The notes below the pieces were generated by a model. The model had not been told where the DNA came from. It did no database searches and worked only from the letters and a program-made list of their open reading frames with translations. From an uncultured Syntrophaceae bacterium (GTDB lineage Bacteria; Desulfobacterota; Syntrophia; Syntrophales; UBA5619): 64,000 nt of DNA. Positions 1-64,000 of the stretch are shown here, piece by piece (within the stretch, counting starts at the first letter, position 1; the number at the start of each line of letters is the position of its first letter). The stretch is taken from assembly GCA_964637025.1 (NCBI GenBank), contig CAZWTL010000007.1, positions 5,112 to 69,111 of the forward strand. The letters are read 5' to 3'. A program made the translations under genes and the position numbers.

Positions 1-20
1 CGTGATGACTACCCTTCGCC

Positions 21-566
21 TCATCCTTTGACTTCCTTCGCCATTTCTTCCCTTTCCTGCTGGAGAGGGACGTTTGTATTGTCCTTCTGGAAAAAACGCC
101 TCCGCGGAATCCCTTTCCCGGCCAATATCCCGGAGCAGACCACTTCGCCATCGGGCCGCGCCATGGTGACGGCAACCTTGAGCTGGTTTCCGCGAAAATA
201 AACCTTTTTGCCTCTAATGAAGACCCGCTCGCCGGGGTGAACCATTCCGGTGAACTCCACGCTGTCCGCCAGGGTAAAGAGGGTAACGGTATCCGCCATG
301 TCCTGCGTCCGCTTTTCATCGAGTGCGGCCAGGTACAGGCCAAAGGCCACGACGCCGGTTTGGGCCATGGTCTCCACGAGGATCACCCCCGGTGTGATCG
401 GCAGACCCGGGAAATGGCCTTCATAGAAATACTCGTCCTCGCGAAACCGATAGGCGCCCACGATATGCTCCCCGTCCATCTCCAGGATTTCGTCGACGAA
501 GCGGAAAGGGGATTGCTGGGGAACATGATCGAGGATCCGGCGGCAAGTATCGCGGTCAGCCTCCAT
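21..566 (-). CDS. hotdog-fold 3-hydroxyacyl-ACP dehydratase (FabZ-like)
   Basis: 181-aa ORF with FabZ-type motif [24 protein letters not shown]. Its start overlaps the stop of the upstream fabG-like gene by 11 nt. Confidence 0.8.
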
Positions 567-1284
567 AAAGGCCTCCGTTCACATGAACGACGGAACCGGT
601 CATATAGGATCCTGCGGTCGCCAAAAAAACCACCACCTCGGCGACCTCCTCCGGCCGTCCCATTCGCCCCAGAGGCACGCGGCCCAGGACGTCCGTCCGG
701 ACCTCATCAGGAAGGCGCGCCGTCATTCCGGTGTCAATGAAACCGGGGGCCACGGAATTGATCAGGATGTTTCTGCCGGCCAATTCCAGGCAGAGGGATT
801 TCGTCATCGCGTCCAGGGCCGCCTTTTCCATGGCGTACGGGATCTGGCCGCCGTTGCCGGTATGGCCGACGACGCTTGAGATGTTGATGATCCGGCCGCT
901 GCCGGTGCGGAGCATGAACTGGCGCAGGATCCGCTTTGTCAGCAGCCAGCCCCCCCTGAGTGTGGAACGTTGGGCGTCGAACTGCTCGATTCGCATCCGC
1001 TGCATGTCCAGATCGAGGGAAAATCCCGCATTGTTGACCAGAACGTCGAGGCGGTCCGTTGTCCCCTTGAGCTGTTCCATCATCGCCTCCACCTGATCGA
1101 TGTCCGCCAGGTCCGCTGAAAGCAGGAACCCGTTGCCGATCTCGGCGAGCAATGCTTCGGCAGCCGCGGCGCTCGAACGGTAATGGATGCCCACACGAAA
1201 GCCACTGGCCGCCAGCATGCGCACGCAGGCCGCCCCGATTCCCGTGCCGCCTCCGGTTACGACCGCCACTTTGTCCTGGTTCAT
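556..1284 (-). CDS. fabG: 3-oxoacyl-ACP reductase (SDR family)
   Basis: 242 aa. Has the TGGGTGIG Rossmann motif, a YAMEK (YxxxK) catalytic motif and a C-terminal VNGG. Confidence 0.85.
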   Translation of the reverse strand: MNQDKVAVVTGGGTGIGAACVRMLAASGFRVGIHYRSSAAAAEALLAEIGNGFLLSADLADIDQVEAMMEQLKGTTDRLDVLVNNAGFSLDLDMQRMRIEQFDAQRSTLRGGWLLTKRILRQFMLRTGSGRIINISSVVGHTGNGGQIPYAMEKAALDAMTKSLCLELAGRNILINSVAPGFIDTGMTARLPDEVRTDVLGRVPLGRMGRPEEVAEVVVFLATAGSYMTGSVVHVNGGLYGG

Positions 1285-1346
1285 CGTTTCCCCTTCTCAC
1301 ATTTCATTGCCAGTCACCCCGCATCCCCGGGGATCGCCCCCGACCT

Positions 1347-1937
1347 TTACGGATCCATCCGTCCTCCGGTGCTGTTGGGCGAACGGCGCGGATAGTCCGG
1401 ATAGGCGATGCCCTGGAAAAGGCCTGTCCGGGCGCCACGGACCTCCGCGATCTCCTGTCCATCCACCAGGATGCAGCCATCGCCGATAACGATGCTCGCC
1501 TTCGATTTCTGAAGATGTGTCAAGCGCCGTACGTTGACTTCATAACGCACGAGGCGGTTGAACGGCCTGACCTGACCGCTGAAATTCACCTCGCCGCAAC
1601 CCAGGGCCCGTCCCGAACCGATTCCACCCTGCCAAACGCAGTAGAAACCCAGGAGCTGCCAGACGGCGTCCAGGGACAGACAACCGGGTTGGACCGGATC
1701 GGACGGCATGTGGCACTGGAAATACCAGGCATCGATTCGGATCTCCTGCTCCGCGACGATCCTGCCCTGATGGCCGTCAGCGCTGATCTCAACGATTCGG
1801 TCCAGCATCAGGAAGGGGGGGGCCGGCAGACGGGCCGTGAAGCCTTCGGGGGGATCGTCCACCAGCGTCCCGTAGGAAAAGGCGAGCAGTTCTTCAAGTC
1901 CGAAGTGCGAGGCACTCTTGAATTCGCTGTAATTCAT
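1347..1937 (-). CDS. fabA: 3-hydroxyacyl-ACP dehydratase/isomerase, FabA-like
   Basis: 196 aa. LPAPPFLMLDRIV and WYFQCHMPSDPVQPGCLSLDAVWQLLGFY closely match the FabA active-site region (His and Asp retained). ATGA overlap with the upstream KASIII stop. Confidence 0.8.
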   Translation of the reverse strand: MNYSEFKSASHFGLEELLAFSYGTLVDDPPEGFTARLPAPPFLMLDRIVEISADGHQGRIVAEQEIRIDAWYFQCHMPSDPVQPGCLSLDAVWQLLGFYCVWQGGIGSGRALGCGEVNFSGQVRPFNRLVRYEVNVRRLTHLQKSKASIVIGDGCILVDGQEIAEVRGARTGLFQGIAYPDYPRRSPNSTGGRMDP

Positions 1938-2923
1938 CCGTTCTTCTCCACAGCCAACAGCAGGTTGGCCCAGGTAAGCCCTGCGCCGACCAGACAGATT
2001 CCCACATGCATGCCAGGCTGAAGATCATCCCAATGTGCGCTCAACACGGAGGCTGCCCCGGAGCTTCCCGTATTCCCGAAGCGATCCACGTTGAACCAGT
2101 GATGCCCCTCCGGGAGCTCGGCCCGATCGCAAACGGTCCGTAGCGCTCCCAGATTCGCCTGATGGCCGATAAATCGAAATCCCTGCCCGTTCGTCCGCAT
2201 CGATTTGATGCCCTGCAGCGACTCCGTCATTCGCCGGATGGCGAATCCCTGGACGGCGTGTCCGTCCTGGCGAAAATGGGCGCCGTAGGCGACCGTCACC
2301 CTCCTCCATTCTGCGGCGTTGGTTCCGCAGTGGGATTCGACGAAGGCCAGTCGCGTCGGCACCGCCGCGGATAGAACAGCGGCGGTGCTTGCATCGCCGA
2401 ATAGAACGGCCGCCGATCGGTCGCTGAAGTCGACCGCGCGGGTGATCGCCTCCTGCTGAACGACGAGTACGAAGGGCGGTAACCTGTCCAACGCCATCCG
2501 GTTCAGAAGATCGATCTGGACCCCGAAGGTCGTGCAGGCGGAATTGACGTCCAGGCATGGGGCTTCGATTCCCAACTGCGCTGCCACGACGGCCGACTCC
2601 GCGGGCGTCGTGTAGGATGGGACGCTGCTTCCCGAGATGACCAGGCCGATGTCCGAGGGGCTCAGGCCCGCCCGGTCCATGGCCATCCGCGCCGCCGCTA
2701 CGCTCATCTCGGCATTGCTGTAGAGGCTCGCCTCATGGGCAGCCCGAGGCTCACGGTTTCTCGTTTTCCGGATGTAGTCCAGGGGGAGCACGGTCCGGCG
2801 TTCGCGGATTCCCACCCGTTCCATGATCCACTCCTCGTCCGTTCCGATCTCCAATTCCGCCAGGAATCGGTTCGTGATGACGTTTTCCGGATGAAAATGG
2901 CCGATGCCGTGAAGGTAAATCAT
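1934..2923 (-). CDS. 3-oxoacyl-ACP synthase III (KASIII/FabH-like)
   Basis: 329 aa. Cys-His-Asn triad contexts NSACTTFG, IGHQANLG and FGNTGSSG. Its start shares 1 nt with the ACAD stop. Confidence 0.8.
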   Translation of the reverse strand: MIYLHGIGHFHPENVITNRFLAELEIGTDEEWIMERVGIRERRTVLPLDYIRKTRNREPRAAHEASLYSNAEMSVAAARMAMDRAGLSPSDIGLVISGSSVPSYTTPAESAVVAAQLGIEAPCLDVNSACTTFGVQIDLLNRMALDRLPPFVLVVQQEAITRAVDFSDRSAAVLFGDASTAAVLSAAVPTRLAFVESHCGTNAAEWRRVTVAYGAHFRQDGHAVQGFAIRRMTESLQGIKSMRTNGQGFRFIGHQANLGALRTVCDRAELPEGHHWFNVDRFGNTGSSGAASVLSAHWDDLQPGMHVGICLVGAGLTWANLLLAVEKNG

Positions 2924-4122
2924 CAGATCAGCCCCCGACCGATGATCATGTTCTGCACCTCCCGGACCCCTTCATAAATGTCGATGATCTGGGCGTCGCG
3001 GATCAGCTTCGAAATCTCATATTCCGAGATGAACCCGTATCCGCCGTGGAGGTGCAATCCCTCGGTCGTGCAGAAGACGGCGGCCTCCGCGGCAAGGTTC
3101 TTCGCGAGCGATGCGTACAATCCGCGATCAGGGGCTCCCGTCTGGGCCAGAAAGGCCGCCTTCATCAGGGCCATCTCGGCCTGTTCCGTCTTCTTCCACA
3201 TGGCCACGAGGGTCTCGCGGGCGACCGGCATGTCGCTGATTCGCTGTCCGAACTGGCGGCGCTCCCGTGTATAGGACAGGGTGATATCCAGCGCCCGCCG
3301 CGCAAGACCGATACCGATGGCGGCCACCATCGGCCTTGCATAATCGAGGACATCGGTCAGATACCTAAAACCGAGTCTGCGGTCGCCGATGATCTGATCG
3401 TCATCGATCTCGACGTCCTCGAATGAAACGGTCGCCGTGTTGGAGAGGCGCTGTCCCAATTTGTCCTCAGGCTTGCCCGTCGCGATTCGACCCCCTGAGG
3501 GCAGGGTGATCTCTCGGCAGGCGCGGGAGGCGGTTTCTGCAGCACCCGGCTCCACGGCCGGAACGGGAACGACAACGCAGGCGATGAAAGGCGAAGCGGA
3601 TTTGCCCACCTTGCAGAATACGGTGAACTGTGATGCATAAGAGGCGTTCGTGATGAAACACTTCTCCCCGTTCAAACGATATTTCCCATCCTTTTCCTTG
3701 CGAATGGCGGTTGTCATGACGGAGTTGTCGGAACCCGCTCCGGGTTCCGTCAGACAGAAAGAGGCCAGCAGGGGCCGCTCCACGAACGGGGACAGGAAGG
3801 ATTGCTGCTGACTCTCGGTGCCGTGCATGGCGATCACCGCATTGGCCAAGTCGTTGCACATGGCCGATGTCGCGATGCCGCTGTCTCCATACGCCAGTTC
3901 ACGGATAATCAGGGCGGTTGAAATCAGGTCGATACGATAGCCCTTGACCGCCTCCGGGATGGAAAGATTCAGAATGCCGAGGTCCCATGCCTTCCGGATG
4001 ATGTCGAAGGGGAATGCGTGATCCCTTTCAAGGGCCATGATGCGGGGTGCGATTTCGCGGCCCACGAAACGGCGGACGGTTTCAAGGTATTGGTTCTGCT
4101 CTTCGCTGAGACTGAAGTCCAT
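2923..4122 (-). CDS. acyl-CoA dehydrogenase family protein
   Basis: ORF 2923..4224 trimmed to the ATG at 4122 (MDFSLSEEQ...), with GGAAAGG 8 nt upstream. ACAD fold with C-terminal IYEGVREVQ motif. Confidence 0.85.
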   Translation of the reverse strand: MDFSLSEEQNQYLETVRRFVGREIAPRIMALERDHAFPFDIIRKAWDLGILNLSIPEAVKGYRIDLISTALIIRELAYGDSGIATSAMCNDLANAVIAMHGTESQQQSFLSPFVERPLLASFCLTEPGAGSDNSVMTTAIRKEKDGKYRLNGEKCFITNASYASQFTVFCKVGKSASPFIACVVVPVPAVEPGAAETASRACREITLPSGGRIATGKPEDKLGQRLSNTATVSFEDVEIDDDQIIGDRRLGFRYLTDVLDYARPMVAAIGIGLARRALDITLSYTRERRQFGQRISDMPVARETLVAMWKKTEQAEMALMKAAFLAQTGAPDRGLYASLAKNLAAEAAVFCTTEGLHLHGGYGFISEYEISKLIRDAQIIDIYEGVREVQNMIIGRGLI

Positions 4123-4206
4123 CGGGAATGCCTTTCCAATCATCCTTCCGCACGCAGATGCGGATCCGGGGAATGACTTGTCAAATGGTTTCTTCAAGCA
4201 AGAAAC

Positions 4207-4221
4207 GCATGAAACGTGCCA
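4207..4221 (-). promoter_or_regulatory. sigma-54 (-24/-12) promoter candidate for the ACAD-KASIII-fabA-fabG-fabZ operon
   Basis: The minus strand reads TGGCACGTTTCATGC. The -24 element TGGCACG is perfect, the GG-N10-GC spacing is exact, and the -12 element is ATGC versus TTGC. It sits about 85 nt upstream of the ACAD ATG. Confidence 0.55.
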
Positions 4222-4348
4222 CAATGACCATTGGAGAGGGACGTTTACAAAAAAATGAACAGTGGACTGACGTTGGCTTCGATACGCACCCGTGGCGAGT
4301 CGCCGTTCGGCCCCGTGAGATGGCGTCCGGATGCGTAAGAGCGGGTTG

Positions 4349-4372
4349 GGGTGCGTAGTACGTTACGCACCC
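4349..4372. promoter_or_regulatory. perfect 9-bp inverted repeat GGGTGCGTA-N6-TACGCACCC (candidate enhancer/UAS)
   Basis: Read directly from the sequence. It lies about 130-150 bp upstream of the sigma-54 promoter at 4221, in the divergent region between the ACAD and HK genes. An extra TGCGTAA half-site occurs at 4332. Confidence 0.4.
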
Positions 4373-4407
4373 GGCCTGCCTTGACTTCACAGGGATGATT
4401 ACGATAT

Positions 4408-5904
4408 GTGCAATGCATGGAAATTTTCATGCTGACGGCGGTAGGAATAACCCTGTCCGTCGCATTGATCATCAACAAGAAGAGGGAGCCGCTGCACATC
4501 TCTTTCGCCGCGCTCTGTCTGGCGGTCGCCTTTTACGAGGGGGGCGTCTTCTTCAACCGGATGTTCCATACCGGGGGCTGGCTTCTTGTCGAACAACTGG
4601 GTCTTCTCGCCATTCCCCCCCTGATGATCAAATTCAGCCGCGATTTCTGCGAGGAGCAGACCCTGATCCGGAAACGCGATCTCGGCACCGCGCTGGTGTG
4701 CAGCGCAGGATTCGCAGCGGTTCTTTTCACGGCGGCCTCGGAATGGAGACACCTCGGGTTCTTCATGCATCTCTATGTGAAAGGTGTTTTTCTCCTGTGC
4801 TACGTTTCGTTGGTGGTCTATGCGAAGAAAAGGGCTGCCGGAGCGGAAAAGAAGCGACTTGTCTATCTCATCATTGCGGCCACCGCCGCCATCGCGAGCT
4901 ACTCCATTCCACCCCTGTTCAACCTGGTCGTTGCCGGGATGATCTATTTCATCATGATCGTGATCACCCACACCCATCTGACGGAGCTCCACGATCTCAT
5001 GGCGCGCGCCTTGGTGACGCTGGTCGTGTCCCTCTTCACGACCGTCGTATTTTACCTGGTCATCGGCTTTTTCGGAAAGGGGGACACCCCCCCGTTCACA
5101 CTCGTGCTGATGGTCTCCTTCATCATTGTCATCGCCATCGGACCCTTCCAGGTCATCCTGAAGAGGCTCCTGACCACGCTTTATCCTGAGATCAAGGACG
5201 TCTTCACTTCGCCCTATGATCTGGATGAAAAACTGGAGCGGGAGAAGGCGCTTCTGCTGGAAAAGATGGCTCCCGTTCTCGCGCACGAGATCCGGAATCC
5301 CCTCGGTTCGATCAAGGGGGCGGCGCAGGTGCTCCTGTCGGCGACGCAGGACAAGGATCAGCGCAGGCTTCTGGACGTGATTACCGAGGAGGCGAACCGT
5401 CTGAACCGGGTCGTTATGCAATTTCTCGATTATGCCCGCCCCTATCCGTCCGATTTCCGCCCGCGATCCGTCAATGCGGTCATTGAAAAGGCATTGGCCA
5501 TCGTCGAGGCCGACAGCATTTCAAGCCGCGTACATGTCCAGTTGGAGTTCCACCCCCATCTGCCTCCGGTGCTGATGGATCAGGAGCAGATCCACCAGGT
5601 CATCCTGAACATGGCCCTCAACGCCATCGAGGCGATGCAGGACGGCGGCACGCTGACTTTCCGGACATCCCGGATCGAGAGCGACGCCGGCGATGCCGTG
5701 GGAATATCCATCCGGGATACGGGTTCGGGGATCCAGCGCGATGTGCTGAAACAGATCTTTACCCCCTTTTTCACGACCAAGGAACGGGGGGTGGGGCTCG
5801 GCCTGGCGGTGTGCCAGCGGATTATCCGGAACCACGGCGGACGTATCCGCGTGAAATCCATCCCCGGACGGGGGACGATCTTCTATATTCGTCTTCCGGT
5901 TTGA
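4408..5904 (+). CDS. sensor histidine kinase with polytopic membrane N-terminal domain
   Basis: 498 aa. About 240 aa of hydrophobic multi-TM region is followed by the H-box LAHEIRNPLGS and HATPase_c motifs (DTGSGI, GLGLAV). Confidence 0.85.
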   Translation: MQCMEIFMLTAVGITLSVALIINKKREPLHISFAALCLAVAFYEGGVFFNRMFHTGGWLLVEQLGLLAIPPLMIKFSRDFCEEQTLIRKRDLGTALVCSAGFAAVLFTAASEWRHLGFFMHLYVKGVFLLCYVSLVVYAKKRAAGAEKKRLVYLIIAATAAIASYSIPPLFNLVVAGMIYFIMIVITHTHLTELHDLMARALVTLVVSLFTTVVFYLVIGFFGKGDTPPFTLVLMVSFIIVIAIGPFQVILKRLLTTLYPEIKDVFTSPYDLDEKLEREKALLLEKMAPVLAHEIRNPLGSIKGAAQVLLSATQDKDQRRLLDVITEEANRLNRVVMQFLDYARPYPSDFRPRSVNAVIEKALAIVEADSISSRVHVQLEFHPHLPPVLMDQEQIHQVILNMALNAIEAMQDGGTLTFRTSRIESDAGDAVGISIRDTGSGIQRDVLKQIFTPFFTTKERGVGLGLAVCQRIIRNHGGRIRVKSIPGRGTIFYIRLPV

Positions 5905-5963
5905 AAACTCCCGCTGAATCTGTTAGAGGCAAACCGGGACAGCCATGGGGCCACGGAGGGAGA

Positions 5964-7349
5964 ATGGAAATCACGAGGGAGCTGAGGGACAAGATCGGCG
6001 ACGGTTCGAAAAAAATGAAGATCCTTGTCGTGGATGACGAACTGAACATGCGGCTGGTCCTCAAGGCCATGTTGAAACAGGAGGGGTACGAAGTGGCCAC
6101 GGCTTCGGACGGCCTGGAGGCCCTGAAAATCATCCATGAGGAGAGGATCGCCGCGGTTGCGGCCGATCTCAAGATGCCGCGGCTCGACGGCATGGGACTT
6201 CTCGAACAGGTCATGAAGGACGATCCCTCCCTCCCTGTTATCATCCTGACTGCACACGGCACCGTGGCGAACGCCGTGGATGCCCTGAAAAAGGGCGCAT
6301 TCGATTATCTCACCAAACCCTTCGAACAGGATGAGCTCAAGGCGGTCATCCTGAAGGCGGTCAAGACGCGGCAATTCGGCGATCGGGAGATATCGATCGT
6401 AACAGGTGAGGGGGACGCCGGCGGAATCGTCGGAAAGAGCAGCCGCATGGCGGAGATCCATGACATCGTCCGGAAGGTCGCGCCCGCGGGGACCACGGTG
6501 CTCATCACGGGCGAGACCGGAACGGGAAAGGAACTGATCGCCCGTGCGATTCACCGCCAGAGTTCCAGAAAGGAGCACCCTTTCATCAAGATCAACTGCG
6601 CGGCCATTGCCGAAAATCTGGTGGAGAGCGAACTCTTCGGATACGAGAAAGGGGCTTTTACCGGCGCCGTCACCGCAAAGCCCGGAAAGTTCGAACTGGC
6701 CCACCGGGGAACCCTTTTCCTGGACGAGGTCGGAGAAATTCCGCGGGAGATTCAGGCCAAGCTCCTTCAAGCGCTGCAGGATCAGAGCTTCGAACGCGTC
6801 GGCGGCCTGAAGACGATATCGGTGGACGTCCGTCTGGTGGCGGCGACGAACCGGAATCTCCTGCAGGAGGTCCGGGAGGGAAAGTTCCGCGAGGACCTCT
6901 TCTACCGCCTGAACGTATTCCCGATAGAGGTTCCGCCGCTCCGTGAGCGGCCCGAGGACGTCCTGCCGCTGACCTCCCACTTCATCGGAAAATTCAACCG
7001 GAAACTGGGCCGGCAGATTGAGGGCATCGATCCGGAGGTCGGGGAGTGTCTCCTGGCCTACCCCTGGCCCGGAAACATCCGCGAGCTTGAGCATCTGGTC
7101 GAACGGATGATCCTGATGGAAGAGGGATCCCTGCTGACGATGGCGTCAGTGCCGAACGAGATCGCCCAGACCGCGCATGAGCCCAGGCTCAGGATCCACA
7201 TGGAGGAAACGGAACGACAGATCATCGCCCGCTGTCTCGATGAGTGCGACGGCAATGTCACCCGGACCGCGGAACGTCTGGGACTGAGCCGTAAAGGCCT
7301 TCAACTCAAGATGATCAAGCACCGCCTCCGCAAACGGGATGAGGAATGA
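5964..7349 (+). CDS. sigma-54-dependent response regulator (NtrC family: REC-AAA+-Fis HTH)
   Basis: ORF 5811..7349 trimmed to the ATG at 5964, preceded by GGAGGGAGA (alternative start 6015). REC (KILVVDDE), Walker [15 protein letters not shown] motif and a C-terminal HTH. Confidence 0.9.
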
Positions 7350-7405
7350 CGATCGGCGAATCCGGCCGTTTGCTATTTGAGCAGGAATGCGGTAAGGATG
7401 CACCC

Positions 7406-8821
7406 ATGAAGACGAGGCCGTTCGAATATGCGGGAACCTATCAGGGGGTGGCCCTGATCGCCGATCCCATCCATCGGTACGCCTCCTTTACCGTTCCGGC
7501 AAGCGACAGCAGTGAGAAAACCGAAAAGGATCTGATCGACTCGCCTTGGCTGCAGCGCCTGCGACGAATTTATCAGCTCCAAAGCGCCCGTTGGGTCTAT
7601 CCGGCAGCGGAGCACACCCGTTTTCAGCATTCCCTGGGGACGATGCATGTCGCGGGAGAGTTCGGCCGCCACCTCTACCCCTCCCTGAAGGAGGTCTGCC
7701 CCGATGTGCCGTCACCGAACTGCGTGGAGGAGTTGCTGCGGGTTGCGGGTCTCCTCCACGATGTCGGTCACGGCCCCTATGGCCATTTCTTCGACGACCA
7801 CTACCTCGGCCAGTACGGTCTCACCCATGAGGATCTGGGCCGTTCGATCATCATCCGAAAACTCGGCAGAACGATCGCGGGGATCCGGAGAAGCCCCTCG
7901 GGGCCGTTTGCCGGAGGCGAATCGCTCGATCCGGAGGCCGTCGCCTTCCTGATCAAGATGCCGGTTGAACCTGAGGAGCGGAAACCGCGCTGGCTGGGGC
8001 TTCTCCGCCATCTCTTTTCCGGTATCTACACCGTGGACAATCTCGATTACGTTCAGCGGGACGCCTTCATGACCGGGTTCTCGCTTGACATCGTCGACAT
8101 CGCGCGGTTGCGTTTCTACACCTTCTTCACGAAAAAAGGGCTGACGCTCCACCAGGCCGGGGTTTCGGCCCTGAGCCGCTTTCTCAATGCCCGGCTCAAC
8201 CTCTATTCCAACGTTTACTTCCACCGGACCACCCGGGCGCTCGACCTCCATCTCCAGGAAATCTTTCGGGAGACGATGGACTTGATCCTTCCGAGCAGCC
8301 CTGCCGATGACCTGGAGCAATACCTGGACTGCGACGAATGGCGCCTTTTTGCCGAGGTTCGGTCTTGGCGCGTCAGCGACGATCCGCGTAAACGGACGCT
8401 CGGGCGGGAGTGGGAAAAGCTCCACCGCAGGGAGGTCAAGTGGAAGATGTCTTTTTCGGCGGAGCTTTCGATCGACCAGATCCAGAGAGGGACCCGTTTT
8501 GCCCCCGCGCCCGACTATGAGGAGCAGATCCGTTCGCAGCTTCCTCCGCCGCTGAGGAAAAAATCCTTTCGCGTCGATCTGGCGACTCAGGACCCAAGAC
8601 CGGTCAATCCCATGGCGGAGACGGACAAACGGGTGAACATCTTCGATCCGGCGACAGGGATGACCTCCCCCGAACCCCTGCGAGAGATCTACCGTTTCAT
8701 CCCGGCCAGGGTCGTTCATCTCCGGGTCTTTTCCAGGAACCACGACCACGACGAGATCCTCGCCCGGTCGGCGGAACGCATCCTCGGCGGCATGGACGGT
8801 GCTTCCCGGACGAACGTATGA
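7406..8821 (+). CDS. HD-domain phosphohydrolase, SAMHD1-like (putative dNTP triphosphohydrolase)
   Basis: Trimmed to the ATG at 7406 (TAAGGA upstream). HTRFQHSLGT, LLHDVGHGPYGHFFD and DNLDYVQRD follow the SAMHD1/dGTPase HD pattern. Confidence 0.75.
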   Translation: MKTRPFEYAGTYQGVALIADPIHRYASFTVPASDSSEKTEKDLIDSPWLQRLRRIYQLQSARWVYPAAEHTRFQHSLGTMHVAGEFGRHLYPSLKEVCPDVPSPNCVEELLRVAGLLHDVGHGPYGHFFDDHYLGQYGLTHEDLGRSIIIRKLGRTIAGIRRSPSGPFAGGESLDPEAVAFLIKMPVEPEERKPRWLGLLRHLFSGIYTVDNLDYVQRDAFMTGFSLDIVDIARLRFYTFFTKKGLTLHQAGVSALSRFLNARLNLYSNVYFHRTTRALDLHLQEIFRETMDLILPSSPADDLEQYLDCDEWRLFAEVRSWRVSDDPRKRTLGREWEKLHRREVKWKMSFSAELSIDQIQRGTRFAPAPDYEEQIRSQLPPPLRKKSFRVDLATQDPRPVNPMAETDKRVNIFDPATGMTSPEPLREIYRFIPARVVHLRVFSRNHDHDEILARSAERILGGMDGASRTNV

Positions 8822-10905
8822 GCCCCATGACGACCAATCCGGAAACCACCGATATCACGCTTTTCGTCCGTACCTCCGACGACGAGGCGGTTCGCTGGAA
8901 CCGTAGAAGGATCGTCGAGGCGCTGATCCGCGAAGCGGGCATCGACGAGGGGACCGCCGACGCGATCAGCCTCGAGGTGGAAAAACAGATCGTTTCCTCC
9001 GGGATCAGCCTCCTGACGACAGCCCTGATCCGCGAGCTCGTGGACGCCAAACTGATCGAGAGAGGGCTGGAACAGGCGCGGCGGCTCCATGCAAGGCTCG
9101 GATTTCCCCTCTACGACGTCCGGCAGCTCATCCTTCATCAAAACAAGGAGAATGCCAACGTTCCCCACGCCCCTGAGGGGACGAACCTTGCCCTCGCCGA
9201 GGGGATCAAACGGGCGTACGCCCTGCACGAGGTCTTCGACCGGCAGATCGGTGACGCGCATGTCTCCGGCGACATTCATCTCCACGGGCTGGGATACATA
9301 GATCGTCCTTACAGCGCCTTCCAGTCCCTCGAGTATCTCAAGCGGTTCGGTCTGAACCTGCCCCACTCGGTGACGGTTGCGGGTCCGGCCCGGCACGCGG
9401 AGGTTCTGCTGTCCCACATGGTCCGGTTCGGCGCATCGCTTCAGGGACACTTTGCCGGCGTGATCGGCTGGGACGCGGTCAACCTCTCTTTTGCCCCCTA
9501 TTTGGAGGGGATGGGAGAACGGGAGGTTGAACAGTTCGCCCAGATGATGATTTATGAGTTTTCACAGCTCACGTCCGCCCGGGGGGGACAGGCGATCTTC
9601 ACCGACATCCACCTCTATTGGGACGTTCCGGTTTTCTGGGCTGATCGGACGGCGATCGGTCCAGGCGGCAAACCTACCGGGCGGACCTTCCGGGAGTACG
9701 GGGAGGCGTCCCGGAAGCTTGCGCAAGCGCTCATGACCGTTTACCGGACCGGGGACGCATCCGGGAAACCGTTCATCTTTCCAAGGCCGATTGTACACAT
9801 CACGGAAGCGTTCTTCCGGATGCCAGGCCACGGCGCTTTTCTGGAGGAGGCCTGCGGCGTTGCCGCGACAAAAGGGAATCCCTGCTTTGTCCTGGACCGC
9901 GAGCGGGACGCGTCGGCCACGTGCCACTTCAGGGATTTCGCGGGCAGGGTTCCGGGATGCGACGACCCTTGGAAAAGAAGAGGCGCGTCGATCCAGAACG
10001 TAACCTTGAATCTCCCCCGGCTCGGATACCGGACCGGGGAGAGGGACGACGGCAGCCTCTTCGAGATGCTCGACGGTGCGATGGACCTCGCTGCGCAGGC
10101 CCATGTCCGGAAAAGGGACTTCATCGAAAGCCTGCTCTCCCTGGGAGATGCCGGTCCCCTTGCCATGCTGGCGATGAAGAATGACGGATCGGCTTATCTC
10201 CGCATGGCTGATGCGACTTACGGCATCGGCATGGCGGGTCTCGACGAACTCGTCCGGATCCGGAGGGGCAGGTCGCTGCACGAGTCCGACGAGGCCATGG
10301 CCTTCGGCCTGTCCATCATCTCCCGGATGAAGGAGGCGGTGGTGAGGCTCAGCCGCCTCCATGGAATGCGGTTCCTTCTGGAACAGACCCCGGCGGAGAG
10401 CACGGCGTACCGTTTCGCCCGCCTGGATCTGAAGCACTTTTCCCCCCTGCCGGGCCGCTACGTCCGGGGCGACATCGCCAAGGGGGAGATCTACTACACG
10501 AACTCCACCCACCTCCATCCCAAGGCGGCGGTCGATCCGCTGGCAAGGATCAGGTTGGAGGGGCGGTTCCATCCCTTTTTCCAGACCGGAGCCGTCACGC
10601 ACATCGAGCTCGGGGCTGCCGAGCCGCCTCCAGCTCTGCTTTCCGACCTGGTCGTCCGGTCGTTTCGCGAAACCCAGAACAGTCAGATCGTTTTTTCTCC
10701 CCAGTTCACCTGCTGTGCCGGATGCGGCGCCACGGTGCGGGGCCTTCATGAACAATGTCCGCGATGCGGATCCGGAGCGGTGGACGGTCTTGCCAGGATT
10801 TCCCAGTATTTCAGCCGTGTTTCAGGCTGGAACCGGGGAAAACGCGCCGAACTCCGTGATCGGAGGATCGGTACGGATTCCTTTTCCTTCGATTCATCTG
10901 TCTGA
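8818..10905 (+). CDS. nrdD: anaerobic ribonucleoside-triphosphate reductase (class III)
   Basis: 695 aa. N-terminal ATP-cone, C-terminal CCAGCG...CPRCG zinc ribbon and a glycyl-radical-type tail (SRVSGWNRGK). ATGA overlap with the HD gene stop. Confidence 0.9.
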   Translation: MSPMTTNPETTDITLFVRTSDDEAVRWNRRRIVEALIREAGIDEGTADAISLEVEKQIVSSGISLLTTALIRELVDAKLIERGLEQARRLHARLGFPLYDVRQLILHQNKENANVPHAPEGTNLALAEGIKRAYALHEVFDRQIGDAHVSGDIHLHGLGYIDRPYSAFQSLEYLKRFGLNLPHSVTVAGPARHAEVLLSHMVRFGASLQGHFAGVIGWDAVNLSFAPYLEGMGEREVEQFAQMMIYEFSQLTSARGGQAIFTDIHLYWDVPVFWADRTAIGPGGKPTGRTFREYGEASRKLAQALMTVYRTGDASGKPFIFPRPIVHITEAFFRMPGHGAFLEEACGVAATKGNPCFVLDRERDASATCHFRDFAGRVPGCDDPWKRRGASIQNVTLNLPRLGYRTGERDDGSLFEMLDGAMDLAAQAHVRKRDFIESLLSLGDAGPLAMLAMKNDGSAYLRMADATYGIGMAGLDELVRIRRGRSLHESDEAMAFGLSIISRMKEAVVRLSRLHGMRFLLEQTPAESTAYRFARLDLKHFSPLPGRYVRGDIAKGEIYYTNSTHLHPKAAVDPLARIRLEGRFHPFFQTGAVTHIELGAAEPPPALLSDLVVRSFRETQNSQIVFSPQFTCCAGCGATVRGLHEQCPRCGSGAVDGLARISQYFSRVSGWNRGKRAELRDRRIGTDSFSFDSSV

Positions 10906-10942
10906 ATCCTGACGGATGCTGTTTAATATTGTCCTTCAGCTT

Positions 10943-11185
10943 ACCGCCGTCCACTGGAATGGTCGCGCCGGTGAAGAGGCCGCTTGCCGCATCTCTGATC
11001 AAGAGGAGGAAGGCGCCGCATCGTTCCGGCGTCTCTTCGAAACGGCCGGACGGCGTTCGGTGAAGGAAGACCCCGCCTCTGGCTGTCAGCTCCCCCGTTT
11101 TTCCGTCGATGGGCAGGGACCGGTTCGGGCGGTCGATCAAGCAGCCGGCGTCGACGCCGGCTACACGAATCATGAAGACCGGATG
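10943..11185 (-). pseudogene. C-terminal remnant of an SDR oxidoreductase
   Basis: The translation contains IRVAGVDAGCLID and LLIRDAASGLFTGATIPVDGG, an SDR C-terminal signature. There is no Rossmann N-terminus and no room for one before the next gene. Confidence 0.4.
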
Positions 11186-11290
11186 TGTGGCCTTTTGACG
11201 GCGACGGGAGCGCCGATGACCGGACAGGGCTTTGGCGCGTGCGCCGGATCGCGGGGCCTTGCCGCCCACGATCCTGGACAGATGGCGCTG

Positions 11291-11572
11291 TTACTTGAAC
11301 AGGGCGTCCAGCCTGTTTTTTGCGGACTCCGGATCCTTTGCCGAAGAGCCCGAACCATCTTCTGCAAGAATGAAGTAATCGCAGAAATTGCTCCGATCCT
11401 TTTCAACCACCCGATCGGCCTGAGGCTCCCGGCACGCATTGTAGGTTCCCGGCGCGTGATAAAGGCAGTTGAGACAGCAACGCAGATCGGACCCGCACGA
11501 TGGGCAGACATCCTTTCTGCCCACATGGGTTCTGATATCAAGTTCTTTCAAGCAGTTATGGCATCTCTTCAT
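11291..11572 (-). CDS. small Cys-rich zinc-ribbon protein, function unknown
   Basis: Trimmed to the ATG at 11572 (MKRCHNCLKE...). 93 aa with CxxC, CxxC and CCxxC clusters. Confidence 0.55.
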   Translation of the reverse strand: MKRCHNCLKELDIRTHVGRKDVCPSCGSDLRCCLNCLYHAPGTYNACREPQADRVVEKDRSNFCDYFILAEDGSGSSAKDPESAKNRLDALFK

Positions 11573-11790
11573 GGCATCTCCCGCCCTGGGGACGGCCTGG
11601 CATTCTGATCGCAGCGTTCCTGATGTGGCGGCATTCTCCCAGAATGTTCGGGAACCGTCAATGAAATCCAAGGGGCTCATGGCGAAAGTTGCAGGACCGT
11701 TCAGGCATCGGGACCGGACGGCGGGGCTCGATCGCGACAGACCGTTTGGCTCTTAGGAATGGTTCAATGGAATTAATTGCCCTGCTTCCC

Positions 11791-11819
11791 TTGACAGGGT
11801 GGGGGGCGATTCTTATATT
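11791..11819 (+). promoter_or_regulatory. sigma-70-type promoter candidate for gmhA-grpE-dnaK
   Basis: TTGACA (11791-11796), a 17-nt spacer, then TATATT (11814-11819). It lies 48 nt upstream of the gmhA ATG. Confidence 0.45.
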
Positions 11820-11866
11820 AAGCCCGATTTTCGGGGGTTCTTCAACCATTCCCGGAGAAGATAAAC

Positions 11867-12451
11867 ATGCAAGATTATATTGTTAAGATATTTCGTGAAT
11901 CGATACAGGTCCAAGAGGCCTTCGTCAATGAAAACCTCGGTCGAATCGTGGCCGTGGTCGAGGCCGTGACCGCGGCACTGAAGGCGGGCAACCAGATCCT
12001 TTTGTTCGGAAATGGAGGATCCGCGGCGGATGCACAGCACTTGGCGGCGGAATTCGTGAACCGGTTCGTTATCGAGAGGCCCCCTCTTCCTGCGATTGCA
12101 CTGACGACCGATGCGTCGATCATTACCAGTATCGGCAATGATTACGACTTTGCGGAGATCTTCAGCAAGCAGATCCGGGCGATCGGCCGGAAAGGGGACA
12201 TCGCTTGGGGAATGACCACCAGCGGAACCTCTGCCAACGTCGTCAAAGGACTTGAAGCGGCCAAAAAAATGGGAATGGTCACGATCGGTTTCACCGGCCG
12301 GGACGGCGGCGATGTGGCCAAGATGGTGGATCACGCGTTGAACGTTTCCTCCACCAGCACCCCCCGCATCCAGGAGGCGCATATCACCGCGGGGCACGTG
12401 ATCTGCGAGATGGTGGATTTCAAACTCTTTCAGAGACCGGATATGAAATAG
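11867..12451 (+). CDS. gmhA: SIS-domain D-sedoheptulose-7-phosphate isomerase
   Basis: 194 aa. FGNGGSAADAQHLAAEF, TTSGTSANV and the C-terminal QEAHI pattern are as in GmhA. Confidence 0.8.
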   Translation: MQDYIVKIFRESIQVQEAFVNENLGRIVAVVEAVTAALKAGNQILLFGNGGSAADAQHLAAEFVNRFVIERPPLPAIALTTDASIITSIGNDYDFAEIFSKQIRAIGRKGDIAWGMTTSGTSANVVKGLEAAKKMGMVTIGFTGRDGGDVAKMVDHALNVSSTSTPRIQEAHITAGHVICEMVDFKLFQRPDMK

Positions 12452-12458
12452 GGGAGTC

Positions 12459-13094
12459 ATGGTGGTCAAGGTGAAAAAGGACACGGTGGAAACCGTGGAA
12501 GAACAGCAAAAGAGGGCAGGGGATCGGCGGGAGGCGGTGGACGGGACACTGGAAAATGTTCAAGGCGAACCGCGTCAGACGAACGATCTGGCCGCGAAAC
12601 TTCAAGAGGCGGAGAAAAAAGCCGCTGAAAATTACGATAAATATCTGCGCGTCGCAGCCGAACTTGAAAATTACCGGAAGCGGATGGCCAGGGAAAAGGC
12701 CGAGGCGATTCGATACGGCAATGAGAACCTGATCCGGGATATCCTGCCGCTTGTGGACGGGATGGATCGCGCGATGGAGCAGGCCTGCAGCTCGAAAAAC
12801 TTCGAGGCTTTCCAAGAGGGGCTCAAACTGCTTCGGGAACAACTCCTGGGATGCCTGGTGAAACACGGTGTGGAGCAGATCTGTGCGGAGGGAAGGGATT
12901 TCGATCCCCATGTCCACGAGGCCCTGTTGGAGGTGGACAGCACCGATCATCAGAACAGCCAGGTGGTGGACGAATTCGAGAAGGGTTATCTGTTGAACGG
13001 CAGGTTGCTCAGGCCGGCGAAGGTGTCCGTCTGCAAACGCCCTTCCTCAGGCGGGGACCGGCAAGACGGTTGCGAACAGGGCGACAACAATTAA
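12459..13094 (+). CDS. grpE: nucleotide exchange factor GrpE
   Basis: 211 aa. YLRVAAELENYRKR, DPHVHEAL and GYLLNGRLLRPAKV are GrpE signatures. Confidence 0.9.
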   Translation: MVVKVKKDTVETVEEQQKRAGDRREAVDGTLENVQGEPRQTNDLAAKLQEAEKKAAENYDKYLRVAAELENYRKRMAREKAEAIRYGNENLIRDILPLVDGMDRAMEQACSSKNFEAFQEGLKLLREQLLGCLVKHGVEQICAEGRDFDPHVHEALLEVDSTDHQNSQVVDEFEKGYLLNGRLLRPAKVSVCKRPSSGGDRQDGCEQGDNN

Positions 13095-13109
13095 GGAGGA
13101 ATCATTATC

Positions 13110-15035
13110 ATGGCAAAGATTATCGGTATCGATCTCGGAACAACAAACTCGTGCGTCGCGGTGATGGAGGGCGGCGATCCTGTCGTGATCGCCAACCAGG
13201 AAGGGAATCGGACGACCCCCTCGATGGTGGCCTTCACCGAGAGCGGAGAGAGACTGGTGGGTCAGGTGGCCAAACGGCAGGCCGTCACCAACTCGGAAAA
13301 CACGGTCTACGCGATCAAGCGGCTCATCGGGAGAAAATATAATGCACAGGAGGTTCAGTACGACCGCACCATCAGCCCCTTCAAGATCACCGAGGCGGCC
13401 AACGGCGACGCCCAGGTGACGGTACGGGGCCGCAATTACAGCCCGGCGGAGATCTCGTCGATGATCCTGACGAAGATGAAGCAGACCGCAGAGGATTACC
13501 TGGGCGAGAAGGTGACCGACGCAGTCATCACCGTACCGGCCTACTTCAACGACTCGCAGCGCCAGGCGACCAAAGACGCGGGAAAGATCGCGGGCCTCAA
13601 CGTTTTGAGGATCATCAACGAACCCACGGCAGCGGCTCTGGCCTACGGGTTGGACAAGAAGAAGGACGAGAAGATCGCCGTATTCGACCTGGGCGGCGGC
13701 ACCTTCGACATTTCCATCCTCGAACTGGGGGACGGCGTCTTCGAAGTGAAATCGACCAACGGCGACACCCACCTGGGCGGCGAGGATTTCGACCAGCGGA
13801 TCATCGAGTATCTGGCGAACGAGTTCAAGAAGGATCAGGGAATCGATATTCGCAAGGACAAGATGGCCCTGCAGCGCCTCAAGGAGGCAGCGGAAAAGGC
13901 CAAGATGGAGCTTTCCAGCGCCATGGAGACGGACGTGAACCTGCCCTTCATCACGGCGGACGCCTCGGGGCCCAAGCACATGAACATCAAGCTGACCCGG
14001 GCCAAGCTGGAGGCCATCGTGGAGGATCTGATCGAAAAGCTGGTTCCGCCGTGCTTGACGGCGCTGAAGGACGCCAAACTGAGTCCGTCCAATATCGATG
14101 AGGTGATCCTCGTGGGTGGGATGACCCGTATGCCCCGGGTCCAGCAGAAGGTGAAGGAGATCTTCGGAAAAGAGCCGAACAAGGGGGTTAACCCGGACGA
14201 AGTGGTTGCGATCGGCGCGGCGATTCAGGGCGGCGTTCTGACCGGCGACGTGAAGGACGTCCTCCTTCTCGACGTGACGCCGTTGTCCCTGGGCATCGAG
14301 ACGCTCGGCGGCGTGATGACGCGGCTGATCGAGAAGAACACGACCATTCCGACCAAGAAGAGCCAGATCTTTTCCACAGCGGCGGACAACCAGCCGGCGG
14401 TGAGCATCCATGTGCTTCAGGGAGAGCGGTCCATGGCGGCCGACAACCGGACACTGGGCCGTTTCGAGCTGGTGGGGATTCCGCCGGCTCCGCGCGGCGT
14501 GCCCCAGATCGAGGTGACTTTCGACATCGACGCCAACGGCATCGTTCACGTGTCGGCCAAGGATCTCGGCACAGGCAAGGAGCAGAGCATCAAGATCACC
14601 GCTTCCAGCGGACTGTCGGAGGAGGAGATCAACAAACTGGTGAAAGATGCCGACGCCCATGCCGAGGAAGACAAGAAAAAGAAGGAGTTGATCGAGGCGA
14701 GAAACCATGCCGACGCCCTGGCCTACAGCGTCGAGAAGAACGTGAAGGAGTTCGGCGACAAGATCGATCCGGCGGAAAAGGCCAAGATCGAGGAAGGGAT
14801 CGCCAAGGTCAAGAAGGCGATCGAGGGCGACGACCTGCAGGCGATCCAGTCCGCCCAGGAGGAGTTGACCCAGGCTTCCCATAAGCTGGCGGAGGCGATG
14901 TACGCCAAAACCGCCCAGCAGGCCGGCGCAGAGTCAGGACCCCGTCCAGGTGAAGGAGCGGATCCGGGTGCGCAGGCGGGCGGCAAGAAGGACGATGATG
15001 TGGTCGACGCCGATTTCGAGGACGTCAAGAAGTAA
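13110..15035 (+). CDS. dnaK: molecular chaperone DnaK (Hsp70)
   Basis: 641 aa. [22 protein letters not shown] and [11 protein letters not shown] are Hsp70 signatures. Confidence 0.97.
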
Positions 15036-15054
15036 GTGCCTATTGAGACTTCAA

Positions 15055-15090
15055 GGCCCGGGTTTTCCTGCGGGAGGCCCGGGCTTTTTT
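15055..15090 (+). terminator. intrinsic terminator after dnaK
   Basis: GCCCGGG (15056-15062) pairs with CCCGGGC (15078-15084) and is followed by a T6 run (15085-15090). Confidence 0.7.
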
Positions 15091-15110
15091 ATGCGGGAAT
15101 AGCGGCATTG

Positions 15111-15119
15111 TGGTATAAG
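15111..15119 (+). promoter_or_regulatory. extended -10 promoter candidate (TGgTATAAG)
   Basis: Read directly. It lies about 110 nt upstream of the PLD-like gene and has a weak -35. Confidence 0.3.
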
Positions 15120-15227
15120 GGATCCCGAAGCGAGTAGACCGGCAAGGTGGGAGGATCGGAGAAGATTCCGCCCGGGTCCAGCCCGGGGCCGGTGGCACGA
15201 ATCGGGGATGAATCCGGGGAGCGGACG

Positions 15228-15848
15228 ATGAAACGGGCCAGTGGGGCATTGCGACGATGGGTCGCAGGGCTTTTGCCCCTGGTTCTGGTGCTTGCACAGA
15301 CGGGATGCCCCGGACCATCTGGGGGAAAGGACCCGATCGTCTCTGCGCCGGGAACGGTCGGGGTGCGGCTGCTCACAGACAGCGACTATCTGGCGGCGCT
15401 TCTCGACGGCATCCATCAGGCCCGCCAGGAGGTTTGCTTCTCCTTCTATCTGTTCCGGACCATGGAAGATGGCCGGGGAGGCCCCGAAGCGGTGCTTCAG
15501 AGCCTTGTCGCGGCCGCGGCAAGAGGGGTCCGGGTCGAGGCGATACTCGAAAGCAATCATGAGAACGATGACCTGGATCGGAACAATGCCGAGACGGCCC
15601 GGAGGCTCCGGGAGCGAGGAATCCGGGTCTGTCTCGACGCCCCGGACCGTCAAACGCACACGAAACTGGTCGTGATCGACCGGCGATATGTCCTGATCGG
15701 GAGCCACAACCTGACGCAATCGGCCCTGAAATACAACCGTGAAGCCTCCGTCTGGATCGATTCCGTCCCGCTTGCGGAACAGGCCATCAGGTACATGGAG
15801 TCCATTTGCCCGCAACGGGACGGGGAGGCCGGGAATCGGCGCAAATAA
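15228..15848 (+). CDS. single-HKD phospholipase D/Nuc-like protein, predicted lipoprotein
   Basis: Trimmed to the ATG at 15228 (GGGGAG upstream). Signal peptide with lipobox LAQTGC. HKD motif HTKLVVIDRRYVLIGSHN. Confidence 0.75.
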   Translation: MKRASGALRRWVAGLLPLVLVLAQTGCPGPSGGKDPIVSAPGTVGVRLLTDSDYLAALLDGIHQARQEVCFSFYLFRTMEDGRGGPEAVLQSLVAAAARGVRVEAILESNHENDDLDRNNAETARRLRERGIRVCLDAPDRQTHTKLVVIDRRYVLIGSHNLTQSALKYNREASVWIDSVPLAEQAIRYMESICPQRDGEAGNRRK

Positions 15849-15944
15849 CGGCATGCTTTGCCTCGGAACGGGATCGGGTTCCCTCTGAACCGGGGATTCG
15901 TCGGGCGGGATCGCCCGGAGCGGCCATGTCAACCTATGCCACGT

Positions 15945-16712
15945 ATGCCTAAACGTTTTCTGCTGACCAATGACGACGGGATCTATGCGCGGGGTCTGGC
16001 TGCCCTGCACCAGGAGCTGTCCCGGGACGCGCAGTGCATCATCGTTGCGCCTGAAGTGGAACAAAGCGCCGTCGGCCATGCGATCACCATCTCGCGACCG
16101 TTGATGGTCCGGAAGGCCCGGAAGAACGGAAACATCCTCGGATATGCGGTCCTTGGCACGCCTGCCGACTGCGTCAAGATCGGTCTCGACGAGTTGGCCG
16201 GGGGGCCGGTCGACCTGGTCGTTTCCGGCATCAACCGCGGCGCCAACGTGGGAATCAACGTGCTCTACTCGGGGACCGTTTCCGCTGCAACCGAGGCGGC
16301 GATCCAGGGAGTGCCGTCGCTGGCGATCTCTCTGGACGCGCACCGGGACGCGGACTATTCCACGGCCGCCCGTTTTGCCCGGAAGATGGCCGGCTTCATC
16401 CTGGAAAACCCCCTGCCGAACGTGGCGCTGAACGTCAACGTCCCCGCCATTCCGGAAGATGAGATCCGCGGCGTCGTTGTGACGAAACAGGGACGGGCCC
16501 GCCTCATGGAGAGTTTCGAAAGGAGAACGGATCCCCGAGACAACATCTATTATTGGCTGGCCGGCGAGACGCGGTTTCCCGAACATGAACGGGAGGATAC
16601 GGATGCCGGCGCATTGAGCGGCGGGATGATCACCGTAACCCCCATCCATTTCGACCTGACCCGACACGATCTCATCGAGGGGTTGCAGGATCTCGTCAGG
16701 AAAAGGTTCTGA
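15945..16712 (+). CDS. surE: 5'/3'-nucleotidase SurE
   Basis: Trimmed to MPKRFLLTNDDGI (alternative ATG at 15936). GINRGAN and YSGTVSAA motifs. Confidence 0.9.
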   Translation: MPKRFLLTNDDGIYARGLAALHQELSRDAQCIIVAPEVEQSAVGHAITISRPLMVRKARKNGNILGYAVLGTPADCVKIGLDELAGGPVDLVVSGINRGANVGINVLYSGTVSAATEAAIQGVPSLAISLDAHRDADYSTAARFARKMAGFILENPLPNVALNVNVPAIPEDEIRGVVVTKQGRARLMESFERRTDPRDNIYYWLAGETRFPEHEREDTDAGALSGGMITVTPIHFDLTRHDLIEGLQDLVRKRF

Positions 16713-16887
16713 CGGCTCGATGATTCATGGGGCTGTCAGACAACGTTCGCACGGCTCCGGGGGCGTTGCCCGGAGACGCGCCACTGAAGAACGAAGCGAG
16801 GGGATTGCCGAAGGGGATCGGACGATCCGGAAAATTCCGGAACGGGACGATGAGCGATCGGCGATGCATAAAAAAGAGGAGGTGTGG

Positions 16888-17319
16888 ATGATGCAAATGG
16901 TGCCAAGACTTACACTGGACGATGCCCGCCTGATGATGAAAGCTGCGGAGGCGAAGGCGCGTGAAATCGGCATCGACATGGATATCGCCATCACGGATGA
17001 CGCCGGTTGTCTGCTCATGTTTCACCGAATGGACAACGCGCGCATTACCAGCATCGACATCGCGATCAGCAAGGCCTTCACCGCAGCCGCCGCGCGCAAG
17101 TCCACGCGCGCGTATGGCGAGACCAGCCAGCCGGGGGGGCCGTCGTTCGGCATTCACGTCAGCCACCAGGGCCGATTCATGATCGTTGCCGGAGGGCTTC
17201 CCGTTTTCCACGAGGGTCGAATCGTCGGCGGAATCGGATGCAGTTCGGGCCACGCCGATCAGGATGAGGAGGTGGCCCGGGCTGGGGTCGATGCCTTTGC
17301 GGAAAGCCTGAAGGGTTGA
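16888..17319 (+). CDS. GlcG/HbpS-like heme-binding protein (DUF336 family)
   Basis: Trimmed to the ATG at 16888, with GAGGAGG 5 nt upstream. ISKAFTAAA and GGLPV..GRIVGGIGCSSG motifs. Confidence 0.75.
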   Translation: MMQMVPRLTLDDARLMMKAAEAKAREIGIDMDIAITDDAGCLLMFHRMDNARITSIDIAISKAFTAAAARKSTRAYGETSQPGGPSFGIHVSHQGRFMIVAGGLPVFHEGRIVGGIGCSSGHADQDEEVARAGVDAFAESLKG

Positions 17320-17366
17320 AACCGCCCCGGCGGGAAGGCGGAGCCGCGGGGAAGGGACATCCCGGC

Positions 17367-17957
17367 ATGGTCAAGAAAGAGAACGGCGAAAAGCGATCCT
17401 GGAAGCCCGGGAATGTCCTCTACCCGGCGCCGCCGGTCCTGGTGAGTTGCGGCGGGATCAAGGGATGGAGACCGAATCTGATCACGGTGGCGTGGGCGGG
17501 GAATATCTGCAGCGATCCACCCATGCTGTCGATCTCGGTCCGCCCCGAGCGGTATTCGCATGAGATCATCCGCACAACGCGGGAATTCGTCGTGAATGTC
17601 CCTGCAGCGGAGCAGGCACGGGCCGTGGACTGGTGCGGCGTCGTTTCCGGCCGGGATGCGGACAAATTTTTGGGGGCGCGGCTGACGCCTGCCGCGGCCC
17701 TCAAGGTCGGTCCCCCGATCGTTCGGGAGTGTCCGCTGAATATTGAATGCAGGTTGCGGGAGTCTCTGGATCTCGGATCGCATACGATGTTCGTGGCGGA
17801 GGTGGTTGCCGTACAGGTCTCTTCGGGCCTGATGGACCGCAAGGGCAGGTTCCGTATGGACCGGTGCGGTCTTCTGGCCTATGCCAACGGACACTATTTT
17901 TCCCTGGGACGCCGCATCGGACACTTCGGCTTCTCGGTCCGCAAGCGGAGATCCTGA
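17367..17957 (+). CDS. flavin reductase-like FMN-binding split-barrel protein
   Basis: Trimmed to the ATG at 17367. NLITVAWAG and FVVNVP patterns are typical of the Flavin_Reduct family. Confidence 0.75.
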   Translation: MVKKENGEKRSWKPGNVLYPAPPVLVSCGGIKGWRPNLITVAWAGNICSDPPMLSISVRPERYSHEIIRTTREFVVNVPAAEQARAVDWCGVVSGRDADKFLGARLTPAAALKVGPPIVRECPLNIECRLRESLDLGSHTMFVAEVVAVQVSSGLMDRKGRFRMDRCGLLAYANGHYFSLGRRIGHFGFSVRKRRS

Positions 17958-18134
17958 GCAGCCGAGACGCCTGACTGTCGACTTCCCGGATGCAAACCAA
18001 ATGGATCTGCGGCCGAGGCGCGGATTGCGGCAACGGCCTTGAACCCGTGGTCGGTTCGGCGGATGCAAACCTGTGCCGGAGAGTGGCGAACCGGAACACA
18101 GGTCCCGAAAGCGCCGCTCACCCTTCACCTCTGC

Positions 18135-19370
18135 TCACTTTGGTGCCGATGACACGGACGATTGCGGGCTTCGGACCAGAAAGAGAAAGAAGAGGATCAG
18201 GGCAAACGTAACCCAGCCGCAGAACTGCATCAGGAAGGCACCGCCCCAGCGTTCGATCAGCGCGCTTCCCAGAATTCCACCCAACGCCGAGGCCAGGGAC
18301 ATGCGCGCCACGGTTGTGATGCCCAGGTAGGTGGCTCGCATGGACGGATGGGCCTGCCGGTCCACGAAGTCGATGATGCCCAGCTGTGCGAGCCCGTATC
18401 CGGGTCCGTGCACCAGGGCCGCCAGCCATTTCCAGAGGAAAGGGGTGTCGCGGGTAAAGAACGAGAACAGGATCAGGCGGACGCCGCTCAAGAGCAGTCC
18501 GGAAACGATCAGCCAACGGTTTCCGAACCGGTCGATCAGATTTCTTGAAAACATCATTACCGGGATTTCGAAGATCGTCCAGGTTCCCAGGATGAATCCG
18601 ATTTCAAACGGCGTCTTCATGACGTCGTCGAAAAAGTAGCCGGTATAGGTGAACGAGGAGTTGGTCACCGTCCCGTGTAGGAAAATGAAGAGGAGAAACC
18701 ATCGGAACGCAACGTCCTTTTTCAGGTGCTGCCAGGGAATGAGGATCGGGGCGGCCGCGGGCACGGATTGGATGCCCGACCAGGAGGCGAATCCCAGCAC
18801 GGCGAAGGCCAGGGCCGCGCAATAGAAGATCAGGGGGTCGTGGCGGACGAGGCTCAACAGGAGCCCCATGAGGATCGAGGAGACGCTCCATCCGTAGGTG
18901 CCCCACAGGCGGTAGGCGCCGTAAAACTCCCGCCGCAAGTGTCGGTTGAGAAACCGCAGGGTCTCGGCGTCGATCATGGGCATGATCGGATGGAAGAAGC
19001 AGTTGAGAAAAAACAGGATGATGAAAATGTAGACGAATTTCCCGTGCAGCGTCCACCCTCGGGCAAAATCCTCGCCGGTGAGCCCGATGAAGGCTGCGGT
19101 GACCGCGACCCCCATGCAGAAAAGGGTGATCAGGTGCCTCCCCGAATGGAACTTGTCCGCCAGTATCCCGGCAGGGATGTTGGCAGCAAGGCTGACCAGG
19201 GGCATCACGAAGAAAATCAGGCCGATCAGGCCGATGGCGGGCGTGCCGTCCGCATGGACGATCACGTGTTTGTAGAAGATGCCGAAATAAGGGGAACTGA
19301 TGCCCAGACCGACATAGAACAGGAAGAAGAGCGTTTTCAGATGCACCGACTGTCTGTGGACGGGACCCAT
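18135..19370 (-). CDS. MFS transporter
   Basis: 411 aa with about 12 hydrophobic segments and an MFS-like loop motif (LADKFHSGRH). Confidence 0.8.
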   Translation of the reverse strand: MGPVHRQSVHLKTLFFLFYVGLGISSPYFGIFYKHVIVHADGTPAIGLIGLIFFVMPLVSLAANIPAGILADKFHSGRHLITLFCMGVAVTAAFIGLTGEDFARGWTLHGKFVYIFIILFFLNCFFHPIMPMIDAETLRFLNRHLRREFYGAYRLWGTYGWSVSSILMGLLLSLVRHDPLIFYCAALAFAVLGFASWSGIQSVPAAAPILIPWQHLKKDVAFRWFLLFIFLHGTVTNSSFTYTGYFFDDVMKTPFEIGFILGTWTIFEIPVMMFSRNLIDRFGNRWLIVSGLLLSGVRLILFSFFTRDTPFLWKWLAALVHGPGYGLAQLGIIDFVDRQAHPSMRATYLGITTVARMSLASALGGILGSALIERWGGAFLMQFCGWVTFALILFFLFLVRSPQSSVSSAPK

Positions 19371-19379
19371 CGGAGTGGC

Positions 19380-20219
19380 TCAGCGCGTCAGGAGTACGGG
19401 GATCGGGCTTTTCCGAATTACGGAGGAGGTCGTGGATCCGACGAGCAGTTCCTGCAGCCGGTTGTGTCCGTAGGCCCCCATCACGAGCAGCTCCACGGCC
19501 CCCTCGCGGACGAACCGGAGGATCTCCTTGCCCTCCTTGCCCGGAAGGATCAGGATGGCGCTGTCGATCTCGAAAGGTTCCAGGAAATCCTCCGCCCGCT
19601 TCGAGATTTTCTCTCCCAGTGAAGGGTCGGCGATGATCACGACGGTAAGGGGCCATGAGGCGCACTTCGACAGTTCGGCGGCAAGCTTCAGGGCCTTGTG
19701 GGCCGGGGCGCTTCCGTCATAGGCAATGGCCATGCTTTCGATTTCCCGGAAATGCTCCGGCGTGACCAGGACCGGTTTCCCTGAACGGCGCACGACGGAC
19801 TGGGCCGTTGACCCGAGGATGGCGCCGTCGTCGATGTGAAAATGTTCGCCCCTCTGGGCGAGCAGGATCCAGTCGCAGCATTTCCGGCCCTCCTCGATGA
19901 TCGTTTCGTCGATGACCCCCGTGACCTTCAGGACCTCGGGATGAATCCCCGCAGTCTCGCATTGCCTGCGGAAATCCTCGAGGATCGCGTCGGCCTTTGC
20001 CTCCAGGCCGCTTTCAATGGCGGGGAGAAACTCCTGATAGGGGGGAAGCCCGACGGAACCGGAGATATCCGTGAAGACAGGACCCCGGATCAGGCGGATA
20101 TCCACCACGTGAAGACCGGTCAATCGGGCATCCAATTTGCGTGCGAGATAGATGCCGTATGCAATGGCCGTCTTCCCGTAATCGGAGCCATCGGTGGGAA
20201 TCAGGATATTTTGAATCAT
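19380..20219 (-). CDS. tandem universal stress protein (UspA) domain protein
   Basis: 279 aa with two Usp domains, each ending in a G-x2-G-x9-GS-type motif (LLVMGAYGHNRLQELLVGSTT). Confidence 0.85.
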   Translation of the reverse strand: MIQNILIPTDGSDYGKTAIAYGIYLARKLDARLTGLHVVDIRLIRGPVFTDISGSVGLPPYQEFLPAIESGLEAKADAILEDFRRQCETAGIHPEVLKVTGVIDETIIEEGRKCCDWILLAQRGEHFHIDDGAILGSTAQSVVRRSGKPVLVTPEHFREIESMAIAYDGSAPAHKALKLAAELSKCASWPLTVVIIADPSLGEKISKRAEDFLEPFEIDSAILILPGKEGKEILRFVREGAVELLVMGAYGHNRLQELLVGSTTSSVIRKSPIPVLLTR

Positions 20220-20301
20220 GATGCCTCCTTCATGCCTGAGGGTTCACGCCGTTTCCCCTCGCCCCTCGTCCGGGACGGGGGATTCGTCCCGCGACCAGGA
20301 T

Positions 20302-20982
20302 TTAGGGGGTGTTGAAGCGCTTCAGATCCTTGAGCAGGTCCTCGACCGCCTTTTCCCGATCTCCCTGTGCACCGGAATCTTCTTCGGACGATGCATCCCT
20401 CCCGCTCATCACGCCGGAGGTTTCATTTCCCGGCGCCAGGGTCACGAATTCGCCGACCAGCTTACCGTCGTGATACAGGGCCTTCTCCCTGAGCCCCCCC
20501 TCGCGGTTATAGGCCTCGTATTCGCCGTCCCTCCGGTCGTTCCTGAAAGCGCCCCGCTCCTTGAGCTGTCCGCTTCTGTACCAAGAACGGTATTCGCCTT
20601 CCAGTTTTCCCATCCGGTAGCGTTCCTCGTCGCGCATCTGGCCATTTCGGTAGTAAAAGCGGTATATCCCGTCGAGCAGTCCGTCGATATAGGTCTCCTG
20701 CTCGCGGAGCGCCCCGTTTTCGTACCAGGAAAAATATTCTCCCTCCAGCTTGTCGTTTTTGAATCGACCCCTTTCCCGCATCTGCCCGTCCGGGTAGAAC
20801 GAGCATGCCTCGCCCTCCTTGCGGCCGTTCCGGAAACCCATGCGGACCATGACCCTGCCGTTTCCGAAGAAGGAGGTGTACTCCCCATCGATTCTGCCGC
20901 GGACGGTTATTTTCTTTTCCCGGATCCGTCCGCGGTCGTCCCGTCTGATCTCTTCCCGGGGTGCGTCGGCCAAGGCGGCCAT
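20302..20982 (-). CDS. MORN-variant repeat protein (YwqK-like)
   Basis: Trimmed to the ATG at 20982 (GGGGAGGG upstream). Repeated G-x-x-E/DGEY-x-x-Y/W-Y-x-N/SG units. Confidence 0.7.
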   Translation of the reverse strand: MAALADAPREEIRRDDRGRIREKKITVRGRIDGEYTSFFGNGRVMVRMGFRNGRKEGEACSFYPDGQMRERGRFKNDKLEGEYFSWYENGALREQETYIDGLLDGIYRFYYRNGQMRDEERYRMGKLEGEYRSWYRSGQLKERGAFRNDRRDGEYEAYNREGGLREKALYHDGKLVGEFVTLAPGNETSGVMSGRDASSEEDSGAQGDREKAVEDLLKDLKRFNTP

Positions 20983-20996
20983 CAATCGGCCCTCCC

Positions 20997-21332
20997 CTAT
21001 TCGACCCCGGCGGGGATGATGCAGATGAAACGCAGGGCGTCGCCACCCTGATTGATCAGGCAATGCTTTTCACCCCCGGGGACGAAGATGGATGTTCCTT
21101 CGCCGATGGGCGTGTCTTTGCCGTCTCGATCCCGCGCGGTGCCCCTGCCTGCAAGGACGAAAATTTCGTGTTCCCAAGGGTGGGCGTGGTGCGGGCTCGT
21201 CATGCCAGGCGCGACTTCGAAGACGCGCATGATGAAGTTGCTTGCGCCGTCGTCGGGTCCGATCAGCACCCTCTTGCTCACTCCGGGCAGCGGCGACTCG
21301 GACGGTATCTGTCTGTAATCGGCTATTTTCAT
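20997..21332 (-). CDS. cupin domain protein
   Basis: 111 aa with a cupin metal motif context (SPHHAHPWEHEIFVLAG). Confidence 0.75.
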   Translation of the reverse strand: MKIADYRQIPSESPLPGVSKRVLIGPDDGASNFIMRVFEVAPGMTSPHHAHPWEHEIFVLAGRGTARDRDGKDTPIGEGTSIFVPGGEKHCLINQGGDALRFICIIPAGVE

Positions 21333-21675
21333 GAGAGACCTCTCTGGTGTAATCGTACATGCTCACGGGTGGCCGGAGCATTATTTTTTCCATAAGCCAT
21401 TTGCCCCGGGATTTCAATCAAATTTAAGCGCTTTTTTCGGGCAGAAAGCGATCCTGACCCGGCCGCTCTCCCGCATCTCTCTGGAATCCCGGCAACCTTA
21501 CGCAGGATGATGCGTTGTCGGATCTCGAATCAATCCGGACGTTGCAGGAGCGTCAGGGAATCCAGGAAGAGGGATCTTACGGCCGCCTCCGGATTTTCCT
21601 GCACCCGGATTTGTTCACCCCGGCGGCATCCACTGACGCAAAACGGTGCGAACCTGCGACCGGCTCTTTTTTTTG

Positions 21676-21703
21676 TTGATAAATTCTCCTTTGTCGTTAT
21701 ATG
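21676..21703 (+). promoter_or_regulatory. sigma-70-type promoter candidate for tupABC
   Basis: TTGATA, a 16-nt spacer, then TATATG, preceded by a T-rich tract (21665-21675). It leaves a leader of about 73 nt. Confidence 0.35.
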
Positions 21704-21782
21704 TCTTCTTTGACAGAATGGAACCGCGGCCGAAAGCCATAGACACGGAAGTGGCGGTTTGATCATTCAAGAAAAGGAGAAA

Positions 21783-22640
21783 ATGATGAAACAGCAATGG
21801 CAGAAAATAGGGGTTGCGGCGCTGGTTGCCGGAGTCTGCCTGGCGGCCATGGCATTCACTGCCTCTGCGACGCCGGCTCAAAAGAACCTGATCCTGGCGA
21901 CGACAACGAGCACGCAGGATTCGGGACTGCTGGATGTCCTGATCCCGATCTTCGAAAAGAAGAGCGGCTATTTCGTCAAGACGATCGCGGTCGGCTCGGG
22001 GCAGGCGATGGCTATGGGACAGAAGGGAGAGGCAGACGTCCTGCTGGTCCACTCGCCCGCCGCGGAGAAGAAATTCATCGCGGATGGATTCGGAATCGAT
22101 CGTCGGATCGTGATGCACAACGACTTCATTGTCGTAGGTGATCCGTCCGATCCGGCGGCCATCAAAGGGGTCAATACCACGCCGGAGGCATTCAAGAAAA
22201 TTTCCGATGCCGGCGCCCTCTTTCTCTCCCGGGGCGACAAGTCCGGGACCCACGTCAAGGAGCTTGATGTCTGGAAGGCCGCGGGCATTGTCCCAGCGGG
22301 ACAGAAGTGGTACCAGGAAACCGGACTCGGGATGGGCCAGACCCTCAACGTCGCCAATGAAAAACGGGGATACACCCTGGCCGACCGCGGAACCTATCTC
22401 TCCCGGAAGAAGGACCTGAAACTGGATCTTCTGAAGGAAGGCGATCCGATCCTTTTGAATGTCTATCATGTGATCCAGGTGAATCCGGCCAAGTGGCCTA
22501 AGGTGAATGAGGAGGGGGCAAAGGCCTTCGCCGACTTCATGGTGTCCACCGAAACCCAGGAGATCATCAAGACCTTCGGCGTGGACAAGTTTGGGGGGGC
22601 GCTCTTCTTCCCCGACGCGGGGAAGCCGGAGTACAATTGA
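21783..22640 (+). CDS. tupA: tungstate/molybdate ABC transporter substrate-binding protein
   Basis: Trimmed to the ATG at 21783 (AAGGAGA upstream). Signal peptide and the TupA-type LATTTSTQDSGLLD motif. Confidence 0.8.
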   Translation: MMKQQWQKIGVAALVAGVCLAAMAFTASATPAQKNLILATTTSTQDSGLLDVLIPIFEKKSGYFVKTIAVGSGQAMAMGQKGEADVLLVHSPAAEKKFIADGFGIDRRIVMHNDFIVVGDPSDPAAIKGVNTTPEAFKKISDAGALFLSRGDKSGTHVKELDVWKAAGIVPAGQKWYQETGLGMGQTLNVANEKRGYTLADRGTYLSRKKDLKLDLLKEGDPILLNVYHVIQVNPAKWPKVNEEGAKAFADFMVSTETQEIIKTFGVDKFGGALFFPDAGKPEYN

Positions 22641-22720
22641 GGTTCCATGCAGGGGTTTAAAGCGGTTGCCGACAGGAGGCCGGTTCCGCAACCCATCGAC
22701 GACCGTTTCACGGACGCGAG

Positions 22721-23428
22721 GTGCAATCGATGGATCTGATCCTGGAGGGGATCCGGAAGGCCTGCCATCTGATCCTTACGCTGGACGCGGAGGTTCTGGG
22801 GATCACAGCGCTGTCCCTGAAGGTTTCGGGGACGGCGACGCTGATCAGCCTGCTCATCGGGATATCGAGCGGGACGTTTGTGGCCCTGACGCGCTTTCCG
22901 GGCAGATCATTGATCGTGAGCCTGATCAATACGGGGATGGGGCTCCCGCCCGTGGTTGTCGGTCTGTTCGTGACGATTTTCCTCTGGAGGAGCGGACCGC
23001 TCGGCTTCATGGAGATCCTTTATACGCCGACGGCGATTGTTCTTGCCCAGGCCGTCATCGCCACGCCGATTGTCACCGGCATCACGCTGGCATCCATCCA
23101 GCATCTGCCGGCGAATCTCCGTCTTCAGATTCTTGCGCTGGGCGCCACGCGTGTGCAGATGGTCTGGATGCTGGTCAAGGAGGCGCGTCTGCCGCTGCTG
23201 GCGGCCGTGATGGCCGGATTCGGCGGCGTCATATCCGAGGTCGGCGCCTCCATCATGGTCGGCGGCAACATCAAGGGATACTCGCGGGTGCTGACGACGG
23301 CCACCGTCATGGAAACCGGCAGGGGGAATTTCGACATCGCCATCGCCCTGTCGGTGATCCTGCTGCTGCTCTCCTTCGCAGTCAACGCCGTTCTCACACA
23401 GATCCAGCAGCGGGAGCGTCCCCGATGA
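22721..23428 (+). CDS. tupB: tungstate ABC transporter permease
   Basis: 235 aa polytopic protein of the ABC permease (BPD_transp_1-like) type, located between tupA and the ATPase gene. Confidence 0.8.
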   Translation: MQSMDLILEGIRKACHLILTLDAEVLGITALSLKVSGTATLISLLIGISSGTFVALTRFPGRSLIVSLINTGMGLPPVVVGLFVTIFLWRSGPLGFMEILYTPTAIVLAQAVIATPIVTGITLASIQHLPANLRLQILALGATRVQMVWMLVKEARLPLLAAVMAGFGGVISEVGASIMVGGNIKGYSRVLTTATVMETGRGNFDIAIALSVILLLLSFAVNAVLTQIQQRERPR

Positions 23429-24585
23429 ACACAGAAGCGCCTGCCGAAAACGGGATGGGGGAACGGAACCCGGCGGCGGGGAGATCCGAAAGACCCGATC
23501 GATCCCCGGAGACGCTTCTCCAGGTCAACGAACTCCTGGTGCGCCGGGGCGGGGTGACCGTACTCGATATCCCGGAGCTCCGGGTCGTTGAGGGACAGGT
23601 CCTGGTCCTGATCGGACCGAACGGGGCCGGAAAATCGACGCTGCTGCTGACGCTCGCCGGTCTGCTGAAATACGCACGGGGAAGCCTCCTGTTCAGGGGG
23701 CGCAGGGTCGATGGCGGCGGATTCGACTACCGCCGACACGTTGCCATGGTGTTTCAGGAGCCCTTGCTGTTGGACACGACCGTCTTCGAGAATGTCGCGG
23801 CGGGCCTCAAGATCCGCGGTGCGAGTCGCGGCGAGATCGAACGGACGGTTCCCGGATATCTCGATCGGTTCGGCATCGGTCATCTGGGGAAGCGTGCCGC
23901 GCGTAAGCTTTCCGGCGGAGAGGCGCAACGCACCAGCCTTGCCCGTGCGTTCGTCACGAAACCGGAGATCGTTTTTCTTGACGAACCCTTCACCTCCCTC
24001 GACCCGCCGACGCGCGAGGTCTTGACCGGAGATCTCGAGCGCATTCTGCGCGACACGCGAACAACGGCCGTGGCTTCGACGCACGACCAGACGGAAGCGC
24101 TGCGCCTGGGGGACCGGCTCGCCGTGGTCAACAGGGGCGGGATCGAGCAGATCGGACCGGCGGCCGAGGTGATGAACCGGCCTGCGAACGGCTTTGTCGC
24201 CTCTTTTGTAGGGGTGGAGACGGTTCTGCCGGGACGCGTTATCCAGGCATCGCAGGGGGGCTTTACGGCGGCGGTGGAAGGCGGCGAAATCCAGGCGGTC
24301 GGCGATGTCCAGCCCGGAGAAAACGTTCTCTGCTGCATCCGCCCCGAGCACGTCACCCTTTCCCTGGAAACGGCCGGATCCGGGACAAGCGCCCGGAATA
24401 GCCTTTCCGGAAGGGTCCGGAGGATCACGCCTCACGGCCTCTTTCACCGGATCCACATCGATTGCGGTTTCGAACTGGTCGCCTATGTTACGCGACAGTC
24501 CCTTGATGAGCTGCGGCTGCATGAGGGGATGGGCATTACCGCCTCCTTCAAGGCCACCGCAGTACATGTCATCCGCCGCTGTTGA
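23425..24585 (+). CDS. tupC: ABC transporter ATP-binding protein with C-terminal TOBE-like domain
   Basis: Real start at ATG 23425 (ATGA overlap with the tupB stop). Walker A GPNGAGKST, signature LSGGEAQR, Walker B FLDEP. The upstream part of the 692-aa ORF is an artefact. Confidence 0.85.
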   Translation: MNTEAPAENGMGERNPAAGRSERPDRSPETLLQVNELLVRRGGVTVLDIPELRVVEGQVLVLIGPNGAGKSTLLLTLAGLLKYARGSLLFRGRRVDGGGFDYRRHVAMVFQEPLLLDTTVFENVAAGLKIRGASRGEIERTVPGYLDRFGIGHLGKRAARKLSGGEAQRTSLARAFVTKPEIVFLDEPFTSLDPPTREVLTGDLERILRDTRTTAVASTHDQTEALRLGDRLAVVNRGGIEQIGPAAEVMNRPANGFVASFVGVETVLPGRVIQASQGGFTAAVEGGEIQAVGDVQPGENVLCCIRPEHVTLSLETAGSGTSARNSLSGRVRRITPHGLFHRIHIDCGFELVAYVTRQSLDELRLHEGMGITASFKATAVHVIRRC

Positions 24586-24920
24586 CCCGGACCAAACGGC
24601 CCCCCTGAAGAGACCCATATTCAAGACCGACCGACAGGGAAAAATGTGCTATCATAGCGAGGACGACCTTTCGGAACGTACAAGACCGTCCGTATGATGT
24701 TTCACGCCAGGTATCCGTTTCACGCGGATGTCGGGCCGACGAAGTCCATTTTCCGTTATACGGCTGGAGAGGGCCATGCGCGCCGGACGCAGGATCCGTA
24801 CAGGGGGCAGTATACGCTGCCGCTATTCCTTTTCCCGGGCTATGGAACGGTGAGCCCGGTACGACCGGGTTCTGTGAAGGGAACAGGCCGGAATCCGTTT
24901 CGGATGCAGGGAGGTGAAGC

Positions 24921-25517
24921 ATGACGCAAAAGGCGGCCGGAAGGGCTGGAAAGAGGGTGATGGTGCTGCTGGGGAGTCCGCGGCGGAAGGGCAACAGCGC
25001 GATCCTGGCCGCCCGGATCGCGAAAGGGGCCAGATCGGCGGGGGCGAAGGTGGAAACGGTCTACCTGCACGGGCTGAACATTTCGCCCTGCAGATCCTGT
25101 TATGCCTGCCAAAAGGGGCGAAGCAGGGGCTGCGCCATCCAGGATCACATGCAACCCCTTTATGCCAAGCTCGTTGAGGCGGACGCCTGGGTGATCGCGA
25201 GCCCCGTCTATTGGTTCACCCTGTCCGCCCAGATGAAGATCTTCATGGACCGCTGCTTCGCGCTGCCGGCCTACGGCAGGGAGCCGTTTGCCGGAAAGCG
25301 GATCGCCGTTGCGATGAGCTACGGGGGCGAGGATCCCTTCGATTCGGGCTGCGTCAATGCGCTCCGCACCTTTCAGGATGCATTCCGCTACACCGGATCG
25401 GAGGTTGTCGGGATGGTCTACGGGAGCGCCTTCAGGGCCGGGGAGATCCGGAGGAACGAGTCCTTGCTGAAAGCGGCGGAGGGTCTGGGGAAGGAGCTGG
25501 TATGCGCAAAGACGTGA
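24921..25517 (+). CDS. NADPH-dependent FMN reductase / iron-sulfur flavoprotein-like
   Basis: 198 aa. Flavodoxin-like GSPRRKGNS motif and a CRSCYAC cysteine cluster. Confidence 0.75.
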   Translation: MTQKAAGRAGKRVMVLLGSPRRKGNSAILAARIAKGARSAGAKVETVYLHGLNISPCRSCYACQKGRSRGCAIQDHMQPLYAKLVEADAWVIASPVYWFTLSAQMKIFMDRCFALPAYGREPFAGKRIAVAMSYGGEDPFDSGCVNALRTFQDAFRYTGSEVVGMVYGSAFRAGEIRRNESLLKAAEGLGKELVCAKT

Positions 25518-26455
25518 TACCCATCGGATGGGTTGCGGAGGGAACGGAGGCGGGTCCGGAAAAACCGGGACCGATCCGTCCGAAGGGCGCCGTTGCCCGA
25601 TGGCCGTTCATCCTGCTCGTCGTCGTTGGAGCGCTTTTCATCGGTTACCGATATGTGGCGGATTCGGACCTCTACCGGGCGGCCGAAACGTTTGTCCGCC
25701 AGCATGAGGAAATCGGGAACGCCATCGGAGAGGTTCGGAATTGCCGCCTCTGGTTTCCCCTGAAGGCGGATTTCCCGAACAGCGTCCTGCGGATCCATCT
25801 GACCCTGAGGGTGGAGGGGGCGAAGGCCGACACGATGGCCCATGTCACGCTGCTGCGGGAGGGGGAAAAATGGCGCGTGGTGGCCGCATCCTATGAGGAT
25901 CCCCAGGGAAAAACCCGGCCCCTCCTGACGGCGGCAAAATCGGTTGCGGCCAAAGGTGGGGCAAGGCCGGCTGCCGGGCCGGCCGGCCCGCAGGCTGAAG
26001 ACGGCCCCGAGGGCGAGGAGGTGAAAAGGGGGCACCAGGCGTTCGGCGAGAAGCAATACGGTCAGGCGGCGGCCGCGTATGACCGGGCCGTCCAGATCGC
26101 ACCGGATAGCTACGTTGCCCACTACTGGCGGGGACGAGCCTTCGCGGAACAGGGTGTCGACCACAGGGCCCTCGTCGATTTTCAGAAAGCCGTTGAACTT
26201 CGGCCGGACGATGTTTACGCCTGGCGGTGGCTGGGTCACCTCCAGGCGAAAACCGGACGATACGACGACTGCGTCGCATCGCTGACGAGGGCGATCGGCA
26301 TACAGGCCAACGACGCCTGGAGTTTATACAATCGGGGAAGATGCCATTTCCACCAGGGCGACAAGGCAAAGGCCCTGGCGGATGCCGAACGGTCCTGCAG
26401 CCTCGGGCTGAAGGACGGCTGCCGGATCGCCGCTCAGATCAGGGCAGGGAAGTAG
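25502..26455 (+). CDS. membrane-anchored TPR repeat protein
   Basis: Start at ATG 25502, overlapping the upstream gene end. One TM segment (WPFILLVVVGALFIGY) and C-terminal TPR repeats. Confidence 0.65.
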   Translation: MRKDVIPIGWVAEGTEAGPEKPGPIRPKGAVARWPFILLVVVGALFIGYRYVADSDLYRAAETFVRQHEEIGNAIGEVRNCRLWFPLKADFPNSVLRIHLTLRVEGAKADTMAHVTLLREGEKWRVVAASYEDPQGKTRPLLTAAKSVAAKGGARPAAGPAGPQAEDGPEGEEVKRGHQAFGEKQYGQAAAAYDRAVQIAPDSYVAHYWRGRAFAEQGVDHRALVDFQKAVELRPDDVYAWRWLGHLQAKTGRYDDCVASLTRAIGIQANDAWSLYNRGRCHFHQGDKAKALADAERSCSLGLKDGCRIAAQIRAGK

Positions 26456-28241
26456 CGTGCTCGTACATTCCGGCGATCAGGTCCCGGTATTTCTCGTTGA
26501 TGGCCTTTCTTCTGAGTTTCATGGTCGGTGTGATCTCGCCTCCCGCCTGGGTGAAGGGGCAGGGGAGGAGCCGGAACCTCTTGACCGTTTCGTAGCGGGC
26601 GAGTTCCCGGGTGCTTTCCCGGATCCGTTCTTCGTAGAACTGGACGATCTTCGGATGCTGAATCAGTTCTTCTCGTGAGGCAAAGGGAATGCCGTTCTTC
26701 CGGGCGTACTCCTCAAGCGGATCGAACGCCGGCACGATCAGGGCGGTTACGTAAGGCCGAAGGTCGCCGATGACGGAAACCTGATCGATGTAATAATCGT
26801 TGCCGATCAAGGTTTCAACGACCTGCGGGGCGATGTATTTCCCGACGGACGTCTTCATCAGGTCCTTGATCCGGTCGGTGATCGTCAGGAAGCCGTCCTC
26901 GATGAATCCCACATCCCCTGTTCGGAACCATCCGTCCGGGGTAAAGGCCTCGGCGGTCGCCTCCGGCTTCTTGTAGTAACCCTTCGTGACCGTACCCCCT
27001 TTAACCTGGATCTCGCTCTCCTCGCCGATCCGGACCTCCACCCCGGGAATCGGTTTCCCGACGGTGCCGGGCCGGAAATGGTATTTTTCGTGGCATGTCA
27101 CGGTGGCGCAGGTCTCGGTCAGACCGTAGCCGTAGGTGATGGTGATGCCGGCGGCGTGGAAGAACTCCTCGATCTTCTTGGAAAGAGGCGCGCCCGCGCA
27201 GGGGAAGAAACGGATGCGGCCGCCGACGATCGCCTGGATCTTCTTCAGAACCAGGACCTCGGCGATCCTGTGCTTGATCTTCAGGAGAGACGGGACCGAT
27301 TCCTCCTCCTTGCGCAGCAGGAACACCTGTCCACCCACCTGAAGCGCCCAGCGGAAAAGCCTTTTCTTCAAGGCTGAAGCCTGGTCCAGCTTCTCGAAGA
27401 CCGTGGCAAAGATTTTCTCGTAGAAGCGCGGCACGGCGCACATGATCGTCGGCCTCACCTGACGCAGGTATTCGATGATCCGGGCGGTGTTGTCGCAGCA
27501 GGCGACGACCATTCCCTGGCTCATGGCAAAAAAGGTCCAGGCCCGTTCGAAGATGTGGGAAAGCGGCAGAAAGCACATGGAGATGTCCCGGTCGCTGACA
27601 TCCAGCCGTTTTTTGTGGGCAATGAACGCATGGCTGAAATTTTCATGGTGGAGCATGACCCCTTTGGGCTCCCCGGTTGTGCCCGAGGTGTAGATCAGGG
27701 TCGCCAGATCTTCCATGGAGGCCCTGCCGAGTCTCTCGTCGATGGCGGCTTCTCCGCCGGCCTGCCGCCCTTCCTCCAGAAATTCCCTGAAACGGACGGC
27801 GTTTCTCTGGCCGGCCAGGTCGACGCTCTCGTCGAAGACCACGATCCGGCGGAGTTCGTCGCCGCCGCCGGGCATGGCGCGGAGATTGTCGTATTGTTCC
27901 TGTCCGCCGACGAAGAGGATGCCGATCTCCGCTTCGTGGAGGATGTATGCGACCTGTTTGGGGGTGTTGGTGGCATAGATCGGGACGGAGACGCCCCTAA
28001 GCGCGAGGATCGCATAGTCGGAGACGAGCCATTCCGGGCAGTTCTGTGAAAAGATGCCCACCTTTTCGCCTTCCCGGACTCCCATCGCCAGCATTCCCTG
28101 GGCCGCGGCCCGAATCTGTTCGCCCAATTTCTTCCAGGATATGTCGCACCAGAGGCCGTTTTGGGGATACCGGACGGCGGTGCGGTCTCCGTACCGTTGG
28201 ATCTGCTCGAAGAGCGACTTGATGATGTGAAAATCGTTCAT
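26439..28241 (-). CDS. fadD: long-chain fatty acid--CoA ligase (AMP-dependent synthetase)
   Basis: 600 aa. AMP-binding motifs LIYTSGTTGEPKGV, YGLTE and GWFRTGD. Confidence 0.9.
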   Translation of the reverse strand: MNDFHIIKSLFEQIQRYGDRTAVRYPQNGLWCDISWKKLGEQIRAAAQGMLAMGVREGEKVGIFSQNCPEWLVSDYAILALRGVSVPIYATNTPKQVAYILHEAEIGILFVGGQEQYDNLRAMPGGGDELRRIVVFDESVDLAGQRNAVRFREFLEEGRQAGGEAAIDERLGRASMEDLATLIYTSGTTGEPKGVMLHHENFSHAFIAHKKRLDVSDRDISMCFLPLSHIFERAWTFFAMSQGMVVACCDNTARIIEYLRQVRPTIMCAVPRFYEKIFATVFEKLDQASALKKRLFRWALQVGGQVFLLRKEEESVPSLLKIKHRIAEVLVLKKIQAIVGGRIRFFPCAGAPLSKKIEEFFHAAGITITYGYGLTETCATVTCHEKYHFRPGTVGKPIPGVEVRIGEESEIQVKGGTVTKGYYKKPEATAEAFTPDGWFRTGDVGFIEDGFLTITDRIKDLMKTSVGKYIAPQVVETLIGNDYYIDQVSVIGDLRPYVTALIVPAFDPLEEYARKNGIPFASREELIQHPKIVQFYEERIRESTRELARYETVKRFRLLPCPFTQAGGEITPTMKLRRKAINEKYRDLIAGMYEHATSLP

Positions 28242-28370
28242 GGTTTCTCCTGACCAGGGGATTCCCCCTCCGGTTCCATTGAATGACGAAAGGCCTTTGC
28301 CGCGTCCGGCGCCGAAGATCGCTGAAGGCCCTGCAAGCCGATTGACCGGCCTTTACAAATAAGTGGCGGT

Positions 28371-28399
28371 AGTATAGTTTGACAGATGTTCCATGTCAA
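28371..28399 (-). promoter_or_regulatory. near-consensus sigma-70 promoter for fadD
   Basis: The minus strand reads TTGACA (28399-28394), a 17-nt spacer, then TATACT (28376-28371). Confidence 0.5.
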
Positions 28400-28423
28400 A
28401 GGCCTTTTACAGGGCCTTTGACA
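28394..28423. promoter_or_regulatory. palindromic operator array (TGTCAAAGGCCTTTTACA plus GGCCTTTGACA)
   Basis: An 18-bp near-perfect palindrome (28394-28411) overlaps the fadD -35. The 11-bp arms TGTCAAAGGCC and GGCCTTTGACA are exact inverted repeats. Confidence 0.45.
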
Positions 28424-28596
28424 GGGGGGGACCCCGACTCTGGCGCCCCGCTGTCCGCCGGCCGTTTCGGTGGATGTCAAGGGATTCCCGGGGCTCGGAC
28501 GCGCATTCCTGAACAGACGCCCGCGTCCGGAAAGGGACGTTCCGGCGGGCGGCCTGAACAGCGGACCCTGTCCGCATGGTGCAAAGGAGGCTGGCA

Positions 28597-29148
28597 ATGG
28601 CCAAACAGAAAGACGAGAAGAGGTCTCTCGGTCAGCGTCTGAGGACGGGACGGGAGAAGATGGGAATGACCATCGAAGACCTTGCCCTGGAAACGGGATA
28701 TCTGCCGGAAATGATCGCCGAGGTCGAGGAGGATCGAACGGTGCCGCCGGTTTCCCTTGTCCTTCAACTCAGCCGGGTCCTGAAACTCAACATGGAGGAG
28801 CTGCAGACCGAGGATGAGGCCCTGGCCACGAAACGCCGTTCCCGAAGCCACAAAAAGCGCGTCGAGGCCTATGCCTACACCCCGCTGGGCAAACCCGGAC
28901 CGGACAAGCATCTGCGGGGTTACCGGGTCGCGATCCAGGCCCAGACCGACCACAAGGGCGTGGAGTATCGCCATGAAGGGGAGGAATTCATTCATGTCCT
29001 CAAGGGCGAAATTGCCCTCCGGATCGGCGACAATGTTTCGAGGCTGGCCGCAGGACAGAGTCTCCATTTCAATTCCTCACTGCATCACACGTTGAGCAAT
29101 CCCGGTCCGGAAACCGCGGAACTGCTGGTCATCGTCTACGTGCCATGA
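28597..29148 (+). CDS. XRE-family HTH regulator with C-terminal cupin domain
   Basis: Trimmed to the ATG at 28597 (AAGGAGG upstream). HTH_3 segment (LGQRLRTGREKMGMTIEDLA) and a cupin C-terminus. Confidence 0.8.
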   Translation: MAKQKDEKRSLGQRLRTGREKMGMTIEDLALETGYLPEMIAEVEEDRTVPPVSLVLQLSRVLKLNMEELQTEDEALATKRRSRSHKKRVEAYAYTPLGKPGPDKHLRGYRVAIQAQTDHKGVEYRHEGEEFIHVLKGEIALRIGDNVSRLAAGQSLHFNSSLHHTLSNPGPETAELLVIVYVP

Positions 29149-29470
29149 CCGGATAGGCAGGAGAGACGGACGGGACGGCCCCTGCATCGGTTCCGACCCG
29201 GAGCGGACCCGCGAGGGATGTCTGGAAACGGTCCCCCTGAGCCCGGGGCCTTGAGGCGCAGCGTCTCGTCCCGGAAGCCTTCAGGAATCGGGATCCGTTC
29301 CCGCCACAAGGTGCATGAGGGAAACATTGCGCATCGCCACCCAACCAGTTGAATCCGGTGCGGTTTCCCCCATCGAGCCGGAGACAGGTCTTTGAGACGC
29401 CTCTCCCCCGCGGCAGGAGGGGCGTTGGCGGGACCCGTCGCCGGTCGCTTGCCCATTGGAGGAGGATGCG

Positions 29471-30610
29471 ATGTCGTTTCAGCTCACCCAGGAACAGGAG
29501 ATGATTCGGCTGATGGCGAGGGACTTCGCGAGGAAGGAGCTGGAGCCTTTCTCCGGCATTTGGGACCGGGAGGAGACCTTTCCGGAGGAGGCGATCCGCA
29601 AAATGGGCAGCCTCGGCCTGATGGGGATGATGGTCCCCGCGGACTACGGCGGATCAGAGGCGGGAGCCGTCAGCTACTCCCTTGCGCTCCAGGAGATCGC
29701 TTACGCCTGCGCCTCCACTGCGGTGACCATGTCGGTGACCAACCTCTCCTCAGACCCGATCCTGAAATTCGGGAACGAGGCCCAGAAATGCCGCCTTCTG
29801 GGGCCGCTTGCCCGGGGGGAGTTGCTGGGCGCCTTCGCCGTCACCGAACCCGAGGCGGGTTCGGATCCCGGGGGCATGAAAACCCGTGCGGAGGATTGCG
29901 GGGACCATTACCGGGTCAACGGGTCGAAACTGTTCATCACCAACGGTTCCCGTGCGGAGCTGATCGTGCTGATCGTCCGAACCGGACCCGACAAGTCAAA
30001 CCGCGCGCTTTCCGCCCTCCTCCTCACAAGGGGTACGCCGGGGTTCCGCATCGGCCGCCGCGAAGCGAAGATGGGGCTCCGCGCTTCCGACACCGTGGAA
30101 CTGATCTTCGATGACTGCTCCATCCCGAAGGAGAACCTGCTCGGCCGGGAGGGAGGAGGGTTCACGATCGCGATGGTCGCCCTCGACAGCGGACGCATCG
30201 GCATCGCCTCACAATCCCTCGGCATCGCCCGGGCCTGCCTGGACGAGATGATCCGGCACGCGAAAACGCGCCGGCAGTTCGGGAAGAGCATCGGTTCCTT
30301 CCAGGCGATCCAATGGATGATCGCCGATACCGCAGCGGAGATCGAAGCCGCCGGCTGGCTTACCCTCTATGCCGCTGACCGCAAGGATCGGGGACTTCCC
30401 TTTACGAAGGAGGCCTCGATGGCGAAGCTCGTCTCCTCCGAAATGGCGAATCGTGCGGCATACCGGGCCGTCCAGGTGTACGGCGGCTATGGATTCATCA
30501 AAGACTGCAAGGTCGAGCGGCTGTACCGGGATGCCCGCGTCGCCACGATCTACGAGGGGACGTCCGAAATCCAGCGGATCGTGATCGCCCGTGAGGTGAT
30601 GGAGGGTTGA
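29471..30610 (+). CDS. acyl-CoA dehydrogenase (short/medium-chain type)
   Basis: Trimmed to the ATG at 29471 (GGAGGAGG upstream). GAFAVTEPEAGSD and IYEGTSEIQR motifs. Confidence 0.9.
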   Translation: MSFQLTQEQEMIRLMARDFARKELEPFSGIWDREETFPEEAIRKMGSLGLMGMMVPADYGGSEAGAVSYSLALQEIAYACASTAVTMSVTNLSSDPILKFGNEAQKCRLLGPLARGELLGAFAVTEPEAGSDPGGMKTRAEDCGDHYRVNGSKLFITNGSRAELIVLIVRTGPDKSNRALSALLLTRGTPGFRIGRREAKMGLRASDTVELIFDDCSIPKENLLGREGGGFTIAMVALDSGRIGIASQSLGIARACLDEMIRHAKTRRQFGKSIGSFQAIQWMIADTAAEIEAAGWLTLYAADRKDRGLPFTKEASMAKLVSSEMANRAAYRAVQVYGGYGFIKDCKVERLYRDARVATIYEGTSEIQRIVIAREVMEG

Positions 30611-30751
30611 AGGGGTGTCGTCGTGCGCGCCCGGAGATTCGGGCCAGGGAGCCCTGCGGGCAAGGGGCACGAAGCGAACGGTTCAAGAGGAGAAGCCTTC
30701 CGGTTTCGGAGAGTGCGGTCGGAACCGTTCCGGCGCCCATTCAGAAACGGG

Positions 30752-33700
30752 TCAGGTCAGGACAAATCCTTTTTCCCGAAACAGAGCCGTACAGGCCTCC
30801 ACCACGGCGGCATCGTATAGGACTCCCTTGTGCCTCTCGATTTCCTCCAGGGCCGCTTCGATGCCCACGGCCGGCCGGTAGGGCCGGTGGGAGGCCATGG
30901 ATTCCAGCACGTCGGCCACGGCCAGGATCCTGGATTCAGGCAGGAGACGGTCTCCGGTGAGGCCCTGAGGATATCCGGAACCGTCGAGACGCTCGTGGTG
31001 TTCGAGGACGATCCTCGCGACCGGCCAGGGGAATTCGATGTCTTTGAGGATGTTGTAGCCCGCCTCGGGATGGACCTTGATCAGGTTGAACTCCATCGGG
31101 GAAAGCCGGGTCGGCTTGCTGAGGATCTCGGCCGGTACGGATAGCTTGCCGATATCGTGGATCGTCGCAGCCAGCCGAAGCCCTTCGATCCGGGTGTCGG
31201 GAAGCCCCATTTTCTGGGCGATGGCCCTGGCCAGATCGGCCACCCGGCGCTGATGGCCGGCGGTGTAGGGGTCCCTGACCTCGACCGAAACGGTCAGGGC
31301 CTGTACCAGCGCCCCCATGGCCTTGTGGAGCCGATCGAGACTCATCTTTCGTTCGGTGATGTCTTCGTTGAACCCTTCGTAGTGAAGAACGCGGCCCTCC
31401 TCGTCGCGGACGGCATACTGGTTCACGGAGACCCAGATGACGCTTCCGTCCTTCCTGCGCAGCCGGTGTTCCTGACCCGCCACGGCGCCCTGCTCGTCGA
31501 TCCTCAGGAGCAGCTCCCGCCGGGCCTCCGGATCCACGAAGAGCTGTTCGTCGGTGTGGGTGACCGATGAGAGGAGATCTTCCGGCGAATCGTATCCCAG
31601 CATCGCGGCCTGCGCCCGGTTGGCCGTGATGTAGCGTCCGTCGGCCGTCACCTGGAAAATCCCTTCCTGGGCGTTTTCGAAGATGCCCCGGTATTTTTCT
31701 TCGGCCTGGCGCAACGCCTCCGCGGACCGTCTCTCTTCGACGATCCTCCAGACTGCGTCCATCAGCAGGGTCAGTTGCCGGACGTCCGACTCGTCGTAGT
31801 CCGACGGCTTGTTCGCCACCGCGGCCACGGCCACGATCCGCTCCCGGCTGAATACGGGGACCGTCAGGTATCTGTAGAGGGGGGCATGTCCCTCCGGGTA
31901 TCCCCTCTTCAGCGGATGGGGACCCTGGAAGTCGTTGACCATGATCGGCACGGCCTGCCGGACCGCCTCACCCCAGAGGCCCGTTTTCTCGAGCAGGTAC
32001 GCTGTCGGGGGATTCTGGATCGAACATGCCTCCATCACCCCTTTCGACCAGGTGTTGAGCGTGAATTCCTGCTTTCGGTCGTCGTAGAGGTAGATGTAGC
32101 CGATGCGGCTGTCCGTCAACCGGATCGCCTCATCCAGTGCGAAGTCCAGCAGTTCCTGGATCGATCGGGCCTGATGCTGGGAGATCCTCAGCAGCCCTTC
32201 CAGCCGCGCTTCATTGCGCCGGATCGCCTCTTCGGTCTGCCTGCGTTCGGTCACGTCCATGTTGAACCCGTTCCATACGATGGCGCCGTCCGCCAGCTTC
32301 TGGGGGGTGGAGCGGCCCAACAGCCAGCGGATCGGCCGGCCCGGAAGCTGGACGCGGTATTCCCATTCCCAGGTCGTCAGGGTTGCAGCGGACGCCTCGA
32401 TGGAGGCGATCAACCGATCCAAATCCTCGGCCAGGACGGCACGGGCGATGGGCGAGAAATCCTCGCTTACGGATTCCGGGGGGCAGCCGAAAATCTCTTT
32501 GATGGCCTCCGTGGTGAACGGCATGCAGTAGGTCCCGTCCGGCCGCCGCATGAACTGGTAGATCATTCCGGGAACATGGGCGGAGAGTTTCTTGAAGCGG
32601 ATGTCGCGTTCGCGGAGCGCCTCCTCCGCCCGCTTGCGCTGCAGCAGGACCCAGACATTCTCCAGAAAGATATGGAGGCGGATCAGGTCGTGTTCCGCAT
32701 AGGGCTCGGGCTTGTTGGCGACGCCGGCCGCCGCAATGACGCGTCCCTCCTGGACAATGGGAACGACCATCAGGCGTGCGATCGGGAGATGGCCCTCGGG
32801 CAGCCCTTTTTTCAGCGGGTTCGGCGCCAGATAATCGTTGATGGTGACCGGTTTGCGCTGCCGGATCGCCTCGGCCCAGATCCCCGCGCCGGTGATCGAA
32901 AACTCCACCGGACTTCCGTTGACCGCGCAATCCCCCATGGCGCGTTCGGAATAGAGCGTGGCCGACATGACGGTTTCATCGGGATTGACGAATCCGAAGA
33001 ATCCCAGCCGGCTTTCGGTGATCCTCACACACTCGTTGATGATGAAGGAGGCGAGGTCGCTGTCGGACGCATCGGGATTCCGGAAGAAATGCAACGTCTT
33101 TTGAAGCAGGTCCCTTTCGCGGAAGAGCGACTCCTCCACCCGCTTGCGCTCGGTGATGTCGCGGATGATCATGCTGTTCTTCTTCTGACCCGCTTCGTCC
33201 GTGAAGATCCTTGAAGAGATCTCCACCGGGAATTTGGAACCGTTGGCGCGGACCATCGTGATTTCCGCCGTGCCTCCCCCCTCGGTTTCCCTCCTCTTCA
33301 GGGCCTCCTGCAGCCGCGGATCCGTCCCGTCCACCAGTCCGTTCCGCCCGACCTCCCGGATCTCCTCCAGGGATCGGCCGAACATCCGGCAGGCCGCCGG
33401 GTTCGCGTCGAGGATGGTGCCGTCCGGCTGGGTCATGAGGATCGCATCCTGAGAATGGTCGAACAGCAGTCGGTATCGCTCCTCGCTTTCCCGGAGCACC
33501 CTTTCGACCCGCCTGAGTTCGGTGACGTCCTGGTTCACGCCGTAGGTCTTGACCGTCCGGCCCTGACTGTCCTTGACGATGAAAATGCGGACCACTATTT
33601 CGCCGACCGTGCCGTCCGCGTAGAGCAACCGGTGTTCGATCGTCCGGCTAAAACGGGGATCATCCGTCTCGATTGCCTTTCGTGTCTCCTCGGCCACATG

Positions 33701-35044
33701 ATGTCGGTCGTCGGGATGGACGAAGCGGCGGGCGTATTCCCCGGAATGCAAGGTGTATCCGCCGACCTCTTCGGCCGTGGTGCGGAAAATCTTGTAGAAC
33801 TGGTCGTTGAACGTGAACAGGTCCTTCTCCACGTCATACTCCCAGTGGCCGAGGTGAGCCATTTCCATCGCGCCGGCGAGCTGTTCCTCGCTCGCCCGGA
33901 GCGCCTCCACTGCCCGCTTGCGTTCGGTGATGTCGCGGATCATGCCGCCGAGGGTGATCCCCCCGCCTTGTAGCGGCACGGGAAACTTGGTCGTTTCAAA
34001 GACACGGTCCCCGACCCGCTCTTCGCTGATCACCACCGAATTTGTCTTCAGGACCTCCAGATCCGCGGCCCGGCACTGCTCGGCCGCGGCAACCGGCATC
34101 AGATCGAAATCCGTCTTGCCGATCAGCTCTTCTGGCGTCTTTCCGAAATAGTCCGCCAGGGCCTGATTGGCCAGCAGATGCCGGAAGCGATCGTCCTTGA
34201 TGTAGACCATGTCCTTCGAGGCGTTGATGAAGGCGCGATACCGCCTCTCGCTTTCCGTCAGGGCCGTTTCCATCCGTTTGCGTTCCGTGATGTCCGTGGC
34301 GATGTGGATGATCCTCTCGAGGCGTCCCTGCTCGTCGAGGATCGGCGTGCAGGTGACGAGGTAGGCACCGCCGAAGGCCTCCATCTCCATCGGACACGTT
34401 TGCGTTTCGCCCGTCTCCAACAGACGGACCAGCGGGCATCCCGGTGCGGGGGTGTCCCTCTGCGTCCCGTGAAAGATCTCGTGACAGGACTTGCCGATGA
34501 GCTCCGTCTCGGAGAGGCCGGAGGCGCGCAGCACCGCCCGGTTGGCCGCAAGGATGCGGTGGCGGGGATCCAGGATCACCGTGGGGCTGCCGATGGCCTG
34601 GAAGATGTTTTTCCATTCCCTCTCGGCCCGTCTCTTGTCCTGCTCGGCCTGCAGCCGCTCCCGCCTTACGGCGGCGTCCCGGAGTTCCCGTTCCACGGCC
34701 GGCGCCAGGCGCTGCAGGTTTTCCTTCATCACGCAGTCGTTGGCGCCCGCCTTCATGATCTCGACGGCCGTCTCTTCGCCGATGGCGCCGGAGACGAGGA
34801 TAAAGGGGAGATCCAGTCCCGTTTCCTTCAGGAGCCTCAGGGCGGCCATTCCGTTGAACCGGGGCAGATGGTAATCGCTCAGGACCAGGTCCCAAAGCTG
34901 GTCCCGGAGTGCAACACGCATCCCTTCCTCGGTCTCCACCCGTTCAAACGACGGTTCGCAGCCGCTCTTCTGCAGGGCGCGGAGTATCAGCAGGGCGTCG
35001 TCTTCCCTGTCCTCGACGATCAGAACACGCAGTGTTTTCTTCAT
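30752..35044 (-). CDS. multidomain signalling protein: REC, 6 PAS, 2 GAF, C-terminal HD-GYP phosphodiesterase
   Basis: Real start at ATG 35044 (MKKTLRVLIVEDRE). Repeated PAS modules each end in DITERK. Two GAF modules are present. The C-terminus has HHERLDGSGYP (HD-GYP). The N-terminal 438 aa of the 1868-aa ORF overlaps a real + strand gene and is an artefact. Confidence 0.85.
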   Translation of the reverse strand: MKKTLRVLIVEDREDDALLILRALQKSGCEPSFERVETEEGMRVALRDQLWDLVLSDYHLPRFNGMAALRLLKETGLDLPFILVSGAIGEETAVEIMKAGANDCVMKENLQRLAPAVERELRDAAVRRERLQAEQDKRRAEREWKNIFQAIGSPTVILDPRHRILAANRAVLRASGLSETELIGKSCHEIFHGTQRDTPAPGCPLVRLLETGETQTCPMEMEAFGGAYLVTCTPILDEQGRLERIIHIATDITERKRMETALTESERRYRAFINASKDMVYIKDDRFRHLLANQALADYFGKTPEELIGKTDFDLMPVAAAEQCRAADLEVLKTNSVVISEERVGDRVFETTKFPVPLQGGGITLGGMIRDITERKRAVEALRASEEQLAGAMEMAHLGHWEYDVEKDLFTFNDQFYKIFRTTAEEVGGYTLHSGEYARRFVHPDDRHHVAEETRKAIETDDPRFSRTIEHRLLYADGTVGEIVVRIFIVKDSQGRTVKTYGVNQDVTELRRVERVLRESEERYRLLFDHSQDAILMTQPDGTILDANPAACRMFGRSLEEIREVGRNGLVDGTDPRLQEALKRRETEGGGTAEITMVRANGSKFPVEISSRIFTDEAGQKKNSMIIRDITERKRVEESLFRERDLLQKTLHFFRNPDASDSDLASFIINECVRITESRLGFFGFVNPDETVMSATLYSERAMGDCAVNGSPVEFSITGAGIWAEAIRQRKPVTINDYLAPNPLKKGLPEGHLPIARLMVVPIVQEGRVIAAAGVANKPEPYAEHDLIRLHIFLENVWVLLQRKRAEEALRERDIRFKKLSAHVPGMIYQFMRRPDGTYCMPFTTEAIKEIFGCPPESVSEDFSPIARAVLAEDLDRLIASIEASAATLTTWEWEYRVQLPGRPIRWLLGRSTPQKLADGAIVWNGFNMDVTERRQTEEAIRRNEARLEGLLRISQHQARSIQELLDFALDEAIRLTDSRIGYIYLYDDRKQEFTLNTWSKGVMEACSIQNPPTAYLLEKTGLWGEAVRQAVPIMVNDFQGPHPLKRGYPEGHAPLYRYLTVPVFSRERIVAVAAVANKPSDYDESDVRQLTLLMDAVWRIVEERRSAEALRQAEEKYRGIFENAQEGIFQVTADGRYITANRAQAAMLGYDSPEDLLSSVTHTDEQLFVDPEARRELLLRIDEQGAVAGQEHRLRRKDGSVIWVSVNQYAVRDEEGRVLHYEGFNEDITERKMSLDRLHKAMGALVQALTVSVEVRDPYTAGHQRRVADLARAIAQKMGLPDTRIEGLRLAATIHDIGKLSVPAEILSKPTRLSPMEFNLIKVHPEAGYNILKDIEFPWPVARIVLEHHERLDGSGYPQGLTGDRLLPESRILAVADVLESMASHRPYRPAVGIEAALEEIERHKGVLYDAAVVEACTALFREKGFVLT

Positions 35045-35290
35045 AACCCTTTCATCTTCCTTTTTCCCCGCAGAAAGACGGGTTGACCGCATGGATGACA
35101 AGAACGACCGGACAAAATCCGTTGCAGGGTGTCTGAACCCGATTTCTCCTTTGCACAATCCGGCAATTTCGTCAACGGACAATCCGCACGACCGGGACCC
35201 TGCGAATCCGAATGGTTTCATGGACCGGAAGGCCATGACCCCTGAAGGAATCCCCTTGCAACGCCATTTCGCATCCGGTAGACTCCGGCC

Positions 35291-36196
35291 ATGGGAAAGC
35301 ATCCGGCCGTGCTCCTCATGCTGCTGCTCCTGCTGACGGCGGCTCCGGTCCGGGCCGGGGAACTCCGGCTGGTGAACGACCGTTTCCTGATCCGATACGG
35401 ACCCGGTGACGATCGGATCGCGGCGGAACTGGAACGGGTTTCGATCCCTATCCGGAACCGGATCGTTGCGGACATTGGTGCGGATTTCACGGAGAGAACC
35501 GAGGTCCGGATCTGCGGCACCCTGGAGATGTTCCGGGAGTCGCAGCCGAGGGGAACATGGGTTCCGCTTTGGGCGGTCGGGACGGCCTATCCTTCGGAGA
35601 ACCTGATCGTCCTGCTCTCGCCGCGGGCCGTTCAAGGCGGCCGGATCCGTTTGCCGGAGGTGTTCGCCCATGAATTCAGCCATGTCGCCCTGGGGCGCGC
35701 CCTCGCGGGGATGCGGGCCCCGGTTTGGCTTAGCGAGGGGCTTGCGATTTACGAGGCGCGGGAATGGAACGTGTCCCGGATCGCCGTGCTGACGCGGGCG
35801 GCACTGACGGACCGCCTGATCCCGCTGCCCGTGCTGACCCTCTCCTTTCCCGCGGATCTGGAACACGCAGAGCTGGCCTACGCGCAGGGCTTCATGTTCG
35901 TCTCCTTTCTGATCAACAAGATCGGCCGGGAGCCTTTCCACAACTTGATCAGGGACTATACCCGATACGGGGATCTGGAGGGGGCGCTCCGGCGGGGAAC
36001 GGGGATGACCCTGGCGGATCTCGAGGGGCGATGGCTGGACTATCTCAAGCTCCGCGTCTCCTGGATCCCGGTCGTCACGGGCGTCTCCGCCCTCTGGTTT
36101 TTCGCGGCGCTCGTGTTCGTCTATGGATACCTGAGAAAGCGGCGGCAGGCGAAGCGGCGTATCCTTGAGATGGAAAAAGAGGAGGCATTCGATTGA
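35291..36196 (+). CDS. secreted/membrane-anchored peptidase MA-like protein (HExxH)
   Basis: 301 aa. Signal peptide, the HEFSHV zinc motif and a C-terminal TM segment followed by a basic tail. Confidence 0.7.
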   Translation: MGKHPAVLLMLLLLLTAAPVRAGELRLVNDRFLIRYGPGDDRIAAELERVSIPIRNRIVADIGADFTERTEVRICGTLEMFRESQPRGTWVPLWAVGTAYPSENLIVLLSPRAVQGGRIRLPEVFAHEFSHVALGRALAGMRAPVWLSEGLAIYEAREWNVSRIAVLTRAALTDRLIPLPVLTLSFPADLEHAELAYAQGFMFVSFLINKIGREPFHNLIRDYTRYGDLEGALRRGTGMTLADLEGRWLDYLKLRVSWIPVVTGVSALWFFAALVFVYGYLRKRRQAKRRILEMEKEEAFD

Positions 36197-36306
36197 TGCC
36201 GTCGACTCCAGCTGTTCCCGTGCTGTTTCCGTTGACATTCCGGGTCCGGATCGATAAGGTGCCGTATCATGCATCGTATGGGTTTTAAGGACGCTTCCGC
36301 GGAGAT

Positions 36307-37668
36307 GTGAAGGTGGATCTTTTCGACCAGCCGGATGGAAGACACGACAACCGTCCACTTGCGGACCGTATGAGGCCGCGCTGCCTCGAGGAATACATCG
36401 GCCAGGGACACCTCCTCGGAGCGGACAGTCTGCTGAGGCGGGCCGTGCAGGAGGACCGCCTCTTCTCCGTCATCTTCTGGGGTCCGCCCGGATCGGGAAA
36501 GACGACGCTCGCCCGGATTCTGGCCGGGGAGACGAAATCCCATTTTTTGAGTTTCTCCGCGGTGCTCTCTGGTGTGAAGGAGATCCGCGTCGTTGTCGAC
36601 GAGGCCTCGGAAATGTGGCGCCTCCATCGACGCCGGACGATCCTGTTCGTCGACGAGATCCACCGCTTCAACAAGGCGCAGCAGGACGCGTTTCTTCCCC
36701 ATGTCGAAAGCGGCCTGATCACCCTGATCGGTGCCACGACGGAGAACCCGTCGTTCGAGGTCATATCGCCTCTCCTCTCCAGGATGCGCGTCCTCACATT
36801 GAAGCCATTCGGCGAAGAGGACCTCATGCGGATCGTGCGCATTGCCCTGGCGGATCGCGAGCGCGGGCTCGGCGATCTCAACCTCCATATCGAGCCGGAG
36901 GCGCTGGCCCACATGGTCTGGACGGCGGACGGGGATGCCCGGGCCGTCCTGAACAGCCTTGAAGCGGCCGCCGCGCTTGCGGACAGGTCGGCCGGAGGGG
37001 CAAGGCTGATCACCCGTTCCTTTGTCGAAGAGGCAATCCAGAAGAAGGCCCTCCAGTACGACAAGACCGGCGAGGAACATTACAATCTCATCTCCGCCCT
37101 CCACAAGAGCCTCAGAGGCAGCGATCCCGATGCGGCCCTGTATTGGCTTGGCCGGATGCTGGCGGCGGGCGAAGATCCCCTGTTCCTCGCCCGACGCATG
37201 ATCCGTTTCGCCTCGGAGGATGTCGGGAACGCTGATCCCCGGGCGCTCTCCGTGGCGATCGATGCCATGCAGGCCTATCATTTCCTCGGCTCGCCGGAGG
37301 GCGAACTGGCCCTGGCGCAAGCGGTCGTTTATCTGGCCACCGCCCCGAAAAGCAACGCCCTCTATGCGGCTTACGGCCGGGTCCGCACGACCATCGACAG
37401 GACGGGCACCCTGCCCGTTCCGCTCCATATTCGCAACGCCCCCACGAAGCTGATGAGAGAGCTGGACTACGGGAAGGGGTATCTGTATGCCCATGATTTT
37501 GCCGATGCCTATGTCCCCCAGGAATATCTCCCGGAAGAGCTTCGCAGGAACGAAGGGCGCTTCTATCGGCCTACGGACCGCGGTTATGAGAAGACGATCG
37601 GCGAGCGGTTGGAGTATTGGAGAAGGTTGCGCGAGGCCGGAGCGGCCAAAAAGGGGGAACCCCGGTGA
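36307..37668 (+). CDS. rarA: replication-associated recombination protein A (AAA+ ATPase)
   Basis: 453 aa with a GTG start. Walker A GPPGSGKTT, FVDEIHRFNK and a MgsA C-terminal domain (ALYWLGRML). Confidence 0.9.
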   Translation: MKVDLFDQPDGRHDNRPLADRMRPRCLEEYIGQGHLLGADSLLRRAVQEDRLFSVIFWGPPGSGKTTLARILAGETKSHFLSFSAVLSGVKEIRVVVDEASEMWRLHRRRTILFVDEIHRFNKAQQDAFLPHVESGLITLIGATTENPSFEVISPLLSRMRVLTLKPFGEEDLMRIVRIALADRERGLGDLNLHIEPEALAHMVWTADGDARAVLNSLEAAAALADRSAGGARLITRSFVEEAIQKKALQYDKTGEEHYNLISALHKSLRGSDPDAALYWLGRMLAAGEDPLFLARRMIRFASEDVGNADPRALSVAIDAMQAYHFLGSPEGELALAQAVVYLATAPKSNALYAAYGRVRTTIDRTGTLPVPLHIRNAPTKLMRELDYGKGYLYAHDFADAYVPQEYLPEELRRNEGRFYRPTDRGYEKTIGERLEYWRRLREAGAAKKGEPR

Positions 37669-37677
37669 TGGATGGTT

Positions 37678-37711
37678 CCAAAAACGACGGGGGGCTCTTG
37701 GGAGCCCCCCG
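37678..37711 (-). terminator. intrinsic terminator with minus-strand polarity
   Basis: Perfect 10-bp stem CGGGGGGCTC/GAGCCCCCCG (37688-37711) with loop TTGG. The minus strand continues TCGTTTTTGG. The plus strand continues CATTAAGG, with no U-tract. Confidence 0.6.
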
Positions 37712-37802
37712 CATTAAGGAGGAGTGGAAAACCTGGCGGTCTTCCTGGGGTCGCTTTACCGTCGGCTGATCGTGCCCGCGTTCAGTCAACAGCTGCTTTT
37801 GA
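37678..37802 (-). ncRNA. candidate sigma-54-dependent small RNA (about 120 nt)
   Basis: Bounded by the sigma-54 promoter at 37814-37828 and the terminator at 37678-37711. There is no ORF with an RBS. It contains CCACUCCUCCUUAAU (anti-SD-like) just 5' of the terminator. Confidence 0.35.
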
Positions 37803-37813
37803 CCATGATTAAA

Positions 37814-37828
37814 GCACCATTCGTGCCA
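37814..37828 (-). promoter_or_regulatory. sigma-54 (-24/-12) promoter candidate
   Basis: The minus strand reads TGGCACGAATGGTGC. TGGCACG is perfect, the GG-N10-GC spacing is exact, and the -12 element is GTGC versus TTGC. Confidence 0.5.
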
Positions 37829-38081
37829 CCGGGATGGATTATTTGTAAGTATTTGAAAAACGGGTATAAATTAAGATTGATTTCCCGAAGGATCGTCAGA
37901 AAGCAGGTAAAGTCCGGCAAGGATTGTCGTCCCCCCTTTTGAAACCCTTGTAGAAAAGATTATTCAAAACGAGTTGTTACGCTGATTGTCCCGATTTGAC
38001 GCCCGATCGACAAAAATGTCGAGGCCGCGCCCGGGCAATGCCGCTGCCGGACCCGTTGCACGGGTGTGAATCAACAAAACG

Positions 38082-38109
38082 TTGACTTTTCGGGACAATA
38101 ACCTATAAG
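38082..38109 (+). promoter_or_regulatory. sigma-70-type promoter candidate for the HK/RR operon (near-leaderless)
   Basis: TTGACT, a 16-nt spacer, then TATAAG. The -10 ends 11 nt before the ATG at 38121, and no SD lies between them. Confidence 0.35.
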
Positions 38110-38120
38110 AATACCCCATC

Positions 38121-39923
38121 ATGAGCCCTGACAAAAAGATCATTTGGCAAGAGCAATCTCCCCGTTTCAATCGCCCGTTTTTGCAGCCGCTGGCCGTGGG
38201 CATTGTCTGCGTCGTCCTGATTGCCCTGATCCTGTCGATGGGGATCATGGATCTGCGGCGCAGCGAACAAACCCTGGTTGGTTTCATGGAGGATCAGGGC
38301 AAACGGATCATTGACATGGTCGAACGGCTCACCGAGGAGAACCTCAAAACCATGATCATGGCCTCGCAGCAGCCGCTGGCCGGAGCTGCCGCTCCGCTGG
38401 CCGAGCCGGGTCTCTACCCTCAGAAATTTCTGACGGACGCGATCGTCGACATGGGGCGGGAGATCGACAACCGGTGGAAAAGGGAGCATCTGAGCGAGTC
38501 CTATATCCGCAACTACGCGCGGGAAAATCGGCTTTATATGGTGGCGGTTGTCAATGGCTATGGGGAGGTCATTTTTCAGAGCCGGCCGCTTCCGGACAGC
38601 CGTTTGGAAGACCATGGGTCTGAAGAGACGGGGGAACGGTCGCGGACGTCCGCTGACCTGCTGAGCCGCCTCAACAGACTTAACCGTTTGAAAAAAATCG
38701 GTTTTATCGGGCTCAGCCGGAGGGACGAAAGCGGCACCATCATCCTGGCGCTGGACCGCGAAAGTCTCCGGTACTGGGGGATCCGGGTTTCCGTCGAGAA
38801 GGCGATGGAGAAGCTGGGGGAGGGACAGGGATTCGTCTATCTCGCCATCCGGGACCCGAAGGGTTCACACCTGGGCAGCGTGGGAGAGCCGCCCACGGAA
38901 GCAGAACACACCGGGTCGATTGACGAGAAGGTTCTGGCAGGCACGGTCCCGTTTGAAAGCCGCAAGGTCCAGTTCGGCGTCCAAAGTCTTTTGGAGATTG
39001 CAGCCCCGCTTCGTCTGGGGGGGGAGATCGCGGGAATCGTCCGCGTCGGCCTGGAACGGGGCAATACGGACAAGATCCTCGACGAAAACCGGCGAAATAT
39101 GTTCCTTTTCCTCTCCTTCGTGGTCCTGATCGCACTCCTGTCGATGTGGCTTCTCTACCAAAACCAGAACCGTCACCTGGCGGGGGTCGTGGAGATGACG
39201 CGTCAGCTCGAAAAGGCGGAGCGCCTCTCATCCCTGGGGCAGCTTGCCGCCGGGGTGGCGCACGAGATCCGCAATCCGCTGAACGCGGTCAGCATGGCGA
39301 GCCAACGTCTCAGAAGGGAGTACATGCCCGGAGAGAAGGAGAGGCGCGATGAATTCATGGTCCTGACCGGGGTCATTCGCGACGAGATCCGGAGGCTCAA
39401 CGGGATCATCGAGGAGTTCCTGACCTTTTCGAAGAGCCGGCGACTGGAACTCCGCGATTGTCCGGTGCAGGAGGTCCTGCAGAAGATCGTGAACCTGGTG
39501 TCCGAGGAGGCGGAGGTCAGAGGAATCCGCTTCCGCACCGACTGGGCGGTAGCGCCGGTCGTTGTCCCGATGGATATGGACAAACTGCAGCAGGCCCTGT
39601 TCAATTTCGTCAAGAACGCGATGGAGTCCATCAGCGGGGAAGGGGTCGTGACCCTTGCCGTGAGGGGTACGGAAAATGGACGCGTGAGTCTCCGCGTGAC
39701 CGATACGGGGTGCGGGATGACGACCGAAGAGGTGGAGCGGATCTTCAATCCCGAGTATACGACCAAGGAGAAGGGGCTGGGGCTCGGGCTTCCGCTTGCG
39801 CACGAGATCGTCCGCGGCCACGGGGGTGAGATCCGCGTCCTGAGCCGGAAGGGGCAGGGGACGACCTTCGAGATCCTGCTTCCCAAGGAGAGGCGCAATG
39901 ACAAGGGGGTGAAAAACGCATGA
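38121..39923 (+). CDS. sensor histidine kinase with large extracytoplasmic domain
   Basis: 600 aa. Two TM segments flank a loop of about 290 aa. H-box VAHEIRNPLNA and HATPase_c (DTGCGM, GLGLPLA). Confidence 0.85.
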   Translation: MSPDKKIIWQEQSPRFNRPFLQPLAVGIVCVVLIALILSMGIMDLRRSEQTLVGFMEDQGKRIIDMVERLTEENLKTMIMASQQPLAGAAAPLAEPGLYPQKFLTDAIVDMGREIDNRWKREHLSESYIRNYARENRLYMVAVVNGYGEVIFQSRPLPDSRLEDHGSEETGERSRTSADLLSRLNRLNRLKKIGFIGLSRRDESGTIILALDRESLRYWGIRVSVEKAMEKLGEGQGFVYLAIRDPKGSHLGSVGEPPTEAEHTGSIDEKVLAGTVPFESRKVQFGVQSLLEIAAPLRLGGEIAGIVRVGLERGNTDKILDENRRNMFLFLSFVVLIALLSMWLLYQNQNRHLAGVVEMTRQLEKAERLSSLGQLAAGVAHEIRNPLNAVSMASQRLRREYMPGEKERRDEFMVLTGVIRDEIRRLNGIIEEFLTFSKSRRLELRDCPVQEVLQKIVNLVSEEAEVRGIRFRTDWAVAPVVVPMDMDKLQQALFNFVKNAMESISGEGVVTLAVRGTENGRVSLRVTDTGCGMTTEEVERIFNPEYTTKEKGLGLGLPLAHEIVRGHGGEIRVLSRKGQGTTFEILLPKERRNDKGVKNA

Positions 39924-41287
39924 AAAAGCTGAACATCCTGGTGGTCGAGGATGGCCGGTCGCAACGGGAGATGCTCCGGGACTTCCTCCGAAAGGAGGGA
40001 CACGCCGTGGAAGAGGCCGAAAACGGCGAGAAGGCGGTGCAACTTGTCCGGGAGGGCCACTTCGATCTGCTTCTGCTCGATTACAAGATGCCCGGGATGG
40101 ACGGCATGCAGGTCCTCCAGGCTGTCAAGGGGATCAATCCCGAGATCGACGTCGTCATCATCACCGCCTACGGAACGATCGAGACGGCCGTGGATGCCAT
40201 GAAGGCCGGCGCCCTGGATTACATCACCAAACCCGTGGAGTTCGAGGAACTGCTGCTGTTGGTGGAACGGGTCGCGGAGCGTCGAACCCTCATCCGGGAG
40301 AATGAAATCCTGCGGGAACAGCTGGGAGAAAAGGGGGTGACGACCGACCGGATCATCTACAGGGGAGAGAAGATGAGATCCCTGATCAATATGGCCGGAC
40401 GGGTCGCACCGAGCCGTGCCACGGTTCTCCTCCAGGGGGAGAGCGGCACCGGAAAGGAGCTTCTTGCGCGTTTGATCCATCACCTGAGCCCCCGCTCGTC
40501 GCGGCGGGTCATCGTGGTCAACTGCGGCGCTCTCCACGAAAATTTGCTGGAGAGCGAGCTTTTCGGCCATGAAAAGGGCGCTTTCACCGGGGCGACGTCC
40601 CGACGCATCGGCCGGTTCGAGGAGGCGGACGGGGGGACCCTTTTCCTGGATGAAATCAGCGAACTCTCACCGCAGGTCCAGGTCAAGCTCCTCCGTTTCC
40701 TCCAGGAGCACGAGTTCCAGCGCCTTGGCGGAAACCAGACCCTCCGCGCCGACGTCCGGGTGATCAGCGCTACCAACCGCGACCTGGAGAAGCGGGTCAA
40801 GGAGGGGGCTTTTCGGGAAGACCTCTTCTACCGTCTCAACGTCGTGCTGCTGTCGATTCCTCCGCTACGGGAGCGGAAGGAGGATATCCCGGCGCTGATC
40901 GACCACTTCCTGAGACGGTATGGAGATGAAAACGGGAAGGAGATCCAGGGCCTCAGCAGCGAAGCGCAGGACATCCTCCTCAAGTATGACTACCCGGGCA
41001 ACGTCAGGGAGTTGGAGAACATCGTGGAACGTGCGGTCGTGATCGCCCGCGAGGAGGTCATCTCCGTCGAAGACCTGCCCTTCCGCGACGTTGCAGGGGA
41101 TACGGCGGACAGCCGGAAATCGGAGGAGGGGCTTCTCCGGGGATCGATCGAGGAACTGGAGAAGAAGCTGATCCTCGAAGCGATGGAGAAGTCGGGCGAC
41201 AATCAGAGCCGCGCTGCCGATCTTCTCGGGATCAGCGAGCGGATGCTCCGCTACAAGCTCAAGAAATACGGTCTGAAGGGATCGTGA
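39920..41287 (+). CDS. sigma-54-dependent response regulator (NtrC family)
   Basis: 455 aa with a 4-nt overlap with the HK stop. REC, Walker A GESGTGKE, GAFTGA and a C-terminal Fis-type HTH. Confidence 0.9.
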   Translation: MKKLNILVVEDGRSQREMLRDFLRKEGHAVEEAENGEKAVQLVREGHFDLLLLDYKMPGMDGMQVLQAVKGINPEIDVVIITAYGTIETAVDAMKAGALDYITKPVEFEELLLLVERVAERRTLIRENEILREQLGEKGVTTDRIIYRGEKMRSLINMAGRVAPSRATVLLQGESGTGKELLARLIHHLSPRSSRRVIVVNCGALHENLLESELFGHEKGAFTGATSRRIGRFEEADGGTLFLDEISELSPQVQVKLLRFLQEHEFQRLGGNQTLRADVRVISATNRDLEKRVKEGAFREDLFYRLNVVLLSIPPLRERKEDIPALIDHFLRRYGDENGKEIQGLSSEAQDILLKYDYPGNVRELENIVERAVVIAREEVISVEDLPFRDVAGDTADSRKSEEGLLRGSIEELEKKLILEAMEKSGDNQSRAADLLGISERMLRYKLKKYGLKGS

Positions 41288-41374
41288 GAGGGACGGCGGT
41301 CCGGAAGGTCGCCGGACCCCCTTTCCAATGATTTACGTGTCGTCCAACGCCGTTCCGTCCAGGCCGGCCGGTCT

Positions 41375-42553
41375 TCAATCCCGGGAGGGCGATTCGGCCT
41401 GGAACGCGCTGCGGCACACGCAAAGCAGGTCCTCTTGGGTCGCCCTGCGGGGATTCACCGCCAAGTTGCCGCTCTTGACCGCCTCCGCGGCGATTTTCGG
41501 GAGAAGACTCTCATCCAGTTTCAGCCCCCTGAAGGTCGACGGAAGCCCCACATCTTCCAGGAGTTCCTGAACCGCGCGGATCGAACTCAGGGCGGCTTCA
41601 CGACAGCCCATGGGCTCCGTTTTCATCCCGAGGGCCTGAGCGATCCTGGAAAACTTATCGAGATTCCCCAACATGTTGAATTTCATCACCTGGGGCAGAA
41701 GCACCGCATTGGCCACGCCGTGGGGGATGTCGTAATACCCGCAGAATGGGCCGGTGATGGCATGGAGGATGCCCAGCCGGGTATTCTTGAACGCGATCCC
41801 CGCCAGGACGCAGGCCATGCTCATCCGTTCCCTGGCCCGGATGTCCCCGCCGTTGGCCACAGCCCCGCGTAGATTTTTCCCGATGATGGTTATGGCTTCC
41901 AGCGCCATCAGTTCGGTCGGCTCCGCAGTGGCTGTGTTCGTGTACGACTCGATGGCGTGCGTCAGCGCATCCATACCCGTCGAGGCCGTGATGTGCGGCG
42001 GCATGCTTACCGTCAGCAGCGGGTCCACTACGGCCGCCACCGGAACCACGAAGGGACTCCGGATCCCGATTCTGGCCCGTTTCGAACGATCGGCGATGAC
42101 GGCGACGTCCGTGATCTCGGCGCTGGTGCCCGACGTGGTCGGAAGCGCGATCACCGGAACCGGAGGACGTTTGATCTTGTTGGTGCCGGCGTAATCTCCG
42201 CAGGAACCCCCGTTTGCCGCGACAGCCCCGATGGCCTTCGCTGTATCGATGGCGCTTCCCCCGCCAATGGCCACGATGGCGTCGAATCCCTGTACACGAA
42301 CGATTTCAGCCCCCCTGTCGACGGACTGGATGGATGAACTCTGTTCCACATCGTCGAACAGCGCCGTCTCGATCCCCTGCTTTTGAAGAGCGCCCTGAAT
42401 CGGCTCCAGCAACCCCGCCTGCTTGACCCCCTGGTCGCTGACGATGAAGGCCTTCCTGGCCCCTCTGACTGCTGCAATGGTGCCGATATTTCTGCTGGCG
42501 TGAATGCCGTAGATGATTTCCGTGGACAGGACGAAACGGTATGGATCTCTCAT
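41375..42553 (-). CDS. iron-containing alcohol dehydrogenase
   Basis: Trimmed to the ATG at 42553 (GGAAGGAGAG upstream). GGGSAIDTAK motif and metal-binding His cluster contexts. Confidence 0.85.
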   Translation of the reverse strand: MRDPYRFVLSTEIIYGIHASRNIGTIAAVRGARKAFIVSDQGVKQAGLLEPIQGALQKQGIETALFDDVEQSSSIQSVDRGAEIVRVQGFDAIVAIGGGSAIDTAKAIGAVAANGGSCGDYAGTNKIKRPPVPVIALPTTSGTSAEITDVAVIADRSKRARIGIRSPFVVPVAAVVDPLLTVSMPPHITASTGMDALTHAIESYTNTATAEPTELMALEAITIIGKNLRGAVANGGDIRARERMSMACVLAGIAFKNTRLGILHAITGPFCGYYDIPHGVANAVLLPQVMKFNMLGNLDKFSRIAQALGMKTEPMGCREAALSSIRAVQELLEDVGLPSTFRGLKLDESLLPKIAAEAVKSGNLAVNPRRATQEDLLCVCRSAFQAESPSRD

Positions 42554-42651
42554 GGGCAACTCTCCTTCCGACGCCTTTGAATCGTGTTTCAACTGACGGC
42601 TGAGAACGCTCCGGGATCGGGATGCCTCTTTCGTCGACGGGTTTCGAAGAA

Positions 42652-42695
42652 GGCTACTCGGGGGATGGGCATTGAAAATGCCTCCCCGAGTAGCC
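42652..42695 (-). terminator. strong stem-loop after tctC
   Basis: 12-bp perfect arms GGCTACTCGGGG/CCCCGAGTAGCC with an inner GGCAT/ATGCC helix. The minus strand continues TTCTTCG. Confidence 0.5.
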
Positions 42696-42705
42696 ACCCA
42701 GACCC

Positions 42706-43695
42706 CTAGAAAGCCTTCTTTGTCCCCATTTTCTTGTGATAGGCCTTGAAGAACTCGAACTGGGACGGCATGTCCTCGTTCGTCTGCGCCCGGGTCCTGA
42801 AATGGTAGTTGAGTTTGATTTTTTTCAGCACCAGGCTCTGGAAATCTTCACCCTCCGACACCTTTTTAAAGACGGCCTCGAGCTTGCTGGCAATGGCTTC
42901 GGGCAGGTCCTTCGGCGCCAAGATGAGGTGGGTGTTGGGATGGATGTCCTGGCAACCCAGCTCGCTCAGGGTCGGAACGTCCGGATGGTTCGGATCCCGC
43001 TTGTCGGTCATCCCCACGAACAGCATCCGGAACTTCCCCTGTTCCACGTAGGGGATATGGGAACCACTTCCGCAATGGAAGTCCGTATGCTTGCCCAGCA
43101 TCTGGGTGACGGACTCGGCCCCGCCTTTGTAGGGAATTTCTTTGAACTGCAGCCCCTTGCACTGGGCGAACAGCTCGATGGGGATGGCATTGTGGCTGTT
43201 GATCCCCGAAGACCCGTAGGTCATACCCGGGTGGGCCTTGGCATAGGCAATGAATTCATCGATCGTCTTGATCGGGGATTCGGCATGCACGACCAAAGCG
43301 GCCTTCCCGCTCACATACTGGCCGATGAACGTGAAATCCTTGATCGGATCGTAGGTCACTTTGATCAGATCCGGAAGCCGGTTGATGGCATCGGACGTGA
43401 CGATTCCCAAAGTGTAGCCGTCCGGTTTCTTGGTGGCAACCAGGCCCGCGCAAACGGTCGATGAACCGCCGGCCTTCGTTTCCACAACCACCGGCACCCC
43501 GAGGATCTTCTCCGCTCCCGCGGCCAGAGAACGGGCCACGAGATCCACGGTTCCGCCGGCGGCAAAACCGCAGTAAAGCGTGATCGGTTTGTTCGGATAG
43601 TCCTGAGCCGCTGCCCCCTGGGGAACACCCATGCCCAAGGTCAACGCAATCCCGACAACAAGCAAAAACCTGCATACCCTGTTTCTCGACATCAT
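42706..43695 (-). CDS. tripartite tricarboxylate transporter substrate-binding protein (TctC/Bug family)
   Basis: 329 aa. Signal peptide, then YPNKPITLYCGFAAGGTVDLVAR, which is typical of the Bug/TctC family. Confidence 0.85.
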   Translation of the reverse strand: MMSRNRVCRFLLVVGIALTLGMGVPQGAAAQDYPNKPITLYCGFAAGGTVDLVARSLAAGAEKILGVPVVVETKAGGSSTVCAGLVATKKPDGYTLGIVTSDAINRLPDLIKVTYDPIKDFTFIGQYVSGKAALVVHAESPIKTIDEFIAYAKAHPGMTYGSSGINSHNAIPIELFAQCKGLQFKEIPYKGGAESVTQMLGKHTDFHCGSGSHIPYVEQGKFRMLFVGMTDKRDPNHPDVPTLSELGCQDIHPNTHLILAPKDLPEAIASKLEAVFKKVSEGEDFQSLVLKKIKLNYHFRTRAQTNEDMPSQFEFFKAYHKKMGTKKAF

Positions 43696-44092
43696 CTTTT
43701 CCCCTCCATGGTTGATGAAAATGCGTTCTACCCCAAATTTCCACTGATGGATGCAACCTTGTCGGATGAAACGACGCCCCTATTCAGCTGATAGCGTTTC
43801 CTCCGCTTATCAGTCCTGCTTGCCGAGAAACCCCGACTCACGGATTCCCGCCATCGGACGGCCTCGGAAGGACGCCTCGCCGCAGCATGGAAATGACCCC
43901 CGGAATCCGTTCGGGAATGCGCATCACGGGTGGCTTGTCACTGCCGACCCCGAGGCTGGACGATACGGAAGCGGTTATGGATTGTCAAGGGGATTTATAG
44001 ATGGAACGCATGGATGGATTGACGGAATCTATGGCGGCATGTGTCGTTCCCTTCGCCCGTTCTCTGACAGGGATTCGGGTCACAAACGGAAA

Positions 44093-44147
44093 TCCCGTGT
44101 CGTTCCGTGCCCGGCCGTCCCTACCGGGCGGGCACGGAACGACACGG
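44093..44147 (-). terminator. 20-bp perfect inverted repeat downstream of the TRAP permease gene
   Basis: CCCGTGTCGTTCCGTGCCCG (44093-44112) pairs with CGGGCACGGAACGACACGGG (44128-44147) across a 15-nt loop. The minus strand continues ATTTCCGTTTGTG. Confidence 0.55.
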
Positions 44148-44180
44148 GCTCGTCAGCAGCATCGTTGCCGAGACGGTGCG

Positions 44181-46205
44181 TTACGCCTGTGGAACCGGGC
44201 TGACCTCGCGCTTACGGCGAAACCACTGGAGCAGGAAAACGACGACGAACAGAGCGACGCCGGTCAGGTCGGTTCGTATTCCGGGTTTGATGAGCAACAG
44301 CGCAATCAACAGAAGCAGAAGGGTTTCGTACCATCTGGTCTTGATCAAGAGGCATCTCTGAACCGCGGCGGCCAGACAGTAAACCCCGAAGGTGGCGGTC
44401 AGGATGGCGCCCAGGATGTGACCGATGGGGCCCACGAAGATCAGTTCGGGGGCATAGACGAACATGAACGGGATGATGAAGCCCGCGATACCCAGTTGGA
44501 AGGCCGCCAGACCGGTTTTCCAGGGGTCTGAAAGGGCGATGCCCGCCCCGGCGTAGGCGGCCAAGGCCACCGGGGGCGTGATGTCGGCACGGGTACCGAA
44601 ATAGAGAATGAACAAATGGGCGGCCATCGGTAAAACCCCCATCTGGACGAGGGCCGGAGCGACCAGGGCGGAGATGATGACATACTGGGCCGTCGTCGGT
44701 ACGCCCATGCCCAGGAACAGGCAGGCGATCATGGTAAAGGGCAGGGCGAGATAGAGTTTGCCCAGGGAGGCGTCGACGATCATGGAGGAAAATTTGATCC
44801 CGAGGCCGGTCATCGTGATCGAGCCGATGATGATGCCCGCCGCGGCGCAGGCCGCGGCCACTTCGACGGCGCCGGTCGACCCCTCCACCAGGCCTTCCAT
44901 GAGCAATTTGCCGTAAGCTCGAAGCGGCTCCTTCCGGACGATGCGCATGATCAGCGATGTGACGATGGTAGCCACGATGGCCCAGAAAACGGCCCGTTCC
45001 GGTGAGAAGTCCCGCGCCAGGAAGGCAATCAGCAGGACGATGGAAAAGAGGTGGTGCCAGCCCGCGGCGAAGGCTGCGCCGATCTTCGGCAGTTCGTTCC
45101 TGGGAATGCCCACGAGACCCATGGACACGGCCCGGAAGTGAACCTGCATGAACGTCGAGAAGAATGCAAGCGTCGCCGGAATCGCCGCCGCGATGCAAAC
45201 CTTGTAATAGGGCACCGAGAGGAACTCCGCCATGATGAAGGCCGCGGCGCCCATGATCGGCGGCATGATTTGCCCCATCGTGGAGGAGGAAGCTTCGACG
45301 CCGCCTGCAAAATAGGCCGGATACCCCGTTCGCTTCATCAGCGGGATGGTGAACGTGCCGGTTGTGACCGTGTTGGCGACGGAACTTCCGGAAATCATCC
45401 CGAAGAAGGTGCTGGAAACAACGGCAGCCTTTGCCGGGCCTCCCCGGGTCCATCCCGTGAGGGCGAAGGCGACGTCCGTGAAGAATTGTCCGGCCCCAGT
45501 CTTGCGGAGCAGGGCGCCGTAGAGGATGAACAACAGAATGAAATTGGCCGACACCCCGATCGGGACGCCGAAGATGCCGTCCGTTGAAAGCGACAGATAG
45601 GTGAAAAGACGCTGAATGCTGTATCCCTTGTGCGCCATGACGTCCGGGAGGTAAGGGCCCAGAAGGGCGTATCCGACGAAGACGACCGCAATCAGGGGGA
45701 CCGCCAGTCCAGCCGCGCGTCGGGCGGCTTCGATGACGATCAGCACCAGGGCGGTGCCCATGACGACATCCATCGTTTCGAAGGTGCCGGCCCGGTTGAG
45801 AATGGCCGTAGAGTTGAGAAAAATCCACAGGCATATGCCCACGGATATGGCCATGAGAACAACGTCGGGGAGGGACATGCGTTTGAGCGGCGAACGTGTC
45901 TTGGCAAACGGGTAAAGGGCGAACAGAAGAATGGACATGAACAGCCAGTGGACGGCCCGGTGGTCCAGTGCGAAGAAGGGGTGAAAGTAGGCATAGATGA
46001 GGTGATAGAGGGATGTCATGACCGCAATGGTCTTGATGATCAGCGCGGGAAGGTTGGTGTAGGTGCGCTTGCGTTCGAATTCATTGAGGACCTCTTTGGC
46101 ATGCTGTGTCGCGAGGGCCTCTTCCTGTTCCGCCGCCGCCCAGATCCCATGCGTATCGTGCTCCTCTCTTACCGGATTCTGCCGTTTCTCGTCACGCGTA
46201 TCCAT
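44181..46205 (-). CDS. TRAP transporter fused permease (TAXI-type 4TM/12TM fusion)
   Basis: Trimmed to the ATG at 46205 (GGAGAG upstream). About 675 aa and highly hydrophobic. Sits in TAXI/DUF1850 gene context. Confidence 0.85.
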   Translation of the reverse strand: MDTRDEKRQNPVREEHDTHGIWAAAEQEEALATQHAKEVLNEFERKRTYTNLPALIIKTIAVMTSLYHLIYAYFHPFFALDHRAVHWLFMSILLFALYPFAKTRSPLKRMSLPDVVLMAISVGICLWIFLNSTAILNRAGTFETMDVVMGTALVLIVIEAARRAAGLAVPLIAVVFVGYALLGPYLPDVMAHKGYSIQRLFTYLSLSTDGIFGVPIGVSANFILLFILYGALLRKTGAGQFFTDVAFALTGWTRGGPAKAAVVSSTFFGMISGSSVANTVTTGTFTIPLMKRTGYPAYFAGGVEASSSTMGQIMPPIMGAAAFIMAEFLSVPYYKVCIAAAIPATLAFFSTFMQVHFRAVSMGLVGIPRNELPKIGAAFAAGWHHLFSIVLLIAFLARDFSPERAVFWAIVATIVTSLIMRIVRKEPLRAYGKLLMEGLVEGSTGAVEVAAACAAAGIIIGSITMTGLGIKFSSMIVDASLGKLYLALPFTMIACLFLGMGVPTTAQYVIISALVAPALVQMGVLPMAAHLFILYFGTRADITPPVALAAYAGAGIALSDPWKTGLAAFQLGIAGFIIPFMFVYAPELIFVGPIGHILGAILTATFGVYCLAAAVQRCLLIKTRWYETLLLLLIALLLIKPGIRTDLTGVALFVVVFLLQWFRRKREVSPVPQA

Positions 46206-46651
46206 ATCGACTCTCCCCCCCCTGCAATCGACAACATCCTTATTCCACTCCCATGTAGGGTCAGCACGGGGTTGGCGATTTCTCCGACGCGCAACAGGAA
46301 CCTGGGGAAGATCCGCCGCATGCGAACCCGGGTCCATCTGTCGGAAAAATCGATCTGCCCCATGCCGGGGTGGGACTCCAGACCCGCCCCGTACCAGAGG
46401 TAGCTTTCTTCGATCAATACGATTTCACCTGCGCCATTGACCTCGAACAAATCCAGCACCGGCGTGTGATCCGATGAGTGTCGGTATGCGATGGTGAAAC
46501 GGTCTCCGGGTGTCACCGGGGATTGCCAGAGCACCTCCTCACCGGCCGTTCGGACGATTTGGAGGGTGAGGAACCCCCCGCCGGTGGAGATCGCCGGCAT
46601 CTGGCAAGCGATGGCCAGAAGCACCGGTAGAAACGGGATGATTCTGCGCAT
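46169..46651 (-). CDS. DUF1850-like protein associated with TAXI-TRAP systems
   Basis: 160 aa with an N-terminal signal/anchor. It lies between the TAXI receptor and fused permease genes and overlaps the permease start by 37 nt. Confidence 0.7.
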   Translation of the reverse strand: MRRIIPFLPVLLAIACQMPAISTGGGFLTLQIVRTAGEEVLWQSPVTPGDRFTIAYRHSSDHTPVLDLFEVNGAGEIVLIEESYLWYGAGLESHPGMGQIDFSDRWTRVRMRRIFPRFLLRVGEIANPVLTLHGSGIRMLSIAGGGESIWIRVTRNGRIR

Positions 46652-46775
46652 GAATGCCCCGGACTCCGCCGATTTCAGGGTTCCGACGAAAGGGCGCCGG
46701 GGCCGCTGGCAAGCCGCAGCCCCGGATACGCCGCCTATCCGTCTCCTCCGTCCGAATGAACCGGCGAGGGGTTCC

Positions 46776-47744
46776 CTATTTCAATACCCCGACTTCCCTG
46801 AAGTATTTCGCCGCCCCGGCATGCAGAGGCAGCGGACTGTTCACCGCGTTTTGAGGTGTCAATTGGGCCGCGATCGGATGCACGTTTTTCAGGGCCCACT
46901 GTCCTTCCGTCACATTGGTGAATATCGCCTTTGTGATTTTGTAGGCGACATCTTCCCCCATCTTCCGGTTGGCGATCATCACATTGGAGTCGCCCAGGCA
47001 GAGCACGTCATGGTCGACCTTGGCATAGGTCTTCCCCGGGATGATGATCTTGACGTAATAGGGATGTTTCTTGAGGATCTGATCCAGCAGCCTGGGCTCA
47101 ATGGGCACAAGCACGATGTCTCGCGTGGCGGCCAGGTCCATCACCGCGGAGCCCGGAAAGGCGAAGTTGAAAAATGTCGCATCCACGACCCCGTCTTTGA
47201 TCGCCTGAACCGATTCGGTCTGGGAAAGGTTCGCGATCTTCAGGTCCTTCTCGAGATTGAACCCCGCTTCTTCGAGAATGATCTTGGACATCGTCGAACA
47301 GCCGCTTCCCGGGACGTCGATTGAAACCCGCTTCCCCTTGAGATCGGAAATCTTCTTGATCCCGCTCTGAGCGGTTGTTACAAGATGCTGGGGAGCGGGA
47401 TACATCTGGAAAAGGGAGACGAGGTCGTACTTTTTCTCGAAAGGCGCCTTCCCCTGCGCGGCGTTGTAGGCGACGCTCCCCATGACCATTCCCATGTCCG
47501 AATCGCCATTGCCTACGAGCCGGCTGTTCTCGACAGAGGCTCCCGTGGATTCGGAGGCGCAACGGAATCCGGCCACGGTTTTCTGAATCACGACGGCCAT
47601 GCCGCCTCCGAGCGGATAGTAGGCCCCGCCGGGACTTCCCGAGGCAAGTGTCAGAAAGATCCTGTCCGCCGCGGCAGCCTGAACACCGGCTCCCAGGCAT
47701 ACCGCCAGACATGATGCCCATACGGTGATCCATGTACGCTTCAT
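46776..47744 (-). CDS. TAXI-family TRAP transporter solute receptor
   Basis: Trimmed to the ATG at 47744 (AAGGAGG upstream). Signal peptide and the LASGSPGGAYYPLGGGMA motif typical of TAXI receptors. Confidence 0.85.
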   Translation of the reverse strand: MKRTWITVWASCLAVCLGAGVQAAAADRIFLTLASGSPGGAYYPLGGGMAVVIQKTVAGFRCASESTGASVENSRLVGNGDSDMGMVMGSVAYNAAQGKAPFEKKYDLVSLFQMYPAPQHLVTTAQSGIKKISDLKGKRVSIDVPGSGCSTMSKIILEEAGFNLEKDLKIANLSQTESVQAIKDGVVDATFFNFAFPGSAVMDLAATRDIVLVPIEPRLLDQILKKHPYYVKIIIPGKTYAKVDHDVLCLGDSNVMIANRKMGEDVAYKITKAIFTNVTEGQWALKNVHPIAAQLTPQNAVNSPLPLHAGAAKYFREVGVLK

Positions 47745-47971
47745 AGCCTTGTCCTCCTTTTCTGTGGTTTGTGATTCTTGGGTTGTTGTCCAAAATCGAG
47801 CCCGGGATCGCCTTCCGGATGAAGTTCCCCGCGATGGCCGGTTCCCGGCGGCCGTATCACGCCGGATTTCCCGAGGGCATACCCTCGGAGTCCGTCCCGC
47901 ATGCTTTTCCGTGCCCACATGAGGCCCTCATGATACCCATCGCTGGAGGCCTCCGCCTTTCCCGGCTGCGT

Positions 47972-48811
47972 TCAGGCGGATGCTTGCCTGGCAGGCAGGC
48001 TGAGGATTCGTCGCGTATCGGCCGGCGTAGCGATGTCGTTGCCGTATTCCCGCGTGAGACGCACGATGCGTTCCACCAGTTCGGCGTTGGTCTTCGCCGG
48101 AACGCCCCGGCTCAGATAGATGTTGTCTTCCATGCCTACCCGGATATGGCCCCCCAGGATGAGCGCCATGGTTGCCATGGGGAGATAACCGCGGCCAATC
48201 CCGATGACGGACCAGGTGGCACCGGGCGGCAGCAACTCATATTGGTGGAGCAGGGATTTCGGGGTTGCCGGTGCCCCCGATGGGGTTCCCAAAACGAACT
48301 GGATGTGCAGGGGGTCTTCCAGTCTGCCTTCTTCACGCATCCTGAGGGCAGTGACCAGCATGCCCGCGTCGAAGATTTCGATTTCCGGCTTGACGCCCGC
48401 CTGCTTCATACGTCCGGCCGCCTCGTCGAGAAATGAAGGCGGGTTGGCGAAAACATGGCCTCCAAGGTTGATGGATCCTGCGTCGAAGGATGCCAGTTCG
48501 GGCCGCAGAACAAGGGGGGATAGGCGTTCGTCGACGGGAAGATTTCTCCCCGGGATGCCGCTCGTCGTCAGGCACAGCAAGAGATCCGTCTGCGCCCTGA
48601 GCGGTTCCACGACACGGCGGAACAGTTCCAGGTCCTGGCTTCCCAAACCTGTTTCCGGGTCCCTGACGTGGATATGAACGATCGAGGCCCCGGCCCGCCA
48701 GCATTCCATGGCCGATACCACGATTTCATCCGTCGTGATGGGAATATAGGGTGCGATGTCTCGGGTCATGCGGCTCCCCGTGATGGCCGCCGTGATGATC
48801 GTCTTTTCCAT
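47972..48811 (-). CDS. beta-keto acid cleavage enzyme (BKACE/DUF849; 3-keto-5-aminohexanoate cleavage enzyme family)
   Basis: Trimmed to the ATG at 48811 (MEKTIITAAITG). SIVHIHVRDPETG and GGHIRVGMEDN motifs. Confidence 0.85.
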   Translation of the reverse strand: MEKTIITAAITGSRMTRDIAPYIPITTDEIVVSAMECWRAGASIVHIHVRDPETGLGSQDLELFRRVVEPLRAQTDLLLCLTTSGIPGRNLPVDERLSPLVLRPELASFDAGSINLGGHVFANPPSFLDEAAGRMKQAGVKPEIEIFDAGMLVTALRMREEGRLEDPLHIQFVLGTPSGAPATPKSLLHQYELLPPGATWSVIGIGRGYLPMATMALILGGHIRVGMEDNIYLSRGVPAKTNAELVERIVRLTREYGNDIATPADTRRILSLPARQASA

Positions 48812-48851
48812 ACGTTGCTCCTGGCCTCCCAGAGTGATCCAATCCAGAATT

Positions 48852-50201
48852 TCAGAATCCCATTTCCTTCTCCACCTCCCCGATGGAACGATCCAGGATC
48901 TCCACAAGTTGGTCGATTTCATCCTCGGTGATGATGAAGGGAGGCGCCAGAAGGATATGATCTCCTCGGATCCCGTCCGCACCCCCTCCGCCCGGGTAGC
49001 AGATCAGGCCGCGTTCAAAGGCACGCTTGCCGATACGGGTGTTGATCTTTTCTTTGGCTTCGAACGGCTGTTTTGATGGTCTGTCTCTGACGAATTCAAT
49101 CCCCGCAAATAGGCCCAAGCCGCGCGTATCCCCGACAATCGGATGATTGCGAAGGCCCTCCAGACGCCTCAACAGTTGCACCCCCATGACAGCGGAGCGG
49201 TTCACGAGATCATGCCGGGTGATGTAATCCAGAACCGCGCCGGCGATGGCGCAGGAGAGGGGATTCTGGCTGTAGGTGTGGCCGTGTACGAAGGCGCCGG
49301 ACCCCTTCTTGATCGTGTCATGGACGGTTCCCGTGGTGACGACGCATCCGATGGGCGTATAGCCGCTGGCAAGCCCTTTGGCGCAGACGATCATATCGGG
49401 AACCGTATCCCAGTGGTTGATCCCCAGAGGCTTTCCTGTCCGGCCGATCCCCGTCATGACCTCATCGACGATGAGAAGCACGTCGTAGCGGTCGCAGATC
49501 TGCCGGATGCGATGAAAGTATCCCGGGGGCGGCACGAGGGCGCCCGCGGTCGCTCCGACCACCGGCTCCGCAACAAAAGCCGAGACGGAATCGGGGCCCT
49601 CGTACAGGATGGTTTGTTCGAGATCGTCTGCGCATTCGAGGTTGCAGTCGTTGGGCGTTTGTCCGAAAGGACAGCGGTAGCAGTAAGCGGGAGCGATATG
49701 AGGGGTATGTTGCATGAGGGGCAGGTAGTTCTTGCGTCTTCCCGTGTGACCGCTGAGGGCGAGTGCTCCAAGGGTGTTTCCGTGGTAGCTGGTCCAACGC
49801 GAGATGACCTTGTACTTCGAGGGAATCCCGCGTTCCACCTGGTATTGCCGGGCCAGCTTCACGGCCGTTTCCACCGCTTCCGACCCGCCGGAGAGGAAAT
49901 ATACGCGCGCAAGGCCTGGAGGACACAGGGCAACGAGCCGGTCGGCAAGGGCAATGGCTGCGGCGCTGGTGAACTGGGACCCATGGGCGAAGGCGAGCAT
50001 GCCGGCCTGCTTCAGCATGGCATCTCGGATCTCGGGAACGCCGTGTCCGATGGACACCACCGCCGCCCCGCCCGAACCGTCGAGGTAGCTTTTCCCGTCG
50101 GCATCATAGACGAAGACCCCTTCGCCGCGGACGGCGGTGGGATAGAACTTGGCGGGATTCCGATAAAAAACGTGATCCGTATTCTGGGGTTGTCTTTCCA
50201 T
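48852..50201 (-). CDS. class III (omega-type) PLP-dependent aminotransferase
   Basis: 449 aa. GSEAVETAVKLAR, LLIVDEVMTGIGRTG and AKGLASGY (PLP lysine context). Confidence 0.85.
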   Translation of the reverse strand: MERQPQNTDHVFYRNPAKFYPTAVRGEGVFVYDADGKSYLDGSGGAAVVSIGHGVPEIRDAMLKQAGMLAFAHGSQFTSAAAIALADRLVALCPPGLARVYFLSGGSEAVETAVKLARQYQVERGIPSKYKVISRWTSYHGNTLGALALSGHTGRRKNYLPLMQHTPHIAPAYCYRCPFGQTPNDCNLECADDLEQTILYEGPDSVSAFVAEPVVGATAGALVPPPGYFHRIRQICDRYDVLLIVDEVMTGIGRTGKPLGINHWDTVPDMIVCAKGLASGYTPIGCVVTTGTVHDTIKKGSGAFVHGHTYSQNPLSCAIAGAVLDYITRHDLVNRSAVMGVQLLRRLEGLRNHPIVGDTRGLGLFAGIEFVRDRPSKQPFEAKEKINTRIGKRAFERGLICYPGGGGADGIRGDHILLAPPFIITEDEIDQLVEILDRSIGEVEKEMGF

Positions 50202-50444
50202 GAGATAACCTCCTTCATTGGACTTCCCGGGATCTGTTACCCTGTTTCCGGTGCGGATGCTTCGATGATGATTTGCTTCCGAACCCGTGCTTCCAAGCGA
50301 GGGGGTTGGTCTCGGGCGCCATGCACCCTGATTTCATGAAACCGTCACCCCGTGCAGGCGGCACGGGCGGTGCGGTGAGAAGCGAAGCGGCAGGGCAGCA
50401 TGTCCGCCCTGTCGTTTACCGATGGATGGGCTCCTCCTGCCGCG

Positions 50445-51335
50445 CTAAGACCTCCTTTCATGGTTTGGGCTACGGCGATCCGTACGGGGATTGATGTAGA
50501 TGGCCTTTCGATGCCAGAGTTCTTCCCTTTCCCGGAGGGCCTTCATGGTTTTGTCTTTATCCTGAACGCTCAATGCGGTCAGGAGGGCGTTGACCAGGCT
50601 CATGGCTGATGTAAAGGATTCGATGAAGGAGTCGAGTTTGGAGTGGACGGGAAGGACCCAGTCCGCGTTTCGGGCGAGGGGAGAGATGCAGGAATCGGTG
50701 ATGGCGCCTACCCTTGCTCCCTGTTCTTTGGCGTATTCCAGTATTTCGACGGTCAGTCGGGTATATCGGGGAAGGCTGATCCCGATAACGAGGTCGTTGC
50801 AGTCCATGCCGTGCAGCGTATTCCATATGTCTCCATAGCCGGGAATGACCGGCGACGCGGCCTTCCCCAGGAATCGGAGGTAGAGTGCCAGAACGAGTGC
50901 CGGGGCATGGGCGCCTCGGAGCCCCACGACGAAGATGTTCTTGGCCCGTCTCATATCCTGTACGGCCTGATCAAAGGTGGCCAGGGGGATGTGACGGAGC
51001 GTTTCGGTGAGATTCCGGATATCCTCTTGCATGATCTTTTCCAGGATGTCTCCCCCTATGCGGATGTTGCGGACTGTTCTTTTGAGCCGCGTGACTGTGG
51101 TGAGTTGATCCTGGAGATGGGTGCGGAGCATTTGCTGCAGTTCGGGATAACCGTCGAATCCGAGAGCCTGAGCAAGCCGCACAATGGTCGCCTCGCTGAC
51201 GCCCGCCTTCTTGGCCAGTTTGGATCCCGTCAGGAAGATCGCCTCTTCATAATGGTCCATGAGGTATTGGGCGACGCGTTTCTGCGCCTCCGTCATCCTG
51301 GACCGGCTGTTGAAGAGTAGGGTTGAAAGCGGCAT
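50445..51335 (-). CDS. MurR/RpiR-family transcriptional regulator (HTH plus SIS)
   Basis: 296 aa. HTH_6 segment (EAQKRVAQYLMDH...) followed by a SIS domain. Confidence 0.85.
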   Translation of the reverse strand: MPLSTLLFNSRSRMTEAQKRVAQYLMDHYEEAIFLTGSKLAKKAGVSEATIVRLAQALGFDGYPELQQMLRTHLQDQLTTVTRLKRTVRNIRIGGDILEKIMQEDIRNLTETLRHIPLATFDQAVQDMRRAKNIFVVGLRGAHAPALVLALYLRFLGKAASPVIPGYGDIWNTLHGMDCNDLVIGISLPRYTRLTVEILEYAKEQGARVGAITDSCISPLARNADWVLPVHSKLDSFIESFTSAMSLVNALLTALSVQDKDKTMKALREREELWHRKAIYINPRTDRRSPNHERRS

Positions 51336-51403
51336 GAAATTAATCTTTCATGGGAAAGATTTAATGAAGTGATTATTTCATTGCAGCCGTTCCCTGTCAA
51401 GAG

Positions 51404-51427
51404 GATTTTTCGTCGATTTTTCGTCGA
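51404..51427. repeat. tandem direct repeat GATTTTTCGTC, 2.2 copies
   Basis: Read directly: GATTTTTCGTC at 51404-51414 and again at 51415-51425, then GA. Located in the divergent rpiR/radical-SAM intergenic region. Confidence 0.6.
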
Positions 51428-51553
51428 GGGAATTTCCGTCAGTCGCTGAGAACAGCCTTGATAAATGGTGGGCGATCCGATACGTAACGAAGCGACCGTG
51501 CCGGAATGGCGCCCTGCCGGTCGGCCCGGCACGGTATCTGACCCAGACGGAGG

Positions 51554-53128
51554 ATGAGATTGCACCCCTACAACGCACGATCCGTGAGGCAGAGAAATCA
51601 GGCCATTTTGCTCGTACATCCGCCGCAGGCAAAGGGTTGTGAGGCGCCCGGAGGACCGGCGCGTCTGGCGGGTTCGCTTCGCCGTCACGGAATCGCCTGC
51701 CGGATATGGGACGCAAATGTCGAGGGGCAGTTGAATCTGATGGAAACCGGTCGAAACCGGGCGCAGGAGGCCGATACGTGGTCCCGGAGGGCGGCAAGGC
51801 ACTTCGAGGAGAACCTCGCGGCGCTCAGGTCGAGGGAAGGTTACCAAAATGCAGACCGTTACCGTCGTGTGGTCATGGATCTCAACCGCCTGCTCGCCGA
51901 GGCCGCGGAACCTCACGGCGTACGGCTGAGCCTGGCCGATTATGAAGACCATCTGCGGTCTCCCGTGCGCAGCGGGGATCTGCTTCAGGCTGCAGCAGCG
52001 CCGCAAGGCAACCCCTTTTATCCATGGTTCAGCAGACGCATTCCTGAAATCTTCGCGGAAGCCCCGATCTCGCACGTCGGATTTTCCCTCAATTACCTGA
52101 GCCAGGCCCTGACGACTTTTGCCATGATCGGTTTCATCCGCAGGGAATTCCCCGCCGTCCGGATCGTCATGGGAGGAGGGCTTGTCACCTCCTGGTTGCG
52201 GCGGCCCGACTGGAGGGACCGCTTCGACGTCCTGGTGGATCGATGGATCGCCGGGCCGGGGGAGGTACCGCTTCTGGAACTCATGGGAAGGAATCACGAC
52301 GGCGGCCCCGATATCCCGAATTTGTGGGGGTTCAGTCTGGCCGATTGCCTTGCCCCTGGGACCATTCTTCCTTACAGCGCCTCCAGCGGATGCTGGTGGC
52401 GCCGCTGCACCTTCTGTCCGGAGCGGGCCGAAGGGAATCCCTACCGTCCGATCGAACCCCGGCGGGTCGCGGCGGAACTTCAAGACCTCGTGGCGGAGAC
52501 GAGGCCCGCCCTGATCCATCTCCTCGACAACGCGATCAGCCCCATGCATCTCGATGCCCTGATCCGGCGACCTCCCGGCTCGCCATGGTACGGCTTTGCC
52601 CGCGTCACACCGCAGCTGACCGATGAGGATTTCTGCATCCGACTGCGGGAATCGGGTTGCATCATGCTGAAACTCGGGATCGAGTCGGGCGACGCGGCGG
52701 TGCTCGGCGCCCTCAACAAGGGGATCGATCCGAAGACGGTTTCAGCGGTCCTGAAAAACCTGAAAGCTGCGGGAATCGCGGCCTATGTCTATCTCCTGTT
52801 CGGAACGCCCGCCGAATCGCCCGCGTCGGCACGTCTGACTTTGGATTTTGCCGCGGCGCATGCGGAGGAGATCGCATTTTTGAACCTGGCCATCTTCAAC
52901 CTCCCCATTCACGCCTCCGAAGCCATGCGGTTGGATACGGGGGAGTTTTACCCCGGAGACCTCTCACTCTACCGGCCGTTTCGCCACCCGCAAGGCTGGA
53001 ACCGGGGCGTTGTCCGGCGTTTCCTGGAAAGCGAATTCAAACGGCATCCCGACATCGCCGAGATTCTCCGGCGCGATCCGCCCTTTTTCACCTCCAACCA
53101 CGCCCCCTTTTTCGTCATGCCTCCCTGA
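51554..53128 (+). CDS. B12-binding-domain radical SAM protein
   Basis: 524 aa. N-terminal B12-binding-like domain, a Cys cluster GCWWRRCTFC, and Radical_SAM core motifs (MLKLGIESGD). The start is uncertain (ATG 51554 or TTG 51560). Confidence 0.8.
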   Translation: MRLHPYNARSVRQRNQAILLVHPPQAKGCEAPGGPARLAGSLRRHGIACRIWDANVEGQLNLMETGRNRAQEADTWSRRAARHFEENLAALRSREGYQNADRYRRVVMDLNRLLAEAAEPHGVRLSLADYEDHLRSPVRSGDLLQAAAAPQGNPFYPWFSRRIPEIFAEAPISHVGFSLNYLSQALTTFAMIGFIRREFPAVRIVMGGGLVTSWLRRPDWRDRFDVLVDRWIAGPGEVPLLELMGRNHDGGPDIPNLWGFSLADCLAPGTILPYSASSGCWWRRCTFCPERAEGNPYRPIEPRRVAAELQDLVAETRPALIHLLDNAISPMHLDALIRRPPGSPWYGFARVTPQLTDEDFCIRLRESGCIMLKLGIESGDAAVLGALNKGIDPKTVSAVLKNLKAAGIAAYVYLLFGTPAESPASARLTLDFAAAHAEEIAFLNLAIFNLPIHASEAMRLDTGEFYPGDLSLYRPFRHPQGWNRGVVRRFLESEFKRHPDIAEILRRDPPFFTSNHAPFFVMPP

Positions 53129-53300
53129 CCACCAGGGATGTCTTCGATCGGATGATCCTTGATTCATGATCGTCGCGATACGATCGATATGGATAATGCG
53201 CGAGGTCTTCCTGAGACGCCGTGAACCATCGAAACCGGGGGCGACACAACGATGCGCGACCTTCGGCGACCCCGATTCAATACCCCCCTTTGCATTCATT

Positions 53301-53329
53301 TTGCCTTGACAACCCCTTTCTTGTATGAT
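53301..53329 (+). promoter_or_regulatory. sigma-70-type promoter candidate for rpmH operon
   Basis: TTGCCT, a 17-nt spacer, then TATGAT. It lies about 40 nt upstream of the rpmH ATG. Confidence 0.4.
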
Positions 53330-53368
53330 TTATAGAACAACTTATCAATTTAGAATGGGGAATCGATC

Positions 53369-53506
53369 ATGAAAAAGACATTGACGGTATTCAGCAATAC
53401 CAAACGGAAGCGCACCCATGGCTTCCTGGTTCGGATGGCCACCCGGGGCGGCAGGGCGGTGCTCAGCCGCAGACGGGCCAAGGGAAGGAAGAAAATCTGC
53501 CTGTAA
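53369..53506 (+). CDS. rpmH: 50S ribosomal protein L34
   Basis: Not in the ORF track because it is under 60 aa. My own translation gives [45 protein letters not shown], the canonical L34 pattern ([20 protein letters not shown]). Confidence 0.9.
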
Positions 53507-53616
53507 CCGAAGCGTCTAGATCCGAAGCGGTCGGCAGGGCCCCCGGAAAGGGGCGATGCGACGCGGAAGACCATACATTCGGCAGGAAGGAACGCATACG
53601 TAAACGGCAGGACTAT

Positions 53617-53910
53617 TTGCGGATCTATCAGCAGGGGGTACGGAGAGCCTCGAGGCATTTCACCATCATCACCTGCCGTAACCAGAACGGAGTCAGAAGG
53701 CTGGGCATGACGGTCAGCAAAAAAACCGGCAATGCCGTGCAGCGAAACAGGATCAAGCGGCTGCTTCGCGAATTTTTCAGACTGAACAAATCCAAGCTTC
53801 CGGCCTCTCAGGATATCGTGGTCATCGCCAAACGAGGGGTATCGCCGCTGACTTACCGTGATGTCTCCACAGAACTGAGTGACTGCCTGATTCAACAGAC
53901 CGATGGCTGA
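53617..53910 (+). CDS. rnpA: ribonuclease P protein component (5' boundary uncertain)
   Basis: RNR motif [19 protein letters not shown]. In-frame homology ([20 protein letters not shown]) extends upstream of the only in-frame start, TTG 53617. See findings. Confidence 0.8.
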
Positions 53911-54139
53911 AAGCCTGTTCATGCGGATAATGGGAAAGCTCGTCGTGGCGCTTGTGCGCACATACCAGATCTGCATCTCCCCTTTTCTGGGACCCTGCTG
54001 CCGCTTTTATCCGAGTTGTTCCGAATATGCGATCACTGCGGTACGACGTTACGGCCCGTTTCGGGGAAGCGCCATGGGGCTGAAGCGGATTCTGCGCTGT
54101 CACCCCCTGCATGACGGCGGATACGACCCGGTAAAGTAA
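53903..54139 (+). CDS. yidD: membrane protein insertion efficiency factor YidD
   Basis: 78 aa. [23 protein letters not shown] and [13 protein letters not shown] are hallmark motifs. Confidence 0.9.
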
Positions 54140-54161
54140 AATATCGAGACCATCTGGAGGT

Positions 54162-55862
54162 GTGATGGACAAGAGAAGCTTTCTCGCAATTGTCCTGTCG
54201 ATCATCGTATTGCTGGTGTATCAGACCTATTTCGTTAAACCGCCCGCCAAGACGGAAACCGCTCCGGCTCCTCAGCAGCAGGCCGCAGCGACCCAGGCCG
54301 CGAAACCGGAAACCGCTGCAGCGAAAACGGTACCGGATGCGACGGCCGTTCAGCCGACGAACACCGGGAAGATCGCTCTTCCTCAAACCGCCGCCGTCGA
54401 AAAGGATGCCGTTGTGGAGACCCCCCTGTACCGGGCGGTTTTCACGACGCGGGGAGCCGCCCTGAAATCCTTTCAGTTGAAGCAGTACCAGGATCGCCTG
54501 GCCGAGGATGAAGACATCATCGACATCTTCATGCGGTTGATCGGCCAGGGGAAACCCAGAAAGCAGGGCCCTCCGAAACAGATCGAACTGGTCCATGTCT
54601 CCAACGGCATGCCCAAACCTCTGGCCGTATCGTTCCCCGAATCCACTGTGGACATTCCCGGCGACGGATTTTATGATGCGGACGGCGAGCTCCTCGATAT
54701 GACCTCAGGAGGTGAAGCGCGGCGTCTGGTCTTCTCCCAGACCTATCCCGGGGTGCTCAAGGTTGAAAAGGTCTTCACGTTCCACGCGGACAAGTATAGC
54801 TTCGAACTGGAGGTCCGGGTGCAGAACCTCGGGGGCGCACCTCTGAACCAGTACGGCGGGCTGACCTGGTACCAGTATGTCGATCCCGCGGCGCCGGTGG
54901 ACAGCTACGGCCATGACGGCCCTGTCACGTACATCGGGAAGGAGATCGACCGTCCCGAAGTCGGCAAGATGGAGGCGGACAAGACCCTGGGTCCGAATGT
55001 TTCCTGGGGAGGCTTCGAAAGCAAATACTTCATCGCTTCGCTGATCCCCCAGAATCCGTCGCTGACGAGCCTCCGGATGACAAAAGACGCCGGTAACCTG
55101 ATCGCCGTCGGCCTCAAGGGACCCAAAAACGTGATCCCGCCGGGCCAAGTCGGTCTTTTCAATTATTCCCTCTATCTGGGGCCCAAGGATTACAGCCTTC
55201 TCAAGGCACAGAATCTCGGACTGGAAAACGCCATCGATTTCGGCGACTGGCTCAAGTGGCTGGCCATTCCGCTCCTGGTCGTGCTCAAGTTCCTCTACGG
55301 ATACGTCCACAATTACGGGATCGCGATCATCATCCTGACCATCCTGATCAAACTGATCTTTTGGCCCCTGGGAAACAAAAGCTATAAATCGATGAAGGAG
55401 ATGCAGAAGCTCCAGCCGCTGATGCTTTCCCTCCGGGAAAAATACAAGGATGACAAGGCGCGGCTGAGCCAGGAAACCATGGCGCTCTATAAGGCGCACA
55501 AGGTCAACCCCATGGGAGGATGTCTGCCGATGATCGTGCAGATCCCCGTTTTCTTCGGCCTCTATAAGGCCCTGCTCTATGCGATCGAGTTGCGCCATTC
55601 CCCTTTCTTCTGGTGGATTCAGGACCTTTCCGCGAAGGATCCCTATTACATCACGCCGATCGTGATGGGCGCGACGATGTTCATCCAGCAGAAGATGACC
55701 CCCACCGGAGCCGATCCCATGCAGGCGAAGATCATGCTCTTCATGCCGATCATCTTCACCTTCATGTTCCTCAACTTTCCGTCCGGACTGGTCATCTACT
55801 GGCTGTTCAACAACATCATCAGCATCGGACAACAAGTGTACATCAACAAACAACCGGTATAG
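54162..55862 (+). CDS. yidC: membrane protein insertase YidC
   Basis: 566 aa. N-terminal TM segment, periplasmic domain, and a 60-kDa IMP core (GCLPMIVQIPVFFGLY, WIQDLS..DPYYI). Confidence 0.95.
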   Translation: MMDKRSFLAIVLSIIVLLVYQTYFVKPPAKTETAPAPQQQAAATQAAKPETAAAKTVPDATAVQPTNTGKIALPQTAAVEKDAVVETPLYRAVFTTRGAALKSFQLKQYQDRLAEDEDIIDIFMRLIGQGKPRKQGPPKQIELVHVSNGMPKPLAVSFPESTVDIPGDGFYDADGELLDMTSGGEARRLVFSQTYPGVLKVEKVFTFHADKYSFELEVRVQNLGGAPLNQYGGLTWYQYVDPAAPVDSYGHDGPVTYIGKEIDRPEVGKMEADKTLGPNVSWGGFESKYFIASLIPQNPSLTSLRMTKDAGNLIAVGLKGPKNVIPPGQVGLFNYSLYLGPKDYSLLKAQNLGLENAIDFGDWLKWLAIPLLVVLKFLYGYVHNYGIAIIILTILIKLIFWPLGNKSYKSMKEMQKLQPLMLSLREKYKDDKARLSQETMALYKAHKVNPMGGCLPMIVQIPVFFGLYKALLYAIELRHSPFFWWIQDLSAKDPYYITPIVMGATMFIQQKMTPTGADPMQAKIMLFMPIIFTFMFLNFPSGLVIYWLFNNIISIGQQVYINKQPV

Positions 55863-55876
55863 AGGTGCAGTGAGCA

Positions 55877-56782
55877 ATGGAAGGAATTGAAATCGAAGGC
55901 AAGACCATCGATGAGGCGATAGAAAAGGCTTGCGGCCTGTTTCAGGTTCCACGGGAGAAACTCAACATCGAGATTATCGCGGACGGTAGCCCCGGCTTTC
56001 TAGGACTGGGAGCGACAAAGGCCCGAATCAGGGCGGGGCGCTTTTCCATCGACATGACCATCGATGCCGTCGTTCCCGAAGCGGAGGCGCGGGTATCGAC
56101 TGAGACGGAGCAGGGTAAAGGAAGGACGACAGCCGATTCCGGATCCGCTGCCTTTGGCGCGGACGGGCACGGAGAACCCGTCCCGAAAACGCGGCCGAGC
56201 GTCCGGCCGGCGGCTGCAGGACCGCCGGAAAGAATGAAGGCGGTGGAATCCGAGGAATGCCGGAGCGTGCCGAACAAGGAATCCGCCTCCGGCGCCGCGG
56301 AGACGGAGGTGCGGCCCGCAGAGCATGCCAAACACCTTCTCGAAGGCCTGCTGCTGCGGATGAATTTCTCCTCCCCGGTGACGGTCGAGGAGACGGAAGA
56401 GACGATCATCCTGAACATCCAGGGCGATGGCAGCGGTCTGCTGATTGGGAAGCGGGGTCAGAACCTCGACGCCCTTCAATATATCCTTAACAAAGCGGTT
56501 CACCACAGTGCGAACGGCCACAAGATGATCGTGGTCGACACCGAGGGATACCGAAGGCGCCGCGAGGAATCTCTCGTCGCGCTCGCGTTGAGACTCGGCG
56601 AAAAGGTCAAGAAGACCAGAAAGCCCGTGACGGTCGGCCACATGAATGCCCATGATCGGCGCGTCATCCATATGGCGATGCAAAGCGACGAAATGCTGAC
56701 AACGAAGAGCCGGGGGGAAGGCGAGTACAGAAAAATCCTGATCCTTCCGGCGCGCCGCGCAGGCGAAAACGCCGATGCATAA
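55877..56782 (+). CDS. jag: Jag/KhpB-type RNA-binding protein (Jag_N, KH, R3H) with long low-complexity linker
   Basis: 301 aa. N-terminal MEGIEIEGKTIDEAIEKA, KH (IGKRGQNLDALQYI) and R3H (NAHDRRVIH). Confidence 0.85.
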   Translation: MEGIEIEGKTIDEAIEKACGLFQVPREKLNIEIIADGSPGFLGLGATKARIRAGRFSIDMTIDAVVPEAEARVSTETEQGKGRTTADSGSAAFGADGHGEPVPKTRPSVRPAAAGPPERMKAVESEECRSVPNKESASGAAETEVRPAEHAKHLLEGLLLRMNFSSPVTVEETEETIILNIQGDGSGLLIGKRGQNLDALQYILNKAVHHSANGHKMIVVDTEGYRRRREESLVALALRLGEKVKKTRKPVTVGHMNAHDRRVIHMAMQSDEMLTTKSRGEGEYRKILILPARRAGENADA

Positions 56783-56923
56783 TGGCCGACGCGCCCCATC
56801 GGTGGCGCCGGCGGATGAAAAGCGTTTTTTGCAAGCATTACACGGTTCCCGGTCGGCGTGGATCCGCGGATGCGCTCCCGATCCACGGTCACGCAACCAT
56901 TTCGAGCCGGGGGTTCTGGCGAC

Positions 56924-58306
56924 ATGACCTCCACCGACACCATCGCAGCCATCGCAACCCCTCCCGGCATGGGAGGCGTGGGCCTGATCCGCATCAGCGG
57001 ACCGGCGGCGGCGGCGATCGCGCGCCGTCTTTTCCGGCCGTTGCCCCCTTCCGGCTTCCGTTCCCATCACCTCTATCACGGAGAGATCTTTACGCCCGGG
57101 ACGGGCGTCGTTCTGGACGAGGTTCTGGTCGCCTTTCTGAAGGGGCCCCATTCCTACACCGGGGAAGATACCCTCGAAATCAACTGCCACGGGGGGTGCC
57201 TGATTCTCAGAAGTGTGATGGAAGAGGTGTTGCGGGCCGGGGCGCGTCCGGCTGAACGGGGCGAGTTTACGCGGCGTTCATTTCTGAACGGCCGTCTCGA
57301 TCTGGCGCAGGCCGAGGCCGTTCTGGATATGATCACCGCACAGACGCGGCCGGGACTGCAAGCCGCCGTGGATCGCCTGCAGGGCGGTCTCTCAGGGCTG
57401 ATGGAGTCGTTACGCGGCGAAATTGCGGAACTCCTTGCATCCATCGAGGCCCAAATCGATTTCTCTGTAGAGGATGGGTTGCCAGACATCGCCGGCGACG
57501 CCCTGAACCGCACCCAGGGCATCATCGACCGGATTTCCGCACTGGCCTCGACCTACCCTCGGGGACGGATTTACCGCCAGGGAGTGGGCGTCGTGATCGC
57601 GGGCCGTCCGAACGTCGGCAAATCCTCCCTGCTGAACCGCCTTCTCGGCGAGAAACGGGCCATTGTCAGTCCGATTCCCGGTACGACGCGGGACTTCATC
57701 GAGGAGGCCGTGGAACTGGGGGGCATCCCGGTTCGCCTGACCGACACCGCCGGGCTCAGGGCGCCCGAAAATGCCCTTGAAAAGGCGGGGATCGATCTGG
57801 TCTGGGAAAGGGTGGAGACGGCGGACATCGTTCTCGTTCTTTTCGACGGGAGTGCGGGGCTTTCCGCGGAGGACATCGACCTCGTAGCCAGGGTCAAGGA
57901 GAAGCCGATGATCCCGGTGATCAACAAATCGGACCTTCCACCGCTTCTGCCGGAGGAATCGCTGAGGCAAATCCTTCCCCTTGGGGCACCGAATCCGGTC
58001 CGTATCTCGGCGAAATATGGAGGCGGGATGGAGTGTCTCACAGCCGCGCTGCGCGAACTCGCGCTTGAAACGCCGGCCGAGGAATCGGGCGAGGGGATGA
58101 TCGCGCATCTCCATCACAAAACAGCCCTCGAGAAGGCGGCGGCGGGCCTTGACCGCGCGAAACAGGGCCTGTCGGGCGGCCTTCCCGCGGAACTGGTCGC
58201 GCTGGAGATTCGCGAGACCCTTGACGCGCTGGGCGAAATTACCGGAAGGACAACCCCCGAGGAGGTTCTCGACCTGATCTTTTCAAGGTTCTGCGTCGGA
58301 AAGTAG
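56924..58306 (+). CDS. mnmE: tRNA modification GTPase MnmE
   Basis: Trimmed to the ATG at 56924 (MTSTDTIAAIATPPG). G-domain GRPNVGKSSLLN and DTAG, with the C-terminal FCVGK motif. Confidence 0.93.
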   Translation: MTSTDTIAAIATPPGMGGVGLIRISGPAAAAIARRLFRPLPPSGFRSHHLYHGEIFTPGTGVVLDEVLVAFLKGPHSYTGEDTLEINCHGGCLILRSVMEEVLRAGARPAERGEFTRRSFLNGRLDLAQAEAVLDMITAQTRPGLQAAVDRLQGGLSGLMESLRGEIAELLASIEAQIDFSVEDGLPDIAGDALNRTQGIIDRISALASTYPRGRIYRQGVGVVIAGRPNVGKSSLLNRLLGEKRAIVSPIPGTTRDFIEEAVELGGIPVRLTDTAGLRAPENALEKAGIDLVWERVETADIVLVLFDGSAGLSAEDIDLVARVKEKPMIPVINKSDLPPLLPEESLRQILPLGAPNPVRISAKYGGGMECLTAALRELALETPAEESGEGMIAHLHHKTALEKAAAGLDRAKQGLSGGLPAELVALEIRETLDALGEITGRTTPEEVLDLIFSRFCVGK

Positions 58307-58404
58307 GATGCGGTCCCTGCTCGATTGAGGTTTGCCGCAACGCGCTTCGGAAATCCTGAACCCGGGGCGGATCATCTGTTCGCGAAGGACGGCCGCATGG
58401 AGCT

Positions 58405-59157
58405 TCAGGGGACGGCTTCTTCCAACCCTTCCAGAAAGGCCATCACATTGGCCCCAAGAACACGGTGGTTGTAGCCCCCTTCCAGCAGGCCGAAGCAGCC
58501 GCCTCCGTTTTTGCGTGCGGCCTCGCGGACCATCCTTCCCATCTCCCGGTAATCCCCGGTCGTCAGGAGTCCACCCCAGTCCTGAAGGTGGTGGTCGAAT
58601 CCGGCGGAAACTCCGATGATGTCGGCCTCATGAGCAAGAAGAAAGTTGCGGACCTCTCTCAGATAAGCGTTGCGGTCCGTCGAGGCCGGATTCAGGATTT
58701 TGGCGTATTGAAGTCCTTCCAGGATATGGACCGTACCATCCCCGAAATGGAGATCGAAATCAAGGATCATGGCGGATCCGATTTTGTCCCGGTGCCGGAG
58801 CGCCTCCATCGCGATGGCCATGTTGTTGAAGTAACAGAAGCCCCAGGAACTTGCCGCCGAGGCGTGGTGACCGGGAGGACGGACCAGACCGAAGCAGGGT
58901 TCGGTCAGTCCGATGGTGGCGGCCTGGATGGATGCGCCTGCAGCAAGGGATGCAACGTCGAACAGCCCCTCTCTCCGGACCCGCTCCACATGCGATCGGG
59001 AGTGGACGGCGGCAATGTCCTCTTCCGTTGCCGGTATCGCCCGGACCCAGGTCACGCGATCGTGGATGGCCCGTTCTACGGCCTCCATCCGTCCGCTTTC
59101 AGCCGCCGGATCCGACGTATAGGGGATGCGGAAATCCTCGTGAAACACGACTTTCAT
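58405..59157 (-). CDS. histone deacetylase-family (Zn-dependent) deacetylase
   Basis: 250 aa. RPPGHHA and DFDLHFGDG metal/catalytic motifs. Confidence 0.85.
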   Translation of the reverse strand: MKVVFHEDFRIPYTSDPAAESGRMEAVERAIHDRVTWVRAIPATEEDIAAVHSRSHVERVRREGLFDVASLAAGASIQAATIGLTEPCFGLVRPPGHHASAASSWGFCYFNNMAIAMEALRHRDKIGSAMILDFDLHFGDGTVHILEGLQYAKILNPASTDRNAYLREVRNFLLAHEADIIGVSAGFDHHLQDWGGLLTTGDYREMGRMVREAARKNGGGCFGLLEGGYNHRVLGANVMAFLEGLEEAVP

Positions 59158-59615
59158 GACGCGACTTCTCCTCCCGCGACGGATGTGGGGTCAAGGAAGG
59201 CGATCTGTCGAAGCAGTTTCAGGGTGGTTTTCGTGACGTTGAGCGTCCGGATCTCATCGGGTGAAACCCATCGGGCTTCGAGGGCGTCGTCGGCCGCCTT
59301 CAATTCGCCGCCCGCGTATTCTGCTGCCATATCGACGATGACGTAGTGGAAGCGGAGGCGTCCTTCCAAGTCCCTGTCGAGGGAGTCGCAGACAAAAAGA
59401 GGTGCACCGGCGTGGATCACGATTCCCGTCTCTTCCCGGATCTCCCGTTCCGCCCCCTGCTGAAGGGTTTCCCCAAGCCTGAGTCCGCCTCCCGGAATCG
59501 ACCAGAGCCCTCGGGCCGGAGCCGCGCCCCTGCGGACGAGCAGGATACGGCCGTCCCGGAGGACAACGGCGCCAACGCCGACCCGTGGATGGTCCGGATA
59601 TTCCCGATTCGACAT
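59154..59615 (-). CDS. NUDIX hydrolase
   Basis: 153 aa. Nudix box GGGLRLGETLQQGAEREIREETG. 4-nt overlap with the HDAC-family gene start. Confidence 0.85.
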   Translation of the reverse strand: MSNREYPDHPRVGVGAVVLRDGRILLVRRGAAPARGLWSIPGGGLRLGETLQQGAEREIREETGIVIHAGAPLFVCDSLDRDLEGRLRFHYVIVDMAAEYAGGELKAADDALEARWVSPDEIRTLNVTKTTLKLLRQIAFLDPTSVAGGEVAS

Positions 59616-59630
59616 AACCGAAATCCTCCC

Positions 59631-60401
59631 TTAGGTTCCCCTGATTCGAAAAACGAAATGGTCGGTTGTTCGGGGCTGACGGGAGCCGTTAAATTCCCGT
59701 TGCTCAAAGGTCGCCCACCCGTGACGATCGACGAAAAGAACCGTCGAGGAACGGGTCCCGTAAACGGGGCTCTCGATGAATAACGGGGAGAGGATTCTTT
59801 CCCATTCGAGTCCCACACCCGTTTCGGGCAGGGAGGCGTCGGGCGGTCGGTTCCGATCGGCCAGAAGCTCGAAAAACGGCTCCGGCGACAGCTCCCTCTT
59901 TCGGTCCAGAAGATCTCGAAAGGCCGCTTTCCCGCGCTTAACCTTTGGCCACGGGGTGTCGAGAAGGCCGTTGCTCACCCCGTAGACGCCGGGCTCCAGA
60001 AGCCGTCGGTCCCCCCGATTCGAAAAATAGAACAAATCCGAGCTGTCGCCGACGAACAGGTTGAAACCGTTGAAACGATCGGCATCCTGCTGAATTCGGT
60101 CGAGATAATCCTGCGGCCCCTCCCGGCCCAGGAGATAGCCGCTGACCAGTGCCCCCCTCGAGGGGGCTTGAGGCTTCAGGGATGCCGGATCGCGGTAATT
60201 GGTGACGGCGGCGAACTTTCCGGATCGCGTGATTCCGAGCCAGGTTCCCCCTTCCCTGAGGTCCCGGCCGGCCAGCAGGTCCGGCGCCTCCTCCCAGAAA
60301 GAAGCGGGCGCCGATGATCTTTCGTAAAACTCGTCGCGGTTGGCCGCGAGCACGAGGGGAAAAAGTGCATGGCTTCTCCATGCGAAGAGAATCAGGCACA
60401 T
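59631..60401 (-). CDS. NRDE-family protein (DUF833/TANGO2-like)
   Basis: Real start at ATG 60401 (MCLILFAW...LAANRDEFYER). The upstream part of ORF 59631..60881 is an artefact. Confidence 0.8.
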   Translation of the reverse strand: MCLILFAWRSHALFPLVLAANRDEFYERSSAPASFWEEAPDLLAGRDLREGGTWLGITRSGKFAAVTNYRDPASLKPQAPSRGALVSGYLLGREGPQDYLDRIQQDADRFNGFNLFVGDSSDLFYFSNRGDRRLLEPGVYGVSNGLLDTPWPKVKRGKAAFRDLLDRKRELSPEPFFELLADRNRPPDASLPETGVGLEWERILSPLFIESPVYGTRSSTVLFVDRHGWATFEQREFNGSRQPRTTDHFVFRIRGT

Positions 60402-61186
60402 GGTCCGTTGAGCCTCTGTTTGACTTCGGCCAGGATCCGCCCCAGGACTTTGCCTGCGGAGGCGAGGATAACGACATCGGCAATCCTGTCCGCAGGCGTC
60501 GGGCTCAAATTGACGATGACGAGGCCGGCCCCGGCCTGTTTGGCATAAAGAGGCATGTAGGCCGCAGGGTAAACCACAAGCGATGAGCCGACAACCAAGA
60601 GCAGATCGCAGTTGCTCGCACGCCGGTTCGCCTCCAGAAGGGTCTCCTCCGGCAGGGCTTCGCCGAAGAAGATCACGTCCGGCTTCAGGATCCCGGAGCA
60701 GAAACCGCAGACGGGAGCCTCTTCGGGGTTCCCGTCGCCTCGAAGAAATCCCTCGACGCGGTAGCGTCTCCCGCATCCGAGACAGCGGATCCACTGCATG
60801 TTGCCGTGAAGTTCGAACACCTTTTCGGGGCTGTTCCCCGCCTTCTGGTGAAGGTTGTCGATATTCTGGGTGATCACGCAATTGAGCCGTCCCAGCCTTT
60901 CCAACTCTGCAATGGCTTCATGCGCCGCGTTGGGACAGGCGTTTAGAAAACGGTCGCCGGAGAGCAGGAAGCGCCATTGCTTGCGCCGGGTTTCCGGATT
61001 GTTCATGAATTTTTCGAGGGTAAAATCGTCCGGATCGAACTTTGTCCAGAAACCGCCGGGACTGCGGAAATCGGGGATACCGGATTCCGTGCTGACCCCC
61101 GCGCCCGTGAAGACGACGATGTCCTCCGCCTCCGTGATCATTTCCGCAACCCGGGCAATCCGGTTTTCCCCTTCCCGATCGATCAT
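60392..61186 (-). CDS. cobB: NAD-dependent protein deacylase (Sir2/CobB family)
   Basis: 264 aa. GAGVSTESGIPDFRSP, QNIDNLH, catalytic HGN, and the Zn ribbon CLGCG...CGFC. Overlaps the NRDE gene start by 10 nt. Confidence 0.88.
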   Translation of the reverse strand: MIDREGENRIARVAEMITEAEDIVVFTGAGVSTESGIPDFRSPGGFWTKFDPDDFTLEKFMNNPETRRKQWRFLLSGDRFLNACPNAAHEAIAELERLGRLNCVITQNIDNLHQKAGNSPEKVFELHGNMQWIRCLGCGRRYRVEGFLRGDGNPEEAPVCGFCSGILKPDVIFFGEALPEETLLEANRRASNCDLLLVVGSSLVVYPAAYMPLYAKQAGAGLVIVNLSPTPADRIADVVILASAGKVLGRILAEVKQRLNGPCA

Positions 61187-61396
61187 ATACGTGCCGCCGT
61201 CTCGGTGTGTCCATCAACGGGCCTGCTGACCGGTCGGATACGTTTCCCCGCACCTCCCTCCCGTGAACCGTTTTCACGGTACGACCGGAGCCCGAATGCG
61301 GGCACTATAGCCGAACTTCGGCGAAAAGACAAAATGAAAACCATTCCGCGCAAAGCCTGACTCTATGATGATCCTTTCATTCCGAATGGAAAAGTC

Positions 61397-61425
61397 TTGA
61401 AATCCATTATCTGCTGTTGTATTCT
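61397..61425 (+). promoter_or_regulatory. sigma-70-type promoter candidate for the cdaA fusion gene
   Basis: TTGAAA (61397-61402), a 17-nt spacer, then TATTCT (61420-61425). It lies about 105 nt upstream of the ATG at 61532. Confidence 0.45.
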
Positions 61426-61531
61426 TGCCACACCAGCGGCCATCTGTGAAGATGTCGTAAAATACGCTTTTTATTTCAAGCGTTTTCCGCGGCAGATTCC
61501 CCTTGGCCCAACGGGAGAAGGAGATGTTCCC

Positions 61532-62995
61532 ATGATCCAGAATGCCCTGACGATGCTCAACAACCTGAGGCTTCAGGACATTCTGGACATCGCCATCATC
61601 TCGGTCATGATCTCGGCGCTTCTGATCTGGTTCAAGGACAGGGCGTCCCGTTTTGTCTTTTTCGGCATTACGCTGCTAGGCGTCATCTACGTCCTTGCCC
61701 GTTTTTTCCAGCTCTACCTGACCGCCGTGGTCCTGCAGTCCTTCTTCGCCATTCTGCTCTTCGTGCTCGTCGTGATCTTTCAGGAGGATCTCCGGCGGTT
61801 CTTCGAGAGGCTGGCCCTTCTCGGGCGTTTCCGGAAACGGTTCTTCGATGTGGCAGCATTCACCGAAAGTGCGGAAATTCTGACCCAGACCGCGGCCGAT
61901 CTCGCCCGGAAGAAGATTGGTGCCCTGATCGTTCTCCAGGGACATGATCCCCTTGACCGACACCTTACGGGGGGAAGCCACCTTGACGGCATCCTGAGCC
62001 AGCCCCTATTGGAGAGCATCTTCGATCCCCATTCCATCGGGCACGATGGCGCTGTTCTCATCGACGGAAACCGGGTGATGCGCTTCGGGTGCCATCTTCC
62101 CCTTTCGGCAAATGCCGCCCAGCACGGAAGCATGGGGTTGCGTCATACGGCGGCCCTCGGCCTTTCCGAACGGTCGGACGCGATCTGTATCGTGGTCTCC
62201 GAGGAGCGCGGCAGCATTTCTCTCGCAAAGGGGGAGCGCCTCCAGGAAGTCGCAAACGCGTCGGCCCTTCGGATCGAATTGGAGGCTTTTTTCTCCCGGC
62301 GAGCGCCCGTTGGCAAAACAGGGCCTGTTGGCCGGTGGTTCAAGGAGAACCAGCGCGAGAAGGTAATCGCGGTCATGCTCGCCTGCATCCTCTGGTTTGC
62401 TTTCGGTTACCAGCGCGACACAGTCCGTAGGGATTTCACCGTGCCCATCGAATACAGGAATGCACCGGCGGAATGGATTCTGGAGGAACCCAAAGCCACG
62501 GAGGCAAAGATTATGCTCATGGGGCATGCCCAGGCCTTTCAGCTCCTCCACGCCGAGGATCTCAAGATCTCGTTAGACTTGGCTGAACTCCCCCCCGGCA
62601 AACAGGAGGTTACGCTCACGCCGGCCATGGTGAAGGCCCCTTCAAACATCGAAGTGACCGCCATCAGCCCCGAACGGATCACAATCGTCACATCCCGGTT
62701 GATTTCGATGACCGTCCCGATCGAGGTTCTGACTGAAAACAACCCGCCACAGGGGATCACAATCCAGCAGATTACCGCCACCCCTTCCGAGGCCAGAATC
62801 CTCATCCACCGAAAGCTCCGCGGCAAACGGATCCGGATACTGACGGAGCCGATCGATCTGTCGCAGCTGGATATTCAGAGGGCCTTCACGCCTTCCCTCC
62901 GTTATCCGCCGGACATCCAATTTGCGGGGGGGAAGCCGCCAATCGTCAGGGTCGTGGTCAAGACGCGGCAGGTGGAAGCGACTTCCCGGAGCTGA
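61532..62995 (+). CDS. cdaA: diadenylate cyclase CdaA fused to YbbR (CdaR-like) repeats
   Basis: Trimmed to the ATG at 61532 (GAAGGAGA upstream). Three N-terminal TM segments, a DAC domain (GALIVL, HDGAVLI, GLRHTAALG, VSEERGSIS), a further TM segment, then two YbbR-like beta-rich repeats. Confidence 0.85.
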   Translation: MIQNALTMLNNLRLQDILDIAIISVMISALLIWFKDRASRFVFFGITLLGVIYVLARFFQLYLTAVVLQSFFAILLFVLVVIFQEDLRRFFERLALLGRFRKRFFDVAAFTESAEILTQTAADLARKKIGALIVLQGHDPLDRHLTGGSHLDGILSQPLLESIFDPHSIGHDGAVLIDGNRVMRFGCHLPLSANAAQHGSMGLRHTAALGLSERSDAICIVVSEERGSISLAKGERLQEVANASALRIELEAFFSRRAPVGKTGPVGRWFKENQREKVIAVMLACILWFAFGYQRDTVRRDFTVPIEYRNAPAEWILEEPKATEAKIMLMGHAQAFQLLHAEDLKISLDLAELPPGKQEVTLTPAMVKAPSNIEVTAISPERITIVTSRLISMTVPIEVLTENNPPQGITIQQITATPSEARILIHRKLRGKRIRILTEPIDLSQLDIQRAFTPSLRYPPDIQFAGGKPPIVRVVVKTRQVEATSRS

Positions 62996-63034
62996 TGTTC
63001 GAGAGCCCGGGAAAAAGGTCTTGTATCCGCGCCT

Positions 63035-64000
63035 TCAGCGAAACGCCTCTTTCCGGAGGCCGTGCTTCCGCATGAGTTTGTGGATCTGGCGGACTGTAAC
63101 GCCGGCTGCCTCCGCCGTGCGGTTGATTCTCCCGCTGTTTCGGGCGAGGATTTCCCGGAGATAGTTCTTCTCCGCCTCTTCGACGACCCGGGCGCGGGCT
63201 TCCGCCAGCGTGAGACCGACATTGATGGACAGCGGGGCCAAGGCAGGGACTCCGGTGAAGAGTTCCGCCGGAAAACTGGAAGGGGTCAGAACCGATGAGG
63301 TCTCCAGGATGTAGGCCCGCTCCACGAGATTTTCGAGCTCGCGGATATTTCCGGGCCAGTGGTAGCGCTGAAAGGCCTCCATCACCCGGGGGTGAACATA
63401 GTGGATGCCCCGGTGGTTGAAACGGTTCATCCGCCGAAGGAAGATCTCCGTGAGTTGGGGAATATCCTCCCGACGCTCCCGAAGCGGCGGGATATCGATC
63501 GGAAAGACGTTCAGACGATAATAGAGATCGTTCCGGAACAGCCCCTTTTCCACCATCTGCCCGAGATCCATGTTGGACGCGGCGATGATGCGGGTGTCCG
63601 TTTCGATAACGGATTCCCCGCCCACCCTCTGAAAAGTCCGTTCCTGAAGGACTTGAAGAAGCCTGATCTGTGCGGCGGGCGTGATGGTGCCGATTTCGTC
63701 GAGAAAGATCGTTCCGCCGTGGGCCAACTCGAATTTGCCCAGCTTCCGCCGGACGGCGCCGGTGAAGGCGCCCTTCTCATGGCCGAAAAGCTCGCTTTCC
63801 AAGAGGGTGTCGGGGATGGCGCCGCAATGCACGCCGATGAACTGCATCCCCCCGCGATTGCTGTGACGGTGGATCAGTTTGGCCAGCACCCCCTTGCCCG
63901 TTCCCGTTTCTCCGGCCAGCAGAACCGTGCTTTTGGTGGGCGCCACGAGGCGTATCTGGTCGAAAACCGCCTTCATGTCGGGATTCCGGGTCTGGACGAC
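63035..64000 (-). CDS. sigma-54-dependent transcriptional regulator (AAA+ and Fis HTH), 5'-truncated by window end
   Basis: Walker [15 protein letters not shown] and a C-terminal HTH ([24 protein letters not shown]). The reading frame stays open to position 64000. Confidence 0.85.

Follow-up and report, generated by a model that had tools for sequence, protein, structure and literature searches.

In the genome of an uncultured Syntrophaceae bacterium (G000), the genes of a histidine kinase and an NtrC-type response regulator diverge from an operon of fatty acid synthase (FAS) genes, and this arrangement raises the question of whether the two-component pair controls the operon through the DNA that separates them. 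A first-pass annotation of the window, the 64,000-nucleotide stretch of DNA analyzed here, had proposed that a sigma-54 promoter and an upstream site provide such a link. In silico, the proposal is upheld: promoter and site are conserved and linked to the operon, both are absent where the kinase is absent, and the site co-varies with the recognition helix of the regulator. The reading favored here is that a conserved sigma-54 promoter and palindrome would tie the adjacent kinase and regulator to the FAS operon across Syntrophales, and from comparison of orthologous loci its probability is put at roughly three in four. The relatives compared are Syntrophales, namely metagenome-assembled genomes of Syntrophaceae and Smithellaceae and the genome of Syntrophus buswellii DM-2. 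Positions 4123-4416 of the window are interpreted as a divergent control region, and the features of the locus are collected in Table 1.

Table 1. Coordinates of Genes and Proposed Control Elements at the Divergent Locus of G000
Feature	Position	Strand	Basis or remark
FabZ-like hotdog protein	21-566	-	Pfam/NCBIfam
FabG-type SDR	556-1284	-	Pfam/NCBIfam
FabA	1347-1937	-	Pfam/NCBIfam
KASIII	1934-2923	-	Pfam/NCBIfam
Acyl-CoA dehydrogenase (ACAD) family protein, first operon gene in G000	2923..4122	-	Pfam
Predicted transcription start, ~12 nt 3′ of the -12 C, leader of ~73 nt	4193..4197	-	Inferred from usual sigma-54 geometry
Sigma-54 (-24/-12) promoter TGGCACGTTTCATGCG of the lipid operon	4206..4221	-	Sequence, orthologous promoters, rpoN
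A/T tract between activator site and promoter, possible intrinsic bend	4249..4255		Bending role inferred
Third exact copy of TACGCACCC	4283..4291	+	G000-specific, not conserved in alignment A2
Putative auxiliary half-site GGATGCGTAA; 21 bp, or two helical turns, separate it from the left palindrome arm	4329..4338		Conserved
Putative upstream activator palindrome, core TGCGTA-N6-TACGCA	4353..4370 (G000 extension 4349..4372)		Genome-unique, conserved
Sigma-70-like promoter of the kinase/regulator genes, TTGACT-N18-TATGTG, ends 6 nt before kinase ATG	4381..4410	+	Conservation in alignment A2
Sensor histidine kinase, ~250 aa polytopic membrane domain joined directly to HisKA and HATPase_c	4417..5904	+	Pfam, alignment A3, hydropathy
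NtrC-family response regulator: REC, AAA+ sigma-54 activator with GAFTGA, Fis-type HTH	6015..7349 (alternative start 5964)	+	Pfam

Gene Content of the Divergent Locus

The operon of G000 comprises nine genes in the order ACAD-KASIII-FabA-FabG-FabZ-KAS-ACP-PlsC-PPTase. The window starts 5.1 kb into the contig, and the operon extends past this start on the same strand with the genes for KAS I/II, ACP, a PlsC-type acyltransferase, and a PPTase. FabA matches the equivalog model NF003509 with 196.8 bits, against a cutoff of 124. The ACAD gene occupies the place expected for an enoyl reductase, and orthologs with 64%–88% identity are found at the same position. Most relatives have a ten-gene operon, since a FabD-like gene (VVFPGQGSQ) is inserted between the promoter and the other genes (e.g., L034, L037, and L038) as the first of the operon; this gene is missing in G000 and its closest relatives (G012, G013, G035, and G019). 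The only FabD homolog of G000 lies on contig C15 (35% identity), and further KASIII-like genes are found elsewhere in the genome. At ~47580-50930, contig C15 carries a reduced cluster, yceD-rpmF-fabD-acpP-fabF, apparently without plsX, fabH, and fabG, in which acpP and rpmF were assigned from gap sizes only.

From its gene content, the operon, [FabD]-ACAD-KASIII-FabA-FabG-FabZ-KAS-ACP-PlsC-PPTase, is predicted to encode a near-complete type II FAS. It had previously been described as fatty-acid-modifying; the connection to fatty acids stands, but the operon is better described as a near-complete synthase that holds the only strong FabA/FabZ-family genes. Of the three genes in the G000 genome that match PF07977 (FabA/FabZ), two belong to the operon and the remaining one reaches just 29 bits. 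Strong PF07977 genes are likewise limited to the operon in G042, G059, and G048, whose genomes are closed or near-closed. Since these genes are confined to it, the operon probably supplies the main dehydratase steps of the cell, including the FabA isomerase reaction for anaerobic unsaturated fatty acids, and does not serve a side pathway. This would lend greater physiological weight to any switch that acts on the operon. An accessory role in FAS was also considered for the operon and is weakened, as no other strong PF07977 gene is present in G000 or in the closed genomes.

The kinase had been described as having a sensor region composed wholly of polytopic membrane segments, and this is borne out. 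Residues 1–250 contain 8–9 hydrophobic segments, and the loops between them span ~17 aa at most. Neither a HAMP nor a PAS domain was found before the H-box by Pfam, alignment, or hydropathy. The H, N, and G boxes are invariant in alignment A3, and full-length orthologs were found in Syntrophales only. A match to HisKA_7TM (PF16927), a functionally uncharacterized family, reached 28.4 bits against a gathering cutoff of 28.6 and, being marginal, was not adopted. The assignment of the neighboring gene as an NtrC-type regulator with GAFTGA is likewise supported: its product matches PF00072, PF00158 (243 bits), and PF02954 (HTH_8), and the GAFTGA motif is present in the translation. Its best NCBIfam match is AtoC (NF008469), with 472 bits against a cutoff of 714, and it was not regarded as an AtoC ortholog. 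Sigma-54 itself is encoded by an rpoN gene on contig C34 (493-aa frame; PF04552, 223 bits), and the genome also encodes 16 bona fide sigma-54 activators.

A Conserved Sigma-54 Promoter Upstream of the Operon

On the minus strand, the sequence at 4221..4207 is TGGCACGTTTCATGC, in which GG and GC lie exactly 10 nt apart in the canonical GG-N10-GC register, in agreement with the first-pass annotation in both sequence and spacing. Relative to TGGCACG-N4-TTGCW, two mismatches are observed, and the -12 element is ATGC, not TTGC. The promoter had been placed about 85 nt upstream of the ACAD start, and 84 nt separate the -12 C from the ATG, although this codon lies at 4122..4120 and not at 4123. In a single genome alone, the match is within chance expectation: sequences with no more than two mismatches occur 4 times in the window, versus ~8 expected, and 135 times genome-wide. 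The best match to the sigma-54 consensus in the window, TGGCACGAATGGTGCT with one mismatch, is found at 37813-37828 on the minus strand.

Comparison of orthologous loci gives a different picture. A GG-N10-GC motif with the consensus TGGCAYG-N4-NTGCT is present upstream of the first operon gene in ~35 Syntrophales genomes, at a distance of 39–104 nt in most of them. Counting only promoters with no more than two mismatches, 27 genomes have one, whereas the background rate is 0.009 per 420-nt strand (background rates for the motif range from 0.009 to 0.066 per region). The conservation at orthologous positions places both the promoter and the palindrome described below far above chance. The register, the strand, the position, and the conservation of the motif, and the presence of rpoN, all agree with a sigma-54 promoter.

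An Upstream Palindrome at a Preferred Distance from the Promoter

Both upstream elements that had been annotated are present, a perfect inverted repeat, GGGTGCGTA-N6-TACGCACCC, at 4349..4372 and a TGCGTAA at 4332..4338. The repeat occurs once in the 3.07 Mb genome. Its right arm, TACGCACCC, occurs eight times in the genome, and three of these copies lie within 90 bp at this locus, including one that the first-pass annotation did not contain (Table 1). The repeat is centered 141 bp from the -24 GG, on its upstream side, inside the 130–150 bp interval given previously. Among orthologs, this distance clusters at 138–143 bp and at 120–125 bp, with single cases at 131 and 152 bp, and the ~10- and ~20-bp steps hint at a retained helical phase. 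Two loci from one genus, L135 (G023) and L136 (G016), have the palindrome 440–620 bp upstream of the sigma-54 promoter instead of ~140 bp, which suggests either that sequence has been inserted between the two elements or that a second site has gone unrecognized.

The conserved parts of the region were delimited in alignment A2, which contains 25 intergenic regions from the window's own family and has a mean column identity of only 33%. Three blocks stand out. The first, GCATCAAnCnTGCCAC, is the reverse of TGGCAYGnTTGATGC; the second is GGTGCGTAA-N13-GGTGCGAAGC-N3-CTACGCAGC; and the third, CTTGACTTCCCG..GATTACGGTATG, lies directly before the kinase ATG and is the most conserved of all. The auxiliary half-site is conserved in this family as GGTGCGTAA and is also present in G058. 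Outside the family, the palindrome, either exact or as a variant with one or two mismatches, is still found upstream of the GG-N10-GC promoter. The perfect 9-bp arms were discarded as the functional element: the outer GGG/CCC are specific to G000 and not conserved, which reduces the functional core to TGCGWA-N6-TWCGCA. Thus, of the repeat as first annotated, the palindrome is retained but its extension is not. As judged from these alignments, the conserved element is the 18-bp core and, in the window's own family, the TGCGTAA half-site 21 bp away. By sequence, the palindrome has what is expected of an enhancer (upstream activator sequence): it is a conserved inverted repeat, lies in the range of ~80–200 bp upstream of the promoter, and co-occurs with the regulator.

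The exact pattern TGCGWA-N6-TWCGCA was searched in 61 Syntrophales genomes. It occurs at 40 sites in 36 genomes, compared with 16 sites for a reversed control pattern, and is essentially a single-copy element in each genome. By coordinate matching, 28 of the 40 sites fall at the operon locus, and the remaining 12 are at background level (16 for the control). Because the matches elsewhere do not exceed background, the regulon appears to consist of the lipid operon alone. An identical 18-mer that fits the pattern, TGCGAAGCCGTTTTCGCA, is found away from the locus in two genomes (G001:C198:25906 and G034:C82:6481) and may be conserved coding sequence or a second site. Between enhancer and promoter, a scan of 23 orthologs with WATCAANNNNTTR for IHF binding revealed no conserved site, only a recurrent T/A tract; a run comparable to that of G000 lies 30–55 bp upstream of the -24 element in many orthologs.

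Linkage of the Regulator Pair to the Operon

Promoter and palindrome recur upstream of the orthologous operons across Syntrophales, a comparison that had been suggested together with the original proposal. Divergence of the kinase/regulator pair from the operon was seen in 16 of 20 genomes, with at least seven families represented, and Syntrophus buswellii DM-2 is one example; S. aciditrophicus likewise has this architecture. In five genomes (G023, G016, G021, G020, and G008), the pair and the operon are on different contigs. In all five, the palindrome and the sigma-54 promoter are upstream of the operon, and the kinase gene retains only its TTGAC...TACGNTATG promoter, without the palindrome. 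Three genomes with 92%–97% completeness (G038, G046, and G056) possess the operon, but the kinase ortholog, the sigma-54 promoter, and the palindrome are all missing; in G056, a TTGACA-type promoter takes the place of the sigma-54 promoter. Seven further genomes have neither kinase nor operon. The kinase ortholog is present in G052, G053, and G049, but no promoter was found there within three mismatches. At the G046 locus (L140), tandem heptamer/octamer repeats of the CATAAGT(CG) type lie ~100–200 nt upstream of the FabD-like gene, and this array occupies the place of the sigma-54 promoter and enhancer of other genomes.

Nearly all regulators compared share one 12-residue sequence in the recognition helix. 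In G060 and G039, which belong to one family, the palindrome is changed to TGTGWA-N6-TAYACA and the recognition helix reads LSR(K/R)GLHLKLAK. This co-variation lends support to binding of the palindrome by the regulator, a weak support since it reflects one evolutionary event.

These comparisons bear on three other explanations of the intergenic region. The palindrome ends 8 bp upstream of the -35 hexamer of the kinase promoter (TTGACT, 4381..4386), and the blocks for the two elements are adjacent in alignment A2, such that it could act mainly as an autoregulatory operator of the kinase and regulator genes and not as an enhancer of the lipid operon. Where kinase and operon are unlinked, however, the palindrome stays with the operon, indicating that it is an element of the operon and that autoregulation is not its primary function. 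Its spacing is also constant relative to the sigma-54 promoter, even where genes lie between it and the kinase (G041 and G042). A mainly autoregulatory function is considered improbable, and a dual role may exist where the genes are linked. The sigma-54 promoter could, in another scenario, be real but served by a different activator or transcription factor bound to the palindrome, with the adjacent two-component system regulating something else. Two further kinase/NtrC pairs are encoded in the same window, and with 16 sigma-54 activators in the genome the case for binding by the adjacent regulator rests on adjacency, co-occurrence, and the one co-variation event. The adjacency of kinase and regulator is nevertheless retained across at least seven families. 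The presence of the kinase tracks that of promoter and palindrome, down to the three genomes that lack all three; the recognition helix changes together with the palindrome; and an element with about one copy per genome implies a regulon of one operon. Assignment of the site to another activator is therefore judged unlikely.

The -24/-12 match might, finally, be fortuitous, with the operon transcribed by sigma-70 and the conserved blocks maintained by other constraints. The chance-level frequency of such matches in a single genome and the departure of the -12 element from the consensus are compatible with this explanation. It is difficult to reconcile with the retention of GG-N10-GC in families whose intergenic DNA is otherwise unalignable, given the low background, or with its absence from genomes that lack the kinase/regulator pair. 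A consensus scan of 4050-4480 also revealed no sigma-70 promoter for the operon, and a fortuitous match is regarded as very unlikely.

Proposed Mechanism of Activation

With control of the operon by its adjacent two-component pair as the preferred reading, the elements can be arranged into a scheme. The polytopic kinase would phosphorylate the adjacent NtrC-type response regulator, for which the palindrome would serve as the enhancer. The phosphorylated regulator is expected to bind the palindrome and the half-site 21 bp away, to oligomerize there, and to contact the sigma-54 holoenzyme by looping of the intervening DNA, opening the promoter through ATP hydrolysis. The recurrent T/A tract may assist the looping. 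Transcription of the operon would begin near 4195. The kinase and regulator genes would themselves be transcribed constitutively from their own sigma-70-like promoter.

The least secure step of the scheme concerns the signal. A sensor domain outside the membrane is missing from the kinase, which makes a signal perceived inside the membrane most likely, and lipid synthesis would then respond to the state of the membrane or its lipids. An intramembrane or lipid cue is a guess, and the most economical one for an input domain that is purely membrane embedded. A more specific version, in which the 8–9-TM kinase reads membrane state (thickness, fluidity, acyl composition, or a lipid intermediate) and feeds back through its NtrC-type partner and sigma-54 on the only FabA/FabZ-containing FAS operon of the cell, is put forward tentatively and may well not hold. 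If true, it would amount to an order-wide, DesK-like lipid homeostat acting on both the FabA unsaturated pathway and bulk fatty acid synthesis in obligately syntrophic anaerobes.

Comparison with Known Regulatory Systems

Two-component control of a sigma-54 promoter has its archetype in NtrB/NtrC acting on glnAp2 in enteric bacteria. Common to NtrC and the present system are a regulator with REC, AAA+ (GAFTGA), and Fis-type HTH domains, a -24/-12 promoter, and adjacent kinase and regulator genes. As at glnAp2, inverted repeats that would act as enhancer sites are located 100–150 bp upstream and are accompanied by an auxiliary site facing the same side of the helix. In contrast to NtrB, a soluble PAS kinase under PII control, the kinase is an integral membrane protein with 8–9 transmembrane segments, and the system also differs from NtrC in its motif (TGCGWA-N6-TWCGCA), in its target, an FAS operon, and in a regulon that is apparently a single operon.

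AtoS/AtoC of E. coli, which activates atoDAEB in a sigma-54-dependent manner, is the closest named regulator by score, below the equivalog cutoff. The two systems would share a two-component pair, activation of one adjacent lipid-related operon, and an inverted-repeat enhancer. AtoS, however, has a periplasmic loop and a PAS domain and senses acetoacetate, and the Ato target is the catabolism of short-chain fatty acids, whereas that of the present system is synthesis.

DesK/DesR of Bacillus subtilis, which senses membrane thickness and fluidity and controls the desaturase gene des, offers no more than a functional analogy. The two systems have in common a purely transmembrane input and output genes that set unsaturated acyl chains (here FabA and KAS). 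DesK has five transmembrane segments and a HisKA_3 domain, and its partner DesR, of the NarL type, regulates a sigma-70 promoter, whereas HisKA (PF00512), an NtrC-type partner, and sigma-54 are found here, and the sensor region has no homology to that of DesK. The kinase was not classed as a DesK-type thermosensor, as its HisKA (PF00512) domain and NtrC-type partner differ from the HisKA_3 domain and NarL/LuxR-type partner of that group.

A precedent for sigma-54 control that feeds membrane fatty acid synthesis is provided by BkdR and SigL of Bacillus subtilis, which act on the sigma-54-dependent bkd operon for branched-chain primers. BkdR works without a kinase, as a one-component activator that contains a PAS domain, and it targets a catabolic dehydrogenase complex instead of the enzymes of FAS. 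To our knowledge, the known regulators of bacterial FAS (FadR, FabR, FapR, FabT, DesT, and FasR) are one-component proteins, either repressors or activators, which act at sigma-70 promoters and sense acyl-CoA, acyl-ACP, or malonyl-CoA. Neither the system nor its motif is described in the literature searched, including the Desulfovibrio sigma-54 regulome paper (PMC4641369).

The regulatory architecture is textbook; its target, an FAS operon, is unusual. Across the whole order, control of the FabA/FabZ-containing FAS operon appears to lie with sigma-54 and a two-component system whose sensor is confined to the membrane, and transcription of the operon would consequently be strictly dependent on a signal. 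If true, energy-limited syntrophs would be using a new regulatory logic to control the synthesis of their membrane lipids. Studies of cultured Syntrophus would also gain a defined cis element with its regulator pair, and a large, uncharacterized polytopic kinase input domain would gain a possible function.

The Putative Kinase Promoter and Translation Start

The sigma-70-like promoter assigned to the kinase and regulator genes (Table 1) is retained where the kinase is unlinked from the operon and the palindrome is missing, but TTGACT-N18-TATGTG is not recovered in a strict sigma-70 consensus scan. The start of the kinase gene, ATGGAA, is invariant, and in G000 and its close relatives it is not preceded by a Shine-Dalgarno sequence. 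This absence, together with a promoter that ends 6 nt before the ATG, suggests that the kinase mRNA is leaderless in these genomes. Relatives with an insertion of 50–70 nt before the kinase start have a ribosome-binding site of the GGAAAGG or AGGAAGG type.

Follow-up and report, generated by a model that had tools for sequence, protein, structure and literature searches.

A predicted σ54-dependent small RNA family of Syntrophales in the zraP position of a Zra-like two-component module

Does the interval between rarA and a two-component operon in this Syntrophaceae genome hold a gene of its own, and if so, what would that gene do? In the window, by which we mean the whole 64,000-nt stretch of DNA that was analyzed, the plus-strand gene for RarA/MgsA (36307..37668) is followed by plus-strand genes for a sensor histidine kinase (38121..39923; HisKA and HATPase_c domains) and an NtrC-type response regulator (39920..41287; REC, Sigma54_activat (AAA+) and HTH_8 (Fis-type HTH) domains), domain matches that agree with the flanking genes as they were originally described. 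In the kinase, a periplasmic domain of ~280 amino acids is enclosed by two transmembrane helices, and the regulator bears GAFTGA at residue 220. The initial annotation placed in the interval a σ54-dependent noncoding RNA of ~120 nt, encoded on the minus strand and divergent from the kinase operon, and this core reading is backed by conservation, synteny and covariation, as set out below.

The predicted promoter is a σ54 element on the minus strand at 37828..37813 (TGGCACGAATGGTGCT), with the −24 sequence TGGCACG and the −12 sequence GTGCT, present just as it had been read in the initial annotation. It is the single match to TGGCACG-N4-KTGCW in the 64-kb window, where 0.01 matches are expected when no mismatch is allowed (1 of 100 shuffled sequences gave one) and 0.56 when up to one mismatch is allowed. 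Placing the GC of the element at −12 predicts a transcription start at ~37803 (±2).

From this start, a minus-strand RNA of ~124 nt would extend to an intrinsic terminator (gene at 37680..37803), and covariance model R1 matched the window in a single copy at 37679..37806 (113 bits, E = 2e-36). The terminator (37680..37712, minus strand) consists of a GC hairpin of 10–11 bp (37712..37687) followed by CGTTTTTGG, with a U-tract at 37684..37680; the 3′ flank of the hairpin reads CGUUUUUGG. Terminator prediction made a call on the minus strand only, consistent with the polarity claimed earlier, and the terminator is kept in 76 of the 82 unique homologues described below. The predicted folding energy of the 125-nt stretch is −57.2 kcal/mol, corresponding to z = −4.99 relative to dinucleotide shuffles. 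The 5′ end of the RNA is A-rich.

Between the 5′ end and the terminator, the predicted fold contains two hairpins and one unpaired segment, all on the minus strand. Hairpin 1 (37759..37792; arms 37792..37782 and 37769..37759) bears a near-invariant CGGGCAYG in its loop (37781..37770). Hairpin 2 (GGAAGACC/GGUUUUCC; 37726..37745) is variable in sequence and missing in one clade, having been deleted in sequences of the L002/L003 type. Next to the terminator lies an unpaired C/U-rich segment, ACUCCUCCUUAAU (37713..37725), with the anti-Shine-Dalgarno core CUCCU, which makes it a candidate seed. A stretch complementary to Shine-Dalgarno sequences, CCACUCCUCCUUAAU (~37727..37713), had been pointed out here in the initial annotation; it is present, and its CUCCU core, which was absent from our search pattern, is found in the unpaired pre-terminator segment of 70 of 82 distinct homologues, but the full 15-mer is not conserved. 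Judged by its sequence, the gene would thus encode a short, noncoding, structured RNA that ends at an intrinsic terminator.

Conservation of this arrangement was assessed from the kinase side and from the RNA side. The kinase has many relatives at 66–79% identity, the named ones being Syntrophales, and we sampled 22 loci with full-length or near-full-length kinase relatives from species-representative genomes. Among the 22, 17 have a minus-strand TGG-N9-TGC[AT] on the upstream side of the kinase, usually 230–400 bp from it. In eight Syntrophales loci (L001–L004, L006, L007, L009 and L020) a short homologous RNA sequence comes after the promoter; it comprises the hairpin with the CGGGCAYG loop, the C/U-rich stretch and the terminator, and this loop is kept in all eight of these loci, which were found via the kinase alone. 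From the RNA side, a metagenome collection was scanned with the hairpin-1 core only (GGGCAYGRTYRRCCGAYRRNAAA), the promoter being left out of the pattern, and 120 loci were recovered. Of these 120 promoter-blind matches, 89 have TGGYA-N7-TGC upstream of the RNA core, at a distance of 48–66 nt. Where promoter-bearing loci had upstream room, the orthologous kinase was divergent in 73 of 75; in those 73 loci the regulator follows the kinase wherever the contig extends, and rarA is convergent downstream in most.

A first covariance model, built from 14 sequences with a hand-annotated seed and Infernal realignment, found at least 83 full-length copies (E ≤ 4e-9), the named ones all from Syntrophales. 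Among 83 full-length matches, 80 have TGGYA-N7-TGC, two (L091 and L094) have a GT variant at −12, with TTGT replacing TTGC as it also does in L145, and one (L192) is without a recognizable σ54 promoter. A second model, R2, built from all 83 full-length copies, found the RNA only in Syntrophales loci, with L005 (36 bits) providing one further, divergent copy; it had no RNA match in loci with ZraP-like genes, and loci with unrelated kinases gave chance-level scores only (E ≥ 0.014). When 16 of the pattern matches without a promoter were searched again with R2, 13 did not match and represent chance occurrences of the pattern, and three (L112, L131 and L153) proved to be true RNA copies interrupted by a contig end. 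A σ54 promoter at the proper distance from the RNA 5′ end is therefore kept in relatives. The initial annotation had held that failure of the −24/−12 elements and terminator to be conserved beside orthologous kinase/regulator pairs would speak against the RNA; both are conserved there.

The predicted structure was examined for covariation in a model-fitted alignment of 82 distinct sequences, in which three helices comprise 30 pairs. A covariation test of the RNA had been proposed at the outset. All three helices are supported, with the qualification that fitting of the alignment to the structural model makes the counts lean toward that structure. Standard pairs made up 90.6% of cells versus 28–50% when the partners were slid by 1–3 columns, 23 of the 30 pairs changed on both sides versus a shuffle mean of 18.6, and the covariation score was 0.389 versus 0.195 in shuffles; the observed values were reached by none of 500 shuffles. 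Changes on both sides occurred at 5 of 11 pairs in hairpin 1 (for example, GC in 48 sequences and AU in 30 at one pair), at all eight pairs in hairpin 2 and at 10 of 11 pairs in the terminator. Because the metagenome scan itself used the hairpin-1 core as its pattern, the invariance of this core among the matches is partly by construction. RNAalifold applied to a plain MAFFT alignment recovered the terminator and three hairpin-1 pairs only and missed hairpin 2, because gaps had been misplaced within the hairpin-1 5′ arm, a problem that the hand-annotated seed and Infernal realignment overcame. As for the strand, G-U cells outnumbered A-C cells (149 vs 102), with 54 of the 102 A-C cells falling at one conserved mismatch in the hairpin-1 stem (54 of 82 sequences); because this support for the minus strand is mild, the strand call rests mainly on the promoter and terminator.

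Could the region be conserved for a small protein instead, encoded either by an ORF on the plus strand or by a short ORF after rarA? A 72-aa ORF with a GTG start does exist on the plus strand, antisense to the RNA (37724..37942), and a gene caller put a 33-aa gene directly after rarA in identical contigs. However, likeness to the 72-aa ORF in homologues is limited to residues 1–28 (25–28 residues), which overlap the RNA core, and the whole ORF is kept in no homologue, which rules it out as a conserved gene; a Pfam search with its product gave no match. In addition, the deletions and size changes of hairpin 2 do not come in multiples of three and so ignore the reading frame, and base-pair covariation is unexpected for coding sequence. 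A protein product therefore seems extremely improbable as the reason for conservation. The initial annotation had seen no ORF with a usable ribosome-binding site within the RNA and had named a conserved plus-strand protein from 37724..37942 as a finding that would speak against it; that ORF is not conserved.

The position of the gene raises a different possibility: rather than regulating in trans, the element might influence the convergent rarA in cis, whether through an antisense transcript, through read-through or by supplying a terminator for both genes. In the window, only ~11 nt separate the end of rarA from the 3′ terminus of the RNA, and in most loci rarA lies 75–300 nt downstream of the RNA core motif. 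Proximity is not constant, however, as one clade has 700–870 nt and other genes in between and the RNA is still fully conserved. Nor is the terminator bidirectional, since the U-tract is present on the RNA strand only, and an antisense effect would need no conservation of three internal helices. We regard action in cis on rarA as highly unlikely and favor an independent RNA gene.

How would such a gene be controlled? The commonest 9-mers upstream of the promoter all derive from the palindrome TCGACA-N4-TGTCGA, which in the window is perfect over 16 bp (TCGACAAAAATGTCGA, 38007..38022), starts 194 bp upstream of the −24 TGG and has no other exact match. Across 79 non-redundant loci, the palindrome starts at −191 to −195 from the −24 TGG in 55; the sequence around it and between it and the σ54 promoter diverges among loci, and its distance to the kinase gene ranges from ~20 to >300 bp. 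The fixed distance to the σ54 promoter and the variable distance to the kinase tie the palindrome to the promoter of the RNA rather than to that of the kinase, and we consider it a conserved candidate enhancer (UAS) for the RNA promoter. The sequence thus provides an adjacent enhancer-binding protein with a σ54 contact motif and a conserved upstream site to which binding is predicted, and the regulator encoded at 39920..41287 is presumably the activator of the RNA promoter.

The initial annotation had given the enhancer role to a 10-mer, ATTGTCCCGA. Both of its copies are present, at 37985..37994 and, inverted, at 38090..38099, but they are not the conserved elements of this region and we rejected both as enhancers: the first is not conserved, and the second falls in the spacer of a conserved σ70-type promoter of the kinase/regulator operon (38082..38109, plus strand), which has a −35 element TTGACT (38082..38087), a 16-nt spacer and a −10 element TATAAG (38104..38109). 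This promoter corresponds to the second conserved block of the region, CGTTGACTTTTCGGGnGAATGnCCTATGAT, which is kept upstream of the kinase in most loci, with varying distance from the TCGACA-N4-TGTCGA palindrome. Another palindrome, TCAACGTTTTGTTGA, which overlaps the kinase −35 element, is specific to the window and was discarded as not conserved. The AT-rich tract described at ~37836..37893 is real (29% G+C) and contains, just upstream of the −24 element, an IHF-like site on the minus strand (TTTCAAATACTTA, 37846..37858), at which IHF may bind. Of 79 non-redundant loci, 39 contain WWTCAR-N4-TTR at −60 to −10 relative to the −24 element, compared with 2.3% of shuffled controls.

We then asked to which known systems the kinase and regulator are related. 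Among solved structures, ZraS (9jfj, 2e-38) is closest to the cytoplasmic part of the kinase, and the PDB matches of the regulator include NtrC4/NtrC1 and ZraR (1ojl). In NCBIfam, the ZraS model matched only the C-terminal part of the kinase at 210 bits (cut-off 479), and the AtoS model also matched only that part, below its cut-off. The regulator scored 463 bits against ZraR (cut-off 760) and 502 bits against AtoC, also below cut-off; AtoS/AtoC score slightly above ZraS/ZraR. The periplasmic sensor domain had no sequence match in Pfam or PDB, and an AlphaFold model of the kinase (pLDDT 64) gave Foldseek matches against PDB that were dominated by the cytoplasmic kinase core and uninformative for the sensor.

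A further indication came from distant orthologous loci in Desulfobacterales and Syntrophobacterales, whose kinases are 33–45% identical over their full length. There the divergent σ54 promoter is predicted to drive a small secreted protein that matches Pfam Metal_resist and LTXXQ and has ZraP as its best NCBIfam match. Such a divergent σ54-dependent ZraP-like (LTXXQ/Metal_resist) gene was found in L010–L014 and L016, and the palindrome precedes the σ54 promoters of ZraP-like genes in L010, L011, L013–L016 and L021. In other relatives ZraP-like genes come first in the kinase operon, and a ZraP-like gene was found nowhere in the 64-kb window. The recognition helix of the regulator HTH motif, SERMLRYKLKKYG, is common to RNA-type and ZraP-type loci; it differs in L017–L019, in which the palindrome was not found. 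The zraP-zraS intergenic region of Escherichia coli is organized in the same way, with a σ54 zraP promoter and two palindromes, GAGTAAAAATGACTC, that have a shared AAAAATG center.

Because the same palindrome and σ54 promoter drive a ZraP-like protein in the distant loci, the predicted RNA occupies the zraP slot of a conserved kinase/regulator/enhancer module. On the simplest reading, this would be a Zra-like module for extracytoplasmic stress that has the RNA as its divergent target in Syntrophales and, in some other lineages, a ZraP-like protein. Since this type of kinase and regulator, the palindrome and the promoter are associated with a ZraP-like protein in related Thermodesulfobacteriota, the RNA is most likely a dedicated output of the Zra-like stress system in Syntrophales. 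The locus resembles ZraPSR of E. coli and Salmonella in combining a periplasm-sensing kinase and a REC-AAA+-HTH_8 σ54 regulator in one operon, in having a divergent σ54 promoter under an A/T-centered palindrome (GAGTAAAAATGACTC in E. coli, TCGACAAAAATGTCGA here) and in having ZraS and ZraR among the best solved relatives of its two proteins. In contrast to ZraPSR, the divergent gene in the window and in the Syntrophales clade is a predicted RNA rather than zraP, the periplasmic domain of the kinase (~280 aa) is far larger than that of ZraS, both proteins fall below the NCBIfam cut-offs for ZraS and ZraR, and the promoter of the kinase operon is of the σ70 type rather than σ54-dependent.

Small RNAs that depend on σ54 and lie beside their NtrC-type regulators are known from Qrr/LuxO and GlmY/GlrR, both of which the initial annotation had offered as parallels. 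The parallel holds for architecture but does not extend to family membership. An Rfam search of 37400..38400 at E ≤ 10 returned only three chance-level matches to unrelated families, the whole 64-kb window gave nothing at the gathering score, and the Rfam covariance models for Qrr and GlmY/GlmZ had no match. Like qrr1, which is divergent from luxO in Vibrio, the gene predicted here is a short σ54-dependent sRNA gene adjoining and divergent from its presumed NtrC-type activator, and its product would be a multi-hairpin RNA with an intrinsic terminator and an unpaired seed. It differs from Qrr in sequence, in hairpin layout and in phylum (Thermodesulfobacteriota, order Syntrophales), and the sensor is a kinase with a periplasmic domain encoded in the operon of the regulator. 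With GlmY and the GlrK/GlrR (QseE/QseF) system of Enterobacteriaceae, a system with a connection to the cell envelope, the locus shares a predicted σ54-dependent sRNA, an adjacent kinase/enhancer-binding protein pair, upstream sites and a possible role of IHF. GlmY, however, acts as a protein decoy, with RapZ as its partner, and has an overlapping σ70 promoter as well, whereas the locus described here has a single palindrome, which lies ~193 bp upstream of −24, and its RNA has a candidate seed rich in C and U.

Nearer to Syntrophales, noncoding RNAs that depend on σ54 and enhancer-binding proteins have been described beside response regulators in Desulfovibrio (PMC3333781, PMC4641369). The σ54 regulome of Desulfovibrio vulgaris includes noncoding RNA targets of DVU0679, DVU0653, DVU1419 and DVU2359, and the DVU1419 regulon is annotated as envelope stress and noncoding RNA (PMC3333781, PMC4641369). 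Compared with the window RNA by description only, these RNAs are similar in being deltaproteobacterial, σ54-dependent and located beside response-regulator enhancer-binding proteins, but they lie downstream of or away from the regulators and are of uncharacterized function. A literature search turned up no report that connects Syntrophus with a small RNA and σ54. We therefore assign the predicted RNA to a new family within a known class, that of sRNAs which depend on σ54 and an enhancer-binding protein and are encoded beside a two-component system.

As we envision its operation, the periplasm-sensing kinase would phosphorylate the adjacent NtrC-type regulator, which would then bind TCGACA-N4-TGTCGA ~210 bp upstream of the start site and activate the σ54 promoter by DNA looping, to which IHF-like bending of the AT-rich tract would probably contribute. 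The kinase/regulator operon would be transcribed from its own conserved σ70-type promoter. Once made, the RNA may pair in trans through its unpaired CUCCU segment with the Shine-Dalgarno regions of target mRNAs and so block their translation, with the hairpin-1 loop serving as a second contact or as a protein-binding site. CUCCU is complementary to any strong ribosome-binding site and thus confers no target specificity. A seed search for targets, which covered the 64-kb window, gave nothing convincing: apart from scattered 9–10-mers, the only match was one of 11 nt that falls on the ribosome-binding site of dnaK (13090..13100), and a search of this extent is uninformative. Whole-molecule duplexfold predictions consisted of long-loop duplexes that are physically meaningless, and we discarded them as targets.

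These results bear on an alternative in which the sRNA is real and σ54-dependent but works mainly by binding a protein through its CGGGCAYG loop, as a decoy, sponge or adaptor, rather than by pairing with mRNA. Conservation in the family is highest at a stem-loop whose 8-nt loop is near-invariant and whose stem carries a conserved A-C mismatch (54 of 82 sequences), a pattern typical of protein recognition sites, and specific complementarity to an mRNA was not found within the window. Yet the hairpin is present in a single copy, unlike the multi-site sponges CsrB and RsmZ, the unpaired CUCCU beside the terminator and the A-rich 5′ end are typical of base-pairing sRNAs, and the mRNA target search spanned 64 kb only. 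We judge protein binding as the main activity to be unlikely, though less so than the coding and cis-acting alternatives. Our preferred reading, which we consider probable with good confidence, is that 37803..37680 on the minus strand encodes an independent, structured sRNA of ~124 nt that is driven by σ54 and the neighboring regulator, pairs with targets through CUCCU and serves as the output of a Zra-like stress system.

ZraP is a periplasmic chaperone and a feedback modulator. We tentatively suggest, as a possibility that we rate below even, that the Zra-like system of Syntrophales has swapped this protein output for a riboregulator at the same enhancer and promoter slot. If so, the stress response would act post-transcriptionally, for example by silencing mRNAs for envelope or secreted proteins via the anti-Shine-Dalgarno seed; alternatively, the RNA might feed back on the kinase and regulator. 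Such a swap would be a clear natural replacement of a protein by an RNA as the single target of a regulon. Candidate intermediates are L192, which carries a ZraP-like gene in addition to the RNA, and L005, with its divergent RNA.

Members of the Syntrophales, among them Syntrophus, Smithella and their relatives, play a key part in syntrophic degradation in methanogenic sediments and digesters, and they are genetically hard to handle. For these organisms, the present analysis provides a well-defined and widespread predicted RNA family and, with it, a probable transcription factor, an enhancer candidate and a promoter, a combination that is testable in a heterologous host. It also offers an evolutionary case in which the output of one conserved kinase/regulator/enhancer module would be a small RNA in one lineage and a periplasmic protein in some others.

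At window 38082..38123, the ATG of the sensor histidine kinase gene, which diverges from the predicted small RNA gene, comes just 11 nt after the end of a conserved σ70-type promoter, a spacing so short that it would leave the kinase transcript with almost no leader. In close relatives, 100-300 nt of 5′ leader separate this promoter block from the start codon. The −35 element of this promoter is overlapped by a palindrome, TCAACGTTTTGTTGA (window 38069..38083), which is specific to the window; because it is not conserved in relatives, it is probably fortuitous, the alternative being that it could serve as a local autoregulatory site.

Beside rarA, which is convergent with the RNA, the minus-strand gene at window 30752..36358 encodes a signalling protein of 1868 aa that combines a REC domain with numerous PAS and GAF domains and ends in an HD/HD_5 domain of the HD-GYP type. 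In the gene list, the starts of this gene and of rarA overlap by ~50 nt and, therefore, the start codon of one or the other has probably been mis-assigned. Immediately after rarA, a 33-aa gene was called on comparison contig L202 (1008-1109, equivalent to window ~37668..37769, plus strand), the call coming from contigs that encode an identical kinase protein. It runs antisense to hairpin 2 and the terminator of the RNA, and in all likelihood it is an artefact.

Within the window, the CU-rich segment of the RNA has an 11-nt perfect complement, AUUAAGGAGGA, on the plus strand at 13090..13100. This sequence lies at the ribosome-binding site upstream of the ORF at 13110..15035, whose product has what we take to be a DnaK-like N-terminus, and the complementarity may simply reflect a strong Shine-Dalgarno sequence.

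The metagenome contig L192 carries a good RNA copy (318-447, 86 bits) without a recognisable σ54 promoter, and a gene for a ZraP-like periplasmic stress protein (789-1073) replaces rarA, convergent downstream of the RNA; this layout may reflect an intermediate state, a rearrangement or a chimeric assembly. At L005, a divergent family member (4489-4614, 36 bits) has a promoter with a weak −12 element (TGGCACGATTTCTGA) and, at ~4750-4820, a tandem pair of GACA-N6-TGTC palindromes (AGACATTTTTTGTCAT and TGACAATTTTTGTCAC) instead of the single TCGACA-N4-TGTCGA candidate enhancer.

In the clade lacking hairpin 2, loci L119 and L133 encode a secreted protein of 156-171 aa on the same strand as the RNA, ~110-210 nt 3′ of its terminator. 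This protein had no Pfam match and shares a Gly/Lys-rich C-terminal tail with the ZraP-like proteins of the distant loci L010-L012. Three sister loci (L107, L114 and L125) have a B12-binding-domain protein at this position.

Finally, the zraP-zraS intergenic region of E. coli K-12 (L201:3780-3831) contains two palindromes, GAGTAAAAATGACTC, built around the same 7 nt, AAAAATG, as the palindrome of Syntrophales, TCGACAAAAATGTCGA, with different outer half-sites. This is a hint that ZraR-like regulators may bind DNA in a common way.

Follow-up and report, generated by a model that had tools for sequence, protein, structure and literature searches.

The described systems closest to the locus reported here are those of reversible lysine acylation, in which CobB/Sir2 acts with a GNAT writer; in Bacillus subtilis, acuABC (encoding the GNAT AcuA and the HDAC-type deacetylase AcuC) and the sirtuin SrtN bring NAD- and Zn-dependent lysine deacylases into one pathway. 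A sirtuin encoded with an enzyme acting on the ADP-ribose moiety is known from SirTM-macrodomain-GcvH-L-LplA2, in which SirTM is an ADP-ribosyltransferase and the macrodomain the eraser (PMC4518038). In Syntrophus aciditrophicus, a member of the order Syntrophales, lysine acylation from acyl-CoA intermediates is abundant, and an active sirtuin strips glutaryl, butyryl and succinyl groups while leaving acetyl groups in place (PMC8942843).

A further family is relevant through human disease. TANGO2 deficiency causes a severe metabolic disorder, and the biochemical function of TANGO2 and its bacterial homologues is disputed, with acyl-CoA binding, heme transfer and N-terminal-nucleophile (Ntn) hydrolysis all proposed and none settled. 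TANGO2 binds acyl-CoA through its NRDE motif (PMC11867700) and has a very large hydrophobic cavity, with binding of C16/C18 acyl-CoA (PMC11867700, PMC13044924). Heme trafficking has been reported for bacterial homologues such as Shewanella HtpA (PMC10470608), a role that is disputed (PMC12782551, PMC13044924). In the TANGO2 literature searched, the proposal of a hydrolase activity is based on structure, and none of the papers names a native substrate; the Ntn hydrolases known so far all cleave amides (PMC13044924). Our search of the published literature found no link between Sir2 and TANGO2, nor any between TANGO2 or HtpA and sirtuins or ADP-ribose.

Here, we analyse a four-gene cluster in a 64,000-nt stretch of DNA (the window) that differs from these systems. 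In contrast to acuABC and CobB, both eraser classes share one operon with a Nudix hydrolase and an NRDE/TANGO2-family protein; the operon lacks AcuB, no acyl-CoA synthetase target gene is adjacent in the window, and the HDAC-type enzyme is a compact 250-aa form. Like SirTM, the sirtuin shares its operon with an enzyme expected to act on the ADP-ribose moiety, but it is of the deacylase type, its partner is a Nudix hydrolase, and the two Macro-domain proteins of the genome are encoded elsewhere. As in the reversible acylation systems, a GNAT gene lies in the same operon in two relatives (G042 and L075).

Results

The preliminary description of this DNA had reported four linked minus-strand genes, the first and last pairs overlapping by 10 and 4 nt and the middle pair 15 nt apart, which the coordinates bear out. 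The features, in the direction of transcription, are:

61304-61332, minus strand: candidate sigma-70-like promoter, TTGTCT-17-TATAGT, upstream of the sirtuin gene (consensus match only, 9/12)
60392-61186, minus strand: Sir2, 264 aa, Sir2/CobB-type NAD-dependent protein lysine deacylase with Zn ribbon (Pfam, NCBIfam, motifs)
60392-60401, minus strand: 10-nt Sir2/NRDE overlap, ATGTGCCTGA, with the NRDE Met-Cys codons within the final codons of the sirtuin gene (..P C A stop)
59631-60401, minus strand: NRDE/TANGO2-family protein, 256 aa, N-terminus MCLILFAW, putative cysteine Ntn hydrolase (Pfam TANGO2)
59625-59630, minus strand: Shine-Dalgarno sequence GGGAGG before the Nudix gene, inside the 15-nt NRDE/Nudix gap (direct sequence reading)
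59154-59615, minus strand: Nudix hydrolase, 153 aa (Pfam NUDIX, Nudix box)
59154-59157, minus strand: 4-nt ATGA overlap of Nudix stop and HDAC start, preceded by GGGAGGAG at 59168-59175
58405-59157, minus strand: HDAC-type protein, 250 aa, compact Zn-dependent amidohydrolase of the HDAC/arginase fold (Pfam Hist_deacetyl)

The promoter candidate lies in a 210-nt divergent region upstream of the sirtuin gene that is shared with cdaA. This leader folds no better than its shuffles (z = -0.97), and an Rfam search gave no credible riboswitch or structured leader. A consensus scan found no promoter-like sites inside the four genes, terminator-like matches in the cluster are at chance level, and its G+C is uniform and the same as that of the flanks. 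The genes share a strand and have short or overlapping junctions without an internal promoter or terminator, the sequence hallmarks of an operon, and we infer that they form one co-transcribed unit.

Judged by comparison of gene neighbourhoods, this arrangement is more than chance: its gene order and close spacing are found again across Syntrophales. Among 47 genomes of the order with an NRDE locus, adjacency holds for Sir2 in 42, for Nudix in 36 and for the short HDAC in at least 19, and 16 have the complete four-gene set. The Sir2-to-NRDE junction is ≤30 nt in 43 of 53 related loci; in 25 of these 53 the two genes overlap, most commonly by 10 nt as here. For NRDE-to-Nudix, the junction is ≤30 nt at 34 of 50 loci. 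The arrangement spans about 24 GTDB families of Syntrophales, so the adjacency is not unique to the window genome. The core cluster is kept despite differing flanks in about half of the loci with 4-6 kb of flanking sequence, and the Sir2-NRDE start/stop overlap persists with NRDE divergence to 46% identity, also where flanks have changed. In many genomes, the cluster is embedded in a wider stretch of conserved gene order (yidC-jag-mnmE / cluster / cdaA), so background synteny accounts for some of the conservation.

The composition varies, and any partner may be missing in some of the 47 genomes. NRDE is dispensable for the cluster, given that Sir2, Nudix and HDAC are directly adjacent without it in one Syntrophales genome (G040) and Sir2 and Nudix in another (G028). 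The GNAT gene of the two relatives is inserted between Sir2 and NRDE and encodes an acyltransferase of the RimJ/RimL-like protein N-acyltransferase type; in G042, the genes of the resulting five-gene operon are 8 nt apart at the first junction, overlap by 4 nt at the second and are separated by 29 and 2 nt at the last two. In two relatives, a TrpF/PRAI-like gene lies between NRDE and Nudix.

A check of neighbourhood conservation across bacteria, suggested with the preliminary description, found the linkage within Syntrophales and, with one exception, not beyond it. Outside the order, neither Sir2 nor HDAC was found within 6 kb of NRDE at any of about 66 loci (Desulfobacterales, Acidobacteriota, Bacteroidota, Ignavibacteriota, Pseudomonadota, Bacillota and Nitrospirota), and only one of 62 other Desulfobacterota genomes (G126) has the Sir2-NRDE pair, alone and in a different genomic context. 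In a quick tree with a poorly resolved backbone, NRDE of the G126 genus nests in a Smithella-type clade (97% SH-aLRT); transfer is a likelier source of this pair than an independent second origin, and G126 probably acquired it in that way. Taken from these neighbourhoods and this tree, the Sir2-NRDE linkage is essentially of one evolutionary origin.

A general NRDE-Nudix association was rejected, because scanning 66 loci of the non-Syntrophales type for a Nudix box gave a single match. A NudF-like gene is near NRDE only at eight Cytophagales loci, where it is divergent with rnhB in between; in Cytophagales, NRDE is flanked by rnhB and an alpha/beta hydrolase. At 11 Desulfobacterales loci, a thiolase gene is divergent from NRDE. 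NRDE is present in 51 of 61 Syntrophales genomes versus 71 of 301 in the phylum sample, a 3.5-fold enrichment. In the phylum sample, all 71 NRDE-positive genomes carry a sirtuin versus 188 of the 230 NRDE-negative ones (Fisher p 4.6e-6 by genome and ~6e-4 by genus, not corrected for phylogeny).

The family assignments reported earlier hold for all four proteins, as does the side-by-side occurrence of two deacylase classes, and the active-site motifs are intact in each protein. The sirtuin matches Pfam PF02146 (SIR2) over model positions 1-180 of 180 (5e-51, 173.6 bits, cut-off 24) and NCBIfam NF001753 at 268.6 bits (cut-off 243). It has the NAD-binding GAGVS (28-32), catalytic H127, and CLGC (135-138) and CGFC (160-163), which complete the Zn ribbon (C135/C138/C160/C163). 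The nearest structure is Sir2-Af2 (1ma3, 3.5e-68), followed by Sir2Tm, a closeness by which it is classed as a canonical protein deacylase. The window genome encodes two sirtuins, as does S. aciditrophicus (SYN_00042 and SYN_01020), with YxxR in neither (PMC8942843); the two belong to the same order. That paper makes no mention of NRDE, Nudix or HDAC neighbours of SYN_00042 or SYN_01020, and we found no other literature citing the neighbouring locus tags.

The NRDE protein matches Pfam PF05742 (TANGO2) over its full length (4e-72, 243.8 bits, cut-off 22.6), and human TANGO2 structure 8sv7 matches residues 1-237 at 8e-44. The family marks are present, namely the N-terminal Met-Cys (M1 C2) and the NRDE motif at 21-24; M1, C2, N21 R22 D23 E24, R28, N68, R82, N144 and K153 are invariant in 16 relatives. 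C2, R22, D23, N68, N144 and K153 correspond to C2, R26, D27, N75, N157 and K166 of human TANGO2, matching the set proposed to be catalytic or anion-binding there (PMC13044924). The likeness to human TANGO2 (PDB 8sv7, 9bwa) and Shewanella HtpA extends from full-length homology to Met-Cys, NRDE, Asn/Asn/Lys and the basic triad. With the anion-binding triad ~11 Å from Cys2 and the proposed Cys-Ntn catalytic set kept, the protein has the residues of a cysteine Ntn hydrolase, and we regard it as a putative one.

The Nudix protein (Pfam PF00293, 4e-22, 79.1 bits) has a perfect Nudix box at residues 43-65, GGLRLGETLQQGAEREIREETGI (consensus GX5EX7REUXEEXGU). Its best NCBIfam matches are the Nudix domains of NadM-Nudix proteins (8e-16, below the full-length cut-offs). 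In a profile comparison with the PDB, the uncharacterised 4dyw (1e-20) is ahead of NadM-Nudix protein 2qjt (2.5e-18), and NudJ, NUDT1 and NUDT15 score within a few orders of magnitude of NadM-Nudix, with MutT-type enzymes also not far below. The nearest characterised relatives are the ADP-ribose pyrophosphatase domains of NadM-Nudix, and ADP-ribose is a candidate substrate. The Nudix enzymes Ysa1 and NUDT5 cleave O-acetyl-ADP-ribose. A CoA-pyrophosphatase motif was considered and set aside, the spacing being a misfit by eye to the pattern.

The HDAC-type protein, for which the earlier assignment can be refined to a compact form of about 250 aa, matches Pfam PF00850 (Hist_deacetyl) in two stretches (5e-35, 121.7 bits, cut-off 27.9). 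It has the catalytic His-His pair (H97 H98), the Zn ligands D135, H137 and D188, and the catalytic Tyr (Y229); these and D133 are invariant in 33 sequences. At 250 aa it falls below the typical HDAC domain (about 300 positions or more; standard enzyme 300-370 aa), and this length is genuine, given that the 120 best homologues are all 246-267 aa. Some homologues are annotated as acetylpolyamine aminohydrolase. An AF2 model (pLDDT 85, pTM 0.88) has bacterial HDAH/Kdac1 and HDAC6 CD1 as top Foldseek matches, with TM 0.80-0.85 on the query and only 0.55-0.68 on single-domain targets; all targets among the matches listed have at least 305 aa. Fold, His-His, Asp-His-Asp and Tyr are shared with Pseudomonas aeruginosa HDAH (5g0x), Acinetobacter baumannii Kdac1 (8szt) and lysine deacylase 5zmp, but the operon enzyme is about 55-125 residues shorter, with the N-terminal segment and ~40 residues after the DxH motif missing or trimmed. 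It belongs to a subfamily of about 250 aa without a solved structure.

Discussion

We lean, by a modest measure, towards the reading that this is a translationally coupled, co-transcribed operon native to Syntrophales and devoted to the turnover of acyl-lysine adducts, with proteins rather than small molecules as the substrates. The reactive acyl-CoA intermediates on which these bacteria live acylate lysines non-enzymatically. The sirtuin would remove acyl groups with NAD+, giving nicotinamide and 2'/3'-O-acyl-ADP-ribose, and the compact HDAC would hydrolyse complementary N-acyl amides without NAD+. The Nudix enzyme would convert ADP-ribose or O-acyl-ADP-ribose to AMP and (acyl-)ribose-5-phosphate. 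In the NRDE protein, Met removal would expose Cys2, and the protein would act as a cysteine Ntn-type acyl hydrolase. Its target would belong to the same process, as an acyl by-product or a substrate; the likeliest is the O-acyl-ADP-ribose that the upstream sirtuin would make, and acyl-CoA and N-acyl amides are alternatives. The GNAT inserted in relatives and the heavy acylation known in such bacteria fit this reading, and it is supported by the packing, the conservation in Syntrophales, the enrichment of NRDE in that order, the NRDE-sirtuin co-occurrence, the TANGO2 homology and the Nudix relatives. It is weakened by the single origin, the background synteny, the dispensability of NRDE, the close Nudix scores to NudJ/NUDT1/MutT-type enzymes and the disputed report of heme trafficking for bacterial TANGO2 homologues. 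The two Macro-domain proteins, which could already deacylate O-acetyl-ADP-ribose, weaken it as well.

The same evidence bears on a second, possible but rather less probable explanation, in which gene order is simply inherited: Sir2, Nudix and HDAC may cooperate, and NRDE would be a housekeeping gene of unrelated function (for example buffering of acyl-CoA, heme handling or hydrolysis of lipid amides). It would have been inserted a single time between them, close to the origin in an ancestral genome of the order, and have been inherited with them ever since. A linkage of single origin limited to one order supports this explanation, as do the yidC-jag-mnmE / cdaA synteny, the loss of NRDE from an intact Sir2-Nudix-HDAC set, the quite different NRDE neighbours elsewhere (thiolase in Desulfobacterales; rnhB and an alpha/beta hydrolase in Cytophagales) and the heme trafficking reported for Shewanella HtpA (PMC10470608). 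However, it does not sit well with a Sir2-NRDE overlap kept down to 46% NRDE identity and across changed flanks, with the pair alone in a different context in G126, with the insertion of a thematically related GNAT gene or with the 3.5-fold enrichment of NRDE in Syntrophales relative to the phylum.

An unlikely alternative places the cluster in small-molecule salvage of NAD/ADP-ribose and N-acyl amines, with the HDAC as an acetylpolyamine/N-acyl-amino-acid amidohydrolase, NRDE as a soluble-amide amidase (in the extreme a nicotinamidase replacing PncA) and the Nudix enzyme recycling ADP-ribose. The short HDAC lacks about 50-120 residues present in solved protein deacetylases and has homologues annotated as acetylpolyamine aminohydrolase; the window genome, with its two sirtuins, yielded no isochorismatase/PncA family gene; the TrpF/PRAI-like gene of two relatives implies phosphoribosyl chemistry; and known Ntn hydrolases all cleave amides (PMC13044924). 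Yeast, worm and fly, which have a nicotinamidase, also keep TANGO2. This co-occurrence makes a nicotinamidase role for NRDE unlikely, as does the fact that TANGO2 binds acyl-CoA and has a large cavity of lipid type, features unsuited to nicotinamide (PMC11867700, PMC13044924). A sirtuin closest to the protein deacylases Sir2-Af2 and Sir2Tm and a GNAT of the protein N-acyltransferase type also argue against salvage. A module for anti-phage defence by NAD depletion, with Sir2 and Nudix as its basis, is highly improbable: both domains occur in defence systems, and the Nudix protein gives a generic match to PADLOC candidate PDC-S07, but PADLOC was negative overall, with a sub-threshold, partial Sir2 match. 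The sirtuin is a Zn-ribbon CobB-type deacylase, G+C is uniform with the flanks, the chromosomal position is stable across an order, and there are no mobile-element or effector partners.

Returning to acyl-lysine turnover, in syntrophic fatty-acid and benzoate degraders, where lysine acylation is very heavy, the operon is a candidate means of its repair or regulation. The preliminary description had placed NRDE in acyl-group or ADP-ribose metabolism by association; the linkage is indeed conserved in Syntrophales, but it comes from one order plus one probable transfer, and the association offers a lead on the function of NRDE but does not place it. The evidence for an NRDE role is real, from one clade and essentially one evolutionary origin, and it gives a hint, testable though unproven, that proteins of the TANGO2 type handle the acyl groups that protein deacylation sets free. 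Coupling of a TANGO2 orthologue to a sirtuin with Nudix, a second deacylase and sometimes a GNAT suggests O-acyl-ADP-ribose, acyl-CoA and N-acyl-lysine as candidate substrates, a short list that is assayable with purified proteins.

A bolder proposal, which we consider doubtful, is that NRDE/TANGO2 proteins act as cysteine Ntn hydrolases on acyl groups borne by ADP-containing carriers, the missing deacylase for bulky or long-chain O-acyl-ADP-ribose made by sirtuins and possibly for acyl-CoA too. The (pyro)phosphate would be bound by the basic triad ~11 Å from Cys2, the acyl chain would sit in the large hydrophobic cavity, and the Syntrophales operon would encode a complete line from sirtuin to NRDE to Nudix. 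If this were true, part of what goes wrong in human TANGO2 deficiency would be the clearance of sirtuin-derived acyl-ADP-ribose or of related acyl carriers.

Organization of the cluster

Four minus-strand genes form the cluster, and their positions in the preliminary description agree exactly with the open reading frames (ORFs) found in the window. Pfam agrees with the family proposed for each of them.

Genes of the cluster (window coordinates, strand, product, Pfam match)
60392-61186, minus: sirtuin (Sir2), 264 aa; SIR2, 5e-51
59631-60401, minus: NRDE protein, 256 aa; TANGO2, 4e-72
59154-59615, minus: Nudix hydrolase, 153 aa; NUDIX, 4e-22
58405-59157, minus: HDAC-family protein, 250 aa; Hist_deacetyl, 5e-35

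The three junctions that had been described, a 10-nt overlap, a 15-nt gap and a 4-nt overlap, are all confirmed from the window sequence. In the 10-nt overlap (ATGTGCCTGA) the final sirtuin codons contain the Met-Cys codons of NRDE, the gap between NRDE and Nudix contains GGGAGG, and the ATGA shared by Nudix and HDAC is preceded by GGGAGGAG. The only promoter-like site on the cluster strand lies upstream of the sirtuin gene, terminator-like matches do not exceed chance level, and the G+C content is uniform with that of the flanks. As read from the sequence, the start/stop overlap suggests stoichiometric co-production of sirtuin and NRDE, and possibly a product hand-off between them.

The source genome is a Syntrophales MAG of 3.07 Mb (98.6% complete), in which the cluster is bordered by a convergent mnmE gene at its 3' end and by a divergent cdaA-YbbR fusion gene at its 5' end. 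The diadenylate cyclase ORF (CdaA_N and DAC domains; 61397-62995, plus strand), divergent from the sirtuin gene, encodes 532 aa with a long C-terminal extension if it starts at TTG 61397, or fewer from a later codon; cdaA occupies the same position beside the cluster in several Syntrophales.

Conservation and its limits

The adjacency is not unique to the source genome. NRDE was detected in 51 of 61 relatives searched, and its locus was retrieved from 47 of the 51 NRDE-positive Syntrophales genomes. Next to NRDE, 42 of these 47 genomes have Sir2, 36 have Nudix and at least 19 have the short HDAC; the HDAC figure is a minimum, since many loci were cut off after 1.5 kb of flank or at a contig edge. 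Sir2-NRDE-Nudix occurs in 32 and the complete four-gene set in 16. Genomes with cluster loci represent approximately 24 GTDB families, with NRDE identity down to 46%. Spacings of 30 nt or less separate Sir2 from NRDE in 43 of 53 loci (25 of them overlapping, usually by 10 nt), NRDE from Nudix in 34 of 50, and Nudix from HDAC in 13 of 25.

Neighbourhood conservation across bacteria, raised in the preliminary description, holds within Syntrophales and, with one exception, was not seen at the loci sampled from other lineages. Among the best 80 NRDE loci, one genome per species, approximately 66 are from outside Syntrophales (Desulfobacterales, Acidobacteriota, Bacteroidota, Ignavibacteriota, Pseudomonadota, Bacillota, Nitrospirota and Rhodothermota), and none of these has a sirtuin or HDAC within 6 kb of NRDE. 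Evenly sampled Desulfobacterota (301 genomes) include 62 NRDE carriers outside Syntrophales, and a sirtuin lies beside the gene in only one of them (G126), across a gap of 179 nt and with Nudix and HDAC absent; congeners are without the adjacency. In the tree, NRDE of that genus nests within a Smithella-type Syntrophales clade (97% SH-aLRT), and the pair in G126 therefore points to transfer rather than independent assembly. NRDE is found in 84% of Syntrophales genomes versus 24% in the Desulfobacterota sample, where a sirtuin is present in 71/71 NRDE-positive versus 82% of NRDE-negative genomes, as plain genome counts that ignore kinship.

Some Syntrophales carry further genes within the cluster. 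A GNAT gene (Acetyltransf_3) sits between Sir2 and NRDE in two genomes, one of them complete (G042), whose five genes, according to gene calls, are spaced in order by 8, -4, 29 and 2 nt (the negative value being an overlap). Two others have a TrpF/PRAI-like gene separating NRDE from Nudix, in the same orientation as the operon and with a possible connection to ribose-5-phosphate products.

Genes inserted in relatives (locus coordinates)
L075 5474-6010: GNAT
L147 6001-9308 (G042): five-gene operon, SIR2-GNAT-TANGO2-NUDIX-Hist_deacetyl (gene calls)
L032 2675-3349, minus, and L038 ~4800-5486, plus: TrpF/PRAI-like phosphoribosylanthranilate isomerase homologue (PF00697, 1e-21)

Protein features

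The sirtuin has all expected signatures (GAGVS, His127 and two CxxC pairs), has Sir2-Af2 and Sir2Tm, both protein deacylases, as its nearest relatives, and was searched for a defence-system signature with none found. In the NRDE protein Cys2 and the NRDE motif are both present, and homology with human TANGO2 (8e-44) extends across the entire protein. It also keeps the residues that a crystal structure suggested as a Cys-Ntn catalytic set, as well as the basic triad (PMC13044924). In TANGO2, sulfate is bound at the basic triad ~11 Å from Cys2 (PMC13044924), and acyl-CoA binding depends on the NRDE motif (PMC11867700).

The Nudix box is perfect. The best named relatives of the Nudix protein are ADP-ribose pyrophosphatase domains of NadM-Nudix, with one uncharacterised protein ranking higher and other subgroups close behind; given these mixed rankings, specificity for ADP-ribose or O-acyl-ADP-ribose is plausible but unproven. 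The HDAC-family protein has the catalytic residues His97-His98, Asp135/His137/Asp188 and Tyr229, and belongs to a well-populated compact subfamily of 246-267 aa throughout, so its short length is genuine. Its AF2 model (pLDDT 85, pTM 0.88; low-confidence loops at 99-106 and 138-141, beside the active site) superposes on bacterial HDAH/Kdac1 and HDAC6 CD1 with TM 0.80-0.85 on the query. The protein is a shortened core whose active site is complete. No solved structure was found for the compact subfamily, the listed structural targets all being ≥305 aa.

Interpretation

The evidence fits best with an operon, specific to the order, that would turn over acyl-lysine adducts. The sirtuin and the HDAC, erasers that differ in mechanism, would remove the adducts, the Nudix enzyme would clear the ADP-ribose-type by-product, GNAT would serve as writer in some relatives, and NRDE would most likely hydrolyse an acyl compound that this turnover either consumes or leaves as a by-product. 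In Syntrophus aciditrophicus, of the same order, lysine acylation is plentiful and derives from its own acyl-CoA intermediates; like the source genome it carries two sirtuins, one of which strips glutaryl, butyryl and succinyl but not acetyl groups (PMC8942843). NRDE might deacylate bulky O-acyl-ADP-ribose; we infer this from its Cys-Ntn site, from the triad that would bind phosphate and from a large hydrophobic cavity. The idea is weakened by a pair of Macro-domain genes at other sites of the genome and by the taxonomically narrow linkage.

In the leading alternative, NRDE would be a passenger within inherited synteny. A larger conserved block surrounds the cluster in many Syntrophales, with yidC-jag-mnmE at one end and cdaA at the opposite end, so that part of the conservation is background synteny; the core cluster is kept without either flank in about half of the loci having 4-6 kb flanks. 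NRDE can also be absent where its partners are kept, as in G040 (Sir2-Nudix-HDAC directly adjacent), G028 (Sir2-Nudix) and G055 (Sir2, an inserted regulator, then Nudix-HDAC). These losses, together with linkage in a single clade, make the four-gene set a loosely modular unit of one evolutionary origin. A second rival, small-molecule salvage, draws on the short form of the HDAC, on the PRAI insertions and on a missing PncA-type nicotinamidase, given that no isochorismatase/PncA-family gene was found in the 98.6% complete genome; the sirtuin's nearest relatives act on proteins.

Every family in the cluster is already known. A literature search found no link of TANGO2/NRDE to sirtuins, Nudix or HDAC enzymes, and what is new is the gene combination and the place of a TANGO2 orthologue inside a variant of a putative bacterial lysine-deacylation operon.

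Other insertions and NRDE neighbourhoods

In one Syntrophaceae MAG an HD_4-like domain upstream reads through into Nudix (L057 6551-7633, plus strand), which may make a single HD-Nudix fusion protein. Between Sir2 and NRDE, this locus also encodes a 166-aa protein of no assigned family with a signal-peptide-like N-terminus. Another MAG has a 122-aa ORF at that position (L058 5527-5895, plus strand), which by eye we take to resemble a DUF559-type endonuclease and which is probably a selfish insertion interrupting the otherwise tight junction. The pair in G126 adjoins a 1399-aa ORF (L141 7949-12148, plus strand), by eye presumably BadF/BcrA/HgdC-type activator ATPase repeats fused to a 2-hydroxyacyl-CoA dehydratase-like part.

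Desulfobacterales-type loci (L055, L069, L072, L079, L080, L092, L094, L099, L107, L115 and L129) have a thiolase (acetyl-CoA acetyltransferase) gene near NRDE, mostly immediately upstream and divergent, which is a separate acyl-CoA context and lineage-specific too. In Cytophagales (L090, L098, L106, L110, L116, L118, L126 and L128) the order is NudF-like Nudix (minus), rnhB (plus), NRDE (plus), alpha/beta hydrolase (plus), ABC ATPase and a conserved 182-aa ORF, with the Nudix gene divergent from NRDE and 0.7-3 kb away.
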